DNA of 63,043 nucleotides, counting the filler, from Candidatus Desantisbacteria bacterium CG1_02_49_89 (lineage in GTDB: Bacteria; Desantisbacteria; UBA1551): assembly GCA_001871075.1 (NCBI GenBank). It is 6 parts of 6 records of this genome, joined end to end, with 100 filler letters (N's around TTAATTAATTAA, not from the genome) between each part and the next. Parts side by side here need not be neighbours in the genome. Positions count along the whole stretch, not along the records: positions 6,357 to 31,566 come from MNUP01000079.1; 5 more parts are not named here. One strand, written 5' to 3'. Position 1 is the first letter of the stretch. Each line of letters starts with the position of its first letter. Of the stretch, positions 1 to 63,043 are shown piece by piece. The translations under genes were made by a program, and so were the position numbers. Under the pieces are notes generated by a model. That model did no database searches and had not been told where the DNA came from. It saw nothing but the letters and a program-made list of their open reading frames with translations.

Positions 1-1048
1 GGGGCCGACTTTAACTGTTCCGCCATTTCATCCGCCTGGCCCTGAAGCTTTTCAAGCTCAGCCCGCTTGGCCTGCAGGGTATTGCTTGCTGACTGGCGCA
101 AATCCTCTTCTTTCTTTATCCTTGCTTCCTCTAATTTCTTTGCGTCCTGCTCTTTTTTCTTAAGAGAAGTTATGGATCGTGAAAGGGAAAGGGTTTTGGA
201 TTTTGCCTGCGCGAGTTTTGATGCAAGAGCGGGCTTGGCTTTTTTGTCTGCTGCTTCAAGCTGCTGGCTTATTTGTTCTTTTTCCGCATTAAGTTTTTCC
301 AGCTCGTCTTTCTTTGTCTGGATTTCGCTCTGGGTTTTCTCGTGTAAAGAAGCCTCTTTCGCTATTCTTGCCTCTTCCTGCTTCTTGGCATCCGCTTCTT
401 TCTTCTCAAGCGCTGCAATGGATTTGGAAAGGGCGGTAATCTTGGATTTGATCTGGCTAGATTCGGCCTTAAGATTAACGGGTGGCTTTTCCTCTGCCGG
501 GGCCGACTTTAACTGTTCCGCCATTTCATCCGCCTGGCCCTGAAGCTTTTCAAGCTCAGCCCGCTTGGCCTGCAGGGTATTGCTTGCTGACTGGCGCAAA
601 TCCTCTTCTTTCTTTATCCTTGCTTCCTCTAATTTCTTTGCGTCCTGCTCTTTTTTCTTAAGAGAAGTTATGGATCGTGAAAGGGAAAGGGTTTTGGATT
701 TTGCCTGCGCGAGTTTTGATGCAAGAGCGGGCTTGGCTTTTTTGTCTGCTGCTTCAAGCTGCTGGCTTATTTGTTCTTTTTCCGCATTAAGTTTTTCCAG
801 CTCGTCTTTCTTTGTCTGGATTTCGCTCTGGGTTTTCTCGTGTAAAGAAGCCTCTTTCGCTATTCTTGCCTCTTCCTGCTTCTTGGCATCCGCTTCTTTC
901 TTCTCAAGCGCTGCAATGGATTTGGAAAGGGCGGTAATCTTGGATTTGATCTGGCTAGATTCGGCCTTAAGATTAACGGGTGGCTTTTCCTCTGCCGGGG
1001 CCGACTTTAACTGTTCCGCCATTTCATCCGCCTGGCCCTGAAGCTTTT
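1..1048. repeat. Perfect 498-bp tandem repeat, two full copies plus the start of a third
   Basis: ggggccgactttaactgttcc recurs at 1, 499 and 997; antisense ORFs 67-543 and 565-1041 translate identically. Confidence 0.97.
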
Positions 1049-2042
1049 CCTGTTCATCTTCAAGTTTTCTCAATTTACTTTTTTGCGCGTCTATGTCATC
1101 CTCTATTAACTTGGCGATTTCGCTTTTGTCTCTGTTTTCACCAAAAGATGCCCCTGCGCTAAAGTTCATCCCTTCGGTAAGGTCAAGGAATGTGGCGCCG
1201 CCGCGCACGGTTATCGGCAGCCCGGTGAATTCTTTAAGGTCCCTTTCTATTCCCAGGCAGATGTTGGAAGAGGTTTTGATATAATAGGAATTATAATGGT
1301 AGTCGTAATCAAACGCGACCAGGAAATCGTAGACCGAAAAGCTCATGCCCGCCCTTATCCCTATCGGGAGCAGGTCGGTGCAGGTTCCCGCCTGGTGTAC
1401 TGCGTTTACGGTTACGATATTCGGCTGGTTGATGTCTGTAAGCGCAAAACCAAAACCCACGTCCTTCGCCGGTTTGTAGAAGGCGCCGGCGTCCACGCTT
1501 ATCCCGCCCCAGCCCAGATCGTCTTCCATGTCAAGCGAACCGGCAGTATAGAACTGGCTTTCCGCGCTTTTCCAGGAAAGGTACTTAAGGGTGCCGGCGA
1601 TCGTCAGGTTGTCAAAAAGCTGGTATGCGTAGGTGCCGAACACGGCAAGCTCGTTATACTTGCTTGCTGAGAAGTAATTCACGCCTCCGCCAACGGTGTG
1701 GCCCTTCATTATCGGCGTTGAAAAAACACCATAGCTGTTCATCAGCAATGATTCGTTCTCCAGCTGGCCCAGGAAAGGAAACGAACCCGTGAAAGACGCT
1801 GACATCTTGTCAAGCGTGCCGATGCACGCGGGGTTTATGAGCATGCCGCTTACGTCCCCGCTTACTCCGCAGAATGCTTCCCCCATCCCCTGCGCCCTGG
1901 CGCCGGTTGTTATCAGTTCCTCGAACGCGGCCTTGGCTGAACCGGTGAACATTGAAAAGTGAAGAGTGAAGAGCAGAACTACTATCGTTAACGTACTCGC
2001 TAACACCTGAAGTTTTCTGATTTCCATTCTATTTTTTATCAT
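1..2042 (-). CDS. PorV/PorQ-like outer-membrane beta-barrel protein with tandem 166-aa coiled-coil repeats (3' end outside window; absent from ORF track)
   Basis: Manual translation, open from ATG 2042 or 2027 to the window edge. Signal peptide, then AFEELITTGARAQGMGEAFCGVSGDVSGMLINPA (PorV/FadL-like N-terminal motif), amphipathic strands, then K/E/A/Q-rich helical repeats. Confidence 0.75.
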   Translation of the reverse strand, partial: MIKNRMEIRKLQVLASTLTIVVLLFTLHFSMFTGSAKAAFEELITTGARAQGMGEAFCGVSGDVSGMLINPACIGTLDKMSASFTGSFPFLGQLENESLLMNSYGVFSTPIMKGHTVGGGVNYFSASKYNELAVFGTYAYQLFDNLTIAGTLKYLSWKSAESQFYTAGSLDMEDDLGWGGISVDAGAFYKPAKDVGFGFALTDINQPNIVTVNAVHQAGTCTDLLPIGIRAGMSFSVYDFLVAFDYDYHYNSYYIKTSSNICLGIERDLKEFTGLPITVRGGATFLDLTEGMNFSAGASFGENRDKSEIAKLIEDDIDAQKSKLRKLEDEQEKLQGQADEMAEQLKSAPAEEKPPVNLKAESSQIKSKITALSKSIAALEKKEADAKKQEEARIAKEASLHEKTQSEIQTKKDELEKLNAEKEQISQQLEAADKKAKPALASKLAQAKSKTLSLSRSITSLKKKEQDAKKLEEARIKKEEDLRQSASNTLQAKRAELEKLQGQADEMAEQLKSAPAEEKPPVNLKAESSQIKSKITALSKSIAALEKKEADAKKQEEARIAKEASLHEKTQSEIQTKKDELEKLNAEKEQISQQLEAADKKAKPALASKLAQAKSKTLSLSRSITSLKKKEQDAKKLEEARIKKEEDLRQSASNTLQAKRAELEKLQGQADEMAEQLKSA

Positions 2043-2089
2043 TTTGGGCTCCTTTTTATTTTCTTTTATCGATTTCATCGACATTTCCG

Positions 2090-4393
2090 TTATCTCGGTG
2101 AGTATATCTTCAGGAATATCGTCTCTTCCTTGCCGTTCAAGGAAGCGTCTGCCATATTGTAGGTCATATTCCTGACGTAGCCCAGTATCAGGGGATATGA
2201 ACCTGCTTTAGAGACAAGCTGTGCCGCGATGGTCAGCCCGTCGTAATCGTTCACGGATTCAAGCGGCAATCGCACAAGCTTATACTGCACTCCCGCGGTG
2301 AACGTTGTCTTGTCGAACAGCTTGTAAACCGCCTTTAGCAGGAATGCGTTCGTCTGCCTTTCGGAAAGATAGAGCGATGAGTAGGGCGAGCTTGAGCCCT
2401 TCTCTACCCAGCACTTCCACTGCGGGGTAAGGGTGAAAAGCTTTGTGGGCTTGTAGTCATACGCGGCGTTTGTTATTAACCCGGCCCACCTCACGCTGCG
2501 CGTGTCTGTGAACTGGTAGTTGTAGTCATACCTGAATTTGTTTGAAACGGTCAAGCCCGTGAACCCGTTGTATTTTGTCTCGATATAGAAATTATTCAGC
2601 AGGCTGTCCTCAAACGCGAGCAGGTCCTTGCCTGAAAAAACATCGTAGGCGCTGTCGCTGGATTTCAGCTCCACAAGGTCATCCGCCAGGTTGTCCTCTA
2701 CTTTCTTTATATTGTGCCATATCAGGATCTCCCCGAGGTTGGAAACCTTGGCGCTGTATTTTGTCGTAAGAAAAAGGTTGGTGGTTTTCTTGTCCCCGAA
2801 CGCCTCTGTGAAGTAATCGTAGCCGCCGTTAAGCTCCACGTCTTTCAGGAGCGGATAGTTCAAATTAAACCCGAACCCGTGCCTGTCAAGCTTGACAGGA
2901 TAGTCCGGCAGGTCATCATCCTCGTATACGTCGGCTGTTCCGTTGTTGTTGCGGTCGTTCCCGATCCAGAATTTCGGCGGGTCCACTATGAACAGCATCA
3001 TATCCTGTTCCCAGTCACCCACGTTATCAGAATCCCTGTCATACGCTATGTGGTACGTGGGCACGGGATTGCTTGTGCCGCTTCCCCCGCACCTTCCTGT
3101 CTTGTCATAGTACCAGTCGTAGTCATCGTTGTCGTCAACGTAAGTAAAGCCCTCAAAGGGAGTGGACCAGTTCGGGGAGCTGAAGCTGGGATGCGTGAAG
3201 AAATAATCTCCGCTTACAGAGAGCTTATTGTCTATGAATTTAAGGCCGGTGAAATCGATCTTCCTGTCAGCCTTCACGTAGAAAACGGGATACATCGCAA
3301 GGTCCCTTTCCCCATCCTTTGTTGGGAATTTCCTGTACTGGTTATTGAAATCGCACTCAACGCTGACATTGGCTCCGTACACGGTCCCGTCCGCGGTGAC
3401 AGCGATCATGTCACTGGCGCTGGAAAGCCCGTAATTGTACGTGACCTGCTGGGCGATGTCATCCTTGGGGTTGCCTGGAGCGCGCAGCATCGTCGCGTAG
3501 CCGGCCTTATCCGACTTTATCTCTATCTTGTAATCGTTTGCCACGGATATAGAAAATTTTACGCCTTTCGCGTTCGCGGGTACCGGGATGACGCACTCAA
3601 ACAAAGAAGCCCCGTTCGCTTCCATGGGAACCGGGACAAGCGTTACCGCGGTGTATGCGCCTCCGTCCACAGAATACTGCAGATCCCACAACTGGGCTCC
3701 GTATCCGTCCTGCGGAGAATCATCGCTGAACCGCAGCGTTATTGTACCCGGCGCGTCATCTTTCACATTGCCGAAATATGAAGTTTCGTTTATCAGATTA
3801 TAGTCCTTCCAGTGGTGGATATAAGCGCCGCTCAACGTAAGGTTTATTTCATCCATTTTCAGTTTGTACTCGTCTTTTACTCCTATAAAATACGTTGAAA
3901 ATTCTGTTTCCGTGGTTCCTGTAGGCGGATAGCCTAATGAAGTGTTGGAAGTCCTTGAGAAGAAAAAATTCGCCTTGTGAGAGGGAGACTTGAAGGTTCC
4001 CTGGAATCCCGGGAACCAGATCTTTTGGAAAGTGAAGGGGGTGAGCTTCACGTCAAAAAGCTCGGTTGAAAAAGAAGGGCGCCCCGTGACTCCCCACATG
4101 TGCAGCCCTACCTTGAATGTAGCCGATACCTTTTTATATTTATCCGAATAGTTCACTTTATAGCCCTGGTCTGTTATGAACCCCCAGGCTTCGCCTTTCA
4201 ACAGCGAGCTTCCGCCGTTAAGGCCGTTGATGTCAACAAGCCCTATCGACCACAGCCTGCAATTCAGGGATTCCCCGAACAGGTCGTAATAACTGCGCTT
4301 TTGAGGCGCTTTCGCCCTTTTCCACTGCGCCATTGCCGTGCCGGCGCATAACAGCACCCCCGCTGCAACTAACAAACATGTTGCTTTTTTCAT
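2090..4393 (-). CDS. Large exported, probably outer-membrane protein with Asp-rich Ca-binding-like motifs
   Basis: Signal peptide (MKKATCLLVAAGVLLCAGTAMA); VDDNDDYD, DRDSDNVGD, DRNNNGTAD motifs; C-terminal amphipathic beta-strands. Confidence 0.6.
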   Translation of the reverse strand: MKKATCLLVAAGVLLCAGTAMAQWKRAKAPQKRSYYDLFGESLNCRLWSIGLVDINGLNGGSSLLKGEAWGFITDQGYKVNYSDKYKKVSATFKVGLHMWGVTGRPSFSTELFDVKLTPFTFQKIWFPGFQGTFKSPSHKANFFFSRTSNTSLGYPPTGTTETEFSTYFIGVKDEYKLKMDEINLTLSGAYIHHWKDYNLINETSYFGNVKDDAPGTITLRFSDDSPQDGYGAQLWDLQYSVDGGAYTAVTLVPVPMEANGASLFECVIPVPANAKGVKFSISVANDYKIEIKSDKAGYATMLRAPGNPKDDIAQQVTYNYGLSSASDMIAVTADGTVYGANVSVECDFNNQYRKFPTKDGERDLAMYPVFYVKADRKIDFTGLKFIDNKLSVSGDYFFTHPSFSSPNWSTPFEGFTYVDDNDDYDWYYDKTGRCGGSGTSNPVPTYHIAYDRDSDNVGDWEQDMMLFIVDPPKFWIGNDRNNNGTADVYEDDDLPDYPVKLDRHGFGFNLNYPLLKDVELNGGYDYFTEAFGDKKTTNLFLTTKYSAKVSNLGEILIWHNIKKVEDNLADDLVELKSSDSAYDVFSGKDLLAFEDSLLNNFYIETKYNGFTGLTVSNKFRYDYNYQFTDTRSVRWAGLITNAAYDYKPTKLFTLTPQWKCWVEKGSSSPYSSLYLSERQTNAFLLKAVYKLFDKTTFTAGVQYKLVRLPLESVNDYDGLTIAAQLVSKAGSYPLILGYVRNMTYNMADASLNGKEETIFLKIYSPR

Positions 4394-4479
4394 CCTTCCC
4401 CCTTACAATATATTTTTTGATTTCGGTAACTAAATAACTGATTCCGGAGATTAAAAAACACGATGGCAGCGATAGCTGA

Positions 4480-5955
4480 CTATTTGGCAAGTGTTATCGT
4501 TCCGTTCTTGGCAACATTCCCTTTCTTGAGCTGTATAACGTAAACGCCCACGGGGCATATTTGCCCCTTTTCATCCCGGCCGTCCCAGGCTACGGTCTGG
4601 TCCCCTATCACTGCCTGCCGGCTGAAAAGCGTTTTCATCAGCTTGCCCTTAAGATCGAATATCTTCACTGTAACATCGGTTGGATCGGTACCGGCAGTGA
4701 ACATCAGACTGGCTTCGTCATTCCTGCCGTCACCGTTTGGAGAAAATGGGTTGGGGAACAGGTTAAATCTGTCAACAGTGGCTTTTTCGTCTGTGGCAAA
4801 TAAAATAAAACTTGAATACGTCTGTCTGATTGGATGGCTATATGTGGTTGTTTTTCCGCCGGAAACAGCTACCGTGGCAAAACCGCCGCCCATACTTCCA
4901 AGCGTTTCTGTATTGTTTGTCTCAAAGGTATAGCTGTCCGTCCATATCCCACTTCCGTTAAGTGTTAATGGAGTGCCTGATACCGGGACTATCGTCACGG
5001 CGCAGGAGTCGGCAGGATCCGTGCTCATGGGTATATTAAAATGAATCTTAAAATTCACAAGTTCGCCCGGCACCAAAACGGCTTTATAAGAACGTTCGGC
5101 ACCAACTTCGGTATTTATTGCTTTTACTGCAGATGTTACCGTTACTTTTTTTAATACCGGGGTAATCTTGCCTGAGACGCTTTTAAGAATCGCCCTGAAC
5201 TGAAAATATTTATTTGGCGGGCTTTTAATTTCGCATTCCCCTGAATTTGTAACAGCTGTAGCAACCGTATCAAGGCTTGCGTTTAAACCATCAGGGCTTG
5301 AAGCTGAAGCAGTAAGGAACGCTATTGTGCACCCCTCGGGTATATCAGCAATCCAGGATAGCTTTCCAAAAGTGACATCTGTGTCGCATTCAAGCAGGTT
5401 AGAGGTGTAAAGACCGTAGGTGGCACCTGAAGCTTCCGTTAAATCAATAAGCTCAAGATCATCAAACCACACTTTACCGTTGCTGGTTCCGTCAGTTACT
5501 GCTCTGACAGTTACTGATGTGTAACTTGGATTTTGCCAATTAACATAGCCGTATGTCCATGCGCCGGATGCACTTACCACCGCAGTCGGGTCGCCCGTGG
5601 GAAGATCAGACATGTCTATTGACGTGGAACCAGCGAAACCGCTATCTCTGAATATCCACACTCCGAATTTGTATGTATGACCAGGTGTTACAGTGAAAGG
5701 TCCATTGGTGCTGCTTGCGTTTGAATTTACGCAGATACTTTTTAATGACCACGCACCCGAATGTACCTTGTCACTGGCTCTGTCTGCATCACCAGCTTCA
5801 GTCCAGTTGTCAGCATCTTCGTTAGTGCCAGCTTCGAAGGAATAATTCGGAATAAGATTCTTGGATTTGATCAGTATTACATATCCCCTTTCATTATATT
5901 CTACTTCAGTGTCACTGCCGGTAATAAAATCCATACTTTCCTGAACCCAGGGGAG
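4480..5955 (-). pseudogene. Secreted protein with CBM4/9-like domain and FlgD-Ig/T9SS-type C-terminal domain; 5' end interrupted by IS
   Basis: NLIPNYSFE...VWFDDLEL CBM-like domain; FPNPFSPNGDGRND...VKIFDLKG...WDGRDEKG...GVY CTD motif. First ~44 aa of ORF 4480-6087 come from AT-rich IS DNA; no signal peptide. Confidence 0.7.
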
Positions 5956-6256
5956 GGATCCTGCAAAAGCTATATGGTTCTTCTCCAAATGTTGTCGTAT
6001 AATAGAATAAATAGCATTAATGCTCTTTAAATAACGAGGGCACCTGTTGACTTCTTCTCTGCTATAGGGTATAATATTCTTTGGCAAAAAAAACCCGAAG
6101 CAAAAAGGAGGTCCACAGATGCCAGATAATATTATATCACAATGCCTTCAATTGTCAAGCGTAAAAGTCGTTTCCTGCTGTGTCCATGAAGATGAAGTTG
6201 ACATAATCCTTGCAAGGGACCCTTCCAAAGGTTTCTATTGCTCTTCCTGCGGAAGC
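5956..6256 (+). mobile_element. ISL3-family IS, left end and transposase start (6119 to contig end)
   Basis: MPDNIISQCLQLSSVKV...FYCSSCG resembles the ISL3 zinc-finger N-terminus; RBS aaggagg; left boundary approximate. Confidence 0.65.
6047..6075 (+). promoter_or_regulatory. Sigma70 promoter of IS transposase
   Basis: TTGACT-17bp-TATAAT upstream of aaggagg and ATG 6119. Confidence 0.7.
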
Positions 6257-6356
6257 NNNNNNNNNNNNNNNNNNNNNNNNNNNNNNNNNNNNNNNNNNNN
6301 TTAATTAATTAANNNNNNNNNNNNNNNNNNNNNNNNNNNNNNNNNNNNNNNNNNNN
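6257..6356. other. Artificial contig linker (also 31567-31666, 36930-37029, 49182-49281, 57479-57578)
   Basis: N-run, ttaattaattaa, N-run. Confidence 0.99.
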
Positions 6357-7812
6357 CAGGCTGGACAGAAGCACCATTAACTGTGAGATTGAGAGATGTC
6401 CCGCCCAGATTAATATCCGGGCGAGGTCTCGCCCCGACTGAAGTCGGGGCGGAAAGATTGAGAGATTGTCCCAAAGGGATCCCTTCGGGAAGAGACTGAA
6501 GCCAGGAAGGAGCCCTTATTTTCAGATCGAATGGGTTCTCTGATTCTATCTCCAGGTGGAGCTGGCCTTTGAGCGGGTAAAGCGTGCGCAGATTGAACCT
6601 TACCTCAGAATCCATCATCCGCAAAGCGCCTTTTATGTCATTGAACAGATTGATCCACACAGACCTGTTATCAAATGTAACAACGTATTTCGCGATCTCA
6701 GAGAGCCCGTATGTGCCGTGCATTGAACAGCACCAGTACGCCTCGTTGCGCTTGCCCGGGGTATGGTTCCCCATTTTTCCGTTCCTGAAATCACCTCCGC
6801 CGTAATTGCAGGAAAACCCGCCGTTCGCGCTTTGGTTCCAGAAGAAGTGGTTGAGCAGAGTTTTTTCCGCCATCTCTATGTACCTGAACTTGCGGGTTAT
6901 GCTCCACATATAAAGGTTTATCATCATCCAGTCCGCTTCAGAGCAACCCTCGTCGCTTGTCCAGCCGGCAATGTAATGTTCGGGCGCGCCGCCTGTCGGA
7001 AGCAGGCCTTTCGCATGGATCTTTTCCCATTCTTCTTCAAGCCTGTCAAGTAAAGACGTATCCGCTGTTTCAAGGTAAAGGTTGACCATGCCCCGCAAAG
7101 TTGAAAAGAAGTGATGGGAGTGGATCGCGTGCTCAAAAGGCTTTACGAGCTTCGCGACCTGCTTTGCAAGCTCAAGGTATTTCTCCTCCCTGGAAGCCCG
7201 GTAAATATTTACGAGCCCGTCAATGCAGTGGGTGTAGTTTGAATACACGTAAGCCGCCTTATCCGGGCTTTCTATGTCAACCATGGCTTCCGGGGTTGTC
7301 CAGAGCGGGTGGGTCTTCACGTAGTAGTTTGCGAGTTTTTTCGCGGCTGAAAGCACGTTATCATCATGCGCAAGATTGTAATATTCCGTAAGGCCTTTAA
7401 GCATCCAGTTATGCCCTGAGGTGTGGTCCCTGTAGATCCTGCCTTCCTGCCTTTCCGCTCCGAAATATCCTTCGGGCCGCTGTAAAGAAAGCACCCCGGC
7501 AACGACTTTCTCGAGCTTCTGCTTGATCCCTTCGCGCAGGTCCTGCGGGTAAAGGTTCCCTGCGTAAGGGAAAATAGCGCTTAACGCGTTAATATACCTG
7601 CCTGCCTCATCCCCTGCCCAGTGCCCGCACGGCGAACCCTCTGTTCTGGACATTACGAGATCAGCAAGGAGATAATCAGTGGAATACGGCGTGCAGGTCC
7701 AGTTCTCCCTTGCTTTTATTGTTTCCTCTTTCAGGAGCCGGCGCGCCGCCATTTCAATGCGGGCAGAAAGTTCCCCTCCCAGTTTTACGCTCTTCAGGTT
7801 TGGAGTCAGCAT
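6357..7812 (-). CDS. GH127 beta-L-arabinofuranosidase-like protein (3' truncated by contig end)
   Basis: SDEGCSEADW, AEKTLLNH, YWCCSMHG, TLYPLKG motifs. Confidence 0.8.
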
Positions 7813-7854
7813 GGTTTTCCTCGTTCATCGTGCTTCGTGCTTCGTTCATCGTTA

Positions 7855-9180
7855 CTAACTTTTAACGTTTCCCGAAGGGATCCCCTTGGGACAACTTTCA
7901 ACGGTATTAATGGCTTCCGCGATCTGCCTGCAATCTTGAGCGCCGAACGCGGGTGATACCCAGATGGCAACAGACCTTCCCAGGATATCAGAGGTGCGCG
8001 GGCACATATCCGCAGAATACCTCGGCAGTTTTCCCTTATAAAACGAACAGGTGAACGGACATCCCTCTTTTGTGATCGTTTTTTTGCCGATTATATGTTC
8101 CCAGTACGGATAAGTGTGCCAGTCGCGTAGTCGCGGGGAATACAGCCTGCCTGAACTTATGCCTGCGCCTGCCAGGGCTGATCCTGCTTTTTCCGCTTCC
8201 TTCGCGTTGTTGAACATCAGGACTATACTTGTGCCTGCTTCGCCTTTCGGGTCCGCGGATGGAACAATCCTGAACTTCCCGCTTTTCCTTATGCCCGCGA
8301 TGATCCTGTCCCTGTTCTCCCGCAAAGACCTTATTATCATGTCCAGTTTCCTCAGCTGGGCAATGCCTATCGCCGCATGGACCTGGGATTGCCTGTAATT
8401 CTCCCCGCAAAAGATCTCACCCGGCTTCCTTTCCTTCGCGTACCTGTCAGGCCTCCAGCATGCGGATGAATCCTGATAACTCTGGCACCTGGTGTAAAGC
8501 CATTCGTCTTTCAGGGTTATGACCCCGCCTTCCCCGCAGGTAAGTATCTTGAAAGGGTCAAAGCTGAAACACCCGCAGTCCCCGAAACTGCCCAAGAATT
8601 TCCCCTTGTACGAACCGCCGCACGCCTGCGCGGTGTCTTCTATGACTTTCAGTTTGTGCTTTTTCGCTATCCTCATTATCGCGTCCATCCTGCACGGCCT
8701 TCCTATCATGTGCACCGCGATTATTGCCTTTGTGCGCCTGGTTATTTTCTTCTCAAGGTCTACCGGGTCCAGGGTTAGGGTTTCGTCTATCTCGGCAAGC
8801 ACCGGAATCGCCCTCGCTGTCACGATAATGGAAGCAGAGATGAAAAACGTGTAGGCCGGCACTATCACCTCGTCACCCGGCCCCACGCCGCACGCCGCAA
8901 GGGACGCGAGAAGCGCGGAGGTGCACGAATTTACCGCAAGCGCAAAAGGCACGCCTGCCTTTTTCGCGAACAACTCTTCAAACTCCCTTACCTTGTCCGG
9001 GAACCCGGCAGGCACGTAATACCTGAAAAGGTGGGGGGTCTTGCGAAAATCCTTCCTGATAATTTTTTCAAGCCTTTTCATCGCCGCAGGCCGCAGGTTC
9101 CACAGGCTTATGATCTCCATAAGTTCTTCAACCCCGACCTTCTGGCCGAATAATTTCCTTTTTAATCTATCATCAGGCAT
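7855..9180 (-). CDS. DegT/DnrJ/EryC1/StrS PLP-dependent aminotransferase
   Basis: GVGPGDEVIVPAYTF, IEDTAQACG, FSFDPFKILTCGEGG. Confidence 0.92.
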   Translation of the reverse strand: MPDDRLKRKLFGQKVGVEELMEIISLWNLRPAAMKRLEKIIRKDFRKTPHLFRYYVPAGFPDKVREFEELFAKKAGVPFALAVNSCTSALLASLAACGVGPGDEVIVPAYTFFISASIIVTARAIPVLAEIDETLTLDPVDLEKKITRRTKAIIAVHMIGRPCRMDAIMRIAKKHKLKVIEDTAQACGGSYKGKFLGSFGDCGCFSFDPFKILTCGEGGVITLKDEWLYTRCQSYQDSSACWRPDRYAKERKPGEIFCGENYRQSQVHAAIGIAQLRKLDMIIRSLRENRDRIIAGIRKSGKFRIVPSADPKGEAGTSIVLMFNNAKEAEKAGSALAGAGISSGRLYSPRLRDWHTYPYWEHIIGKKTITKEGCPFTCSFYKGKLPRYSADMCPRTSDILGRSVAIWVSPAFGAQDCRQIAEAINTVESCPKGIPSGNVKS

Positions 9181-10021
9181 CTTTCAGCCTCCTTTTATAA
9201 TAATTAGAATATGTCATGATCTCCATGCCGGCGTCTTTCGCATATTCGACTATCCTTGCGGTCAGCTCCATGCCCGGGTCTTCCTTTATGCTGTCCCAAT
9301 CATGCTGGGCATAGGAATACACAAGGCCGCGCCTGGCGGCATAGTCCAGCTCTTTTTTAACAACTTTAAAATGATCGCCGTGCTTTTTCCATCCCGTTAT
9401 CCTGCGTTTGATATGACCATCCTGGACAGGGAACTCCATCATGCGGCCAAAACCCTGCGGCCCGTAAAAGAACGGCTGGATATCAAGTGAAAGCGGGACC
9501 CAGTCATTTTCGTTCCGTGACCACGAACGCACGAATTTAATACCGAGTTTGTCAAGTATTTCGAGGATATCCGGCCTGTCAGCAAGGCCTCTGTAAAATC
9601 CATAGGGAGTTGTAAGCCCGGCGCACTCAACTCCAAGGATATCCTTGAGCAGGGCGGAGGTTTTTGAAACCTCTTCCGCGATTCGCTGCAGGCTTTCGCC
9701 CTTATAAACCGTGGTCCCCTTTTCAAGAAAAACCTTGCCTGTGTCGCCGTCAGCCCACGGAGAGTCAAGCTTCTGGACAAGCGATTTCAGCAATATGTGC
9801 GAATACGTGTGCTGCTGGATATCTATGAACGGATAGCCGCGGCGGACCTTCCTGAATTCTTCGGCGTTCGCCTCAAGCGTTTTCCCGCACACAAAAAAGG
9901 TGCACGGCGCGCCCAGGTTCCTATGCATTTCGCCGGCTGTATTGAGGAAATGCCGGGTCTCCTCGCTGCGCTCAGGCGGCGCCTCAATATCATAACCCAA
10001 CAGAAATATAGGGACAGGCAC
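9173..10021 (-). CDS. Polysaccharide deacetylase family protein
   Basis: LGYDIE, CTFFVCG, QQHTYSH metal motifs. Confidence 0.8.
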   Translation of the reverse strand: MPVPIFLLGYDIEAPPERSEETRHFLNTAGEMHRNLGAPCTFFVCGKTLEANAEEFRKVRRGYPFIDIQQHTYSHILLKSLVQKLDSPWADGDTGKVFLEKGTTVYKGESLQRIAEEVSKTSALLKDILGVECAGLTTPYGFYRGLADRPDILEILDKLGIKFVRSWSRNENDWVPLSLDIQPFFYGPQGFGRMMEFPVQDGHIKRRITGWKKHGDHFKVVKKELDYAARRGLVYSYAQHDWDSIKEDPGMELTARIVEYAKDAGMEIMTYSNYYKRRLKDA

Positions 10022-10780
10022 TATTTTTAAACCTCTTATTTTAAAGTGTTTTTCTGACTACTTTTAGAATTTTTAAATGTTCGACCCAGCATAACTTCGA
10101 TTTTCTTTACAAATTCTTTATTACCCGCAGGTCGGCCTGATATTGTACTGCTTTTTATTTCTTTAACAATTCTTCCATCTTCGTATTCTGAAAGGAAATT
10201 TTTCCAATCTTTAATTTCAGAAATTAGATAAGATTCCCCGGGCAATAAATTATCCAGTTTCCTATTTACATGGACTTGCGCGCTTGACCACCTATAATCC
10301 TCAGGATTATCTATAATACCCGCCTTGACCGGATTCATCTCTACATATCGAACAGCGGTATAAAGATGAGTTTCACCTAAAACACAGGAAAAAAACCTGG
10401 ATTGCCACACATGCCCTTTGCGATTCTTCCGATGGTTGAAATATTGGGAATATAAGGTACCTACCGTATGAAAAACGCCCGACATTGAATCGGGATTTTT
10501 GGGAACAGCAACCAAGTGCAAATGGTTGGGCATCAAACAATAAGCCCAGATTTCCAAACCGAATTTTTTACTATATTTCTCCAGCAGTGAGAGATACGTT
10601 TTATAATCCGACTTGCTTGTAAATACTCTCTGCTGATTATTACCTCTTTGAGTGATATGGTGTGGAAAACCAACAGCTATCGCTCTTGCAATCCTGGGCA
10701 TGCTTACTCCTTTTAAAAAATGAAAAGTGCTTCGAATTCCCCTTATTTTACGTGATTATAAAAATAGTGCCTGTCCCTAT
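10008..10780 (-). mobile_element. TIR-flanked Y1 (HUH) transposase element, RAYT/TIRYT-like
   Basis: Perfect 22-bp inverted repeats atagggacaggcactattttta (10008-10029) and taaaaatagtgcctgtccctat (10759-10780) around a low-GC ORF. Confidence 0.8.
10036..10701 (-). CDS. REP-associated tyrosine (Y1) transposase
   Basis: PHHITQRGNN, AYCLMPNHLHL (HUH), RYVEMNPVKAG, YRWSS. Confidence 0.92.
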   Translation of the reverse strand: MPRIARAIAVGFPHHITQRGNNQQRVFTSKSDYKTYLSLLEKYSKKFGLEIWAYCLMPNHLHLVAVPKNPDSMSGVFHTVGTLYSQYFNHRKNRKGHVWQSRFFSCVLGETHLYTAVRYVEMNPVKAGIIDNPEDYRWSSAQVHVNRKLDNLLPGESYLISEIKDWKNFLSEYEDGRIVKEIKSSTISGRPAGNKEFVKKIEVMLGRTFKNSKSSQKNTLK

Positions 10781-12729
10781 TTTGTTTTGGCTTTGGCCGG
10801 CGGGACCACAGGCAGGATCACGCACGAAGGGTTCCCGGAACTGCAGTAAACCGAATTTACCGCCGTGTTGGGGTTTGCCTCGAACCTCGGGAAATTGCTG
10901 GAAGAAACCGCGACCCGTATCTTGTGCCCCTTGTTGAAAACTATGCTGGTTGACCACAGGTCGATCTCTATTTCATAAACTTTCCCGGGTTCAAGCGGCT
11001 CCGGCTTTTCAAACGAATTCCTGTATTTAGCGCTGAGTATCCCGTCGGTCAGCAGCATTGACCTGCCGTCAGGATAAACATCGCACAGCTTCGCGGTAAA
11101 ATCAGCGTCCGTTGCTGTGGAAGATACGAATAAACGCGCTTTTATCCTTCCCGTGACCTCAACCGGCTCTTTCAAAGCCGGGGTTGAATACGTAAGCACG
11201 TCCTGCCTGCGCTCAACAGAACGCTGGTCCATCGGCCCCATTGCCTGGTATAATTCCTGACCCCCTTTTGTTGGAGCCGGGTCTGAAGGACTGTAAAAAA
11301 ACGTGTCAACGCCTGAATTCTTATCCGGCTTGTCTATTGCAAGGATGCCGTCTCTATTCAGGTACAACTTTGTTGCTTTCGCGGGCACCGGCCAGGTATC
11401 AGAAGTGCGCCATTTGTTCCCCGGAGTTTTGTTATCATCCACGTCCCCCATCACGTAGTAATAGACCGCGGGGTCCTTCATTATGCCGGTGTCAGCGCCT
11501 TTCAGCCAGTAGTCAAACCAGCAGAACTGGTCCATCACAGGGCCGGGATCAAGCGAGTTCGCGGGGAATACAAGCTCACCCTGCTTGCGGCTTCCTATCG
11601 CGTAGTGGACCCAAGGGCCTATTATAAGTTTCTGCCTGCCTTTCGCCCCCTCACCGCCTGATGCCTGGATATTCGAAAAGGAATCAAGCTGGCCCTGGGT
11701 GAACAGGTCAAACCAGCCCCCGATATGCAGGATGGGCGCGCGTATGCTGCCGAGTTTTTCGTTGACGTTCAGGCCTTTCCAGAACTCATCGTAACAGGGG
11801 TGGCCTTTCACCGCGTCAACCGCTTCAGGTTTAAATTTCTGCTGTTTGAACCAGCCTTCGATAAGCGATTTCCTGAAAGCGCCTCCCTGGTACACCATCT
11901 GGTTATACAGGTCCTGGCCAGCGAAAAGAACGTGCTGGCACGCAAGACCCGGCGGAGCGGCAGGGGCGAGGAGCAGCTGGGTTATGCCCACAGCCGAACC
12001 TCCGAACGTTCCTATTTTCCCGTTGCACCATTCCTGTTTCAGGATCCATTCGGCTGTTTCATACCCGTCTTTGTTCTCTCCCCACGCGTCATCCCTGAAC
12101 ATCACCCACAGGCCTTTTGAAAAATACCTGCCCCTTATGTCCTGGGCAACAACAGCGTAGCCGTTCTGGCAGAATTCAGCCGCGAAATCGCGTATGCTCG
12201 CCCCGTAAGGGGTCCTCCAGAGCAGCACCGGCCATGAATCGTTTCCCGGAGGAAGGTATACGATGGAATACAAAACCGTGCTGTCGCTCATCGCGATCCG
12301 CACTGTCCTCTGGGATCTTATTGCCGGCTCAAGCACGAATTCGATCTCGGCGTCCTGAGAAAGGTCAAGCGCGTCAACTCCGTCAAGCTCCAGATCCCTG
12401 TACCTGGGCTCCCTGCCGCAGAACGGGACGTTCCCCGAAAGCCTGTTTATGTGGGAAAGTGACTGGGTGAAAACGAACGCGTCCTTGCAGCTCTGGTCCG
12501 TCTCTATTAAGAACTCCCCGTTCTTGTCGGTTACTGCAATTTTACGCACGGGTATTTTGCCGTAGGGCTTTATCTTCGAAGGCAGCTGGGTGGAAGCTAT
12601 GCCGACCTGTATTTTGGCAACAGGCCTTCCGCTGCCTGCGGCAAGGACCCTGCCTTTCAAGACAGCGGCGCCTGAAACCGCTGGCAGCGCCACGGAAAAC
12701 GCAAGAAGAATCAGCAAACATTTTTTCAT
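10777..12729 (-). CDS. CocE/NonD family hydrolase, secreted
   Basis: Signal peptide; RTPYG, QDIRGR, GGSAVG nucleophile elbow, GWFDLF, GPWVH. Confidence 0.9.
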   Translation of the reverse strand: MKKCLLILLAFSVALPAVSGAAVLKGRVLAAGSGRPVAKIQVGIASTQLPSKIKPYGKIPVRKIAVTDKNGEFLIETDQSCKDAFVFTQSLSHINRLSGNVPFCGREPRYRDLELDGVDALDLSQDAEIEFVLEPAIRSQRTVRIAMSDSTVLYSIVYLPPGNDSWPVLLWRTPYGASIRDFAAEFCQNGYAVVAQDIRGRYFSKGLWVMFRDDAWGENKDGYETAEWILKQEWCNGKIGTFGGSAVGITQLLLAPAAPPGLACQHVLFAGQDLYNQMVYQGGAFRKSLIEGWFKQQKFKPEAVDAVKGHPCYDEFWKGLNVNEKLGSIRAPILHIGGWFDLFTQGQLDSFSNIQASGGEGAKGRQKLIIGPWVHYAIGSRKQGELVFPANSLDPGPVMDQFCWFDYWLKGADTGIMKDPAVYYYVMGDVDDNKTPGNKWRTSDTWPVPAKATKLYLNRDGILAIDKPDKNSGVDTFFYSPSDPAPTKGGQELYQAMGPMDQRSVERRQDVLTYSTPALKEPVEVTGRIKARLFVSSTATDADFTAKLCDVYPDGRSMLLTDGILSAKYRNSFEKPEPLEPGKVYEIEIDLWSTSIVFNKGHKIRVAVSSSNFPRFEANPNTAVNSVYCSSGNPSCVILPVVPPAKAKTK

Positions 12730-12910
12730 ACAAAATCCTTTTAGCCACGAATTTCCACTAATTTCCCCCTGCAGTCCGATGTTGCATCGGACTCAACGCA
12801 GGGACCTGCGCGCCAGAACCAAGCGGATGGCGCTTCGGACGAAAGCACGAAAAAATCACCACGGAGGCACGGATTAATTTTAAACCTTTTTAACCTTTAA
12901 CCCCTTTAAC

Positions 12911-14161
12911 CTATTTAACCGACAGAAGAAGCTCACGAACGGCGGCAACCAGCGTTTCCCCGACATTGGGGGCGAAATGGAAGAACCCGCAGATGACCGG
13001 GACCATGTCCGCGGCGTAGCCGTTGCGGGCGAAATCGTCCTCATCCGGTATATAGCCCACTTCATCATTCGCGATACCGATGACAAAAGTATTTTTCGCC
13101 GGCGAGCATTTTTTTATTTTAAGCCCCCATTTTGTAAAAACTTCTCCCGGAAGCATGGCGAAAAGGATATCTTTTCCAAGCATTAGTACCTGGATTTCAA
13201 CAGGCAGTGTATCGCGCACATTCCTGCTTATTTCCCTTAAGGTATCTTCCTTCCATTCCCTGTAAAACCTTTCCCAGTCAGGCTGTTTCCTCTGTTCAGC
13301 GTACCTGCTCATTATGCCTTCGACAAATTCTTCGTCAGGCACGCGCAACGGAAGGTTGACAAGCTTTGACCTCATGCTGACGCCCAGGTTCTGCGCCGGT
13401 TTTATTTTCCCGTAAATCCTCAAAGCTTCTTCTGCCAGCTGCTCCCCGTGCTCCTTCATCTTTTCAAACGATGACGTGCAGGCGTCCTTCGCATTTATGT
13501 CCCCGCAGCACCCCTGTGCGAAAACCGCAGTTCCCTTGCCGAGCGCCGCGTCTATTTTCGAGCTGGCAAAACCGGGCCAGTCAGCGCTCACAGCAATGTT
13601 GGAAGGCCCGCCTACAACCGCGTGCGCCGCGTAATTGTAAAACACTGCCTTTGTTTTTCCCTTGTAATCGTCAACGCGCAGGACTATAAGGGACGTATCC
13701 ATAAGCCCGCCCTTAACAACCCTGTTCACCCCGATCTCAACCTTGCCTTTTCCCGCCCCAACTAAAACCGGTTCAAGGTTATTATTCGCCTCCTGCGCCG
13801 CTTCAAGGATCTTCTCCCTCAGGAACGCCATGTAACCCTTATCCATCTCGCCCCAGCCCCTGAGGTAGACTGTCACGGGGCCTGAATGGGTGTGTGTGGC
13901 GGAGATACTTATATTGTTCTCCGGAATCTTAATGGTCTTTGAGATCTCCTGCCTGTACCGGACAACAAAATGCCTTCCGATCCCGCAGAGGTCGCATACG
14001 ATAAGGAGCGCTTTTTTCCTGCCGTCGTCAAACAGGAGCGCCCTTGCGTAGAGGTCGTCGTGTATCTCCTTCCCGATCCGGTTGATATAAACGCCGTACC
14101 CGGCCATTTCAAGGCCCGGCCGGGGCGTTATCTTTATTTTCGAAACTCCTGCCTTCAGCAT
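12911..14161 (-). CDS. Neutral/alkaline ceramidase-like amidohydrolase
   Basis: IHDDLYARAL, SATHTHSGP, SADWPG, QGCCGDIN, PGEVF. Confidence 0.8.
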   Translation of the reverse strand: MLKAGVSKIKITPRPGLEMAGYGVYINRIGKEIHDDLYARALLFDDGRKKALLIVCDLCGIGRHFVVRYRQEISKTIKIPENNISISATHTHSGPVTVYLRGWGEMDKGYMAFLREKILEAAQEANNNLEPVLVGAGKGKVEIGVNRVVKGGLMDTSLIVLRVDDYKGKTKAVFYNYAAHAVVGGPSNIAVSADWPGFASSKIDAALGKGTAVFAQGCCGDINAKDACTSSFEKMKEHGEQLAEEALRIYGKIKPAQNLGVSMRSKLVNLPLRVPDEEFVEGIMSRYAEQRKQPDWERFYREWKEDTLREISRNVRDTLPVEIQVLMLGKDILFAMLPGEVFTKWGLKIKKCSPAKNTFVIGIANDEVGYIPDEDDFARNGYAADMVPVICGFFHFAPNVGETLVAAVRELLLSVK

Positions 14162-14180
14162 AAAACCCTCCCATATCTTA

Positions 14181-14313
14181 CTGCGCCTTTTCTCGGTGTT
14201 TCCCTCGGCGGGGCGTTCGCATCTGATTGCCTGCTCACTCTAAAATTTTACCCGTTCCGGGCCTTAGGTAAAATTTTTTAATGCCCGCTACAGGAAAGCA
14301 CCTCGCGGCGCAG
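14181..14313. repeat. ~130-nt structured intergenic element, copy 1
   Basis: Closely similar to 37161-37292, with compensatory changes in stems. Confidence 0.8.
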
Positions 14314-14389
14314 CACATGGCCTCTTCTGCCCGCAATCCCGGTTCTGATTTATCCTATATAAGGATTTCAAAAATATTCGTTGTCACTT

Positions 14390-15247
14390 TTATATGCTCA
14401 AAAGGGCTATGCCGGCCGCTCCCAGGAATATGCCGGCATACCCCGCTTTCCTGATCTTTTCCCTGAACACGATAGCCGAAACTATTGTGCTGACAATGAC
14501 AGGTCCGGTAAGCGTCACAGGAAAAACACCCGCTGGCGGATAGGTAGTAAGCAGCTTAAGCGTTAGGAAATTGCCTATAAGGCTGCATGCCGCGCCAGCG
14601 GTCCCGAACAGGAAAACCCTGCCGCCCAGCATCTTCCTGCCCGCGCTGAAAATAAAAAGAAGTATCCCGCCAGCAAGGTAGGTCACAAGCAGGTATGCAA
14701 GCAGATCAGACCCGAAACGCGCGGCTGTGGACTGGCAGATGCCGTTGCCCCCGTTTATGAAAAAAGAGCTTACGGCGAAAAGAAGCCATTTGCCGCTGCT
14801 CGGTTTCTTTTCCCCGGAAGAGCTGGAAGTAATGAGCAGAAGGCTCAGTATTATAAGGCATATACCCAGTATCCTGAAAGGCCCGATCTTCTCCTTCCAG
14901 GCAATAACCGAGAAAACGACAGGTATCAGGAACGAGAGCTGGAACACGGACACGGAAAACGCGTAGTTGCCTATCTGCGCGGCTTTGGTGAAAAACAGGA
15001 ACGCGGTTATGCCGCACACGCCCCCGGCTGCGGCCAGCAAAGAACAGAAAAGGGTAAAATTGACAGGACGGCGGGAAACCAGGACAGCGGCAAGGACCAT
15101 GACCGCGGAAGACATCGAAACCACAGTGGTAAGCCCCAGCGGCGACATGCCCCTGTCCGTGCCAAGGCGCATGACAAGCGTTATCAGGCTGAAAACCGTT
15201 ATGATCACAATAAAATAAATCAGGGCTGTCAAGTGTTCCCCTTTCAC
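14390..15247 (-). CDS. DMT/EamA family transporter
   Basis: About 10 hydrophobic segments in two repeats; WKEK and FREK motifs. Confidence 0.85.
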   Translation of the reverse strand: MKGEHLTALIYFIVIITVFSLITLVMRLGTDRGMSPLGLTTVVSMSSAVMVLAAVLVSRRPVNFTLFCSLLAAAGGVCGITAFLFFTKAAQIGNYAFSVSVFQLSFLIPVVFSVIAWKEKIGPFRILGICLIILSLLLITSSSSGEKKPSSGKWLLFAVSSFFINGGNGICQSTAARFGSDLLAYLLVTYLAGGILLFIFSAGRKMLGGRVFLFGTAGAACSLIGNFLTLKLLTTYPPAGVFPVTLTGPVIVSTIVSAIVFREKIRKAGYAGIFLGAAGIALLSI

Positions 15248-16495
15248 TTAGATCTTCGCCAGCTCCGCGGAGTTCTCTTTTATCTTGGCGACCGCGTCTA
15301 TTATTTTTTGGACCTTCGGCCGCTTTGAGAGGAGTAAACAATGCGATATCGTGACCTGCCGGTTCGCGCAGAAATCTTCCGCCGCGGGCAGGCGCAGTTT
15401 TTCGTAGTCAGGCAGTTTTCCTATGATCCTGGGCGGGAGGACCTTAGCGATCTGTGATCTGCGGAACGCATAATTCTTGTAAAGCGGCACCCCGTACGCT
15501 GCGCCCGCGGGTATGCCTTCCGCGTTCAGCGCGCGCAGGAATTTATCCCTGTGCGCGCCCCCGAAATGTTTTGGATCATATTTAATGATAAAGAAATAGT
15601 AGCCCCTTTTCGTGATCCTGCTGTCCCGCGGCAGGGGCTCTGCCCCGCCGATCTTACTGAGTTCTTTCGCAAGGAATTCCCCCATCCTGTGCTTGTAATC
15701 CGTCTGGTATTTAAGCCTTTTTATCTGGCTTAAGAGCAGCGCGGCCTGTATCTCGCTGAGCCGGTAGTTGGACGAAAGTATGAAATGCCCGTATCCGGGC
15801 TTTCCCACCACTCGGCCTATGTTATGGATGATGGACGCTTCTTCAAAGAGTTTCCGGTTGTTGGTAATGACCGCCCCGCCTTCTCCTGACGCCAGCGATT
15901 TGCTTTCCTGGAAGGAGAACGAGCCGAAGTCCCCGATCGTGCCGGCATGCTTTCCACGCCACCTGGTGCCGTGCGCGTGCGCGCAGTCCTCAACAAGAAG
16001 GAGCCTGTGCTTTCTTGCAATGGACCTTATACTGTCAAGGTCAACCGGATACCCGCCGTAGTGGACGACGATTATCGCTTTTGTCCGTTTTGTTATGGAT
16101 TCCTCGATCGACCTTGGGCTTATCTGGGCTGTGTCAGGGTCGCAATCCGCGAATACGGGTATCGCGCCGACCTCGCTGACAGCGCTTGCGGTCGCTATAA
16201 AAGTCACTGCAGGCACTATTACCTCATCCCCGATCCGCACGCCGCCGGCTTTAAGCGAGAGCTCAAGCGTGACCGTTCCGTTTGAAACCGCAAGAGCGTA
16301 TTTCGCCCCGGTCCACTTCGCGTATTCGTGCTCAAACCTTTCTGCCCAGGAACCCGGGTATATCCGGCACCACCTGCGGCCTTTAAGCGCTTCCTCCACC
16401 GTTTTTATATCGCTTTTGTCCACCATGGGCCAGGGAGGTGTTTTCAGCCCTCCCTCTGCCACTGGTTTCCCGCCAAGCACCGCAAGCTTTGCCAT
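15248..16495 (-). CDS. DegT/DnrJ/EryC1/StrS aminotransferase (AHBA-synthase-like)
   Basis: MAKLAVLGG, EDCAHAHG, FSFQESKSLASGEGG; ggagg RBS before ATG 16495. Confidence 0.92.
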   Translation of the reverse strand: MAKLAVLGGKPVAEGGLKTPPWPMVDKSDIKTVEEALKGRRWCRIYPGSWAERFEHEYAKWTGAKYALAVSNGTVTLELSLKAGGVRIGDEVIVPAVTFIATASAVSEVGAIPVFADCDPDTAQISPRSIEESITKRTKAIIVVHYGGYPVDLDSIRSIARKHRLLLVEDCAHAHGTRWRGKHAGTIGDFGSFSFQESKSLASGEGGAVITNNRKLFEEASIIHNIGRVVGKPGYGHFILSSNYRLSEIQAALLLSQIKRLKYQTDYKHRMGEFLAKELSKIGGAEPLPRDSRITKRGYYFFIIKYDPKHFGGAHRDKFLRALNAEGIPAGAAYGVPLYKNYAFRRSQIAKVLPPRIIGKLPDYEKLRLPAAEDFCANRQVTISHCLLLSKRPKVQKIIDAVAKIKENSAELAKI

Positions 16496-16639
16496 AAAGA
16501 CCTCCAAAGCGTATCAGAGTATCAGCGTGTCAGCGTGTCAAAGTAAAAACATGGAATCTATTTTAAAACTTATTAAGCTTATCTATAGCTTTGGCTTGTT
16601 TTTTACTCTGATACGTTGACACTTTGATACGTTGACACG

Positions 16640-17491
16640 TTATTTTAAGGATTTGCTGAACGTGGTCCACCCCGAAACTCCAATGGAGCGCAGCCAGGAG
16701 AACAATTCCTCGTAAAGCGGCCGCACCCGGTCCCAGGCAGACATCATCGCCCAGTAATGGGAGCCGAAAATGCCGGTCCCGCGGTCACCGAGTTCCCTGA
16801 TGTAATTCTTCATTTCGCTTTTGAACAGGTCTATCCTGTCCGCGTATTCGTTCTCAGGAAGGCCGAAAATAACAAGGTCTTCCATGCACCCCATTTCAAG
16901 AACGCCCTCAAATTCCGCCGGCAGCCTGAAGTCCGGGTCCCACCTGCGGTGTTCGGGATTTTTTGTGGCGGTATAAGCGGTCGCGAGCGGGTTTATGCCC
17001 CTGCTTGACGAATATTTTATGCCCGCGCCTGCCAGGGCTTTGTAGGCTTCCCCGCACATGCCGAAACACGGGGACCTGAAAACAAGCGGTTTGCGCCCGA
17101 ACGCCTGTTTGTAAATTTTCACGCCGGTGTTGATTTTTTCGCCCAGCCTCTCAACCGTATGTTCCTTTTCCCACTTCTTCCTGTTGCTTTCATATTCATT
17201 AAGGACCTTTGTGTTGAGTATGGTAGAATTTTTCGAAGGCAGCCCGAACTCAAGGCAGGTGTCGTGCCTCAGGCCGTGCAGCTGGAAATCATGCCCCCTG
17301 GTTTTGGCGCGCTCTACCGCCTTCATCAGGTCTTTTTTTTCATACCCGGGCTTGCCTCCCGCGAAGGGAACCCAGAAGAACGTTCCGGGAATACCCATGC
17401 CTTCAAGCCACGCGCATACTTCCTCAAACCACCGTATATGCTGGGGGTTGTCTGTCCCGCCGATATCGTCGTTCGTGAAAATGAACCGCAC
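16640..17491 (-). CDS. Polysaccharide deacetylase/DUF2334-like protein
   Basis: FTNDD, GTFFWVP, QLHGLRH, FRSP. Confidence 0.7.
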   Translation of the reverse strand: MRFIFTNDDIGGTDNPQHIRWFEEVCAWLEGMGIPGTFFWVPFAGGKPGYEKKDLMKAVERAKTRGHDFQLHGLRHDTCLEFGLPSKNSTILNTKVLNEYESNRKKWEKEHTVERLGEKINTGVKIYKQAFGRKPLVFRSPCFGMCGEAYKALAGAGIKYSSSRGINPLATAYTATKNPEHRRWDPDFRLPAEFEGVLEMGCMEDLVIFGLPENEYADRIDLFKSEMKNYIRELGDRGTGIFGSHYWAMMSAWDRVRPLYEELFSWLRSIGVSGWTTFSKSLK

Positions 17492-17678
17492 TTCCGCTCC
17501 AAAACCACACGATTACACAGAGTTCCAACAGATGACCCGCTTCATCGGCGGGTTATTGTCCATTGGACCCGCAGGGCGCGGCAATCTGAATATTTGAGAT
17601 TGCTTCATTTCATTCGCAATGACATTTCTCGTGAAATCGCGTGAAATCTCGTGGTTATATGTTTTGCCTCGATCTGAA

Positions 17679-18659
17679 TTATTCCGTGGCAAGGATTTGT
17701 TCATCGGAAGTGATGATAACGCCCCTGGCTTTCATTTTCTTAAGCAGCGCAAGCCCTTTTTCAGGGCCCAGCACGAACATGCTCGTAGAAAGCCAGTCCG
17801 CCGCCATACTGTCTTCCGCGATCACGGTCGCGCTGATAACGCCTTCAGCCGGGTAGCCGGTGCGCGGGTCAAAGATGTGGTGGAACCTTTTTTGCTTCCC
17901 TTCCTGGAAACCCATAAAGAACCTTTCGTAATCCCCGGATGTCGTAACGGTCCTGTCTTTTACGGTTAAGGTCTTCAGGATGCCTTCCTTTCTCGGGTTT
18001 TTTATGCCTATGCGCCAGGCTGTTCCCATGGCGTACAGGTCGCCGCCTGCCTTCACTATGGCTTTCCTGATGCCTTCCTTTTTAAGGACTTCGGCTGCCT
18101 TGCCGACCGCAAATCCCTTTGCGATCCCGCCAAGGTTCACCTGCACTCCTTTTTTCCTGAAATAGATCAGGTTGTTCTTTTCGTCAATAATTATGTTCTT
18201 ATAGCCCACCAGCTCCAGCGCCTTCTTTATCTGTTTTTCGGAAGGTAGTGCGTGCCTGCCATTAGCAGGGCTAAAGCCCTGCGCTACATTAGAAACTGGA
18301 CCAAAGCCCCACAAGGAAACGACAGGGGCGACTGTAACGTCAAAAGCGCCTTCTGTCGCGTCGCCCGCCTTCACTGCCTCCTTCATCACTTCCATAAATT
18401 CCGGTGAAGGATCTTTGATCGTTCCTGTGCGGTTAAGCACGGAAGCTTCGCTTCCGGGATCAAAGACGCTCAATGTCTTTTCAATGCCCGCGATCCTGTC
18501 AAAAGCCTTTCCCGCGGCTTCCCTTGCTTTGGTTCCGTCCGCCCTGATGGTGATCTCCACAAAGGTCCCCATCATCATCCTTGTTTCTTTGTACGGCGGC
18601 TGCGAGCAGCCGCATAATAAAACGGTGTAAAGTGTAACGTGTAACGTGTAAAGCAGCAT
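17679..18659 (-). CDS. apbE: FAD:protein FMN transferase (lipoprotein)
   Basis: Lipobox LCGC; MGT, FDVTVAP, NLGGIAKG, TSGDYER, HHIFDPRTG. Start assigned to ATG 18659. Confidence 0.93.
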   Translation of the reverse strand: MLLYTLHVTLYTVLLCGCSQPPYKETRMMMGTFVEITIRADGTKAREAAGKAFDRIAGIEKTLSVFDPGSEASVLNRTGTIKDPSPEFMEVMKEAVKAGDATEGAFDVTVAPVVSLWGFGPVSNVAQGFSPANGRHALPSEKQIKKALELVGYKNIIIDEKNNLIYFRKKGVQVNLGGIAKGFAVGKAAEVLKKEGIRKAIVKAGGDLYAMGTAWRIGIKNPRKEGILKTLTVKDRTVTTSGDYERFFMGFQEGKQKRFHHIFDPRTGYPAEGVISATVIAEDSMAADWLSTSMFVLGPEKGLALLKKMKARGVIITSDEQILATE

Positions 18660-18732
18660 CTTTCTAAACTTTGACACGTTGACACGCTGCCTGCCCGCCA
18701 ACGCTTTCTGGGTGGGACACGTTGACACGTTT

Positions 18733-19716
18733 TTACTGGATGACATCAACTTTCTCCCCACAGTAACCACACTTGCCTTCCTTTACTTTGAATCTGGTGA
18801 CGCTGAAACCGCTGCGCTCTATGACAGGCTTGCCGCATTTGGGGCAGTAGGTCGCGTCGGATCCCGGGTCCCAGACGTTGCCTATGTAAACATATTTTAA
18901 TTTTTTCATCGCGATCTTTCTCGCGGTTTTGAGCGTATCTTCCGGAGTGGGCGGTATATCCATTTTGTAACAGGGATGGTACCTGGAAAAATGCAGGGGG
19001 ATGTCCGCCCCAACTTCCGCCACCCAGTCCACGAGTTTAGCGATCTTCTCCGGGCTGTCGTTCAGGGTCGGGACAACAAGGTTTGTAAGCTCGATGTGCG
19101 CCTTCCCGTGCATCGCCTTTATGGTGTCCAGCACCGGCCCCAGTTTCCCTTTGCAGATCTTTGCGTAGAAATCCTCGTCCATGGCCTTAAGGTCTATGTT
19201 CGCCGCGTCAATAAAGGGCAGGACCTCCGCAAGCGGCTCCCTGCTTACAGAACCGTTTGTCACAAGCACGTTCTTGAGCCCTGCCTTTTTCGCCAGCCTT
19301 GCCGTTTCCAGCACGAACTCAAACCATATAAAAGGCTCGTTGTAGGTATAGCATATCCCGAACGATGCGTGCTTCTGCGCTGTCCTGACCGCCTGTTCGG
19401 GCGTGATCTCGTCCACCGGTGCCTTTGCGTCCTGTGAAATGGACCAGTTCTGGCAGAAATCGCAGTGGAAATTGCACCCGGCTGTGCCCATGGAAAGGAT
19501 AGTTGAGCCCGGATGGAAATGGTAAAGCGGTTTTTTTTCGATCGGGTCCATTGAAATAGAAGTAACCTTCCCATAATTCAGGGAATAGAGCTTACCGCCC
19601 GTGTTCCTGCGGACACCGCAGACCCCGGCCTTACCCTCAGAGATAATGCAGTTATGGGGGCATAGCAGGCACTTTGTTTTTTCGCCCTGCTTTTCCCAGT
19701 ACAGCGCCTCTTTCAT
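18733..19716 (-). CDS. amrS: AmmeMemoRadiSam system radical SAM enzyme
   Basis: CLLCPHNC, CGVR, DPIEKKPLYHF, GCNFHCDFCQNW, YTYNEP. Confidence 0.92.
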   Translation of the reverse strand: MKEALYWEKQGEKTKCLLCPHNCIISEGKAGVCGVRRNTGGKLYSLNYGKVTSISMDPIEKKPLYHFHPGSTILSMGTAGCNFHCDFCQNWSISQDAKAPVDEITPEQAVRTAQKHASFGICYTYNEPFIWFEFVLETARLAKKAGLKNVLVTNGSVSREPLAEVLPFIDAANIDLKAMDEDFYAKICKGKLGPVLDTIKAMHGKAHIELTNLVVPTLNDSPEKIAKLVDWVAEVGADIPLHFSRYHPCYKMDIPPTPEDTLKTARKIAMKKLKYVYIGNVWDPGSDATYCPKCGKPVIERSGFSVTRFKVKEGKCGYCGEKVDVIQ

Positions 19717-19905
19717 TATAACTTCCTGATTACGGTGATTTTAAAAAGATGATTTCGGTGATTATAAAATTTTTTACCCAAAACCATTAATCTTTTAATC
19801 TATTGATCTGCTGATCAATCCATTAATCAAATACTATATAATGTTATTTGATAAACTTTATGCAATAAATAGTATATCATATTTCATGTGAAAGTCAAGA
19901 CGAAA

Positions 19906-19934
19906 TAAAAAAAGCAAGGTTTTTCCTTGCTTTT
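19906..19934 (-). terminator. Probable intrinsic terminator after rnfB
   Basis: aaaagcaagg-loop-ccttgctttt hairpin with U-tract on the minus strand. Confidence 0.6.
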
Positions 19935-19975
19935 AATAATCACCGGGATCTCTTTTTGAAATCACTGTAATCTTG

Positions 19976-20764
19976 CTATAATTTATGGATGGCTTTTTGC
20001 GGGCATTTCTCTGCGCATATCCCGCACTGGTTACATTTTGCGTAGTCGATCACCGCGAGGTTGTTGACCATTGTTATCGCCTGAACCGGGCAGGCTTTCT
20101 CGCATATGCGGCAGGCAATGCAGGCAATGGCGCACACTTCTTTCGCCCTTTTCCCACGGTCAAGGTTCCTGCATACCACAAGGACCTTCTGGCTGCGCGG
20201 CACCATCGATATAAGGCCGCGGGGGCAGGCCTTGACGCATTTTTGGCAGGACCTGCATTTCTTCGGGTCAATAGAGGCAAGGCCTTCGGGCGTTATGCTG
20301 ATGGCGTCAAACGGGCATACCTTCGCGCAGCTGCCCAGACCCAGGCATCCGTAAACGCACGCCTTGTCCCCGGTATAAAGAAGAGCGGCTGCCTGGCAAT
20401 TCTCAATGCCGCTGTATTTGTATTTCTTCACAGCCTGTTTCGCGCCTGCCCTGCAAGCTACGAAAGCCACAAGTTCGGCTTTCGGCTCTATTTCAACGCC
20501 CAGTATCCTGGCTATTTTCTTCACGGTCTCAGGCCCGCCCGCGACGCAGGCGTTTGCCTCTGCCTTCCCTTTTGCCAGCGCCTCTGCAAGGCCCTGGCAT
20601 CCCGGGAAGCCGCACGCGCCGCAGTTCGCGCCCGGAAGGAGCTCAAGTATTTCCGCTTCCCTGGGGTCAATCTCAACCGCAAGCCTGTTGAAGGCCACGG
20701 AAAGAATTATTCCGAACGCAAGCCCCAGACCCCCAAGAGCGACCGCAGCGATTAAAACATTCAT
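19976..20764 (-). CDS. rnfB: Rnf complex subunit B
   Basis: LPGANCGACGFPGC; multiple 4Fe-4S motifs. Confidence 0.95.
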   Translation of the reverse strand: MNVLIAAVALGGLGLAFGIILSVAFNRLAVEIDPREAEILELLPGANCGACGFPGCQGLAEALAKGKAEANACVAGGPETVKKIARILGVEIEPKAELVAFVACRAGAKQAVKKYKYSGIENCQAAALLYTGDKACVYGCLGLGSCAKVCPFDAISITPEGLASIDPKKCRSCQKCVKACPRGLISMVPRSQKVLVVCRNLDRGKRAKEVCAIACIACRICEKACPVQAITMVNNLAVIDYAKCNQCGICAEKCPQKAIHKL

Positions 20765-20833
20765 TCTGTCTCCAAATCCCCCTATTTCCCCCTTTGCTAA
20801 AGGGGGATATCAGGGGGATTAAGATGTTCGAAA

Positions 20834-21427
20834 TCACAAACCAAACAACCCCTTAAAACCAAGGAACGCGAGGGACATAAGGCTCGCGGTAATGAACGCT
20901 ATCGGATAGCCCTTGAACGCTTTCGGAACAGGCGCTGTGTCTATGCGCTCCCTTATGCCGGCGAAAAGCACTATGGCAAAGCAGTACCCGATCGCCACCC
21001 CCATCGTGTATACTATGCTTTTCACGAAGCCCAGGTTGTAATCTATGCAGAGGAACGCCGCCGCGAGCACGGCGCAGTTCACGACTATAAGCGGGAGATA
21101 GATGCCCAGCGCCCTGTAAAGGGCGGGAGCGGTTTTTCTTACGAACATCTCCTCAAGCTGAACAAAAGTCGCGATCGTGAGTATGAAAGCCGCGGTTCGA
21201 AGATAGGTAAGGTCAAAGGGAACCAGGATGAAATGGTACACGAGCCACGTAACGGTTGATGACATCGCCATAACGAATATGACGGCCATCCCCATTCCTA
21301 TGGACGCTTCCATGCTGTTGGAAATGCCGAAGAACGAGCAGAGCGCTATGAACCGTATGAGCAGGATGTTATTGACCAGCATAGCGCTGAGGAAGATCAG
21401 GAATAAGTTCATATTGTTGCTTATCAT
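20834..21427 (-). CDS. rnfA: Rnf complex subunit A
   Basis: LVNN, LGIYLPLIVVNCAVL, GIRERI. Confidence 0.95.
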   Translation of the reverse strand: MISNNMNLFLIFLSAMLVNNILLIRFIALCSFFGISNSMEASIGMGMAVIFVMAMSSTVTWLVYHFILVPFDLTYLRTAAFILTIATFVQLEEMFVRKTAPALYRALGIYLPLIVVNCAVLAAAFLCIDYNLGFVKSIVYTMGVAIGYCFAIVLFAGIRERIDTAPVPKAFKGYPIAFITASLMSLAFLGFKGLFGL

Positions 21428-21523
21428 GTCACCCCCGATGAACTTGATTACGGTGATTATCGTAGACTGCGATTACGGTGATATTTAAATAATCACTGTA
21501 ATCTCTTTAAAAAATCACTGTAA

Positions 21524-22105
21524 TCATCTTTTAATGGAGTTCTGGTGGATAGCCATAAGGAAACCTATAACCAGGAACGCGCCGGGCGGAAGTATCATTA
21601 TAAGGAACGGCTGATAGCCCTTCGGCATGACTGCGTAACCGAACACGGTACCATTGCCTAAAACCTCCCTTATGATGCCTATAAGGGTGATTATCATCGT
21701 GAAACCGCAGCTCATGCCTATGCCGTCCAGCAAGGAAGCCAGCACGGTGTTCTTGCCGGCGAACGCCTCTGCCCTGCCCATGACAATGCAGTTGACCACG
21801 ATAAGCGGCACAAAAACGCCCAGGGAACGCGAAAGAACGGGCGAGAAAGCCTTTAATGAGTAGTCCGCGATCGTCACGAAGGTAGAGATGATAACTATAA
21901 AAACCGGTATGCGTATTTCGTGCGGCACAAATTTTTTCACGGAGGCTATCACAAGGTTGGAGCACGTCAGGACAAAAATAAACGCTGCGCTCATTCCCAG
22001 CGCATTGAAACCTGAAGTCGATACGGCAAGCGTCGGGCACAAGCCCAGCATTATGACCAGTATCGGATTTTCTTTCCACAAACCCTTTGTCAGTTCCTTC
22101 CACAT
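21524..22105 (-). CDS. rnfE: Rnf complex subunit E
   Basis: ENPILVIMLGLCPTLAV, PLIVVNCIVMGRAE, PPGAF. Confidence 0.95.
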   Translation of the reverse strand: MWKELTKGLWKENPILVIMLGLCPTLAVSTSGFNALGMSAAFIFVLTCSNLVIASVKKFVPHEIRIPVFIVIISTFVTIADYSLKAFSPVLSRSLGVFVPLIVVNCIVMGRAEAFAGKNTVLASLLDGIGMSCGFTMIITLIGIIREVLGNGTVFGYAVMPKGYQPFLIMILPPGAFLVIGFLMAIHQNSIKR

Positions 22106-22255
22106 TTTTATTTCCTTATTGTGATTACGGTGATTATTAAAAATGATTACCCCTGCAGTCCCGATATAAGAATCGGGACAAGACGCAGGGGTCCTTTAGG
22201 GACAGTGATTTAAACGATGTTACGATGCACGATGAACGATGCACGAAATACGATC

Positions 22256-23200
22256 TTATTTGACGAGAGCAATGGCGTCGCGCACAGCCTGGGTTACCGC
22301 CCTCGCGGACGCGGTCGCGCCTGAAACAGCGTCTATCTTGCCGTTGACCGGGTCATCCGCCTTCAGAGCGGCTTCTTTCGCGCTCCTGTTCCGGAACTGC
22401 CACAGGAAATCCGGCCTGTCGATCGCGGAACCGATGCCGCCTGCTTCCTTGTGGCTGATGATCTTGATACCGGTTATTTTCTTTTTGTCCGAAAGCCCGA
22501 ACATAACTACTATGGGGCCCGCGTATCCTTTCGCGGTTGTCTCTATGACCTTGCCAACTTCCTTTTCCCCGTCAAACGCGGCCCACACCTTTATGCCGGT
22601 GTATTCAGCGGAAATATCCTTAAAACTCTTACCCCAGGTTATAACCTCTTGCAGGGATGCTTCGTTATCCAAAACTACAGGCTCAAAAGCTTCCTGCAGG
22701 CCTTTATTCACTGCGCCGGTGACTGCGCGGGAGGAGATCGTAGCTCCGGAAAGCGCGTCTATTTTTCCGTTCTGCGCGTCGTCTTTCTTAAGGGCTGTCT
22801 CCGCCTTATCCCGCCCGTCGAACTGGGCGAGGAACTTCTTTTCCCTTATCTTTGCGCCAAGCCCCGGGGTTTCGTTGTGTTCCAGTATCTTTACCCTGGT
22901 TATTTTCCTGTTCGGGTCGATCCCGAATAATATGCGTATAGGCCCGCCGTAACCCTGGATGCTGACCTCAACAACCATCCCGATCTCAACAGCGTCCTTG
23001 TACACTTTCCATTTCTTTCCCGGCACCACCTCATCAAACCTGGTGGCTTCAGGCATCACTTCCTTAAGGGCTTCATTTTTCTCAACAAGCGCCTGTTTCT
23101 CGATCCTGGCTTTTGTCGCGCTGTATACGAACGCGAGGCAGCCTGCCGCAAGCGCGCACGTTACCAGGAGTACCAGGCTCATTTTCCATAAATTCTTCAT
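22256..23200 (-). CDS. rnfG: Rnf complex subunit G with two FMN-binding domains
   Basis: N-terminal TM; HNETPGLG...DALSGATIS and a second HKEAGGIG...DAVSGATAS. Confidence 0.9.
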   Translation of the reverse strand: MKNLWKMSLVLLVTCALAAGCLAFVYSATKARIEKQALVEKNEALKEVMPEATRFDEVVPGKKWKVYKDAVEIGMVVEVSIQGYGGPIRILFGIDPNRKITRVKILEHNETPGLGAKIREKKFLAQFDGRDKAETALKKDDAQNGKIDALSGATISSRAVTGAVNKGLQEAFEPVVLDNEASLQEVITWGKSFKDISAEYTGIKVWAAFDGEKEVGKVIETTAKGYAGPIVVMFGLSDKKKITGIKIISHKEAGGIGSAIDRPDFLWQFRNRSAKEAALKADDPVNGKIDAVSGATASARAVTQAVRDAIALVK

Positions 23201-23273
23201 ATAAACCTCTCAAATATTATCAGCCACGGATTTATAACAAAGTACAGCTTTCAACTTTTAACCTTTAACCTTT

Positions 23274-24227
23274 TTAACCTTTAACTGCTTTAACAGCGCC
23301 AAACCGGCGCGGCTTTACATACTTATCGATAAGCGGAGTAAGGCAGTTCATGAACAGTATGGAATAACAGACCCCTTCGGGGAACCCGCCGCAGGCCCTT
23401 ATCAGGGACGTGATCGCGCCGCATCCCAGGCCGAAGATCAGTTTCCCGTTTTTAGTGGTGGGCGCTGTCACCATGTCGGTTGCCATGAAGAACGCGCCCA
23501 GGATCAGCCCGCCTGAAAGGATCTCGGAAACAGGGTCCCTTTTGAAGAAAAAGGACAGTAGCGCCACAACGCCTATGAATGAAGCGGGCGTGCGCCAGTC
23601 GATCACTTTCCTTATTAAAAGTATCGCGGCGCCTATAAGAAGCGTGATCTTGCAGGTTTCTCCTATGGAACCGGGTATGCTGCCCGCGAACATGGCCCAG
23701 TATGAAGGCGCGGATTGGCTGAGATGCATTTTAATGACGGTAAGGGGGGAGGCGCCCGTAACCGCATCCACTCCGCCGAACGAAAGGACCGGCAAAGTCC
23801 AGGTTGTCATTGCCGCAGGCCAGGAAGAAAGCAGGATCGCCCTTGCTGCAAGCGCCGGGTTGAAAATATTGTATCCCAGCCCGCCGAAGAGCTGTTTGAC
23901 TATAAAAATGGCTATGACCGCGCCTACCACCACTATCCACAAAGGAATGGCAGGCGGCAGGGTGAATGCGAAAAGCAACCCGGTAACAACCGCGCTGCTG
24001 TCCTTTATGCTAATTTTCCTGCCCAGCATTTTCTGGCTGATCGCTTCAGCGGCTACGCATGAAGCGATGCTGACCGCGACAACAAGCAGGGAGCGCCAGC
24101 CGAAAATATAGATTGACGCGATCAGGGTGGGCAGAAGGCTCATATTGACCGCCCTCATCACCCCGGGCGTGTCTTCGCCCTTAACCCTTATGTGCGGCGG
24201 CGCCGACACAACGAATTGCTGTTCCAT
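23274..24227 (-). CDS. rnfD: Rnf complex subunit D
   Basis: KQLFGGLGYNIFNPA, DAVTGASPL, FFMATD. Confidence 0.95.
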   Translation of the reverse strand: MEQQFVVSAPPHIRVKGEDTPGVMRAVNMSLLPTLIASIYIFGWRSLLVVAVSIASCVAAEAISQKMLGRKISIKDSSAVVTGLLFAFTLPPAIPLWIVVVGAVIAIFIVKQLFGGLGYNIFNPALAARAILLSSWPAAMTTWTLPVLSFGGVDAVTGASPLTVIKMHLSQSAPSYWAMFAGSIPGSIGETCKITLLIGAAILLIRKVIDWRTPASFIGVVALLSFFFKRDPVSEILSGGLILGAFFMATDMVTAPTTKNGKLIFGLGCGAITSLIRACGGFPEGVCYSILFMNCLTPLIDKYVKPRRFGAVKAVKG

Positions 24228-24367
24228 ATTTTATCCCGTATTAAAGATTTCTGCGAAACCACGAATTAACACGAATTCCCACGAATTATTTTACATCTAG
24301 CATTCAGCATCCAGCTACTCAACTTTTAACTTTTCCGAATGGATCCCTTTGGGACAACGTTCAACTT

Positions 24368-25771
24368 TTAACTTTTCTTAGCTGCTGCCAGGCGCGATTT
24401 GGCGTATTTGATCAGGTGCACAAGCGGCCGGCGGGAGGCGCACACGAACGCGCATGCCCCGCACTCCATGCAATCCATTATCCCTAATTCCTTGCACCTT
24501 TCAAAAATATCTATCCCGGCATAATCCCCTATGCGGTTGGGCATCAGGTACATAGGGCATATGTCCACGCACCTGCCGCATTTTATGCAGGGCCCTTCTT
24601 TTTCTTCCTTTACGTCATTCAGAACGAGTATGCCGCTTGTCCCTTTTATAACCGGCACGTCCAGCGTGTACTGCGCGATGCCCATCATGGGCCCGCCCAT
24701 AATAATTTTAGGGAATGTCCCGACAAAGTCGGGACCGCTGCTTGCTCCCGCGATAAGGCCGCCGCAATATTCAATGACCCGGGACACAGGCGTGCCTATC
24801 CTGACGCGCAGGTTCCTGGGTTCTTTTATGCCCGGGCCTGTGACGGTTACAACCCTTTCGATCAGCGGCTTGCCTGATGTTACAGCTTCATATATTGCGA
24901 ATGCCGTGCCAACGTTCTGGACTATCACGCCCACGTCAAACGGCAGGCCCCCGCCGGGAACTTCCCGGTTCAATATCGCCTTGATAAGCTGCTTTTCCGC
25001 TCCCTGAGGGTATTTCGTCTTTACGGGCGCGAGATGTATGTCGTTATTCGTCGTGCGTCGCCCTTGCGGGTCGTGCGTCGTGCGCAGCTTCTCTATAGCG
25101 TCCAATTTATTGGATTCGATGGCGATAAAAGCGCGATTAATGCCGAGGACTTTTAAAATTATTTTAAGTCCTTCGAGGATCTCGGCGGGTTTTTCAAGCA
25201 TGAGCTGGTGGTCATTGGTCAGGTAGGGTTCGCACTCGCAGCCGTTCAGGATAACGGTATCGATCTTCTTCTCAGGCGGCGGAGAAAGCTTCACGTGCGT
25301 GGGAAAAGCGGCTCCGCCCAGCCCCACGACGCCCGCCTCGCGTATCTTTTCCTTTATCTGCTGAGGCGTTAACTGTGTTAATAATTCAGTCGACGGTCCA
25401 CGGTCAACGGTCCACGGTTTAGAAGCAGTAGTCTCCTGACCGTGGTCTGTGGACTGTGGACTATTTGCTTCGATAACAATTGATAGGACGTCTTTCGGGA
25501 TAACCGGGTGGGGGCGGGGTTCGATCGCGGAGACTTTTCCGGAGATGCTTGAGTGCAGAGGCGCGGAAACAAAAGATTTTGAATCACCGATCTTCTGGCC
25601 TTCTTTGACCTCATCTCCCGGTTTTACAAGCGGCTCGCAAGGCGCGCCGGTGTGCTGCTGTAAAGGAATGACGACCAGGGAAGGGACAGGCATGTCCTCA
25701 ATGGGCTTGCGCTCGGTGAAGTGTTTGCTTTCCGGGGGATGGATCCCGCCCGGAAATGTCTTCAAATTCAT
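24368..25771 (-). CDS. rnfC: Rnf complex subunit C
   Basis: TFPGGIHP, GLGGAAFPT, NGCECEPYL, YPQGAEK, MGGPMMG, two 4Fe-4S motifs. Start at ATG 25771. Confidence 0.95.
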   Translation of the reverse strand: MNLKTFPGGIHPPESKHFTERKPIEDMPVPSLVVIPLQQHTGAPCEPLVKPGDEVKEGQKIGDSKSFVSAPLHSSISGKVSAIEPRPHPVIPKDVLSIVIEANSPQSTDHGQETTASKPWTVDRGPSTELLTQLTPQQIKEKIREAGVVGLGGAAFPTHVKLSPPPEKKIDTVILNGCECEPYLTNDHQLMLEKPAEILEGLKIILKVLGINRAFIAIESNKLDAIEKLRTTHDPQGRRTTNNDIHLAPVKTKYPQGAEKQLIKAILNREVPGGGLPFDVGVIVQNVGTAFAIYEAVTSGKPLIERVVTVTGPGIKEPRNLRVRIGTPVSRVIEYCGGLIAGASSGPDFVGTFPKIIMGGPMMGIAQYTLDVPVIKGTSGILVLNDVKEEKEGPCIKCGRCVDICPMYLMPNRIGDYAGIDIFERCKELGIMDCMECGACAFVCASRRPLVHLIKYAKSRLAAAKKS

Positions 25772-25826
25772 ATTTGCCTCATAATCCCCCTTGCTTCCCC
25801 CTTTACTAAAGGGGGATTGAGGGGGA

Positions 25827-26099
25827 TTAGATATTTTCGAAGTAGGGCTTGAATTCCTTTGACTCCACTGCCCTGCCTGTCCAGCGGGCAAGCTCCTGCC
25901 CGTTTTTCTCGATTATGATCGCGGGAACGTTCGTGGCGTCGGCCATAGCGGCCTCCGTAAGCCCGTCAACCGTGTCAATGCTTTGATAAAGGACCTTTAC
26001 CTTATCAACCACGTTCCAGCGCTCAAGGAAAATGCGGAACTTCTCCCTCATTGCCTTGCAGACGGCGCAGGAATCCTTGCCGAATATCTTTACAGTCAT
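25827..26099 (-). CDS. Glutaredoxin/NrdH-like redoxin
   Basis: IFGKDSCAVC (CxxC) and cis-Pro VP; directly downstream of nrdD. Confidence 0.7.
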   Translation of the reverse strand: MTVKIFGKDSCAVCKAMREKFRIFLERWNVVDKVKVLYQSIDTVDGLTEAAMADATNVPAIIIEKNGQELARWTGRAVESKEFKPYFENI

Positions 26100-26200
26100 T
26101 TTAACTCCGTTAAAATGACGATTACGGTGATTATAAATATGATTACGGTGATATTAAAATAATCACTGTAATCTCTTTAAGAAATCACTGTAATCAGTAT

Positions 26201-28594
26201 TTAAGCGAATTGGTAGTGCTGCACCGCTTTCTGGCGGTCTTTCAGCTCTCCCAGCTTTGACTTGTTCCAGCAGTGGACCTTTGAGAAATAACCCACGATG
26301 CGGGTAAGCCCGTAAACATTGGCGCTGCCGCAGGACCCGCAGGTATCCGTCAGCCCCCTGCCTACCTTTGCGCAGTCGTTGCATATCGTAAATTCCGGGG
26401 AGATCGTAAGCTGGCCGCACTGCGTGTTCTCCCAGGTTTTCCTGACAAGGTTCTCTATGCTCTCAGGCGACGGCCTTGCCTCTCCCACAAAAGCGTGGAT
26501 TATCGCGCCGCTTTCGATTATGGGGTGGAACTTGCTCTGCCCTATGATCCTGTCAAGGAAACCGATCGGGGCGTTCGCCGCGTAGTGTATCGAGTTGGTG
26601 TAATAATACGAGTCCTTTTTAATGTCGCCCTTCACCACCTCTTTGCTCTGCGGGAACTCTCTCAGGTCAACCTTGGTAAGCCGCCTTGAAGCGGATTCAG
26701 CGGGTGATTCTTCAAGGGCGATGTTCAGCCCGTATTTCCTTTTGAACTCCAGGGTCTTAAGGTACATGGAAGATATTATCTTCATGCCCAGCCTGAACGC
26801 CTCTTCGCCCTCGTGCAGCTGTTTCCCGATCAGGTACTGCACGCATTCGTTAAGGCCTATAAGCCCTATTATATAGGTGGACTTCTCAAGGTCCACGTAC
26901 GGCTTGCCGTCGCACGCGTTCTTTCCTATCTGCCACAGCGGGGTGCCGGGGCCTGACATAAGCTTCGCGATGAACCTTTTCTTTTCAACGTGCGCCTTCA
27001 TCGCGATCTCCATCGCCTTATCAACTTCCTCAAAAACCTTCGTGATGTTCTCTTTCCCTGCGCGGTACGCGCACTGAGGCAGGTTTATGGTGACGTTCTG
27101 GAAACCGCAGAACCTTATGGTCTCGGGATGCTTCAGCATCTCCGGGTCAGTAACCTTGGTCCGCAGCCGGCAGCACTGGCTCAGGGTCGCCCCGTCGCCC
27201 CTGTCAAAGAAGAAATAGGGGCTGCCGTTAAAGCTTGCCACCTCGCACGCGAACTTAAACAGCTCGTACTGTTTGGGGTCTGAGAATGTCTCGTTATTAA
27301 TGTGAAGGTCCATCTTCGGGAACGAGAAAGGATGCCCTTCCCTGTCCCCTTCTTTCCAGACCTCCATCAGCGCGCGGGCGAACATCTGGGATTCCTTTTC
27401 AAAATCCCTGTATGCCTTGCCCATATATTTCCCGCCCGGGCCTATCGCTTCGACGTCCTTCAGGTAATCGGGTATGCCCAGGTGGATGTTTGAGTCAAGG
27501 AACAACGACTGGCCGCCGCGCGAGAACGCGTTCTGCGAACCGCTGAATATAAGGTACTGGGCCTCCTGTTTCATTTCATCGTAAGACATCCCCTGCAGGA
27601 AAGGAGCGTAGAATATGTTAAGGAACCCTATTCCGAGAGCCCCGGCGTAATACGCCTGCATTGAAGCGAGGAATGTATTGAGGTGGCCTGTCAGGGTGCG
27701 GGCGTGTTTGGGCGGAGCTGAAGCCGTACCCAGGTTGTCCAGGACAAGCCCGTATTTCTTAAGGTATTCAAGCGAGTGGCTTGAGCAGTAGACCCTCGGG
27801 TAGCCCAGGTCGTGCACGTGCACAAGGCCTGTGAGGTGGGCGATCCCCACGTCCTCGCTGAAGATCTCCTGAAGCATGTACTGCTTTATTGTGTTCTCGG
27901 CGATAGAAAGGTTTATTGCCTCGGGGTTGTTCGCGGTAATGTTGGAATTTTCCTGGCTTTTGGAGAAGATGAGCTCGCGCAGGTCGTACACCGGCATTCC
28001 TATCACCTGCTGGGATTTGAGCCGGCCGTTGAATCCCCTGTTGATAAGCTCCATGTCCACGAATTCGCGTATCATTGAAGTCGAAAGTTTCTTTAAGCCT
28101 AACGCCAGGATCTTTTCCTCAACCTCACGCGCGATCTTATCTGCGAAATCCAGCGGGACCTGGGCTTCCCTGACAAGCGCCTCCGCGATCTTGGATTTAT
28201 CCCACGCAAGCACCTCATACTTGCTTGGCGCGGTCACGAGCAGAGAAAGGTCCGTGGTATTATTCCCGCCCTTGACCTCTTTGTGGACCGTAAGGAACTG
28301 CCTCAGCCTTGCTCTCTTATCACGGTAGAGTATGTATGCCTTTGCTGTTTTTGCGTGCCCGGCCTCTATCAGAACCTTTTCCACCACATCCTGTATGTCC
28401 TCTATCCCCGGAACGCGCCGCGTGAACTTCTTGGCGAGGGCCGACTCGGCCTGGCTTGCGAGCTTGCCTGCCGTGTCTTTCCTCTTACCGCCCACTGCTT
28501 TGGCGGCCCTGAAGATCGCCTCCGCTATCCTGGTCCTGTCAAAAGGAACAACGCGCCCGTCCCTTTTGCGCACCTGCTTTAAAACTGCTGACAT
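26201..28594 (-). CDS. nrdD: Anaerobic (class III) ribonucleoside-triphosphate reductase with N-terminal ATP cone(s)
   Basis: VRKRDGRVVPFD ATP cone; SQCCRL, ESPAES, YYTNS, CxxC-CxxC, TRIVGYF glycyl-radical motif. Confidence 0.95.
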   Translation of the reverse strand: MSAVLKQVRKRDGRVVPFDRTRIAEAIFRAAKAVGGKRKDTAGKLASQAESALAKKFTRRVPGIEDIQDVVEKVLIEAGHAKTAKAYILYRDKRARLRQFLTVHKEVKGGNNTTDLSLLVTAPSKYEVLAWDKSKIAEALVREAQVPLDFADKIAREVEEKILALGLKKLSTSMIREFVDMELINRGFNGRLKSQQVIGMPVYDLRELIFSKSQENSNITANNPEAINLSIAENTIKQYMLQEIFSEDVGIAHLTGLVHVHDLGYPRVYCSSHSLEYLKKYGLVLDNLGTASAPPKHARTLTGHLNTFLASMQAYYAGALGIGFLNIFYAPFLQGMSYDEMKQEAQYLIFSGSQNAFSRGGQSLFLDSNIHLGIPDYLKDVEAIGPGGKYMGKAYRDFEKESQMFARALMEVWKEGDREGHPFSFPKMDLHINNETFSDPKQYELFKFACEVASFNGSPYFFFDRGDGATLSQCCRLRTKVTDPEMLKHPETIRFCGFQNVTINLPQCAYRAGKENITKVFEEVDKAMEIAMKAHVEKKRFIAKLMSGPGTPLWQIGKNACDGKPYVDLEKSTYIIGLIGLNECVQYLIGKQLHEGEEAFRLGMKIISSMYLKTLEFKRKYGLNIALEESPAESASRRLTKVDLREFPQSKEVVKGDIKKDSYYYTNSIHYAANAPIGFLDRIIGQSKFHPIIESGAIIHAFVGEARPSPESIENLVRKTWENTQCGQLTISPEFTICNDCAKVGRGLTDTCGSCGSANVYGLTRIVGYFSKVHCWNKSKLGELKDRQKAVQHYQFA

Positions 28595-28851
28595 TACTCA
28601 CCTCCCCCCTGTTTTTAAAACCGTTCGTCGTGCGTCGTGCGTCGTGCGTCGTAAAAACAGCTGGTTAATTGGATAGAATTGTAAAATTTGAAAAGTTAAA
28701 AGGGATCGTAGATTTGTAGGTAGTATTGTATTATTCCAATTTACGATTAACTGCTTTTGCAACCACGAATTAACACGAATTTCCACGGATTTTTACTCTG
28801 TAAACTTTGTAAACTATGGAAACTCTGTAAACTACATCTGCTTTTGCCTTG

Positions 28852-29298
28852 TTATTTGAGCTCCTTAACTTCCTTGCTGAAATCGTCAACGTCCTTGAAC
28901 TCGCGGTAAACCGAGGCGAAGCGCACGTAGGCGACCTTGTCGACCTTGTGCAGTTCTTTTATGACCAGCTCGCCTATGCGCTTTGACGGGATCTCCTTTT
29001 CAAGCGAGGACTGAAGTTTCGCCTCAACCCTGCCGGCGATGCCCTCTAACTGCTCCATGCTTATGGGGCGTTTTTCACAGGAATGGAGAAGACCTTTCAG
29101 GATCTTTTCCCTTGAAAATTTCTCCCTCCTGCCGTCTTTTTTGATAACCATTATAGGGATTTTTTCTATCTCTTCGTAGGTGGTGTAGCGTTTTTTGCAC
29201 TGCAGACATTCTCTGCGTCTCCTTATTGAAAGGCCGTCTTCATTTTCGCGGGAATCAACAACTTTGTCCTGAAGGCTGTTACAGAAGGGACACTTCAT
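28852..29298 (-). CDS. nrdR: Transcriptional repressor NrdR
   Basis: MKCPFC...KVVDSR...RRRREC, VAYVRFASVY. Confidence 0.97.
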   Translation of the reverse strand: MKCPFCNSLQDKVVDSRENEDGLSIRRRRECLQCKKRYTTYEEIEKIPIMVIKKDGRREKFSREKILKGLLHSCEKRPISMEQLEGIAGRVEAKLQSSLEKEIPSKRIGELVIKELHKVDKVAYVRFASVYREFKDVDDFSKEVKELK

Positions 29299-29476
29299 TA
29301 TCAATGCCCTCTTAAAACGGCGTTAATTGGATTTGAAGGTTGTATGAGTATAAAGATATATATTATTCCGCTATTTTAAATTGCAAATTTCAAATTGTAA
29401 ATTGCAAATTTTATTAAAACACTATAAATACGGCCGGAAAGGGGCAAAAAACGGTAAAAACGCTGTAAAACCGAAA

Positions 29477-29529
29477 CCACTACATATTGTATCATTGGAT
29501 ATTATATCATACAATATATTGTTTGTCAA
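29477..29529 (-). promoter_or_regulatory. nrdR-nrdD promoter with two NrdR boxes
   Basis: Boxes ccactacatattgtat (29477) and atacaatatattgttt (29509), 32 bp apart; minus-strand TTGACA-17-TATAAT (29529-29501). Confidence 0.85.
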
Positions 29530-29626
29530 GCAAAAAAAATAAAAAACTCATTTTTTCAAAAATAATTTTTTAATGAACGCAAAAAATATTTTTTTCAGCG
29601 CTGAAACTGCAAATTCTGCCTTTGTG

Positions 29627-29875
29627 TTACCTAAAAACCAGTGGATATCGGTCTGGATGCCGGAGTGAATCTATCTCCAAATCAACATCTAAATCCGACC
29701 AGCATAAGCAGTGCCCGCGAATTAACTGAACGTTCAAGATTTGGCTAATAGAGGATTTCTTAAACCAAGGATAGCGGTTATAATCAAGAAAAAATTCTTT
29801 GCTATTGACCCAAATCCAGATTCCTCATTTACTTACATTTGTAATTTCAACTCTTGAAATGCTTGTTCCAGGCAT
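29627..29875 (-). pseudogene. DUF2442-family gene with in-frame TGA at codon 17 (not in ORF track)
   Basis: MPGTSISRVEITNVSK*GIWIWVNSKEFFLDYNRYPWFKK...WSDLDVDLEIDSLRHPDRYPL; ggagg RBS. Confidence 0.75.
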
Positions 29876-29944
29876 AAATAATCTCCTCCCTGCGTCTTTG
29901 AATTACTTTTTTAATTTCCTTTTAATGGACTCGTCGCTCAAACT

Positions 29945-30054
29945 TTCCGGAGTAGAGCCTTTAGGCTCGTTTATTTCTCGTTTCAATCCACGCCTCCGCG
30001 CGGGAGGCGACTCCTGGAGTAGAGCCTTCAGGCTCGTTGGGTACCTGTTTCAAT
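29945..30054 (-). CRISPR. Mini-array: one full I-C-type repeat (29980-30011), an 8-nt repeat remnant (30047-30054), two related spacer-like flanks
   Basis: Repeat identical to the 32-bp repeat at 31229-31523; 35 nt separate it from gtttcaat. Confidence 0.8.
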
Positions 30055-30607
30055 AAACGTAATATCGGTTCTTCTTATCTGTTAAATCTTTAAATATGAT
30101 TTGACATTTGTCAAGACCAGGCACCCAAGCTTTTTGAATGAGAGTATTTTGAACATAATAAAGTGCTTCCTTAACGTTTTTGCATTTTGACATAATAACG
30201 ATATTGTGTCCCCAGGGTATTTGGGTTATTTGGCCAACAAGTTGTTGGCTAAATGCAGGAGACCTGGAATAAAACAGGTACCATTGCTTTATGTATTTTA
30301 GATTACTCAGAGAAAAACCTTTAATATCGCGGAACTCAGCAGCTAAATCCCTGCTTAACTGGGCAAGAACCCCGTCGCCCCACTTTGATTTCTTTTGCTT
30401 TAAAACAATATCCACTCCGAGTTCCCAGTAAAAAGCGAGAAGTTCAGCATTGACTTTTATTACTGCTTTAATCTGGGCAGCACGGACCTTTTGCTTTATC
30501 TTTTCCAGCCAAACCTTATAGTCATTACCCTGGGCAAAATTAACAGCCATATTTGCATTCACAATCCTGCCTCCATATTTACAGAATTTTCCACCGCGTT
30601 TCTCCAA
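30050..30607 (-). pseudogene. Truncated YhcG/DUF1016 (N-terminal domain only)
   Basis: VNAELLAFYWELG, WGDGVLAQLSRDL, GFSLSNLKYIKQWY, IPWGHN; similarity ends near 30145 and the PDDEXK domain is absent. Confidence 0.8.
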
Positions 30608-30643
30608 TATCCGCTGGCATCAGCGCTATCATTTCAATCCCCA

Positions 30644-30866
30644 TATTGTGACATGCTTACGATAGAACCCACGAACAACAAGGTTCTGCCGAAGGCAGGT
30701 TCTTATTGTGTCACGCCCACGACTCAACCCACGAACAACAAGGTTCTGCCGAAGGCAGGTTCTTATTGTGTCACGCCCACGACTCAACCCACGAACAACA
30801 AGGTTCCGAACGAAGTGAGCGGTTCTTATTGTGTCAGGCCTACGACTACACCTGCGGACAACAAGC
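30644..30866. repeat. 60-bp tandem hairpin repeat (two identical, one variant, degenerate flanks)
   Basis: Unit aacccacgaacaacaaggttctgccgaaggcaggttcttattgtgtcacgcccacgactc at 30666 and 30726; variant at 30786. Confidence 0.92.
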
Positions 30867-30872
30867 TTTGCT

Positions 30873-31566
30873 TATAAATCGGGTCTTAAATTCTTACCGG
30901 TTAAGATTGTAAGCATTGCAAGGAACAGCGAAGGTTTCAATCCCCTATAAATCGGGTCTTAAATTCTTACGAAAATGTCGGAGGACTCCGCGCACATAGC
31001 CAAAAAGTTTCAATCCCCTATAAATCGGGTCTTAAATTCTTACAATGGTATACGTAGGGTAAGAGGCGCACAGGACAAAAGTTTCAATCCCCTATAAATC
31101 GGGTCTTAAATTCTTACATAGGGTGGCTGATACCGGAAGACAAGGACATAAAGGTTTCAATCCCCTATAAATCGGGTCTTAAATTCTTACCCGGGAAGCG
31201 GGCAGCAGGAAAGGGAGGCGAGTATGAAGTTTCAATCCACGCCTCCGCGCGGGAGGCGACATACTGCCCCTGTTATAAAATTTCCTAATATAAGTTTCAA
31301 TCCACGCCTCCGCGCGGGAGGCGACTATAGCCGCTGGGGAAGATGAAATTGCCGTTACTGTTTCAATCCACGCCTCCGCGCGGGAGGCGACTCAATGCTT
31401 ATAATGCTATGGTGGACGTTGCAATGTTTCAATCCACGCCTCCGCGCGGGAGGCGACCGCTAATTTAGCAGCTGGGGTTACAATTACATTTGTTTCAATC
31501 CACGCCTCCGCGCGGGAGGCGACAGATGAGGCGGCAAAAGGGATCCTGGGATTTAAGTTTCAATCC
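30873..31566 (-). CRISPR. Hybrid CRISPR array, 10 spacers: 37-bp repeats (partial 30873; 30934, 31007, 31081, 31154), then 32-bp I-C-type repeats (31229, 31294, 31360, 31426, 31492; partial 31557)
   Basis: Minus-strand repeats GTAAGAATTTAAGACCCGATTTATAGGGGATTGAAAC (spacers 36,36,37,36,38 nt) and GTCGCCTCCCGCGCGGAGGCGTGGATTGAAAC (spacers 33,34,34,34,33 nt). Orientation from the ATTGAAAC 3' end. Confidence 0.97.
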
Positions 31567-31666
31567 NNNNNNNNNNNNNNNNNNNNNNNNNNNNNNNNNN
31601 NNNNNNNNNNTTAATTAATTAANNNNNNNNNNNNNNNNNNNNNNNNNNNNNNNNNNNNNNNNNNNN

Positions 31667-31950
31667 TTTATCTTATACTGCCCGTATATCCTGTACCCGG
31701 TAAAACTTGCAAATGCTATACAGCCCGCGATCACAATAAATTTAAAGTGCTTAGAAAAAAAGTTTTTTATCCCTTTCCAAAAAGCGACAAAAGCAGGCGC
31801 AAGGAAGGCGTAAAGGAACCAGCCGGACTGAGCCGCGGCAACTCTCTGGCAGGGATAAACGATCCTTGTCGGCCTTGCGCCAACGCGCAGGATAAACCAC
31901 GCGAGGCACGCCAGGCTGAACCAAATGTATTTTCCGGGCTTGTGTTTCAT
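31667..31950 (-). CDS. Membrane-anchored protein N-terminus, possibly DUF362-type (truncated)
   Basis: LAWFILRVGARPTRIVYPCQRVAA motif plus TM segments. Confidence 0.5.
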
Positions 31951-32050
31951 GCTGTTTCCGTCGTAAGTCGTACGTCATACGTCGTACGTTAAAAACTAAA
32001 ATACCGTCGGACGTCGTAAGTCGAACGTCGGACGTTAAGAACTATACTCC

Positions 32051-32416
32051 TTAAAAACTTTCTTTCAGTTTCTTGGTCAGGTTTATTATCATTCTTGAAG
32101 TGTGGTTTAATTCTTCGAGGAGGTTCTTTTCGGTTTCTTCCGGAATGTACCCAAAATTCTTAGCAAGGCTTACCTGGGTTTCCAATTCTGCTGCTGAACC
32201 TAACGCTATAAACAGAAATTGTTTGTATTCGTTTCTGTGGGACCTGCGAAAACCTTCAGCGATATTTGACGGTATGGATGTGGCAGACCTATTCATCTGC
32301 AAGGTGAGATTAAAATTCTCTATCGAAGGAAAACCGCAGGTCAGTTTGTGGACTTCGCCGGCTATCTTCATCCCTTTTTGCCAGATATCCAGATCTCTGT
32401 AACTTTTTATTTCCAT
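32051..32416 (-). CDS. Four helix bundle protein (23S rRNA IVS protein/Avd-like family)
   Basis: SYRDLDIWQK, FPSIENFNLTLQMNRSATSIPSNIAEG, GSAAELETQ; heptamer repeats on both sides. Confidence 0.92.
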   Translation of the reverse strand: MEIKSYRDLDIWQKGMKIAGEVHKLTCGFPSIENFNLTLQMNRSATSIPSNIAEGFRRSHRNEYKQFLFIALGSAAELETQVSLAKNFGYIPEETEKNLLEELNHTSRMIINLTKKLKESF

Positions 32417-32474
32417 CTTTTATGTCCGTTCGATCATTCGCGTATGACGTACGACGTAAGACGCTCGACGGTAT

Positions 32475-32975
32475 TTAAAGCACTTTATCGAGTTCTATGA
32501 GGGAGCGGTGGGGGAGCCTGGCGTAGTCCGGGATCTCGTAGCGGCATTCTTCTATGTCGGTTATAAGCAGCCTGGTTTTCCCGCGCATCAGTATGTTGTC
32601 GTTCCTGCCCCTCACGTAAAACGATTTCCTTCCCCTGTCTGTTTTCGTCTCCCAGTTGTATATGCCGAACTCTTCCGTTATTTTGTATATCTCCCTTATC
32701 ACGGGCACAAAATAGCGCAGCTTGATCTCTTTCCTTATGAGCGCCTGCTGGTCAGCGGGAAAATCCCCGAGGTTATTTATCACCCCGATCTCCTTGTTCT
32801 CGATGTTCCTTATTGAAATGAACTTGTCGGGATTCGCCACGGGGAACGAGCATATGGGATAGATCCTGGGGTGCACGGTCCCGTCCGCCAGGGTCATTTT
32901 CAGGACGCCGGTTTCGCTCCTCTCGAATTTCGTGCCTTTGGGCTCAATATTTGTGATGCCTATTATCTCTTCCAT
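32475..32975 (-). CDS. DUF1854 domain protein
   Basis: FPVANPDKFISI, RYFVPVI, WETKTDRG; directly after an ABC exporter gene. Confidence 0.8.
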   Translation of the reverse strand: MEEIIGITNIEPKGTKFERSETGVLKMTLADGTVHPRIYPICSFPVANPDKFISIRNIENKEIGVINNLGDFPADQQALIRKEIKLRYFVPVIREIYKITEEFGIYNWETKTDRGRKSFYVRGRNDNILMRGKTRLLITDIEECRYEIPDYARLPHRSLIELDKVL

Positions 32976-33271
32976 TTTCCCTCAATAACTACATTTAACC
33001 ACGAATTTCCACTAATTTCCACGAATTTTTACAGGGAACCCTCCACCAAGATTTCCACCTTAAGAATTGGCGGACAAGGGCGGGCGGGCAGGCTTACGAG
33101 AACTTAAAAATATTCAGCCACGGATATACACGGATTAAACTCTTGATGTCATTGCGAACGGAGTGAAGCAATCCGGCATTTAGGTTGCCGCGCCCTTCGG
33201 GCTCGCAATGACCGATAAACGGCCATCTAGTGGAAATCGAGTGTAATCGCGTGGTTAATGATTTTTCATTC

Positions 33272-35491
33272 CTAAATAAAAATACGGGACTTGGCGATCT
33301 CGCTCTGAATCTGCACAAGCTTGTAATACACGCCCTGCATAGCCATAAGCTCATCGTGGCTGCCCTGCTCAGCAAGCTTCCCTTCCTCCAGCACCACTAT
33401 CCTGTCAGAATTGCGCAGGGTCGAAAGCCTGTGCGCGATGGCAATGGTTGTCCTTCCCTTTATCAGCCTGTAGAGCGCGTCCTGTATCTCTTTTTCCGTT
33501 TCGGTGTCCACCGACGAAGTAGCTTCGTCCAGGATCAGGATCCTGGGATCGTGCAGGATCGCCCTTGCTATTGACACGCGCTGCCGCTCCCCAAGCGATA
33601 GCCTTCCGCCCCTTTCCCCTACGTACGTATCGTACCCGTCAGGTTTCGTGACGATCATGAAGTCATGCGCATTTGCAGCCTTCGCTGCCCGGACAATGTC
33701 CAGCAGTTCCGCGCCCGGCTTTGAATAGGCGATGTTCTCCGCGATCGTGCCGCTGAAAAGGAAGGGTTCCTGGAGCACAACACCTATCTGCCTGCGCAGG
33801 TCATCGTATCTTATTTTTTTTATATTTATGCCGTCGATAAGTATCTCACCCTCGTCCACGTCGTACAGCCTGCTGAGCAGGCTTATCAGGGTCGTCTTAC
33901 CCGAGCCGCTCTTGCCCACTATGCCGATCGTCTCGTTCTCTTTTATCACAAGCGAAAAATTCTTAAGCACCGGCCTGAGCTTGTTGTACCCGAAGGTCAC
34001 GTTGCGGAATTCTATCCCGCCTTTTATGCGCGGCACTGAAACCGAATCGGGCGCGTCCTCCACTTCCGATTTCGCGTCCAGCACCTCCAGTATCCTTTCC
34101 CCGGCGCTGAGCGAGTGGGTCACCACGCGCGCCATATCCGTAAGCATGAATATGGGCCCGTAGAACATTTCAAGGTAGCTGGCATAGGCAACTATGCTTC
34201 CCAGCGTCATCATCTTTTTTGGATCGGCATCAAACACATACTTGCCCCCGACGTACCACACGACAATAACCCCCACGATCCTTGTTATGCTCATGATCGG
34301 GTTGTAAATAGTCCATTTCCGTTCAAGGGTAATGGCAGCGTCGCACAGATCCTGGCTTTTCTCGTTGAACCTGTTTGTTTCCTTTTCTTCCTGGCCGAAC
34401 GCCTTAACAACCCTGATGCCGGTAAGCGTGTCGCTGACAGTCGCGCTCATCCTCGAACGTTTCTCGTAGAAGCGGTGGAAATATACCCAAACCCTTGGGT
34501 AAACGACCCTTACGAACCACACCGTGAAGAAAACGGGCATTATTATGTAAAGGGTCAGCTTCCAGGAAAGCACGAAAAGCAGCACGCCTATCCCGATTAT
34601 CTGGAACGAGCTCTGCAAAAGCGCTGGCAGCCACGATACCATGAAGTTCTGCGCTTCGCCGGTGTCAGAATTCACCCTTGTCATCAGCGCGCCTGTGTGG
34701 CGCTTGTCATAGTATGAAATGGAAAGGTTCTGCAGCTTCTTGTAAAGCGCGGCCCTTATGTCGTAAACCGTGCTGCTTCCCACAAGCGCTGATTCACGCG
34801 CCTGCAATGCCCCCAGAATGACCGACGCGGCCCTGGCGGCAAACATTGAAAGCGCGAGCGGCGCCAGCCTCCACATATCCCTTTTGGGCGTCAGCACGTC
34901 GTCTATCAGCACCTTGCTGATATACGGGATGATCAGCCCGGCAAAGGTAGCTGAAACCATTACGAAGAATATCCACATTATCTGGTGCAGGTAGGGTTTC
35001 GTGAACTGGAAAAGGCGGAAAAACGTCTGCCTTTTTTTAACGCACCTGGGGCAGACATCCGAGCTCCACGCGATCGGTTTTCCGCATTTCGGGCAGTATC
35101 TTCTTTTTCTTTCTTCCGTGGTTTCCCTGAACCTGTGCTCTTTTACAAGTTCATTTACAATTCGCGCGGCGTTCGTGAATTCATGCGCCCTTGCGTTGGA
35201 ATAAAGCAGTATCCTGTGGACCTTGCTGTCATATTCTATCTCGAGCGCCCCGCCTCCAACCATGTTAACCGCGCGGGCGTCCTTTACCTGGTTCAGGGTG
35301 ATTTGCTCGACAAGCTGCGCGCTTCCGCCTGATTCCTTCGCAACCGCAAGGTCCTCATTATTAATAAAAAGCCATTCCTCGCCGAACGCGCCCGTTGAGG
35401 TCACATCGGTCTGTAGGGCACTAAGCCATTCCTTCCCCGGGAACTTGCTTTCCAGTAATTCCTTGATTTTGTCAGGTATTTTTGTTTCCAT
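33272..35491 (-). CDS. ABC exporter, fused permease/ATPase with N-terminal extension and CxxC motifs
   Basis: GKSGSGKT, LSLGERQR, LILDEATS, IAHRLST. Confidence 0.93.
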   Translation of the reverse strand: METKIPDKIKELLESKFPGKEWLSALQTDVTSTGAFGEEWLFINNEDLAVAKESGGSAQLVEQITLNQVKDARAVNMVGGGALEIEYDSKVHRILLYSNARAHEFTNAARIVNELVKEHRFRETTEERKRRYCPKCGKPIAWSSDVCPRCVKKRQTFFRLFQFTKPYLHQIMWIFFVMVSATFAGLIIPYISKVLIDDVLTPKRDMWRLAPLALSMFAARAASVILGALQARESALVGSSTVYDIRAALYKKLQNLSISYYDKRHTGALMTRVNSDTGEAQNFMVSWLPALLQSSFQIIGIGVLLFVLSWKLTLYIIMPVFFTVWFVRVVYPRVWVYFHRFYEKRSRMSATVSDTLTGIRVVKAFGQEEKETNRFNEKSQDLCDAAITLERKWTIYNPIMSITRIVGVIVVWYVGGKYVFDADPKKMMTLGSIVAYASYLEMFYGPIFMLTDMARVVTHSLSAGERILEVLDAKSEVEDAPDSVSVPRIKGGIEFRNVTFGYNKLRPVLKNFSLVIKENETIGIVGKSGSGKTTLISLLSRLYDVDEGEILIDGINIKKIRYDDLRRQIGVVLQEPFLFSGTIAENIAYSKPGAELLDIVRAAKAANAHDFMIVTKPDGYDTYVGERGGRLSLGERQRVSIARAILHDPRILILDEATSSVDTETEKEIQDALYRLIKGRTTIAIAHRLSTLRNSDRIVVLEEGKLAEQGSHDELMAMQGVYYKLVQIQSEIAKSRIFI

Positions 35492-35623
35492 TTCGCTTCG
35501 CTCATTGATTACACAGATTAGAAATTATGATTACTTCGATTAAAGATATTATTAATCTGTATAATCAGTTTTATATAATCACCGTAATCATCTTCGAAAA
35601 ATCACTGTAATCATTTTCTAACA

Positions 35624-35682
35624 GAAAAGACCGGGGGCTTTCCGTCGCCGCGGATCCCGCCCCCGGCCCTGAATTTTTCTTT
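35624..35682. terminator. GC-rich hairpin with flanking A/T tracts
   Basis: ccggggg...cccccgg between the 35749 gene and the ABC gene. Confidence 0.4.
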
Positions 35683-35748
35683 TAAATCCCCCTCTCTTTC
35701 TTATATTTATCTCCCCCTTTACAAAAGGGGGAAGAAGGGGGATTTTGA

Positions 35749-36399
35749 CTATTTCTGCAGGGTTATCGCGAAAATATGTATATCTTTCTGCTCAGGCAGC
35801 CTGATCGAGGCAAGTTCTTTCTTCCCGTCTATCTTAACTGTCTGCAGGAAAAGATAGCACGGGATCTCGTGATGCCCGCCCTCTGTCCCGGTGCTCATGC
35901 GGTAGGTGAAGGAATAAGCCTTCTTCTCGCCTTCCTTCGGCTCAACGCACCAGTCAGTGAGCTTGAAATTCACGGCTGACTTTGTGCCGTCCTTATACAC
36001 GAGCGTTAAAGCGTCTTCCATCGAGCCTTCCGGAACGTTCGTCGCTGACGCAAGCATAAGTATCGCCTTGTAGCTGCCTGCCGGGACCTGCACTGCTTCC
36101 CCTTCACAGGCAATGTTATTGACTTTCTTGTCAGCGCCTGCGACAAGGAACGGAACCCCGTTCACGGTGACACCGGTCTTCCCGACCTTAGGCCAGGCCT
36201 TGGCGGTATAGCTTGCGCCGCCCGCGTCAAAATCCCCGCCTGTGGCATCGTCATCCGGCGCTATCCCGTCGTTGTTGCAGAGCTTCGATATGTCCACCGG
36301 AACGCAGCCTGCCCCGCCACCGGCGCCCTTTTCCGCGGCGAACGCAACCCCTGCAAACCCGATTACAACTGCCAGTAAAACCACTACATACTTTTTCAT
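35749..36399 (-). CDS. Secreted beta-sandwich protein of unknown function
   Basis: Signal peptide; CNNDGI...GDFD, LTDW, IHIFAITL, a pattern I associate with glycosidase accessory domains. Confidence 0.55.
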   Translation of the reverse strand: MKKYVVVLLAVVIGFAGVAFAAEKGAGGGAGCVPVDISKLCNNDGIAPDDDATGGDFDAGGASYTAKAWPKVGKTGVTVNGVPFLVAGADKKVNNIACEGEAVQVPAGSYKAILMLASATNVPEGSMEDALTLVYKDGTKSAVNFKLTDWCVEPKEGEKKAYSFTYRMSTGTEGGHHEIPCYLFLQTVKIDGKKELASIRLPEQKDIHIFAITLQK

Positions 36400-37160
36400 G
36401 CTGCCTCCCTTTTAACATTAAACAAAAATTTCCACGAAATCACGAAAGTATCACGAAACCACGAAATAAGCTTTTTACAGGGATTTATGGAGATTTAAAA
36501 AATAAAATTATAGTAGTTTAAATCCCGTTAAATCCCTGTTAAAAGATATGTTTTTCACAGGGAACCCGCCTACGCAGATACTCCTTCAACCTTAGCTTCC
36601 CGCTATTCGCGGGAAGGTTACGGATGCTACGGCGGGCAGGCTTACGGGAACTTAAAAAACATTCAGCCACGGATTTCCACGGATTTAAACTGTGTAAGCT
36701 CTATAAACTATGTAAACTTATTCAAAAGTACCCCCTTGCCCCCTTGTTAATAATATATTAGACTCTGTTATATATATTTCAATATATTATATGCTATTTG
36801 AGCAGGTTTGTCAAGTTATCATAAATTTTTACGCTGAAATCCGCTTTGCGAAAAATTCTTAAATAAAAAAGGCCCTCGTTTTGAGGACCCGATTCCTCCC
36901 TGTCCGACGTAAAATAATTTCTCTGCTGANNNNNNNNNNNNNNNNNNNNNNNNNNNNNNNNNNNNNNNNNNNNTTAATTAATTAANNNNNNNNNNNNNNN
37001 NNNNNNNNNNNNNNNNNNNNNNNNNNNNNGACCTAAAAATCGAGATTGCCACGCTCCCTTTGGTCGCTCGCAATGACAACTCAAAGCAGAATCAAATGTC
37101 AAGGGATTTATGTGACACCACACTAGAAGCCATAAAAGAAATCTTTTCAAAATGAATTTC

Positions 37161-37292
37161 TTCTGCCTTTTCTCGGTGATTCCCTCGGCGGGCCGCTCGC
37201 ATCTGACTGCCTGCTCACTCTAAAATTTTGACTGTTCCGGGTTTCAGTCAAAATTTTTAAAGCCCGCTACGGGAATACCCCTCGCGGCAGAA
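37161..37292. repeat. ~130-nt structured intergenic element, copy 2
   Basis: Homologous to 14181-14313. Confidence 0.8.
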
Positions 37293-37322
37293 AAAATTTA
37301 TTTTTCATACGGGTATGGAAGA

Positions 37323-38297
37323 ATGAATAAAGAATTGCAAAAACACTTTGAGCATCACGACGGCAGGATAAGGGAGATGTTCGGCGGTAGGCATCCGAAA
37401 GAGCCGATATTCCTTACAGGCCTGCCGGCGCACGAAGAAGAGGATATGCTGTCCGATTTTAACAAGGTAAAGGAAAGGGCCCTTGCTGACATAGGAAACA
37501 TACTTCCCGTTCTCAGCAAAAACACTTTTTACAGCCCGGTCGCGGAGATATGGCCTTTCGGCGTTCATTACCTGGACGTTATCTTCGGCTGTAAGGTGTT
37601 CCACAGATCCGGCACGATCTTCGCGAAGAAGCTGAGCTGCAGGCCCGGCAAGCTTAAAAGGCCTGATCTCGGCAGTTCGGATGTTTTCCTGCGGTCATAT
37701 GAGCTTGCGAAGTTCCTTCTGGATTCAGTGCCTCCGGAAATAAAGATAAGCACGCCTGTTCTTTCAAGCCCTTTGAATATCGCCATGAACCTGTTCGGCG
37801 GAGAATTCCTGGTAACGCTTATGGAAAAAAGGGATGAAGCGGTGTCCGCCCTCGAAACGATTACCGGGATTATCATTGAGCTGCACAAGGCGTTCGGGAT
37901 GCTTGGCCCCAGGGTCCGCCATTACGCCGCGTCCAGCAGGTACACGCCTGACGGGTTCGGCCATATATGCGGGTGTTCGACCCACCTGGTTTCAGGCAGG
38001 ACCTACGCGGAAACAATAGTGGCGTTTGACGAGCAGGTGCTTTCTGTTTACCCTGAAGGCGGCACCATGCACCTGTGCGGCAAACATCTCCAGCACGCGG
38101 ATGCCTTTAAAAAAATGAAGAAACTGCGCGGGATCCAGATAAATGACGCTGCGGCTGACGATTTTGAGGGATACCTTGCCGGTTTGCGGGAGGATCAGGT
38201 GATATACGTGGCACCCACCGCTTCCGTGACCGCGCAGAAGATCATTGAGAAAGGGAAAGGAAGGCGCGTCATAATACAGGGCGTCTGCCCCAAATAA
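37323..38297 (+). CDS. Uroporphyrinogen decarboxylase/MtaA-like family protein (divergent)
   Basis: SSPLNIAMNL, CSTHLVS, MHLCG. Confidence 0.6.
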   Translation: MNKELQKHFEHHDGRIREMFGGRHPKEPIFLTGLPAHEEEDMLSDFNKVKERALADIGNILPVLSKNTFYSPVAEIWPFGVHYLDVIFGCKVFHRSGTIFAKKLSCRPGKLKRPDLGSSDVFLRSYELAKFLLDSVPPEIKISTPVLSSPLNIAMNLFGGEFLVTLMEKRDEAVSALETITGIIIELHKAFGMLGPRVRHYAASSRYTPDGFGHICGCSTHLVSGRTYAETIVAFDEQVLSVYPEGGTMHLCGKHLQHADAFKKMKKLRGIQINDAAADDFEGYLAGLREDQVIYVAPTASVTAQKIIEKGKGRRVIIQGVCPK

Positions 38298-38338
38298 AAA
38301 AACGCGAAAATTAAAAAAGTAAAAAGGAAAGTAAGCAA

Positions 38339-38746
38339 ATGAAAAAAGGCATTTTTTTAAAAATTATTTTGGCAGTAATTTTAATAAGTGTTATAATAGT
38401 AATAATTACTAATGCAAGTTTAAATAAAAAATTTAAAGTCGGTACATATAAAGAAGAAATAGTAGAAAAATACGGCAAACCAGATATAATAATTTATCCT
38501 TACGACTTGGATTTAACACAAGTTAAATATAGCTATAAATTTCCATTAGGATATAAAATAAATATATATAGAGTAAAAAGCATCTGGGAAAAAGATAAAT
38601 GGAAAGGAATAATCAAAATTCCCGCAAGATTTGATATGAATAAAGAAAAAGTAAAGGAAATATTTGTATACGATAAAAAAATATGGTTAGAAGCAGTTTG
38701 TTTTGATAATAACAATAGAGTTCTCTATAGTTTTTCGTGGGATTAA
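38339..38746 (+). CDS. AT-rich hypothetical membrane-anchored protein
   Basis: N-terminal TM; VGTYKEEIVEKYGKPD resembles the BamE/SmpA pattern; very low GC. Confidence 0.55.
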   Translation: MKKGIFLKIILAVILISVIIVIITNASLNKKFKVGTYKEEIVEKYGKPDIIIYPYDLDLTQVKYSYKFPLGYKINIYRVKSIWEKDKWKGIIKIPARFDMNKEKVKEIFVYDKKIWLEAVCFDNNNRVLYSFSWD

Positions 38747-38836
38747 GATTCTGAATTGTTGGTTTCAGCGAATTCAGTAACTAAAATTCGTGCTAATTAG
38801 TGCAAATTCGTGGTTAAACAGGTTTAGGCGGTAAAA

Positions 38837-39898
38837 ATGATAACGGCGAATTTTAAAAAGAAGGTTCAGCTTGAAGGAGTGCGGTCAGCGCTTGTATACG
38901 ACGCGCGGCTTGACCCGTTCAAATACTCCCATCATCCGCAGATCACCTTCTGTAACGGAAAATTCTTCGCTATGTGGTCTAACTCTTTGAAAGACGAGGA
39001 TAGCAGCAGCCAGCTTGTCAGGTGGGCGGAGTCTGATGACGGCTGTAAGTGGAAGATGAAGGGGATATTTGCGGAGGACCCTGACGGGCCTGAATTACCG
39101 TTGAGAAGGTTCGCCGCAGGGTGGCGGGTTGACGAGCAGGAGCTTACAGGCTACTTCTGCACTTTTTCCGGCGTTTCCTACAACAACGAGGTAAAAGGCC
39201 AGAAATGGTCTGATGATCTGAAGGCTGAGGCAAGAGTTGTCAGGAACGGAGTTCCTGAGGAAAAGATCGGATCCATCCACGCGGATTTCATAGCGAACGA
39301 AAGCCCCAGGCGCACCGGTCCGGGCAGGTGGATAATACCCGGCGAGGACAAGCGCGGGATCACACAGTTGCTCGTGAACGATACCTTGGACAGCGTTTCG
39401 GGATGGCGTAAGATAACATTGCCGCAGTCACAGGACAAGCATATTATGACAGAGCCCAGCTGGTTTGAAAATGATAAGGGCGTTATAACCATGTTTTTCC
39501 GGGACGACACCGGCTCCGGCTTCCTTTACGCCTGCGAAAGCGCGGACAACGGGGATACCTGGGGGTCTGTTGAAAGGACAGGTTTTCCGGATAACATCGC
39601 GAAATTTGCGTGCGGCAGGCTGGAAGACGGCAGGTTCTTTATAATAGGCAACTCGCATAACGAAAAGAAGTGGTTTCGTATCCCCCTGACCATAAGCGTT
39701 TCGGATGACGGCGCCAGATTTTACAGGCAGTACTTTATACGCGTAGAAGAAACAAACATGCGGTTCGAGGGCATGCACAAGGGGCCGGGTTACCAGTATC
39801 CGGGCGTGCTTGTAAAAGACAACAGGATCTTTATCGTTTATTCAATCAATAAAGAGGATGTGGGTATAAGCGTGTTCGATGCGGACCGGATGGAATGA
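38837..39898 (+). CDS. BNR/Asp-box sialidase-like protein
   Basis: Asp boxes SDDGCKW, SADNGDTW, SDDGARF; YQYP. Confidence 0.8.
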   Translation: MITANFKKKVQLEGVRSALVYDARLDPFKYSHHPQITFCNGKFFAMWSNSLKDEDSSSQLVRWAESDDGCKWKMKGIFAEDPDGPELPLRRFAAGWRVDEQELTGYFCTFSGVSYNNEVKGQKWSDDLKAEARVVRNGVPEEKIGSIHADFIANESPRRTGPGRWIIPGEDKRGITQLLVNDTLDSVSGWRKITLPQSQDKHIMTEPSWFENDKGVITMFFRDDTGSGFLYACESADNGDTWGSVERTGFPDNIAKFACGRLEDGRFFIIGNSHNEKKWFRIPLTISVSDDGARFYRQYFIRVEETNMRFEGMHKGPGYQYPGVLVKDNRIFIVYSINKEDVGISVFDADRME

Positions 39899-40002
39899 AA
39901 AAATAATGGATCGGTCATTGCGAAGAGCGGAGTGATGAAGCAATCTTGTTTTTAGAAGCGGGGTTGCTTCGCTATTGCTCGCAATGACAATGTGAGGAGC
40001 AG

Positions 40003-41409
40003 ATGAACATAATTCTGGTTATTTTTGATTCTCTGCGCAGGGACTGCGTCGGGGTATACGGCTCGCCTCCGTGGGGCAGGATCTATACCCCGAGTTTCGA
40101 CGCTTTCGCGAAAGAATCCGTTATATTCACAAAGGCATTTCCTGAATCCCTGCCAACGCTCCCGGCAAGAAGGGCGATCTACACAGGGCAAAGGGTTTAT
40201 CCTTTCCATAACGCGGATTTCAGGCTCAAGGGGGATTTTGTCGGGGCGCCGGGATGGGGGCCCATACCTGAGGACCAGCCAACGCTTGCTGAAATGCTTA
40301 CCGCGGCCGGGTTCCGCTCAGGCCTTATTTCGGACGTTTACCACATGTTCAAGCCTTCGAAGAACTTCTTCAGGGGGTTCAGCCAGTGGACGTTCCTCAG
40401 GGGGCAGGAAACAGACCCCGCAAGGTCAGGCCCCAGGCTCACGCAAAAGGAAATAGACTACTGGCTTCCGAAGGAATTCCAGAACAAGTGGACGATCGAA
40501 TTCGTCCAGCAGTGTATAATGAACATGCACGGAAGGACCAGGGAAGAGGATTATTTTGCGCCGCGCGTGCTTAACGAGTCGATGAAATGGCTTGACCAGA
40601 ACCAGGACGCTGATAAGATCTTTCTGACAGTGGAATCTTTTGACCCGCACGAGCCCTGGCTTGTGCCGCAGCATTACAGGAAGATGTACCGCAAAGAAGA
40701 GGAGCAGGAGCACGTGATATCCAGGTACGGAGAGATGAAGGAAGCCGAGAAGAAATACCTGCCGCGCCTGCAGGCCAACGTCAGCGGCGAAGTCACTATG
40801 TGCGACAGGTGGTTCGGGTATTTTATGGAAAAATTGAAGAAACTGAACATGCTGGACAATACAATGGTCATACTGACCTCAGACCACGGCCATTCCATAG
40901 GGGATAGGAATTTCACGGGCAAAAGGGGATATCCTTCAGCACCTGAGGTGTATGAGATACCTCTGCTCATACGTATGCCGGGGGCTGTAAATGCCGGGAA
41001 GAAAAGCGATATGTTCGTCCAGCACACGGATATCTCGGCCTGCATTCTGGATTCAGCCGGTGTGCAGCCTGCCGGAAAGATCGACGGCAGGCCTTTCCTG
41101 CAAGACGCGGTTGAAGGCGACAGGGGAAGGCGGGACCACGTTACGGTTGCTTGGGGCTCAACCCCGACTGTCATAACGGACAGGTGGTGGTTCAACTGCA
41201 AGGTCAACGGCAAAGGAATCCTGCTTTACGACCTGGCTACAAAGGACCCGTTCGCAAAAAGCGTGGCAGCAGAGAACGCGCAGGTATGCAAGGAACTTTT
41301 CGCGCTTGCGAAGGAAGACGCGGGCAACGGTTTCCCGGAATGGCTGGTAGGGCTTGCGGATAAAGAAGCGGATGCTCCCGGGTGCTCGGACCTTGTGGTG
41401 AGAGAATAA
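40003..41409 (+). CDS. Sulfatase-family protein with Thr at the nucleophile position
   Basis: FDSLRRD, PTLPARRAIYTG, FDPHEPW, TSDHG. Confidence 0.85.
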   Translation: MNIILVIFDSLRRDCVGVYGSPPWGRIYTPSFDAFAKESVIFTKAFPESLPTLPARRAIYTGQRVYPFHNADFRLKGDFVGAPGWGPIPEDQPTLAEMLTAAGFRSGLISDVYHMFKPSKNFFRGFSQWTFLRGQETDPARSGPRLTQKEIDYWLPKEFQNKWTIEFVQQCIMNMHGRTREEDYFAPRVLNESMKWLDQNQDADKIFLTVESFDPHEPWLVPQHYRKMYRKEEEQEHVISRYGEMKEAEKKYLPRLQANVSGEVTMCDRWFGYFMEKLKKLNMLDNTMVILTSDHGHSIGDRNFTGKRGYPSAPEVYEIPLLIRMPGAVNAGKKSDMFVQHTDISACILDSAGVQPAGKIDGRPFLQDAVEGDRGRRDHVTVAWGSTPTVITDRWWFNCKVNGKGILLYDLATKDPFAKSVAAENAQVCKELFALAKEDAGNGFPEWLVGLADKEADAPGCSDLVVRE

Positions 41410-41552
41410 GAATTGTGAGATTGAGAGATGTAAGATTGTGAGATTGAACTGAAGTTGATTAATTTAAATAGTTTCCTTGCAATTGCGTTGACACGTTGAT
41501 ACGTGGACACGTTGACACGCCTTTAAACTCATGATAATACAAAGGGAGCGTT

Positions 41553-44045
41553 ATGCATAAACGGATATTGATTACGGGACTGATCATTTTAGCCGCGGCG
41601 GGAAGCGCGGGAGCGCGGGCGGCGTCAGCCGCTGATATCGAGAACAGCGTAAGCCTGCTCATAAGCCGGATGACGCTGGAAGAAAAAGTTGATATGGTCT
41701 TTGGCAGGGGTTCTGAGACAAAACAGATAAAGCGCCTGGGCATACCGCCGATCAAGCCGACTGACGGGCCTGTGGGCATAAACTGGGACAGGTCAACCTG
41801 CTTCCCTTCCTCGATAGCTGTGGCTGCAGGGTGGGATACCGCGATCGTAGAGAAAATGGGTAAGGCGATGGGCCTGGAGGCAAGGGCGAAAAGAAGGAAC
41901 GTGCACCTGGGCCCCTGCATAAACATAAACCGCGAACCGCACGGGGGAAGGGATTTTGAAAGCTACGGGGAGGACCCCTGGCTTGTTTCAAGGATGGCAG
42001 TGGCATATATCAGGGGGGTGCAGAGCCAGAACGTGATATCCTGCCCCAAGCATTACGCGTGCAACAACCAGGAATGGGAAAGAGGAAGCATAAACGCTGT
42101 AGTGGACGAAAGGACGCTTAACGAAATATATTTCCCGGCTTTCAAGGCGAGCATCCAGGAAGCCGGAGCCTGGTCGGTGATGGCTGCGTATAACAAGCTC
42201 AACGGTTATCACTGCACTGAGAACGGATACCTTCTGACAGACGTCCTGAAAAAGGAATGGGGATTCAGGGGCATAGCGCTTTCGGACTGGGGAGCCACGC
42301 ACAGCACGGTCGAGGCAGCGAACGCCGGCCTGGACCTGGAAATGCCGACAGGGGAATTCTTCGGCGGAAACAAGCTTTTGAATGCCGTTAATGACGGCAG
42401 GGTTAGCGAGGAAATAATAAATGACAAGGTAGCCAGGATACTCAGGGCGCTGATAAGCACGGGCCAGCTTGACAAGCTTGAAAGGGTGAGCCTTAGGACC
42501 GTTAACTGCGATGAGCACAAGGCGCTCGCGCTTGAAATAGCCAGGCAGGGGATAGTGCTTTTGAAGAACGAGGGCAATATACTTCCTCTGGATAAAAACA
42601 AAATAAGGTCTATCGCGATCATAGGTCCGAATGCCGCGGTGGCGAGGTTTGCTGGAGGGGGAAGCTCGCACGTAAATCCTTATTACTCGATAAGCCCGCT
42701 GAAAGGGATACAGGACAAGGTTGGGGATAAGATCACGGTTTATTACGCTCAGGGAAGCGGTCTGACAGACGAGATAGCCATTGATTCGCAGTATCTTCTT
42801 ACACCAGACACGGAAACCGCGCGCCACGGGCTTAAAGCGGAGTTTTTCGCGAACAAGCGCCTTGCCGGAAAACCCGTTTACACGAGGATCGACCCGACAA
42901 TTGATTTTAACTGGGGAGGCGGAGGCCCGCGTTCCGGGTGGAAGGCTGACGATTTCTCGATAAGGTGGACCGGAAGGATTGTCGCCCCGGAAAACGGGGA
43001 ATACAGGATAAGCACTGTCAGCGATGACGGAGTACGCCTTTTTCTGGACGGCGTGCTTCGGTTCTCCGACTGGAATGACCACGGAGCCCAGAGGAAGACC
43101 GCGACGGTTGAGCTTGAAAAAGGCAGGGCTTACGACATATGCCTGGAATATTACGAGAACCAGGGAGTGGCTTCGATGAGGCTGATATGGGACGGGCCCG
43201 GCCTTGACCCGGTCGCTGAGGCGGTTGATGCGGCGAAGAAAGCGGATGCTGTTCTGCTTTTCTGCGGTACCTCGGACGCGCTTGAGAGCGAGGGGTTTGA
43301 CAGGAGCCTGCTTGAGCTTCCCGCGTGCCAGGAGGAACTGATAGACGCCGTGACTGCCGCCAATAAAAACACGGTCATGGTCCTGAACACCGGATCACCC
43401 GTGCTTATGGAAAAATGGATCGACAAGATACCCGCGCTTGTGGAGGCGTGGTTCCCCGGGGAGCAATGCGGAAACGCGATCGCTGACGTGCTTTTCGGAG
43501 ACGTAAATCCTTCAGGCAAGCTTCCCGTGACTTTCCCCAAAAGGTGGGAGGACTGCCCGGCTTACGGGAATTATCCGGGGGAGAACGGCAAGGTTGAATA
43601 TGCTGAAGGCATTTTCGTTGGATACAGGTATTTTGACGCCAAGGGCGTGGAGCCTCGGTTCCCGTTCGGCTTCGGGCTTTCCTATACAATCTTTCAATTT
43701 TCAAATCTTAAAATCGAGCCGAAGACCGTGGACGCAAAAGGAAAGGTGAGGGTCAGCCTTGACGTCCAGAACACGGGTAAGGTTGAGGGAGCTGAGGTCG
43801 TGCAGGTTTACGTAAGGGATTTGCAGTCAAGTGTTCCCAGGCCGCCCAAAGAGTTGAAACGTTTTAAAAGGATAAACCTTAAGCCGGGTGAAAGATCGAA
43901 GGTGGAATTCACGCTTGACCGGAACTGCCTTGCGTTTTACAGCCCGGAGAAAAAGGGGTGGGTGGCTGAGCCGGGTGAATTTGAGGTGCTTATCGGCAGT
44001 TCTTCCCGGGACATCCGCCTGCAGGGCAGTTTTTCCTTAAAATAG
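41553..44045 (+). CDS. GH3 beta-glucosidase with PA14 and Fn3-like domains, secreted
   Basis: TDGPVG, GRDFESYGEDP, KHY, SDWG, SIRWTG/SDDGVRL (PA14), PFGFGLSY. Confidence 0.95.
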   Translation: MHKRILITGLIILAAAGSAGARAASAADIENSVSLLISRMTLEEKVDMVFGRGSETKQIKRLGIPPIKPTDGPVGINWDRSTCFPSSIAVAAGWDTAIVEKMGKAMGLEARAKRRNVHLGPCININREPHGGRDFESYGEDPWLVSRMAVAYIRGVQSQNVISCPKHYACNNQEWERGSINAVVDERTLNEIYFPAFKASIQEAGAWSVMAAYNKLNGYHCTENGYLLTDVLKKEWGFRGIALSDWGATHSTVEAANAGLDLEMPTGEFFGGNKLLNAVNDGRVSEEIINDKVARILRALISTGQLDKLERVSLRTVNCDEHKALALEIARQGIVLLKNEGNILPLDKNKIRSIAIIGPNAAVARFAGGGSSHVNPYYSISPLKGIQDKVGDKITVYYAQGSGLTDEIAIDSQYLLTPDTETARHGLKAEFFANKRLAGKPVYTRIDPTIDFNWGGGGPRSGWKADDFSIRWTGRIVAPENGEYRISTVSDDGVRLFLDGVLRFSDWNDHGAQRKTATVELEKGRAYDICLEYYENQGVASMRLIWDGPGLDPVAEAVDAAKKADAVLLFCGTSDALESEGFDRSLLELPACQEELIDAVTAANKNTVMVLNTGSPVLMEKWIDKIPALVEAWFPGEQCGNAIADVLFGDVNPSGKLPVTFPKRWEDCPAYGNYPGENGKVEYAEGIFVGYRYFDAKGVEPRFPFGFGLSYTIFQFSNLKIEPKTVDAKGKVRVSLDVQNTGKVEGAEVVQVYVRDLQSSVPRPPKELKRFKRINLKPGERSKVEFTLDRNCLAFYSPEKKGWVAEPGEFEVLIGSSSRDIRLQGSFSLK

Positions 44046-44295
44046 GATTGTTTATCCATAATCTTCCTCGGACATCCCCCCCTTTAACAAAGGGGGATTG
44101 AGGGGGATTTTGTAGCGTAGGGGCAAGCTTGCTTGCCCGCTCCGCCACGAATATTGGCGGACTGGGCGGGATGGGGGAAGATTGAGATGAGGGTGACCAA
44201 TTTATCAGTTTAAATAACGTGTCAGAGTTGTGCGGCGAGTGGTTTATGGTCCTTGCAAAAAAGTAGATTATCATTAAAAATTTGATAATTTTATT

Positions 44296-44480
44296 CTGCT
44301 AAATGTGTTACAGTATTAGCATATTTGCAACACTTGTAGCAGGACTTTTAAATAACTCTATTTGGTATTGTGAGTGAGATAGGTAGTAAAAGGATGATAA
44401 AGTCATTATTTTTGACATAATTTGACAAAACCTGCTAAATGTGTTATAATATCAGCATATTTGCAACACTTGTAGCAGGA
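44296..44480 (+). promoter_or_regulatory. Consensus sigma70 promoter with duplicated 49-bp palindromic operator-like unit
   Basis: TTGACA(44422)-17-TATAAT(44445); units 44296-44344 and 44432-44480 differ at 3 positions. Confidence 0.75.
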
Positions 44481-44489
44481 GGAGGGAAG

Positions 44490-45710
44490 ATGGCCTGGGA
44501 ATATCTTGGGTTAAATAAGGAACCGTTTTTATCGATAAACCCATTGTTAATGCAGGAAGAATTGGCCTATTTTGTAAACCGTGAGAAAGAACTCCAGCTT
44601 TTAAAAAGGTATTTCGATACCAACATTTCTCAGCACATTTTGATTTCAGGCAAAGCAGGCCTAGGCAAAACTTCTTTGGTTTGCTATCTAGGGATTCCCA
44701 GAGAGAATGAAGATTTTATACGAATTAATCTATCTGAATCTAAACAACAAGAAGGCCAGATCCTTGATTTGATAACTCATGATTTGCTAGAATTTGGTTG
44801 CAGATTGAAAATAAAAGGGGCAGAGAATCTTGGGGAAGATTTTTTATATTGCAAAAAAGAAACAGAAGAAATGGCAGGTGATATCAAGGCAGGAGTTATT
44901 ATAGAAGGAAAAGTATCTTCCAAGAAAGGAACAGAAAAAACAAGAAGGCGTCTACCATTTGATACGGAACAGATACTGGGTAAAATATTAGTCGCCGTAA
45001 AAAATCACATAAAACACCCGCCTATTATCTTTATTGATGAAAGTGACCATCTGCCGGAATCCACTCAGGAGACTATTCTCTTACAAATAGAGTCACTTTT
45101 AGTATCTAACAAGTGCAAAGTTTTTTTTACAACACGAAAAGAAATTGAGAATATTTTTCTTGGAGATGTAAATTCTAAGTATAGATCAAGATTTACTGAT
45201 ATTATCCCATTGGGACCTATAAAGCCATCAGCAGGTAGCATGGCAAAATTGATTTTGGAGAAGAGATTTGAACCTTGTGCTGGTGAAAATTATCAATATC
45301 CATTTGCAGAAGAAACTAATATATTTCTTGAAGACGTTTCCAATGGAAGCATCCGGGAACTTTTAAGATATACATCTTTTATTCTTAGCGAAGCAAGCGC
45401 TAGCAAACTGCTAAAGCCAATTAACGTCGATTTCGCTTTTAAAGTTTTAAGTGAAAAACAACTTTTAGCATCCGGGATTGAATCTAAAGAATATCAAATA
45501 ATGAAGATATTGGAATTAAAACCTTTGTCGCCATCAGATAAAATATTGCAGGAAAAAACACTCTTCAAGCGAGCAACCTTAAATATTTTGCTTACTGAAT
45601 TAGATAAAAAGGGTTTTACGCAAAAAATATGCGAAGGTAAAAAAATTCTACACAAACTGACACCGAAAGGAAAATGGGTCCTTAAGAGTTATGAAATTAC
45701 AAGGCTATAA
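44490..45710 (+). CDS. P-loop AAA-type ATPase with C-terminal winged-helix domain
   Basis: FVNREKEL, GKAGLGKT, IIFIDESD, GSIRE, C-terminal LTPKG; ggagg RBS before ATG 44490; low GC. Confidence 0.75.
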   Translation: MAWEYLGLNKEPFLSINPLLMQEELAYFVNREKELQLLKRYFDTNISQHILISGKAGLGKTSLVCYLGIPRENEDFIRINLSESKQQEGQILDLITHDLLEFGCRLKIKGAENLGEDFLYCKKETEEMAGDIKAGVIIEGKVSSKKGTEKTRRRLPFDTEQILGKILVAVKNHIKHPPIIFIDESDHLPESTQETILLQIESLLVSNKCKVFFTTRKEIENIFLGDVNSKYRSRFTDIIPLGPIKPSAGSMAKLILEKRFEPCAGENYQYPFAEETNIFLEDVSNGSIRELLRYTSFILSEASASKLLKPINVDFAFKVLSEKQLLASGIESKEYQIMKILELKPLSPSDKILQEKTLFKRATLNILLTELDKKGFTQKICEGKKILHKLTPKGKWVLKSYEITRL

Positions 45711-45805
45711 AGGGATTATTTTAAACCTGAATAATGCGTGAAAACGCTGTTTTCAAAGGTGGTCTGTAAACTACTATAATCAAAATTCTAATCAGGGATA
45801 GATGG

Positions 45806-45904
45806 ATGTACGGCGGAATCCAGTTCCGGTTTATTCATTGGGATAACGACCCTTCCAGTGATCTTGGATACACTCACAGGATATCAGTAACAGCGGAGTT
45901 TTAA
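45806..45904 (+). pseudogene. Remnant C-terminus of a PorV-like beta-barrel gene
   Basis: ...PSSDLGYTHRISVTAEF* with terminal Phe; upstream frame closed at 45767. Confidence 0.45.
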
Positions 45905-45940
45905 CTGAAAAAAATCTCCGCGTAGAATTAAAGAAAACCG

Positions 45941-47414
45941 AAGGCTTTCCCACTTTACTCGCAACTTTAGATTAGGATTTATATCTTTTTTGTTATTAAG
46001 GGCGTCTTGAAAAATAGATGTTGTTTATGGCGCGCATTTAATTTTATTGCTCTTTGACTTAAAGTGTGGTAGAATTTCTCTAAGAAAGGAGGGATTCTAC
46101 CAATGCAAAACAACGAGAAAGAACCGAAGGTCAAGATTCTCAGGACAAGGGTTCCTAAAACTGTCATTTGTCCCTTTTGTGGAATGAGACAACCATTTAG
46201 AAAAGAAACCGGTTACTGGCGAACCATAAAGGATATGAACCTTGATGAGCCAGTGCTACTAAAAATCCAGATGGTGTGTGCTAAATGCTTAAATCCTGTC
46301 TGTAAAAAGGGAAGTTTCAGTCTGCCTGTCTCTGGAATAGAAAAATACGCAAGGGCAACAATTAGGCTTAAAAAGGAATCCGTTGCTACAATCATCGAGG
46401 ATAATTCCACACTTCCCAGGGCAGGGAAAAGATTATCGCGTTCATTTAATACCACAGGCAGTAAATCCAGTATTGACCGCTGGAAACATCGAGAAGCTGA
46501 TAAATACGATATTAAGGACATCATTGCCAGACTTGATTTCTCCGGAGTACTTTCTCTTGATGAATACTGGCCGAGGCGTTCATCCACTCCTGATTTCATA
46601 AGTGGTGATGGACTTAAGTGCAGGATCCTTTATGCCGAGAATGTCCCCGAGAGAAGCTACAAATATGTAAAGGCTCATTTAGAGAAAATAAAGGAATTGG
46701 GAATTAATCCCTGGCTGATTATATTTGATACCTGGAAGCCTTTTCCTGGGGCAGCAAGGGAAGTTTTTCCAAATATCCTTATCCAGATTGACTACTTCCA
46801 CATTATGAAGGTAGTGCACTGGCACTTAAGGAATGCCCTGGCTGAATACCGCAAGATGCTCAAAGAACAGGAGAATAGCCTTCATAAAGTTCTCTGGAAG
46901 AACAGAAAATTAATTCTAAAGAATCTGGATGAACAAACTCAAGAACAACGCATAGAAACCAGGTTTACACTCTCTTTGTTTAAGGGAACGGTAGTAGAGG
47001 ATATTATTACTTTCAAAGAGTGGATCCGTGATATTTTCCTCTGTAGCAGAGACAAACAGGATGCCCTTAACAGAAGAAACAGGCTTTACGCCGATAAATG
47101 GCATTTAAAGAACAGGCACTTCCGTTTTATAATGAAGTATCTTATGTCTCATGTCTTTAACTACATGACCACTTATTTAGAACACCCTGGAGTCCCAAGG
47201 TCAGGTAACTCAGAAAATCTCATCAGTGTATGGCGCCAGATGGAATCAGTGCGCTACGGATTTAAGAGTAACAAGGGCGCCCTGGACCACCTTAAACTCT
47301 ACCAAATTTCCAAGTATTTAGAGGGCAAGTTTCCTTAAAACACGAAAAAATGAGCTAAGTATAGCTATTTCAAACCATTATGTTAAAAAGTTGCGAGTAA
47401 AGTGGGAAAGCGTC
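45941..47414 (+). mobile_element. Complete ISL3-like IS with terminal inverted repeats and 8-bp TSD
   Basis: IR core gctttcccactttactcgcaacttt at both ends; gaaaaccg duplicated at 45933-45940 and 47415-47422. Confidence 0.9.
46103..47338 (+). CDS. DDE transposase, ISL3-like
   Basis: CPFCG...CLNPVC zinc finger; LSLDE, IIFD, QIDYFH, NSEN. Confidence 0.85.
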   Translation: MQNNEKEPKVKILRTRVPKTVICPFCGMRQPFRKETGYWRTIKDMNLDEPVLLKIQMVCAKCLNPVCKKGSFSLPVSGIEKYARATIRLKKESVATIIEDNSTLPRAGKRLSRSFNTTGSKSSIDRWKHREADKYDIKDIIARLDFSGVLSLDEYWPRRSSTPDFISGDGLKCRILYAENVPERSYKYVKAHLEKIKELGINPWLIIFDTWKPFPGAAREVFPNILIQIDYFHIMKVVHWHLRNALAEYRKMLKEQENSLHKVLWKNRKLILKNLDEQTQEQRIETRFTLSLFKGTVVEDIITFKEWIRDIFLCSRDKQDALNRRNRLYADKWHLKNRHFRFIMKYLMSHVFNYMTTYLEHPGVPRSGNSENLISVWRQMESVRYGFKSNKGALDHLKLYQISKYLEGKFP

Positions 47415-47570
47415 GAAAACCGCCAGGAAAGGCGGTTTTTACTTTTTCTTGCTTTTTTTATAAAATAATATATAATATACTATAACAAATTTATTCTATT
47501 TATTACGAATAATGATATTGTAAAATAAAATCCGTGGAAATCTGTGATAATCTGTGGTTAAAGGTTTCAT

Positions 47571-48827
47571 ATGAAGAAGCCGAACGTAATACTTGTAACA
47601 AGCCACGACACAGGCACTCACTTCGGGTGTTGCGGGGACAGGTCCGTAAAGACACCGAACATAGACAGGATCGCGTCGCAGGGCGCGCTTTTCACGGACA
47701 ATTTCTGCACGACACCGCTGTGTTCCCCTTCAAGGGGCAGTATTATCACAGGCAGGTATCCTGTTTCAAACGGGCTTATGGGCCTGGTGAACAGGGGATG
47801 GGACATGCCTGACACCGAAAGATCCCTTCCCCATTACCTGGAAGACGCGGGTTACTCGACCTATCTTTTTGGTTTCCAGCACGAGCGCACAGACCCGGCG
47901 AAAAGCGGTTACGAAAATATCGCCCGCACGAACGGGGTTCTGTGCAGGGAAGTGATAGATGCCGCCGCGCAGTTCGTAAGTGAAAGAAAGGATAAAAAAC
48001 CCTTTTTCGCCGCGATAGGTTTTTTTGAAACTCATTTGCCGTTTAACAACACCAGGTATAAAGGCGCAGACCCTGAAAAGGTGTGGGTCCCGCCTTATCT
48101 TGTTGACTGCCCGGAAATAAGGAGCGAGGTCGCGAAATTCCACGGCCTTGTGCGCGAAGTTGACGATAACGCCGGGAAACTCGCTGACGCCGTCAAAAAG
48201 GCCGGGTTGGAAGAGAACACTGTTTTTATATACACGGTTGACCACGGCATAGGTTTTCCCGGAGCTAAGTCCACTCTGTATGACCCGGGCATAAAGACCG
48301 CGTTCATGGTCAAATGGCCTGCGGTGATCCCGGAAGGCACGGTTATCAGCAGGCTTACCAGCAATATTGACCTTCTGCCCACCTTACTGGACCTGCTGGA
48401 TATACCTGCTGACAGGAGCATACAGGGCAGGAGCCTTGTTCCTTTATTCAACTGTCATTGCGACCCCGATGCTGTATCGGGGGAAGCAATCTATGCCCAG
48501 AAAGACTGGCATGATTGCTATGACCCCAAACGCTGCGTAAGGACGCGCGAGTTCAAGTATATAAGGAATTTTGAAAAGGGTCCCATGCTTGTTTTGCCTG
48601 AAGATATATTGAACAGCCCTGCCGCGAAACACGTGCATGAAAGGTTCAAAGGGCAAAGGCCTGCCGAGGAACTCTACGACCTTAAAAAAGACCCGGACGA
48701 GTTCAACAACGTCGCGCAAGACCCTGGATACGCGCAGGCCAAAAAGCAGCTGCGCGCGAGCCTGGATTCCTGGATGCTAGAAAATAACGATTATTTGCGC
48801 GGCATGATAGTAACAAGTAACAAGTGA
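47571..48827 (+). CDS. Sulfatase (sulfamidase-like, Cys-type)
   Basis: LCSPSRGSIITGRYP, VDHG, EELYDL. Confidence 0.9.
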   Translation: MKKPNVILVTSHDTGTHFGCCGDRSVKTPNIDRIASQGALFTDNFCTTPLCSPSRGSIITGRYPVSNGLMGLVNRGWDMPDTERSLPHYLEDAGYSTYLFGFQHERTDPAKSGYENIARTNGVLCREVIDAAAQFVSERKDKKPFFAAIGFFETHLPFNNTRYKGADPEKVWVPPYLVDCPEIRSEVAKFHGLVREVDDNAGKLADAVKKAGLEENTVFIYTVDHGIGFPGAKSTLYDPGIKTAFMVKWPAVIPEGTVISRLTSNIDLLPTLLDLLDIPADRSIQGRSLVPLFNCHCDPDAVSGEAIYAQKDWHDCYDPKRCVRTREFKYIRNFEKGPMLVLPEDILNSPAAKHVHERFKGQRPAEELYDLKKDPDEFNNVAQDPGYAQAKKQLRASLDSWMLENNDYLRGMIVTSNK

Positions 48828-48972
48828 CTAGTAACTAGTGGTCCGTGGTGTTAATTTATAACCAGCATGTCATTGCGAGCCCGAAGGGCGTGGCAATCCA
48901 GATACAAGATTGCTTCGTCACTTTCGTTCCTCGCAATGACAGATAAATCAAGAATTTATATCACGAGGAAAC

Positions 48973-49181
48973 ATGGAGAGCAAACCTTTCGAGACCGCAA
49001 AATGGATAGCGCCTGCCGGAAGCGAGAAGAAAAAGAATTTTCATTTCAGGGCGAGGAAGAAATTCACGCTGGATGATGCACCCACCGGAAAAGTTCTTTT
49101 GCGCATCGCGGCCGAGTCCTATTATATCCTTTACGTTAATTCCTTCGTGGCAGGGCAAGGGCCTGCCAGGGGGACAAGGAC
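48973..49181 (+). CDS. GH78 alpha-L-rhamnosidase-like N-terminus (truncated)
   Basis: AKWI...RKKFTL...IAAESYYILYVN...GPAR. Confidence 0.7.
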
Positions 49182-49281
49182 NNNNNNNNNNNNNNNNNNN
49201 NNNNNNNNNNNNNNNNNNNNNNNNNTTAATTAATTAANNNNNNNNNNNNNNNNNNNNNNNNNNNNNNNNNNNNNNNNNNNN

Positions 49282-49884
49282 CTTGTTTGTGTTCCTGTAG
49301 GTAAGGCCGTGGCCCGCGTTGACCTTTAACCCGATGCTTACCGCGAATTTAACGGCTCTTTTTATCCTGGCCAGTTCGGCACCTACGGTCTTTCCTTCAA
49401 GGGACCTTTCCGCGTATATGCCCGTGTGGATCTCCACGAAATCGGCTCCTGCTTCCTTCGCGGCCTTTATCTGCTCCCTGCCGGGATTTATAAATATGCT
49501 TACGGGTATCTTTTTCTTTTTAAGCCTTCTGATCGCCGACCTTATCGCGTTTCTGTTATTTATGACATCGAGCCCGCCCTGCGTGGTAAGCTCGCCTCTT
49601 TTCTCCGGAACAAGCGTTACAAGATCGGGTTTTATACGCCCGGCTATGCCCAGAAGCTCGTTTGCGGCAGACATCTCCAGGTTCAGTTTTATGCGGAGCT
49701 TTTTCTTCAGGCTCAGGACATCCTTCTCCTTGATGTGCCTTCTGTCTCCCCTGAGGTGCACGGTCACGCCGTCAGCCCCGCTTTTCTGGGCGATCAGCCC
49801 GGCTTCAAGCGGGTCCGGCTCCACAGTGCCCCTCGCTTCGCGTATCGTTGCAATATGGTCGATATTTATTGACAGTTTCGGCAT
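49282..49884 (-). CDS. pdxJ: Pyridoxine 5'-phosphate synthase (3' truncated)
   Basis: NIDHIATIREAR, HLRGDRRHI, EIHTG, NAGHGL. Confidence 0.95.
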
Positions 49885-49995
49885 TCTTACTCCCTATAAC
49901 GTAAGTTTACAAAGTCTATAAAGTTTACAAAGTTTTCAAAGTTTGAATCTACTCTGTAAACTGTGTAAACTCTGTAAACTATATTTCAAAGTTGG

Positions 49996-50829
49996 CTAAA
50001 CTGTTTTTATTGCGTATGCCAGATCGGCCACCCGCTTCATCTCTTTAACATCGTGCACGCGAACGATATCAGCCCCGTTCCAGACACAAATGGCTACCGC
50101 TGCGGCTGTGCCCTCAAACCTTTCATAAACTTTCAGATTAAGGACCTTGCCTATGAAAGACTTCCTGGACGGCCCGGCAAGAACAGGACACCCTAATTTT
50201 TTAAATTTTTCCAGGTTTTTTATGATCAGCAGGTTGTGCTCAACTGTCTTGCCGAATCCGATCCCGGGGTCAATTATGATCTTTTTTACGTCGATCCCGA
50301 GTTCTTTTGCTTTTTTTATGCGTTCCCCCAGGAATCCCGCTATATCCCTGATCACGTCACCGTAACGCGGGCTGGCCTGCATGCCGCGCGGCCTTCCCTG
50401 CATGTGCATGAGTATCACCGGGACACCCGCGCGCGCCGCGGCTTTGCCCATATTCCTGTCCATCCTGAGGGCGCTTATGTCATTTATTATATCGGCGCCT
50501 TCTTCCAGAGCCCTGCAGGCAACCTCTGATTTATACGTGTCGATCGATACCAGCGTCCTTAATTTCTTCTTTATCTTCCTGATGACCGGAATTATCCTTC
50601 TTATCTCCTCTTCGGCGCTTACCTGTTCCGCGTAGGGCCGGGTTGATTCCCCGCCTACGTCTATTATATCGGCTCCTTCACCGGCCATCTTCTCTGCCTG
50701 TTTCAGCGCGTTTTCCCGCGAAAAGAACCTGCCTCCGTCGGAGAATGAATCCGGCGTGACATTGAGTATCCCCATTATCAGGGGCCTGTCAAATTTTAAA
50801 ACACGGCCCTTCCATCTTATTTCTTTCAT
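49996..50829 (-). CDS. folP: Dihydropteroate synthase
   Basis: MGILNVTPDSFSDGG, GGESTRP, DPGIGFGK, SRKSF, RVHDV. Confidence 0.97.
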   Translation of the reverse strand: MKEIRWKGRVLKFDRPLIMGILNVTPDSFSDGGRFFSRENALKQAEKMAGEGADIIDVGGESTRPYAEQVSAEEEIRRIIPVIRKIKKKLRTLVSIDTYKSEVACRALEEGADIINDISALRMDRNMGKAAARAGVPVILMHMQGRPRGMQASPRYGDVIRDIAGFLGERIKKAKELGIDVKKIIIDPGIGFGKTVEHNLLIIKNLEKFKKLGCPVLAGPSRKSFIGKVLNLKVYERFEGTAAAVAICVWNGADIVRVHDVKEMKRVADLAYAIKTV

Positions 50830-51106
50830 TTTGAAAATTAACCACAGAGTTCACAGTCGCCTCAACGGCGACCCGCCGAAGTGGCGGGAGACTATATTAA
50901 GTAATTATTTCTCTATGTCCTCAAGATTTTTAATTAAAAATATGGAGGTTCTTGATGCTCAAAGATTGTCTCATTTTTGCATTTATTCAAAATATTCCAT
51001 CAAACCTGAAGGTTTGAGTTACGGTAAAATCTGCAGCATAGAGTTACTTTCGTGTCTTCGTGGAATTTCGTGCTTTCGTGGAAATTTTTCTCAGTGTTCT
51101 CCGTGG

Positions 51107-51676
51107 TTATTTTTTTATCAGGTTTAGGACCTCGGCCTGTTTTTCGCTTTTCTCAAATACCCCGCGCGCCGCGACAGTCACTACGCTGCTTCGCTCCTTC
51201 TTGATCCCGCGCATCACCATGCACAAATGGACCGCCTCGATCATCACAAACACACCTTCGGGTTTCAGTTTGTTCTGGAAGGCGTCGGCTATCTGCCGGG
51301 TTATCCTTTCCTGGACCTGCAGCCTCTTTGAAAACGCCTCGACAAGCCGGGCGAATTTGCTCAGGCCTGTCATCCTGCCTGAAGGCACGTATGCAATGTG
51401 TACCTTGCCGAAGAACGGAACGAGGTGGTGCTCGCAGACCGAATAGAACGGGATGTCCCTCACAAGCACCATGTCCCTGTATTTTTCCGAAGGAAGCGTT
51501 TTCAGGACATCTGCCGCCTTCTCTCTCATGCCCGCGAAGATCTCTTCGCACATCCTGGCGAACCTTTCAGGGGTTTTATTTATCCCGGGCCTTTCCGGGT
51601 CTTCGCCTATTGCCTCCAGGATCATGCGCACTGCTTTCTCGATCTTCTTTTTATCCATTATGCCCTCATTAGACAC
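51107..51676 (-). CDS. folE: GTP cyclohydrolase I
   Basis: CEHHLVPF, RLQVQER, HLCMVMRG. Confidence 0.97.
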   Translation of the reverse strand: MSNEGIMDKKKIEKAVRMILEAIGEDPERPGINKTPERFARMCEEIFAGMREKAADVLKTLPSEKYRDMVLVRDIPFYSVCEHHLVPFFGKVHIAYVPSGRMTGLSKFARLVEAFSKRLQVQERITRQIADAFQNKLKPEGVFVMIEAVHLCMVMRGIKKERSSVVTVAARGVFEKSEKQAEVLNLIKK

Positions 51677-51793
51677 AGATAGCCACTGATTTCCACGGAT
51701 CTAAAATCTGTGATAATCTGTGTCGAAAATCAATGCTTTATATTTCTGTTTTTACTTTTACAATTTACAATTTACAATTTGCAATTTGAAATT

Positions 51794-53593
51794 TCAGTTG
51801 GCTTTAAGGATCTCATCCACTTCCTGCTCTTCCAGCATTTCCTTCTCTATCAGGGCTTTGGCAAGCTTGTCAAGCTTGTCGCTATTATTTTTCAGAAGGT
51901 CTTTGGCCCTTTTGTAGCATTCCTCGATGATCCTGCGGATTTCCCTGTCGATCTGGGAAGCCACTTCCTCGCTGTACTGCTTCTCCTTGGTTATATCCCT
52001 GCCCAGGAATACCATCTCTTCTTTCTTGCGGTATGTTATGGGGCCCATCTTTTTGCTCATGCCGTATTCGCAGACCATTTTATGCGCTGCCTCGCTTATT
52101 TTTTCCAGGTCGTTCTGCGCGCCTGTCGTTACCTCGTTAAATACCAGCTCCTCCGCAACCCTGCCGCCAAACATCACGGTCATCCTGTCCAGGACCTCGG
52201 TCCTTGTAGTCAGGTACCTGTCTTCAAGCGGAAGCTGAAGCGTATAACCCAGGGCGGCTATTCCCCTGGGAATTATGGAAACCTTGTGCACAGGGTCGGT
52301 CCCGGGTATGAGTTTCGCTATCAGGGTATGACCTGATTCGTGGTAAGCCACGATCTTCTTCTCCCTTTCGCTTATAACGCGCGTCTTCATTTCCGGGCCC
52401 GCTATCACGCGCTCGACCGCCTCGCTGAACTCTTCCATCCCTACGCTCTCTTTTCCCTTCCTGGCTGCAAGCAGGGCGGCCTCGTTCACCATATTCGCAA
52501 GATCAGAACCCACAAACCCGGGCGTGCGCCTTGCAAGCACTTTCACGTCAAGTTCCGGGGCGAGTTTAACGTTGCGCATATGGACTTTCAGTATTTCCTC
52601 CCTGCCGATTATGTCCGGGGGGTTCACTATTATGTTCCTGTCAAACCTGCCCATCCTCAGGAGAGCGGGGTCCAGCACGTCAGGCCTGTTTGTGGCTGCA
52701 ATAAGTATAACGCCTTCTTTTGTGTCAAACCCGTCCATCTCGACAAGAAGCTGGTTAAGGGTCTGCTCCCTTTCGTCATGGCCGCCCCCTATGCCAGCGA
52801 ACCTCTGCCTTCCGACCGCGTCGATCTCGTCGATAAAGATCAGGGACGGCGCACTTTTTTTCGCCTGCTCGAAAAGGTCCCTGACCCGGCTTGCCCCGAC
52901 ACCCACGAACATCTCGACGAAATCAGAACCGCTTATGTTGAAGAACGGAACATTCGCCTCACCCGCAACCGCCCTGGCAAGGAGCGTTTTACCGCAGCCC
53001 GGAGGCCCCAGCAGCAGCACGCCCTTGGGGATCTTTCCCCCGAGTTTTCTGAATTTTCCAGGGTCTTTCAGGAATTCGATTATCTCCTTCAGCTCTTCCT
53101 TTGCTTCATCCACGCCTGCCACGTCCTTGAAAGTGATCTTTTGCTGTTCGGGGTTCTGCAGCTTCGCCTTGCTTTTGCCGAAAGAAAAAGCCCTGTCTGC
53201 CGGGTTCTTCATCTGCCTGAAAATAAACCAGTAGAAAACCACGAACAGCAGCATTGGCAGCACGAACGTGAAGAAGCCGCCGAGCCATTTCGCCGGCGGC
53301 TGCACCGTAAAATTCACCTTGTGTTCCCTCAGGGTCTTTATGAGTTCCTGGTCTTCCACCGCGAAAGTAACGAAGTGCGCGGGCTTGCCGGACCCGTCAT
53401 CATACTGCCCCTCGATCGTGCTTTCCTTAATGACAACGCCGGAAATGCTGTCACCCTCCACCTTATCCAGGAATTCGCTGTAAGAGATCTCCTTCTTAGG
53501 GCTGGCCTGGACCGGCGTCCTGATGGAATTCAGCATCAGCGCTATGAATATCGCTATCATTATCCAGATTATAGACCTTGCCACTCTTTTCAT
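51794..53593 (-). CDS. ftsH: ATP-dependent zinc metalloprotease FtsH
   Basis: [23 protein letters not shown]. Confidence 0.98.
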
Positions 53594-53806
53594 TTTGTCT
53601 CCTTAGTAAATATGATTATTCCCAGCTGCTTTCTTATGAAAGCAAAATGCGGGAATCCCTTGGGGACACAGATTCTATAAGATGATTACACCGATTTTAA
53701 AAAGACGACTTCACAGTTTAATACCATAGTTTCATATCAAATCAAAATGATTATGAACGTAATCAGAGTAATCATTTTTAACTAATCTGTTTAATCAGAG
53801 CGAAGC

Positions 53807-55252
53807 TCACGCTTTGCGGAAGATCGTAACCTTCATCACCTTCTTTGTTTCCTGGGTTATCTTGAATTCCTCGCTTATCCTGTAACCCACAACCCATAAA
53901 ATATCGTTCCCGCTCACAAGCAGCGGTATTCTCTCCCTCATATCCCTGGGCACCTTGCGGTCTATGAGAAAATCGGAAAGCTTCTTGTGCCCCTTGGCGC
54001 CCTGCGGGAAGAACCTGTCCCCGTCTTCCCTCATCCGCACGGAAAGCGTGGCACTTATTTTATCTGCGTTCAGGAACGCCGTGTCGTGCGTGGCCCGGTA
54101 GAAGTTGAACGGTTTATTCCTGTCGAAAACCACCTTCCTCAATATGTATCCCAGTTTTTCATTTTCCCTGCCTTTTTCTTCCCTCTTTTCCTGTTCCTGC
54201 CCGCCCCTGCTTTGATCGTGGCTGGTATGTCTTTCCACCGGTGCTGACGAAGCCGGCGGAGGACGCCTTCCCTTCGCGAAGATCAGCCTGCTGTATTCCT
54301 TCCTCGCGTAGAGCCCATCAGGAAGGTCCAGGCTTGAACCGGACGGTTTTGCTTCAACGAGCACAAGAAGATCGGTTATGTGCACGTAGCTTAGCTGCAG
54401 GATGTTCCCCTTTGCCCTGCGCACTGCTTCCCTCAGGATCCTGGGCTTGATCGCCGGGGCAAGTTTTTCAAACTCCCTGATATTCAGCATTACCTCTTCG
54501 TGCCTGCCGTTCTTGAGTATGTGGCCCACGTGCCTCTGTGCCTGTGATTCAAGGTAAGCGTCTTCCTGCTGGATTATCATGCTGGTGCGGAAGAGCGTTT
54601 CCCTGATGTTGGGGTTGTATTCCTTGGCAAGGTACGGGATGAGTTCAAGCCTTATCTTGTTTCGCTCGTATACGGTCTGCAGGTTCGTGGAATCAACGCA
54701 GAAAGTAAGTTTGTTCTCTTCGAGGAATTTCAGCAGTTCTTCTTTAGAGCATTCAATAAGCGGCCTTATGTAATTCCCGTTCCTGGGAAGGATCGCGCCA
54801 AGCCCGGTGTTGCCGCTTCCCCTCAGAAGGTTGAGCAGCAGTGTTTCTGCCTGGTCGCCCATTGTGTGGCCGAGCGCTATTTTATTGATGCTGTTCTTCT
54901 CGGCTGTCTCTTTGAAAAACGCGTAGCGCACTTCCCTGGCGCCGGCTTCCGGCGAGACCTTCTTTTCTTTTATGAAATCCGGGATGTTCTCGTGCTTTAT
55001 AAAAAGAGGTATGCCGAGGCGGTTTGAAAGCTCACGGACAAAACGCACGTCCTTCTCCGCCTCAACAGGCCTTATCATGTGGTTAAGGTGCGCGATGAAC
55101 AGCGACAGCCCGAATTCGCTCTGCAGGGACGTAAGTATGTAAGCGAGCGTCACCGAATCAGGCCCGCCTGAAACACCCATCATAACGCGGTCGCCTTTTT
55201 CCAGCAGGTTATATTTTTTTATAGTTTCCCTGACCTTATCTCTAAGTTCCAT
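53807..55252 (-). CDS. tilS: tRNA(Ile)-lysidine synthase
   Basis: SGGPDS, DQAET, RPL, RNKIR, C-terminal GDRF. Confidence 0.96.
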   Translation of the reverse strand: MELRDKVRETIKKYNLLEKGDRVMMGVSGGPDSVTLAYILTSLQSEFGLSLFIAHLNHMIRPVEAEKDVRFVRELSNRLGIPLFIKHENIPDFIKEKKVSPEAGAREVRYAFFKETAEKNSINKIALGHTMGDQAETLLLNLLRGSGNTGLGAILPRNGNYIRPLIECSKEELLKFLEENKLTFCVDSTNLQTVYERNKIRLELIPYLAKEYNPNIRETLFRTSMIIQQEDAYLESQAQRHVGHILKNGRHEEVMLNIREFEKLAPAIKPRILREAVRRAKGNILQLSYVHITDLLVLVEAKPSGSSLDLPDGLYARKEYSRLIFAKGRRPPPASSAPVERHTSHDQSRGGQEQEKREEKGRENEKLGYILRKVVFDRNKPFNFYRATHDTAFLNADKISATLSVRMREDGDRFFPQGAKGHKKLSDFLIDRKVPRDMRERIPLLVSGNDILWVVGYRISEEFKITQETKKVMKVTIFRKA

Positions 55253-55463
55253 CTTTATTATACTCCCTTATATATAATTTTAAAAATAAGTCAAAAGTTA
55301 AATTGCAAAATGTAAAATGTAAAAGTAAATATTAGTTTTGACAGTTTAGTCGGATTCCGCCCGTGTAAGGGAACTGCGTTCCCTTCGTTCGAATCCTTTT
55401 AATTTATTATTTTTTAACCTTTAACCTTTTTAACCTCTTTAACCTTTAACTTTTGTTAAAAGG

Positions 55464-55480
55464 AAATAGCGGCGGACCGA
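55464..55480 (-). repeat. 17-bp duplicate of the tRNA-Met 3' end
   Basis: aaatagcggcggaccga at 55464-55480 and 55666-55682. Confidence 0.8.
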
Positions 55481-55668
55481 CTTTGTCCCGATTGCATCGG
55501 GATCAACAATCTTTTATCGACGGAATTCGTCCTTCTATCTTCTACTCACACCACCGAGAATGTTGAACTGAAAGTTCAAAGTTCCGCTCTCCGTTCTCAT
55601 CGGTCCTTTGTATTTTTTCACGCACGACGTATGACGCACGACGTGTTTTTCTTTTGCGGTAGTTAAAA

Positions 55669-55742
55669 TAGCGGCGGACCGATTCGAACGGTCGACCCTA
55701 CGGGTATGAGCCGTATGCTCTAACCAGCTGAGCTACGCCGCC
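55669..55742 (-). tRNA. tRNA-Met (CAT), probably elongator; CCA not encoded
   Basis: GGCGGCGTAGCTCAGCTGGTTAGAGCATACGGCTCATACCCGTAGGGTCGACCGTTCGAATCGGTCCGCCGCTA folds as a cloverleaf. Confidence 0.93.
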
Positions 55743-57319
55743 ATTAGTTTTGGCTCGACATGCGCTTCGAACTTTCCTATAGGCAATCTAAATATTATTT
55801 CAACCTTCCCATCATGGCCTATTTTGACTTGTTTAAAGATGGCTCCAATCAGGTTCTTTTTTTCATTTATATCTGCCGCTTCGAAGTAATCATCAAATCT
55901 TTCAATAATGTCTTTTGTAAAATTAGTATCGGCTTCAGCGAGCTGTTGGTTGGAACGTTCAACCCTAATGTTATTAAGCTCTGCCCCAATTTTATTTTGC
56001 TTCGAAGATATGATTTCAAATTTCTCTGCAAAATTTTTCTTATCTATTTTTGATTCCTTGAATTGTTCGATTAAAGTCTTTTCTTGTCCTTCCAATATTT
56101 GTAAATTACTGTACAAAGATTTCTCGTTTCTGATAAGGTTTTCTAAATCGGGGCCTGTTTCTCTTTTAACTTCATCAACAATCCTTTTTATTTCTGGTAA
56201 CTTATTCTTCAATTTTTTCATTTGCATAATCAAAAACGGTTCAATAATTTCTTGACGGATGGACTTCACCTTACATTCTTTGCAATACTCTGTCTCTATG
56301 TCCCGACCGCGCTTCCATCGATTGCACCTGTAATACCTTTCAACAACTCCATTATCTCGGGTCTTACACCAACCTTCAAGTGTCATATCACAAGGTGTAA
56401 AATGGATTAAATTAGTGAATAAGTATTCGGCATTGTTGTGTTTTGTTAATTTCCCTGACCTATTTTTTATCTTTTCCTGAACAGCATCAAAAATAGGTCT
56501 GCTTATTATCGGCTCATGATGGTCTTTTATTACAATCCAACGTTCAGGTTCGTTCTCGAATGTTCTTTTTTTACCTTCAATCTTTTCAAAAAATGTCTTA
56601 TTCCAGGCAAAGTCTCCGGCATATGCAGGATTTTTTAATATTTTCATAATAGTGTTTTGCGAGAATTGTTTTCTTAAGCGCGTTGTTATGCCAATGCTTT
56701 TTAAATAGCGGGGAAGCTTTCTCATTGTTCCCATATTTTCATAGAGATATTTTTCAAAAATCGTTTTTATTACACCAGAGCGTATCGGGTCTACCACAAA
56801 TTTTTTATCAATCAACTTATATCCATCTGGTACATTCCCACCAAGGTAATTGCCCATGGTAGCGCTTTTTTCCATCCCCAGTTGGACCCTTTCAGCAATT
56901 GATTCCCTCTCCCATTCCGCGAAAACTGCAAGCATTCCCAAAAGAGCTTTTCCCGAAGAAGTCGTAGTGTCAAAGGACTCTGTTGCGCTTTTGAATCCTA
57001 CCTCATTGGACTCAAAAGCGTCTTCCAAAAGCCACAATAAATCTCTTAACGACCTTGATAATCGGTCTAATCGATAGACAAGAACGATGTCAAACTTCCT
57101 GTGTTTGGCATCTTCAATCAATCTTGTCAGTTCGGGTCGATAAATATCTCTAGCGCTACATCCCGCGTCCTTATAAATATCAACGACTGTCCATTTTTGA
57201 AATTCCGCAAAACGTTTTAATGTGTCCTCTTGAGCATCTAGTGAAAATCCTGTCTTTGCTTGCTCATCCGAAGAAACACGAATATAAAAAACTACCTTTT
57301 TCTTAGGGGTCTCCCGCAT
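55733..57319 (-). CDS. Large serine recombinase (integrase)
   Basis: YIRVSSDEQ, RLDRLSR, ILKNPAYAG, HEPII, zinc ribbon, coiled coil; aaggag RBS; TTGCAT-17-TATACT upstream; low GC. Confidence 0.95.
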   Translation of the reverse strand: MRETPKKKVVFYIRVSSDEQAKTGFSLDAQEDTLKRFAEFQKWTVVDIYKDAGCSARDIYRPELTRLIEDAKHRKFDIVLVYRLDRLSRSLRDLLWLLEDAFESNEVGFKSATESFDTTTSSGKALLGMLAVFAEWERESIAERVQLGMEKSATMGNYLGGNVPDGYKLIDKKFVVDPIRSGVIKTIFEKYLYENMGTMRKLPRYLKSIGITTRLRKQFSQNTIMKILKNPAYAGDFAWNKTFFEKIEGKKRTFENEPERWIVIKDHHEPIISRPIFDAVQEKIKNRSGKLTKHNNAEYLFTNLIHFTPCDMTLEGWCKTRDNGVVERYYRCNRWKRGRDIETEYCKECKVKSIRQEIIEPFLIMQMKKLKNKLPEIKRIVDEVKRETGPDLENLIRNEKSLYSNLQILEGQEKTLIEQFKESKIDKKNFAEKFEIISSKQNKIGAELNNIRVERSNQQLAEADTNFTKDIIERFDDYFEAADINEKKNLIGAIFKQVKIGHDGKVEIIFRLPIGKFEAHVEPKLMAA

Positions 57320-57578
57320 AGCAATCGACTCCTTAATATATTTCATATAGTATAACAAATAAAAGTAAAAAATGCAAGTAAAAAGTCGTTTTTATCCTGA
57401 TTATACCATCCAAAACATCGTCCGCTGCGGCATTATTCTTTCTTTTTTTTGGGAATATCGCTCTTTTTTTTATATTGTNNNNNNNNNNNNNNNNNNNNNN
57501 NNNNNNNNNNNNNNNNNNNNNNTTAATTAATTAANNNNNNNNNNNNNNNNNNNNNNNNNNNNNNNNNNNNNNNNNNNN

Positions 57579-57898
57579 CCCTGCGTTCCCGCGCAATTGA
57601 TAACGGCGTGTTCCTTGTGTCTGCCTGTTACGGCAAGCATCCTGATGAATCCTGGAAGCCGGGAATGATGCAGGGTAGAACGGGTGTTGTGGGCCCTGAC
57701 GGGATGATACTCGCGGAAGCAGGCAGGGAAGCAGGGATCGTTATGGCAACCGTGGACCTGAACCAGAAGCTATACAAGGCGTATTTTACCACGAATTCGG
57801 AAAAGGACGATTTCAGGAAGGAAATGCTTGACGACCGCAGGCCGGAAACGTATAGGGCTATAACAAAAGTTAAAAAGGTTAAAGGGGTTAAAAGTTAA
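57579..57898 (+). CDS. Carbon-nitrogen hydrolase (nitrilase family) C-terminus (5' truncated)
   Basis: RSRAIDNG, GVVGPDG, DRRPETY. Confidence 0.8.
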
Positions 57899-57991
57899 AA
57901 AGGTTAAAAATTCGCAGAAATTCGTGAGAATTCGTGGTTAAATGGATTTGTATGTGGTTTTGTGGTAAGGTTCGTGGTTTTCGGGGAAAAA

Positions 57992-59200
57992 ATGATAGCG
58001 AATGAAAACCTGATAACGGATGATATGAGGGCTAAGGCAAAAGAACTCGTTAAATTGGCGCGTGGCAATAACGGGCTTGCCCCTGTTGACACCGGAAGGT
58101 TCTGGAATGACAACAACACAGCTTCCAGGGATCCGTTCGGCAAAGATATTCCTCAGATACCGCTGGGCATAGGCATGTTGGATGAGTGCGTTTTCGCCGA
58201 ACTCGGGATCAGCGCGGATTTCAAGCGATTGCTTGAAGACGAAGCGTGGGCGATCTCTTTGAAAAAAGCCTATAACGACAAGGCTGAAAAAATAGTGGGA
58301 AGGCGCCTGCTCAGCGGGAAGCCTGTTGATAAAACCAGGCAGTATCCTCCGGTGAAGGGCCTGCACGACGTTTTTGAGGCGAAGAACGTGTGGAATTCCG
58401 GTTCATGGTGGCTTGAACAGTCGGTAAGGAACGAGAAAGAACTTGAAGAACTGCTTTGCCGTGTTGAAGAACGCAACAAGGACCTGCGCACTTTTATCCT
58501 TCCGCCCGAATGGGAAAAGGAGAAGGAACGCCTGATGAAAGCCGGTATTAAACCGGCTATGTACAGGGGCCAGCGCGGGCCGATGACTTTTGCGGGTTCT
58601 GTTTACGGAATTGAAAACACGATATTCCTGATACTGGATAACCCGAAGCTCGCCGCAAGGTTCAGGGACGCTATCATCAACACGATGCTGAATATAGCGG
58701 GAGTGCTCGATAAAGAAGCCGGTTATTCGGAAACGGACGCGCCGAAAGGCTTTTCTTTTTGCGACGACAATTGCGCGATGTTCAACCCGAAGATGTATGA
58801 GTTTTTCGGTTACCCGATACTGAAAGCGGTTTTTGAGCGGTACAGCCCTGGTCCCTCGGACTCGCGGTACCAGCATTCTGATTCAGATATGAGGCACCAG
58901 CTCCCCGCGCTTGGAAGATTAGGGTTGACCGGTGTAAATTTCGGGCCTACGCTCAGCGTTACCGAGATAAGGGAGCACTGCCAGCGCGCTGTGATAGACG
59001 GGCAGCTCGCGCCATTTACGTTCTGCCGCAACGAAGAAGAGAATATTGTACTGGAATTACTGCGGGATTTCGAGCAGTCAAAAGAAAAGCGCGGTGTCCG
59101 TTTCGCGACAGCAGGTTCTGTTAATAACGGTTCTATGCTTACGGGGTTGCGCCTTGTAATGTCCGCGATACAGCGTTACGGAAGATATCAGGTTGGATAA
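57992..59200 (+). CDS. Uroporphyrinogen decarboxylase family protein
   Basis: RGPMTFA, FCDD, QHSDS, DGQLAP. Confidence 0.7.
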   Translation: MIANENLITDDMRAKAKELVKLARGNNGLAPVDTGRFWNDNNTASRDPFGKDIPQIPLGIGMLDECVFAELGISADFKRLLEDEAWAISLKKAYNDKAEKIVGRRLLSGKPVDKTRQYPPVKGLHDVFEAKNVWNSGSWWLEQSVRNEKELEELLCRVEERNKDLRTFILPPEWEKEKERLMKAGIKPAMYRGQRGPMTFAGSVYGIENTIFLILDNPKLAARFRDAIINTMLNIAGVLDKEAGYSETDAPKGFSFCDDNCAMFNPKMYEFFGYPILKAVFERYSPGPSDSRYQHSDSDMRHQLPALGRLGLTGVNFGPTLSVTEIREHCQRAVIDGQLAPFTFCRNEEENIVLELLRDFEQSKEKRGVRFATAGSVNNGSMLTGLRLVMSAIQRYGRYQVG

Positions 59201-59363
59201 CTGGACGACTGGATAATTAGCCAGATTAATTCAGTGTCCTCAGTGGCAGATTTTATATAGTTTACAAGCTTACAAGTCTATAAGTTTACAGGTAATTATA
59301 ATTCGTGGAAATTCGTGCAAATTCGTGGTTAAATGAGCTTGTCTGTGGTTTTAGTGGTGGAAA

Positions 59364-60425
59364 ATGACTTCACAGGAACGCATAAAGATCGTATTGGGCG
59401 GAGGGGTGCCTGACAGGGTGCCGCTGTGCGAAACAGGTTTCTGGCCGCAGACGATCGAACGCTGGAAGAAGGAAGGCCTGCCTGAAGGCGACCCGCTGGA
59501 CTATTTCAAGATGGACCACATATCCGGCATTTCGTATGACGGCACGTTCCGCCTGCCGGGCAAAGTGCTTGAAGAAACTGCCGAATACAGGATCGAGACC
59601 GATGGTTACGGCAGGACATTCAAGGCATGGAAAAACGAGAACTACAGCCCGCCCCAGTATATGGATCACCTGTTTAAGGAAAGGGGCCAGTGGGAGGAAT
59701 TAAAGAAGAAACTCACACCTTCCAAAGACAGGATACAGAAAGATCTGAAAGCCCAGTATGAGAACCTTCGTAAAAGGGGAGATTTCGTTTTTCTGAGCCC
59801 TGACGAGCCGTGCTGGTTTGTGCTTAACAGGACAATGGGCTTTGAGAACGGCCTTTCCAAAATGGTAGAAGAACCGGATCTTATAAGGGACATAATAAAC
59901 ACGCACACTGATTTTATCCTTGAAATGTGCAATATTTTCCTGAGTGAAGGGATGAAGCCGGATGCGATCTGGCTATATTCAGACCTGTGCTATAAGAACG
60001 GGATGCTTTTTTCGCCGAAGGTTTACAGGGACCTGGTGATGCCCGCGCATAAGAAGATAAAACAATTCTGCCTTGAAAACAACCTATTCTGGATCTATCA
60101 CTGCGACGGAAATATTAAGGAACTGCTCCCCCTGCTTATCGAGTCAGGCATCAACGCCATACAGCCGCTTGAGGCAAGGCAGGGTAATGATGTAAGGATT
60201 TATAAAAAGCAGTACAGTAATAAGGTTACGTTCTTCGGCAACATTTCGGCTGATGTCCTCAGCTTGGATAAGGAAAGAATACGGGAAGAGGTGGAAAGCA
60301 AGGTTACAGCGGCTATGAAAGGCGGGGGGTACATATTCCATTCAGACCATTCCGTACCGCCGACTGTCAGCCTTGAGAATTATAAGTATGCCGTGGAGCT
60401 GGCGAAAGATGTCGGGAAGTATTAG
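59364..60425 (+). CDS. Uroporphyrinogen decarboxylase/MtaA-like family protein
   Basis: PDRVP, YSDLCYKNG, YHCDG, GGGYIFHSDHSVP. Confidence 0.88.
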   Translation: MTSQERIKIVLGGGVPDRVPLCETGFWPQTIERWKKEGLPEGDPLDYFKMDHISGISYDGTFRLPGKVLEETAEYRIETDGYGRTFKAWKNENYSPPQYMDHLFKERGQWEELKKKLTPSKDRIQKDLKAQYENLRKRGDFVFLSPDEPCWFVLNRTMGFENGLSKMVEEPDLIRDIINTHTDFILEMCNIFLSEGMKPDAIWLYSDLCYKNGMLFSPKVYRDLVMPAHKKIKQFCLENNLFWIYHCDGNIKELLPLLIESGINAIQPLEARQGNDVRIYKKQYSNKVTFFGNISADVLSLDKERIREEVESKVTAAMKGGGYIFHSDHSVPPTVSLENYKYAVELAKDVGKY

Positions 60426-60608
60426 AGTCAAAGATTCATAGAGTCATAGAGTCAGAGTAACTGCAAGGTTTTGCCGGAAGCTGAATACCATAAAGATAGT
60501 TTATAGAGTTTACATAGTTTACAAGTTTATAAAGTAAAATATTTCTCTGTGGTGTTCTTTCGTGACTTCGTGATACTTTCGTGTTTTCGTGGAAAATTTG
60601 GAGGAACT

Positions 60609-61562
60609 ATGGATAAAGTAAAAGTTGCGCTGATCGGGGCAGGGGGTATGGCGAACGCGGTCCATTATCCCTCGCTGGCTGAATTTCCTGACGTGGAAAT
60701 AACCGGGTTGTGCGACCTGGTTGAGGATAAGTTGAAGGCAACGGCGAAGGCATTCAAGATAGAAAAGACGTTCGCGGACTACAGGAAGATGCTGGATGAG
60801 ACAAAACCCCGGGCGGTTTATATCCTTATGCCGCCCCACCATCTTTTTGACATTGTCATACACTGCCTTAACCGGAAGCTGAACGTTTTTATAGAAAAGC
60901 CGCCCGGAGTTTACACGGGACAGACCGTAGAGATGGCAAACCTGGCCGAGAAGAACAAGTGCATTACGATGGTTGGGTTCCAGAGACGGTTTGCGCCTTT
61001 GAGCGTTGCGGCGAAGAAAAGGGTGGATGAAAGGGGAATGCTGCAGTGTTCCGCGATGTTCATTAAGAATTACACCGGCGGGCCGTATTATGACGGAGCG
61101 GTTGATATCCTGACGTCAGACGCGATACACGCGGTTGACAACCTGCGCTGGATGGGCGGCGAAGTAAAGAAGGTTTTCAGCGACGTGAAAAAGGTGGATT
61201 TTGACTACCACAACATGTTTAACGCGATGGTGCAGTTCGAGAACGGAAGCATCGGGTTCCTTATCGCGAACTGGAGGGCGGGAAAGCGCATATTCAGAGT
61301 TGAAATGCACGGGAGAGGTATTTCCGCTTTCGTTGAGCCGGAAGCGAGGTCCGTTATTTACAAGGACAGCAATGAAGACGGCGAGATAACCGCCGCAAAA
61401 GATGCCGCTGGCAGCGCGGAGTTTTACAAAACAGCGGGTTTCTTCGCGGAAAACAGGCATTTTATTGACTGCGTTAAGGAAGGAAAGCAACCGGTTACGA
61501 ATTTCTCCGACGCGGTCAAAACAATGGAGCTCTGCGATAAAATCTACAGATCGCAAATATAA
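60609..61562 (+). CDS. Gfo/Idh/MocA oxidoreductase
   Basis: IGAGGMA, EKP, GFQRRF, DAIHAVD; start ATG 60609 after ggagg. Confidence 0.92.
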   Translation: MDKVKVALIGAGGMANAVHYPSLAEFPDVEITGLCDLVEDKLKATAKAFKIEKTFADYRKMLDETKPRAVYILMPPHHLFDIVIHCLNRKLNVFIEKPPGVYTGQTVEMANLAEKNKCITMVGFQRRFAPLSVAAKKRVDERGMLQCSAMFIKNYTGGPYYDGAVDILTSDAIHAVDNLRWMGGEVKKVFSDVKKVDFDYHNMFNAMVQFENGSIGFLIANWRAGKRIFRVEMHGRGISAFVEPEARSVIYKDSNEDGEITAAKDAAGSAEFYKTAGFFAENRHFIDCVKEGKQPVTNFSDAVKTMELCDKIYRSQI

Positions 61563-61692
61563 ATGCGTGTCAGCGTATCAACGTATCAGCGTGTCAGAGC
61601 AAATGCAAGGAATAGTTTATTCCAATAAATCCTTGTTGTTGCGTTGACACGTTGACACTTTGACACGTTGATACGTATTTACGGGAGGCAGC

Positions 61693-62373
61693 ATGCTTAC
61701 TTGGAAGAAAGTGCTCGTGTTCGGGGCGCATAGCGACGATGAGATAATAGGGCCGGGCGGGACCATAGCGAAACTGAGCAGGCAGGGGGCTGCGGTCACT
61801 GTTGTGACCTTCACCACAGGGGATATGGGTTATTCAAAACTTTCGCATAAGGGCAGGATTGGCAGGATCCGCAGTATCGAGGCAAAAAGATCGGCAAAGA
61901 TCCTCGGCATCAGGCAGGTCGTGAACCTCGGGCTTCCCACTCAGTCAGTAGTAAACGTCAGGGAGGTGTACCAGGAATGCGTGCGCCTGATACGCAGGTT
62001 CAGGCCGGACGTGATATTCACGCATTACAAATGCGATAAGCACAGGGACCACAGAGCTGTAAGCGAGATAACGGACGAGGCAAGGTGGAAGGCAAGCGAG
62101 AATATCATGCCGGATTTCGGCAAGCCCTGGTACACGCAGGAGTTTTATTTCTACGAAGTCCTTGAGCTGTTCACGTCGCCTTCGGTCCTGGTTGATATAA
62201 CCGGGACGCTTAACGCGAAGGTCAGGGCGATGAAGACGCAGGCCAGCCAGATGAGTAACCTGCGGGGCATGGAAAGGTATATTGAGGGGGTCGCGGCAGC
62301 GCGGGGGTTCCTGCGCGGCACGAAATACGCGGAAGCCTTCTTAGCTTCTAATTTCCTTCCCAGGAAATTATAA
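61693..62373 (+). CDS. PIG-L/LmbE family N-deacetylase
   Basis: AHSDDE, HRDH, AEAF. Confidence 0.9.
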   Translation: MLTWKKVLVFGAHSDDEIIGPGGTIAKLSRQGAAVTVVTFTTGDMGYSKLSHKGRIGRIRSIEAKRSAKILGIRQVVNLGLPTQSVVNVREVYQECVRLIRRFRPDVIFTHYKCDKHRDHRAVSEITDEARWKASENIMPDFGKPWYTQEFYFYEVLELFTSPSVLVDITGTLNAKVRAMKTQASQMSNLRGMERYIEGVAAARGFLRGTKYAEAFLASNFLPRKL

Positions 62374-62464
62374 GCTGCTTATGGCTTATCGCATATCGCG
62401 TATCGTTTGAAGCTTTTAACGATAAGCGATTAGCGATGTGCGATACGCGTTTTAAGGAGTTGAC

Positions 62465-63043
62465 ATGAAGGACACATTTTTAATACAGGACGGGCAGATC
62501 CTTGTGTTCATGGGGGACAGCATAACGTCCGACGCCAAGGGTTACGCGGCGCTTGTGGAAGAGATCGCGCGCCTGAGGTATCCTGAGAGGAACATGAAAT
62601 TCATAAACGCAGGCATCGGCGGCAACCGTTCAACGGACATGCTGGCAAGGTTTGAAACCGACGTGCTCAGGCACAAGCCTAAACTTGTTTCCATAACGTC
62701 AGGCGCAAACGACATAGCCAGGTTCATAACAGACCCACCCACGGCTTTAGGCCTGCCGGATTACTCGCAAGCAATCAGCTCCATGGCGGAAAAGACCATA
62801 TCAGCGCACGCTTTTCCCATACTTGTCTCACCCCCGCCTTTTGAGGCGCACTGGCATGCGGAAGGCGGAGCAGCAGAAGTCAACAAACGCATGGAAAAAT
62901 ACGCGAAATGGATGAGGGAATACGCGGAAGAGAACAGGCTGGTTTACGTGCCATTTTTTGAGGAATTCCTGGAAGTTTCAAAAAAGTTCCGCAAACGCGC
63001 GCCGGACTTCAGGCTCACGGAGGACGGGGTGCACCTTAATTTC
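62465..63043 (+). CDS. SGNH/GDSL hydrolase (runs off window; not in ORF track)
   Basis: FMGDSIT, NAGIGG, GAND, DGVHL. Confidence 0.9.
   Translation, partial: MKDTFLIQDGQILVFMGDSITSDAKGYAALVEEIARLRYPERNMKFINAGIGGNRSTDMLARFETDVLRHKPKLVSITSGANDIARFITDPPTALGLPDYSQAISSMAEKTISAHAFPILVSPPPFEAHWHAEGGAAEVNKRMEKYAKWMREYAEENRLVYVPFFEEFLEVSKKFRKRAPDFRLTEDGVHLNF

Follow-up and report, generated by a model that had tools for sequence, protein, structure and literature searches.

Canonical type I-C (Dvulg) arrays, for example those of Bacillus halodurans and Streptococcus mutans CRISPR2, have a 32-nt repeat with a typical fold and an 11-nt tail ending in AUUGAAAC, as described in PMC8524198. Their spacers are 33-35 nt long, and they come with a cas3-cas5c-cas8c-cas7-cas4-cas1-cas2 operon and an adjoining leader. 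[quoted passage not shown] Cas6-processed arrays with 36-37-nt repeats ending in GGGGATTGAAAC, which occur beside type III-A, III-B or III-D genes, are another kind; 81 stretches of DNA stand for them here.

Two other lines of earlier work are pertinent. Arrays are known to be rearranged by recombination between their repeats (Kupczok et al. 2015, PMC4524480; Ou and McInerney, 10.1101/2022.05.19.492656). The available text of Kupczok et al. deals with a single repeat sequence per data set (PMC4524480), and exchange between different repeat families is not mentioned in the available parts of either paper. Type III systems that use type I arrays have also been described, namely the III-B system of Marinomonas mediterranea, which occurs with a type I-F system, and there two effector classes draw on one array (PMC5576922). 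Finally, lone repeats outside a main array are known as the CreA of CreTA modules (PMC9458426).

The CRISPR locus of an uncultivated groundwater Desantisbacteria population described here resembles each of these and also departs from each. One part of it agrees with the canonical type I-C arrays in repeat fold, tail, spacer length and, on a sister contig (L001), operon and leader; however, its far end changes to another repeat family, and a truncated gene and tandem repeats are enclosed. The other part agrees with the Cas6-processed arrays in repeat length, in the 3' half of the repeat and in its spacers of 36-38 nt, but it has no leader of its own, has no cas6 or type III gene in view and lies behind a type I-C array. 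As in repeat-recombined arrays, units have been deleted, duplicated and exchanged among the window, L001 and a second sister contig (L002), although the partners that were joined here share only 8-10 nt. A lone repeat (29980-30011) lies outside the main array, as CreA does, but unlike CreA it keeps the register of the array and has a spacer and a repeat remnant beside it. The array is a mosaic, a splice of a type I-C array with an unrelated family at a shared handle.

Layout of the Array

The window, i.e., the whole stretch of 63,043 nt that was analysed, consists of six contigs joined by N44-TTAATTAATTAA-N44 linkers, and the locus is the right end of the contig at 6357-31566. Its features are listed from left to right; R37 and R32 are the 37-nt and the 32-nt repeat, and the strand is the predicted strand of the array or that of the gene.

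29945-29979, minus strand: spacer-like sequence of 35 nt that follows the final I-C repeat; identical to 30012-30046 at 26 of 35 positions in register, with no recognisable repeat beyond
29980-30011, minus strand: solitary exact R32, the far I-C remnant; an exact match, present also in L002
30012-30046, minus strand: spacer of 35 nt, as long as I-C spacers are, flanked by the exact R32 and the GTTTCAAT remnant
30047-30054, minus strand: 8-nt repeat end GTTTCAAT (minus strand ATTGAAAC), in register; putative distal block junction, containing the DUF1016 stop codon TGA
30050-30607, minus strand: truncated DUF1016 (YhcG-like) gene, 185 codons, N-terminal domain only (Pfam DUF1016_N, E 3.3e-33)
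30644-30865, no strand: tandem repeat of a 60-bp unit in about 3.3 to 4 copies, the last of which runs into the degenerate R37
30861-30897, minus strand: degenerate terminal R37, 27/37 bases overall and 25/25 over 30873-30897, the first 25 nt in transcript orientation; also in L002
30898-31190, minus strand: R37 part, four exact repeats and spacers S1-S4 (36, 36, 37, 36 nt); leaderless and leader-distal
31191-31228, minus strand: junction spacer S5, 38 nt, of the long class; holds TCGCCTCCC, a mimic of the R32 start
31229-31566, minus strand: type I-C part, five exact R32, five spacers of 33-34 nt and a 10-nt stub

Exact copies of R37 start at 30934, 31007, 31081 and 31154, and the spacers of this part are 36, 36, 37, 36 and 38 nt long. 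Exact copies of R32 start at 31229, 31294, 31360, 31426 and 31492, with spacers of 33, 34, 34, 34 and 33 nt. These positions and the two spacer classes confirm the original prediction that 37-nt repeats run without a gap into 32-nt repeats. It was also correct that the two repeats share only their terminal 10 bases, because their identity is 10/10 over the first 10 bases and 4/22 over the next 22. The right side of the array has no true end; a 10-nt R32 stub (31557-31566) is cut by the end of the contig, and the linker begins at 31567. On the left, the further exact R32 at 29980-30011 lies about 900 nt from the main array, past the truncated, low-GC DUF1016 gene.

The Type I-C Part and the Orientation of the Array

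On the minus strand, R32 folds with a 2-nt overhang, a 7-bp stem, a pentaloop and an 11-nt tail, UGGAUUGAAAC, which agrees with the anatomy given for I-C repeats in PMC8524198. The spacers of the I-C part, including the distal one, are uniform in length (33, 34, 34, 34, 33 and 35 nt). The I-C cas genes were not found inside the 63-kb window, but they are seen on L001, which is the same locus: cas3, cas5c, cas8c, cas7, cas4, cas1c and cas2 are all present, with 7/7 over the NCBIfam cut-offs, and Cas5c is encoded at 2682-3446 of L001. After cas2, L001 continues with a 180-nt leader, R32, a 34-nt spacer, R32, a 33-nt spacer, a truncated S5 and, at the contig end, R37.

L001 links R37 to R32, the leader and the cas operon, and this places the R37 part at the leaderless far end of an array that is read on the minus strand. 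The fold of R32, the position of cas2 and the leader, the 3' degeneration of the last R37 and the common leader-side ends of S5 and of a spacer of L002, Sx, are the basis for this orientation. A leader beyond 31566 is accordingly predicted to drive transcription of the array on the minus strand, with the I-C part proximal to this leader and the R37 part distal.

R32 is a common and mobile I-C repeat. It occurs exactly in 37 stretches of DNA from many phyla, including Acidobacteriota, Desulfovibrio, Synergistaceae, Omnitrophota and others, and it matches two contigs in IMG/VR.

The R37 Repeat Family

R37 is 37 nt long, ends in the 8-nt handle ATTGAAAC and carries the family motif CCCGATNNNTAGGGGATTGAAAC at its 3' side. 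This motif, in which 20 of the 23 bases are fixed, has matches in 81 DNA stretches from other genomes, where the periods are 65-80 nt; in IMG/VR it has one single match. The closest relative of R37 is a repeat from a Latescibacterota MAG, which is the same at 32/37 positions. Exact R37 had no match in species-representative genomes, and an R37-like repeat was absent from the genome of one Desantisbacteria relative, the only genome that the phylum search reached. Against Rfam CRISPR-DR8, R37 scored 29.5 bits, under the gathering score of 39.

The genes beside the arrays of this family were classified with PADLOC, using 136 ORFs of at least 150 aa from 36 R37-family loci; 40 ORFs from ten loci were left out. 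The result was as follows.

Type III effector subunits beside the array: 9 of 36 loci
Type III signalling genes only: 5 of 36 loci
Only Cas6, Cas1, RT, PrimPol or WYL: 9 of 36 loci
Type I marks, both in Heliophilum: 2 of 36 loci
No cas gene: 11 of 36 loci
Type I-C genes: 0 of 36 loci

Five ORFs of locus L003 are outside this tally and were covered by a separate NCBIfam scan, in which locus L004 adjoined type III genes and loci L003 and L005 were without any on the side in view.

The original prediction had assigned the 32-bp repeat to type I-C and the repeat of about 37 bp to Cas6-processed systems such as type III, and this assignment stands. The two halves of the array belong to different families: R32 has the I-C fold and, in L001, the I-C operon, and the R37 family lies near Cas6 or type III genes elsewhere, with type III genes (effector or signalling) at 14 of the 36 loci, Cas6 at 7 of 36 and I-C genes at none.

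Neither cas6 nor type III genes were found in the window or in L001. R37 also has no leader of its own here, as spacer S5 and an I-C repeat precede the first R37. A search for a minus-strand promoter within the R37 part gave no good candidate, in a weak scan that returned 5 sites where 5.1 would be expected by chance.

Sister Contigs and Population Variants

Metagenome contigs were scanned for the 29-nt core of R37. Two matches were obtained, L001 and L002, and both are this locus. The three assemblies, i.e., the window, L001 and L002, may share samples; they are independent as assemblies but not necessarily as DNA.

L002, which is from the same species, differs from the window by 2 mismatches over 11,600 nt. 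It reproduces the stretch from nrdD to R37, including the solitary R32, the DUF1016 fragment, the 60-bp repeats and the degenerate R37, and it ends 5 nt into S5. All of the R37 copies are identical (4/4 in the window and 8/8 in L002), which would be more expected after a recent event or under continuing selection than in an old fossil. The order of the spacers in the R37 part is S1-S2-S3-S4-S5 in the window and S1-S3-S4-Sx-Sy-S1-S2-S3-S5 in L002. Each of these would be one repeat-to-repeat deletion away from S1-S2-S3-S4-Sx-Sy-S1-S2-S3-S5. The differences between the two R37 parts are deletions and one duplication, with no additions at the leader end; such whole-unit deletion and duplication variants, with their junctions in repeated sequence, are those of a repeat-recombined array.

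The junction between the two repeat families is different in L001. It contains a 32-nt piece, consisting of the first 31 nt of S5 plus C, which is cut at the 9-mer TCGCCTCCC and joined to I-C array sequence. The L001 arrangement can be obtained from that of the window by deleting all that lies between TCGCCTCCC of S5 and a second copy of this 9-mer, with which a later R32 begins, and at the level of sequence its junction is explained by a deletion at this 9-nt microhomology. The shared 9-mer implies that a short-homology event of the same kind recurred at the locus. The reverse order, in which the L001 junction would be the older one, is unlikely because new spacers enter at the leader and yet the two spacers of L001 are missing among the five beside S5 in the window. 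The leader-side I-C spacers have been turned over between L001 and the window. Taken together, the variants in L001, L002 and the window imply that recombination is active here, both at short homologies and between repeats.

The Junction Spacer

The original prediction went on to suggest that two arrays had been fused by a crossover in the shared 10 bp. The crossover agrees with the data: the junction spacer S5 is 38 nt long, and its leader-side 18-19 nt, TTCATAC(T)CGCCTCCCTTT in transcript orientation, are found again at the start of Sx, a spacer that has an R37 repeat on either side in L002. Because S5 has the length class of R37 spacers and shares its start with Sx, it is an R37-type spacer, and the junction fits a crossover in, or just upstream of, the shared GGATTGAAAC. 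The suggestion is incomplete, however. The locus is not a simple end-to-end fusion, since another I-C repeat lies beyond the R37 block and the truncated gene, so that the R37 units are in a block within an I-C array or between what is left of one.

The exact S5-R32 junction of the window was seen in one assembly only. Over 31154-31300, 66 of the 127 21-mers are absent from both L001 and L002, and therefore the window junction is not a path through L001 and L002.

Read as crRNAs, S5 and Sx are antisense to a ribosome-binding site plus ATG. The 18-mer common to S5 and Sx had three matches, none of which extended, and all were generic ribosome-binding-site contexts. Other spacer searches were negative. 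A blastn search of the INPHARED phages with 29940-31566 (E up to 1) gave nothing, three exact 26-mers taken from the spacers S4, B and S2 had no match in IMG/VR, and 15 spacers with up to 5 mismatches had no match in the rest of the window or in the retrieved loci (2.0 Mb).

The Far End of the Array

Removal of 30047-31228 restores the sequence R32, 35-nt spacer, R32. This result, the in-register 8-mer at 30047-30054, the truncated DUF1016 gene and the low GC are the reasons for regarding 30055-31228 as a foreign block in a type I-C array, with the repeat end common to the two families at each of its junctions. The chance of finding the 8-mer in register is about 9e-5 (at one of 6 plausible offsets). 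The GC content is 38% in the DUF1016 fragment and 40% in the R37 part, compared to 51% in the rest of the contig and 51% in the 60-bp repeats.

Six homologues of the DUF1016 protein were aligned. Five of them, of 340-383 aa, extend into a C-terminal half that the fragment lacks, and the remaining one (P0015, 292 aa) is not complete either. The similarity declines at about residue 170. The 60-bp repeat has no other copy in the window, and its first two units contain terminator-like hairpins on the plus strand (30685-30699 and 30745-30759). By NrdD, the nearest relative is a Desantisbacteria MAG (79% identity), the contig of which ends 800 nt upstream of nrdD.

The block is flanked by the 8-nt direct repeat ATTGAAAC; it has no transposase, and no terminal inverted repeats were seen by eye. 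Integration of the block by Cas1-Cas2 as a giant spacer was considered and rejected, as 8 nt are duplicated and not a whole repeat. The 24 nt on the minus-strand upstream side of the 8-mer (30055-30078) are weakly R37-like in register, as a score equally high was reached by 165 of 2000 shuffles and by 24 of 1148 contig windows, and they are not R32-like. There is a weak possibility that a second degenerate R37 lies at 30047-30083, which would make the event a double crossover between arrays.

The solitary R32 was also considered as a CreA-like regulator. This candidate was rejected: the look-alike spacer (26/35) is preceded by a repeat end and has no PAM, and only 2 of the 8 first guide positions match.

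A Probable Foreign Block in a Type I-C Array

The composite locus is real. The best explanation in our opinion, if not a secure one, is that an R37-bearing foreign block lies within a type I-C array and that the R37 part is mostly a passenger. A complete I-C system (cas3, cas5c, cas8c, cas7, cas4, cas1, cas2 and leader), just past the end of the contig, would add spacers to the array and transcribe it. The transcript would begin with canonical I-C repeats near the leader and continue into four to eight R37 units of the Cas6/type III-associated family. The low-GC foreign block of about 1.2 kb would consist of the tail of an R37 array, its degenerate last repeat, the 60-bp repeats and the 5' half of a DUF1016 nuclease gene. 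It would have been joined by illegitimate recombination in the 8-10 nt (GG)ATTGAAAC that form the common 3' end of both families, and the join was presumably made by microhomology.

The R37 part would then be transcribed only by read-through from the I-C leader. R37 is without the 7-bp stem and has GGG at the position of U22-G23-G24; because of these two features, poor processing of R37 by Cas5c is expected, and most of the R37 units (S1-S4) would be passengers. S5 alone would receive a proper I-C 5' handle, since a proper R32 precedes it. Some processing of R37 by Cas5c is possible, because the S. mutans enzyme tolerates changes downstream of the cut. With this tolerance, some use of R37 guides by I-C Cascade is possible as well, because R37 ends in 11 nt, GGGAUUGAAAC, that are the same as the I-C handle UGGAUUGAAAC but for a single base.

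Alternative Explanations

The first alternative is that the array has a working dual use. The I-C leader would acquire the spacers and drive one precursor, Cas5c would cut the I-C part and a Cas6 encoded elsewhere would cut the R37 part for a type III or other Cas6-dependent effector, or else I-C Cascade would load the R37-flanked guides. The identity of all of the R37 copies and the persistence of the R37 part in three assemblies agree with this, as does the near identity of the two handles noted above. As the 29-nt R37 core was found at this locus only, this would be the sole array for any matching effector in those metagenome data, and a crRNA antisense to a ribosome-binding site and ATG, as predicted from S5 and Sx, would suit RNA targeting. 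The precedent of M. mediterranea is also in its favour. In that case one repeat type is reportedly shared, whereas here two repeat types lie in one predicted transcription unit and the second effector is putative. However, neither the window nor L001 was found to contain cas6 or a type III gene, and the changes between the R37 parts of the window and L002 are not leader-end additions. Furthermore, an in-register switch of family was seen in none of the 37 stretches with the I-C repeat and in none of the 79 R37-family loci that were parsed. We therefore regard dual use as doubtful. Put more specifically, it is quite improbable that one I-C leader serves two processing systems, Cas5c and a Cas6 from elsewhere that feeds a type III effector without an array of its own, or that I-C Cascade loads R37-flanked guides through the 10 of 11 handle bases that are the same.

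The second alternative, a take-over, reverses the roles of the two partners. The R37 array and its trailer would be native, and the I-C operon, leader and array would later have replaced the leader end of the R37 array by a crossover in the shared 10 nt; the repeat at 29980 would be a separate event. The last R37 is degenerate at its 3' side and CRISPR sequence gives way there to other DNA, as it does where a native array ends in its trailer, and the 60-bp repeats are host-like in GC. Identical copies of the I-C repeat in many phyla, which imply that the system is mobile, also agree with this order of events. However, a second event would be needed for the exact R32, the 35-nt spacer and the in-register ATTGAAAC past the truncated gene, and it is the DUF1016 fragment and the R37 part that are compositionally foreign (38-40% GC vs 51%). 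A take-over is therefore unlikely, and insertion of the block into an existing I-C array seems roughly twice as probable as replacement of a resident R37 leader end by an I-C module.

A chimera, in which the assembler would have joined two separate arrays at the shared repeat end, is very improbable: the array does sit at a contig end and the three assemblies do differ in spacer order and in junction, but the common stretch is 10 nt and assemblers normally use longer word sizes, L001 joins R37 to I-C repeats by a different junction, L002 repeats the left flank including the far I-C repeat, and the window junction has words of its own that are absent from L001 and L002.

Conclusions

A repeat family normally goes with cas genes of its own, and an array is taken to be uniform; here a natural population has two families spliced at a short handle. 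In the literature searched, we found no account of a natural array in which I-C repeats are joined to those of another family; the coverage was incomplete, and this is no proof that such an array is unpublished. The sister variants indicate that a short-homology event of the same kind happened again at this locus. Tools for typing arrays, and dating by spacer order, can be misled by such mosaics.

If the far part of the array is only a passenger, then the locus is a tidy example of array recombination and no more. If dual use were true, the shared ATTGAAAC end would be an interface at which arrays of unrelated subtypes can be joined without loss of function, and a type III effector would depend on an array that only the I-C machinery could extend. 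The locus is a substrate for asking how much of a repeat Cas5c and I-C Cascade need, and whether guides pass between type I and type III systems by way of a common handle.

Tandem repeats, mobile-element genes and a promoter in the window

The window contains five linkers of the form N44-TTAATTAATTAA-N44, which means that it consists of six contigs strung together. The parts of any feature that spans a linker are not naturally contiguous. The linkers and the repeat, mobile-element and promoter features are as follows.

6257-6356, 31567-31666, 36930-37029, 49182-49281 and 57479-57578: the five linkers
10036-10701: a gene resembling REP-associated tyrosine transposases, with a score (75.1 bits) slightly below the 80-bit cut-off
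28620-28650 and 31959-32035: intergenic tandem repeats of heptamers (CGTCGTG, CGTCGTA)
29501-29529, minus strand: a promoter that fits the sigma-70 type perfectly (TTGACA, 17 nt, TATAAT, with TG)
30644-30865: 3.3 to 4 tandem units of a 60-bp repeat
46103-47338: an ISL3-like transposase gene, which scores 83.1 bits against a cut-off of 180 bits
55733-57358: a large serine recombinase

The final unit of the 60-bp tandem repeat is merged with the degenerate copy of R37, the 37-nt repeat of the leader-distal part of the array, and on the plus strand units 1 and 2 contain a hairpin that resembles a terminator. No further copies of the 60-bp repeat are present in the rest of the window. One of the two heptamer sets adjoins a gene of the 23S-rRNA-IVP family (32051-32416). 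The ISL3-like transposase gene and the serine recombinase are on contigs other than that of the CRISPR array. The nrdR gene (28852-29304) is located some 200 nt downstream of the sigma-70-type promoter, which probably serves nrdR-nrdD.

Related repeats in other genomes and in viral contigs

In four Latescibacterota loci (L134, L136, L181 and L193), a PrimPol-like gene directly adjoins cas1 beside the R37-family arrays, and in one of these, L136, an RT gene is also present on the far side of the array. Two other loci, L164 and L142, have an RT gene and no PrimPol within the scanned part of either. A Sulfurovaceae MAG (L004, 1483-2010) has two mini-arrays of two repeats each, 300 nt apart, whose repeats have only the first 15 nt (GTTTCAATCCCCTAT) in common; they are flanked by a tyrosine recombinase gene on the one hand and by type III genes encoding Csx20 and RAMP proteins on the other.

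The exact 32-nt I-C repeat of the leader-proximal part of the array is present in two viral contigs from IMG/VR.

L213, 14513-14544 (78-kb contig): a single solitary copy
L214, 30-528 and beyond (11.6-kb contig): a 14-repeat array

Spacer starts

Six of the seven distinct R37-class spacers in the window (30898-31228) and in L002, a metagenome contig of the same species (11812-11920), have a T-rich first word when read in transcript orientation (CTTC, TTTT, TTTT, CTTT, TTCA and TTCA). This bias is absent among the eight I-C spacers compared. The T-rich starts may be the PAM trace of the system that acquired the R37-class spacers, whichever one it was.
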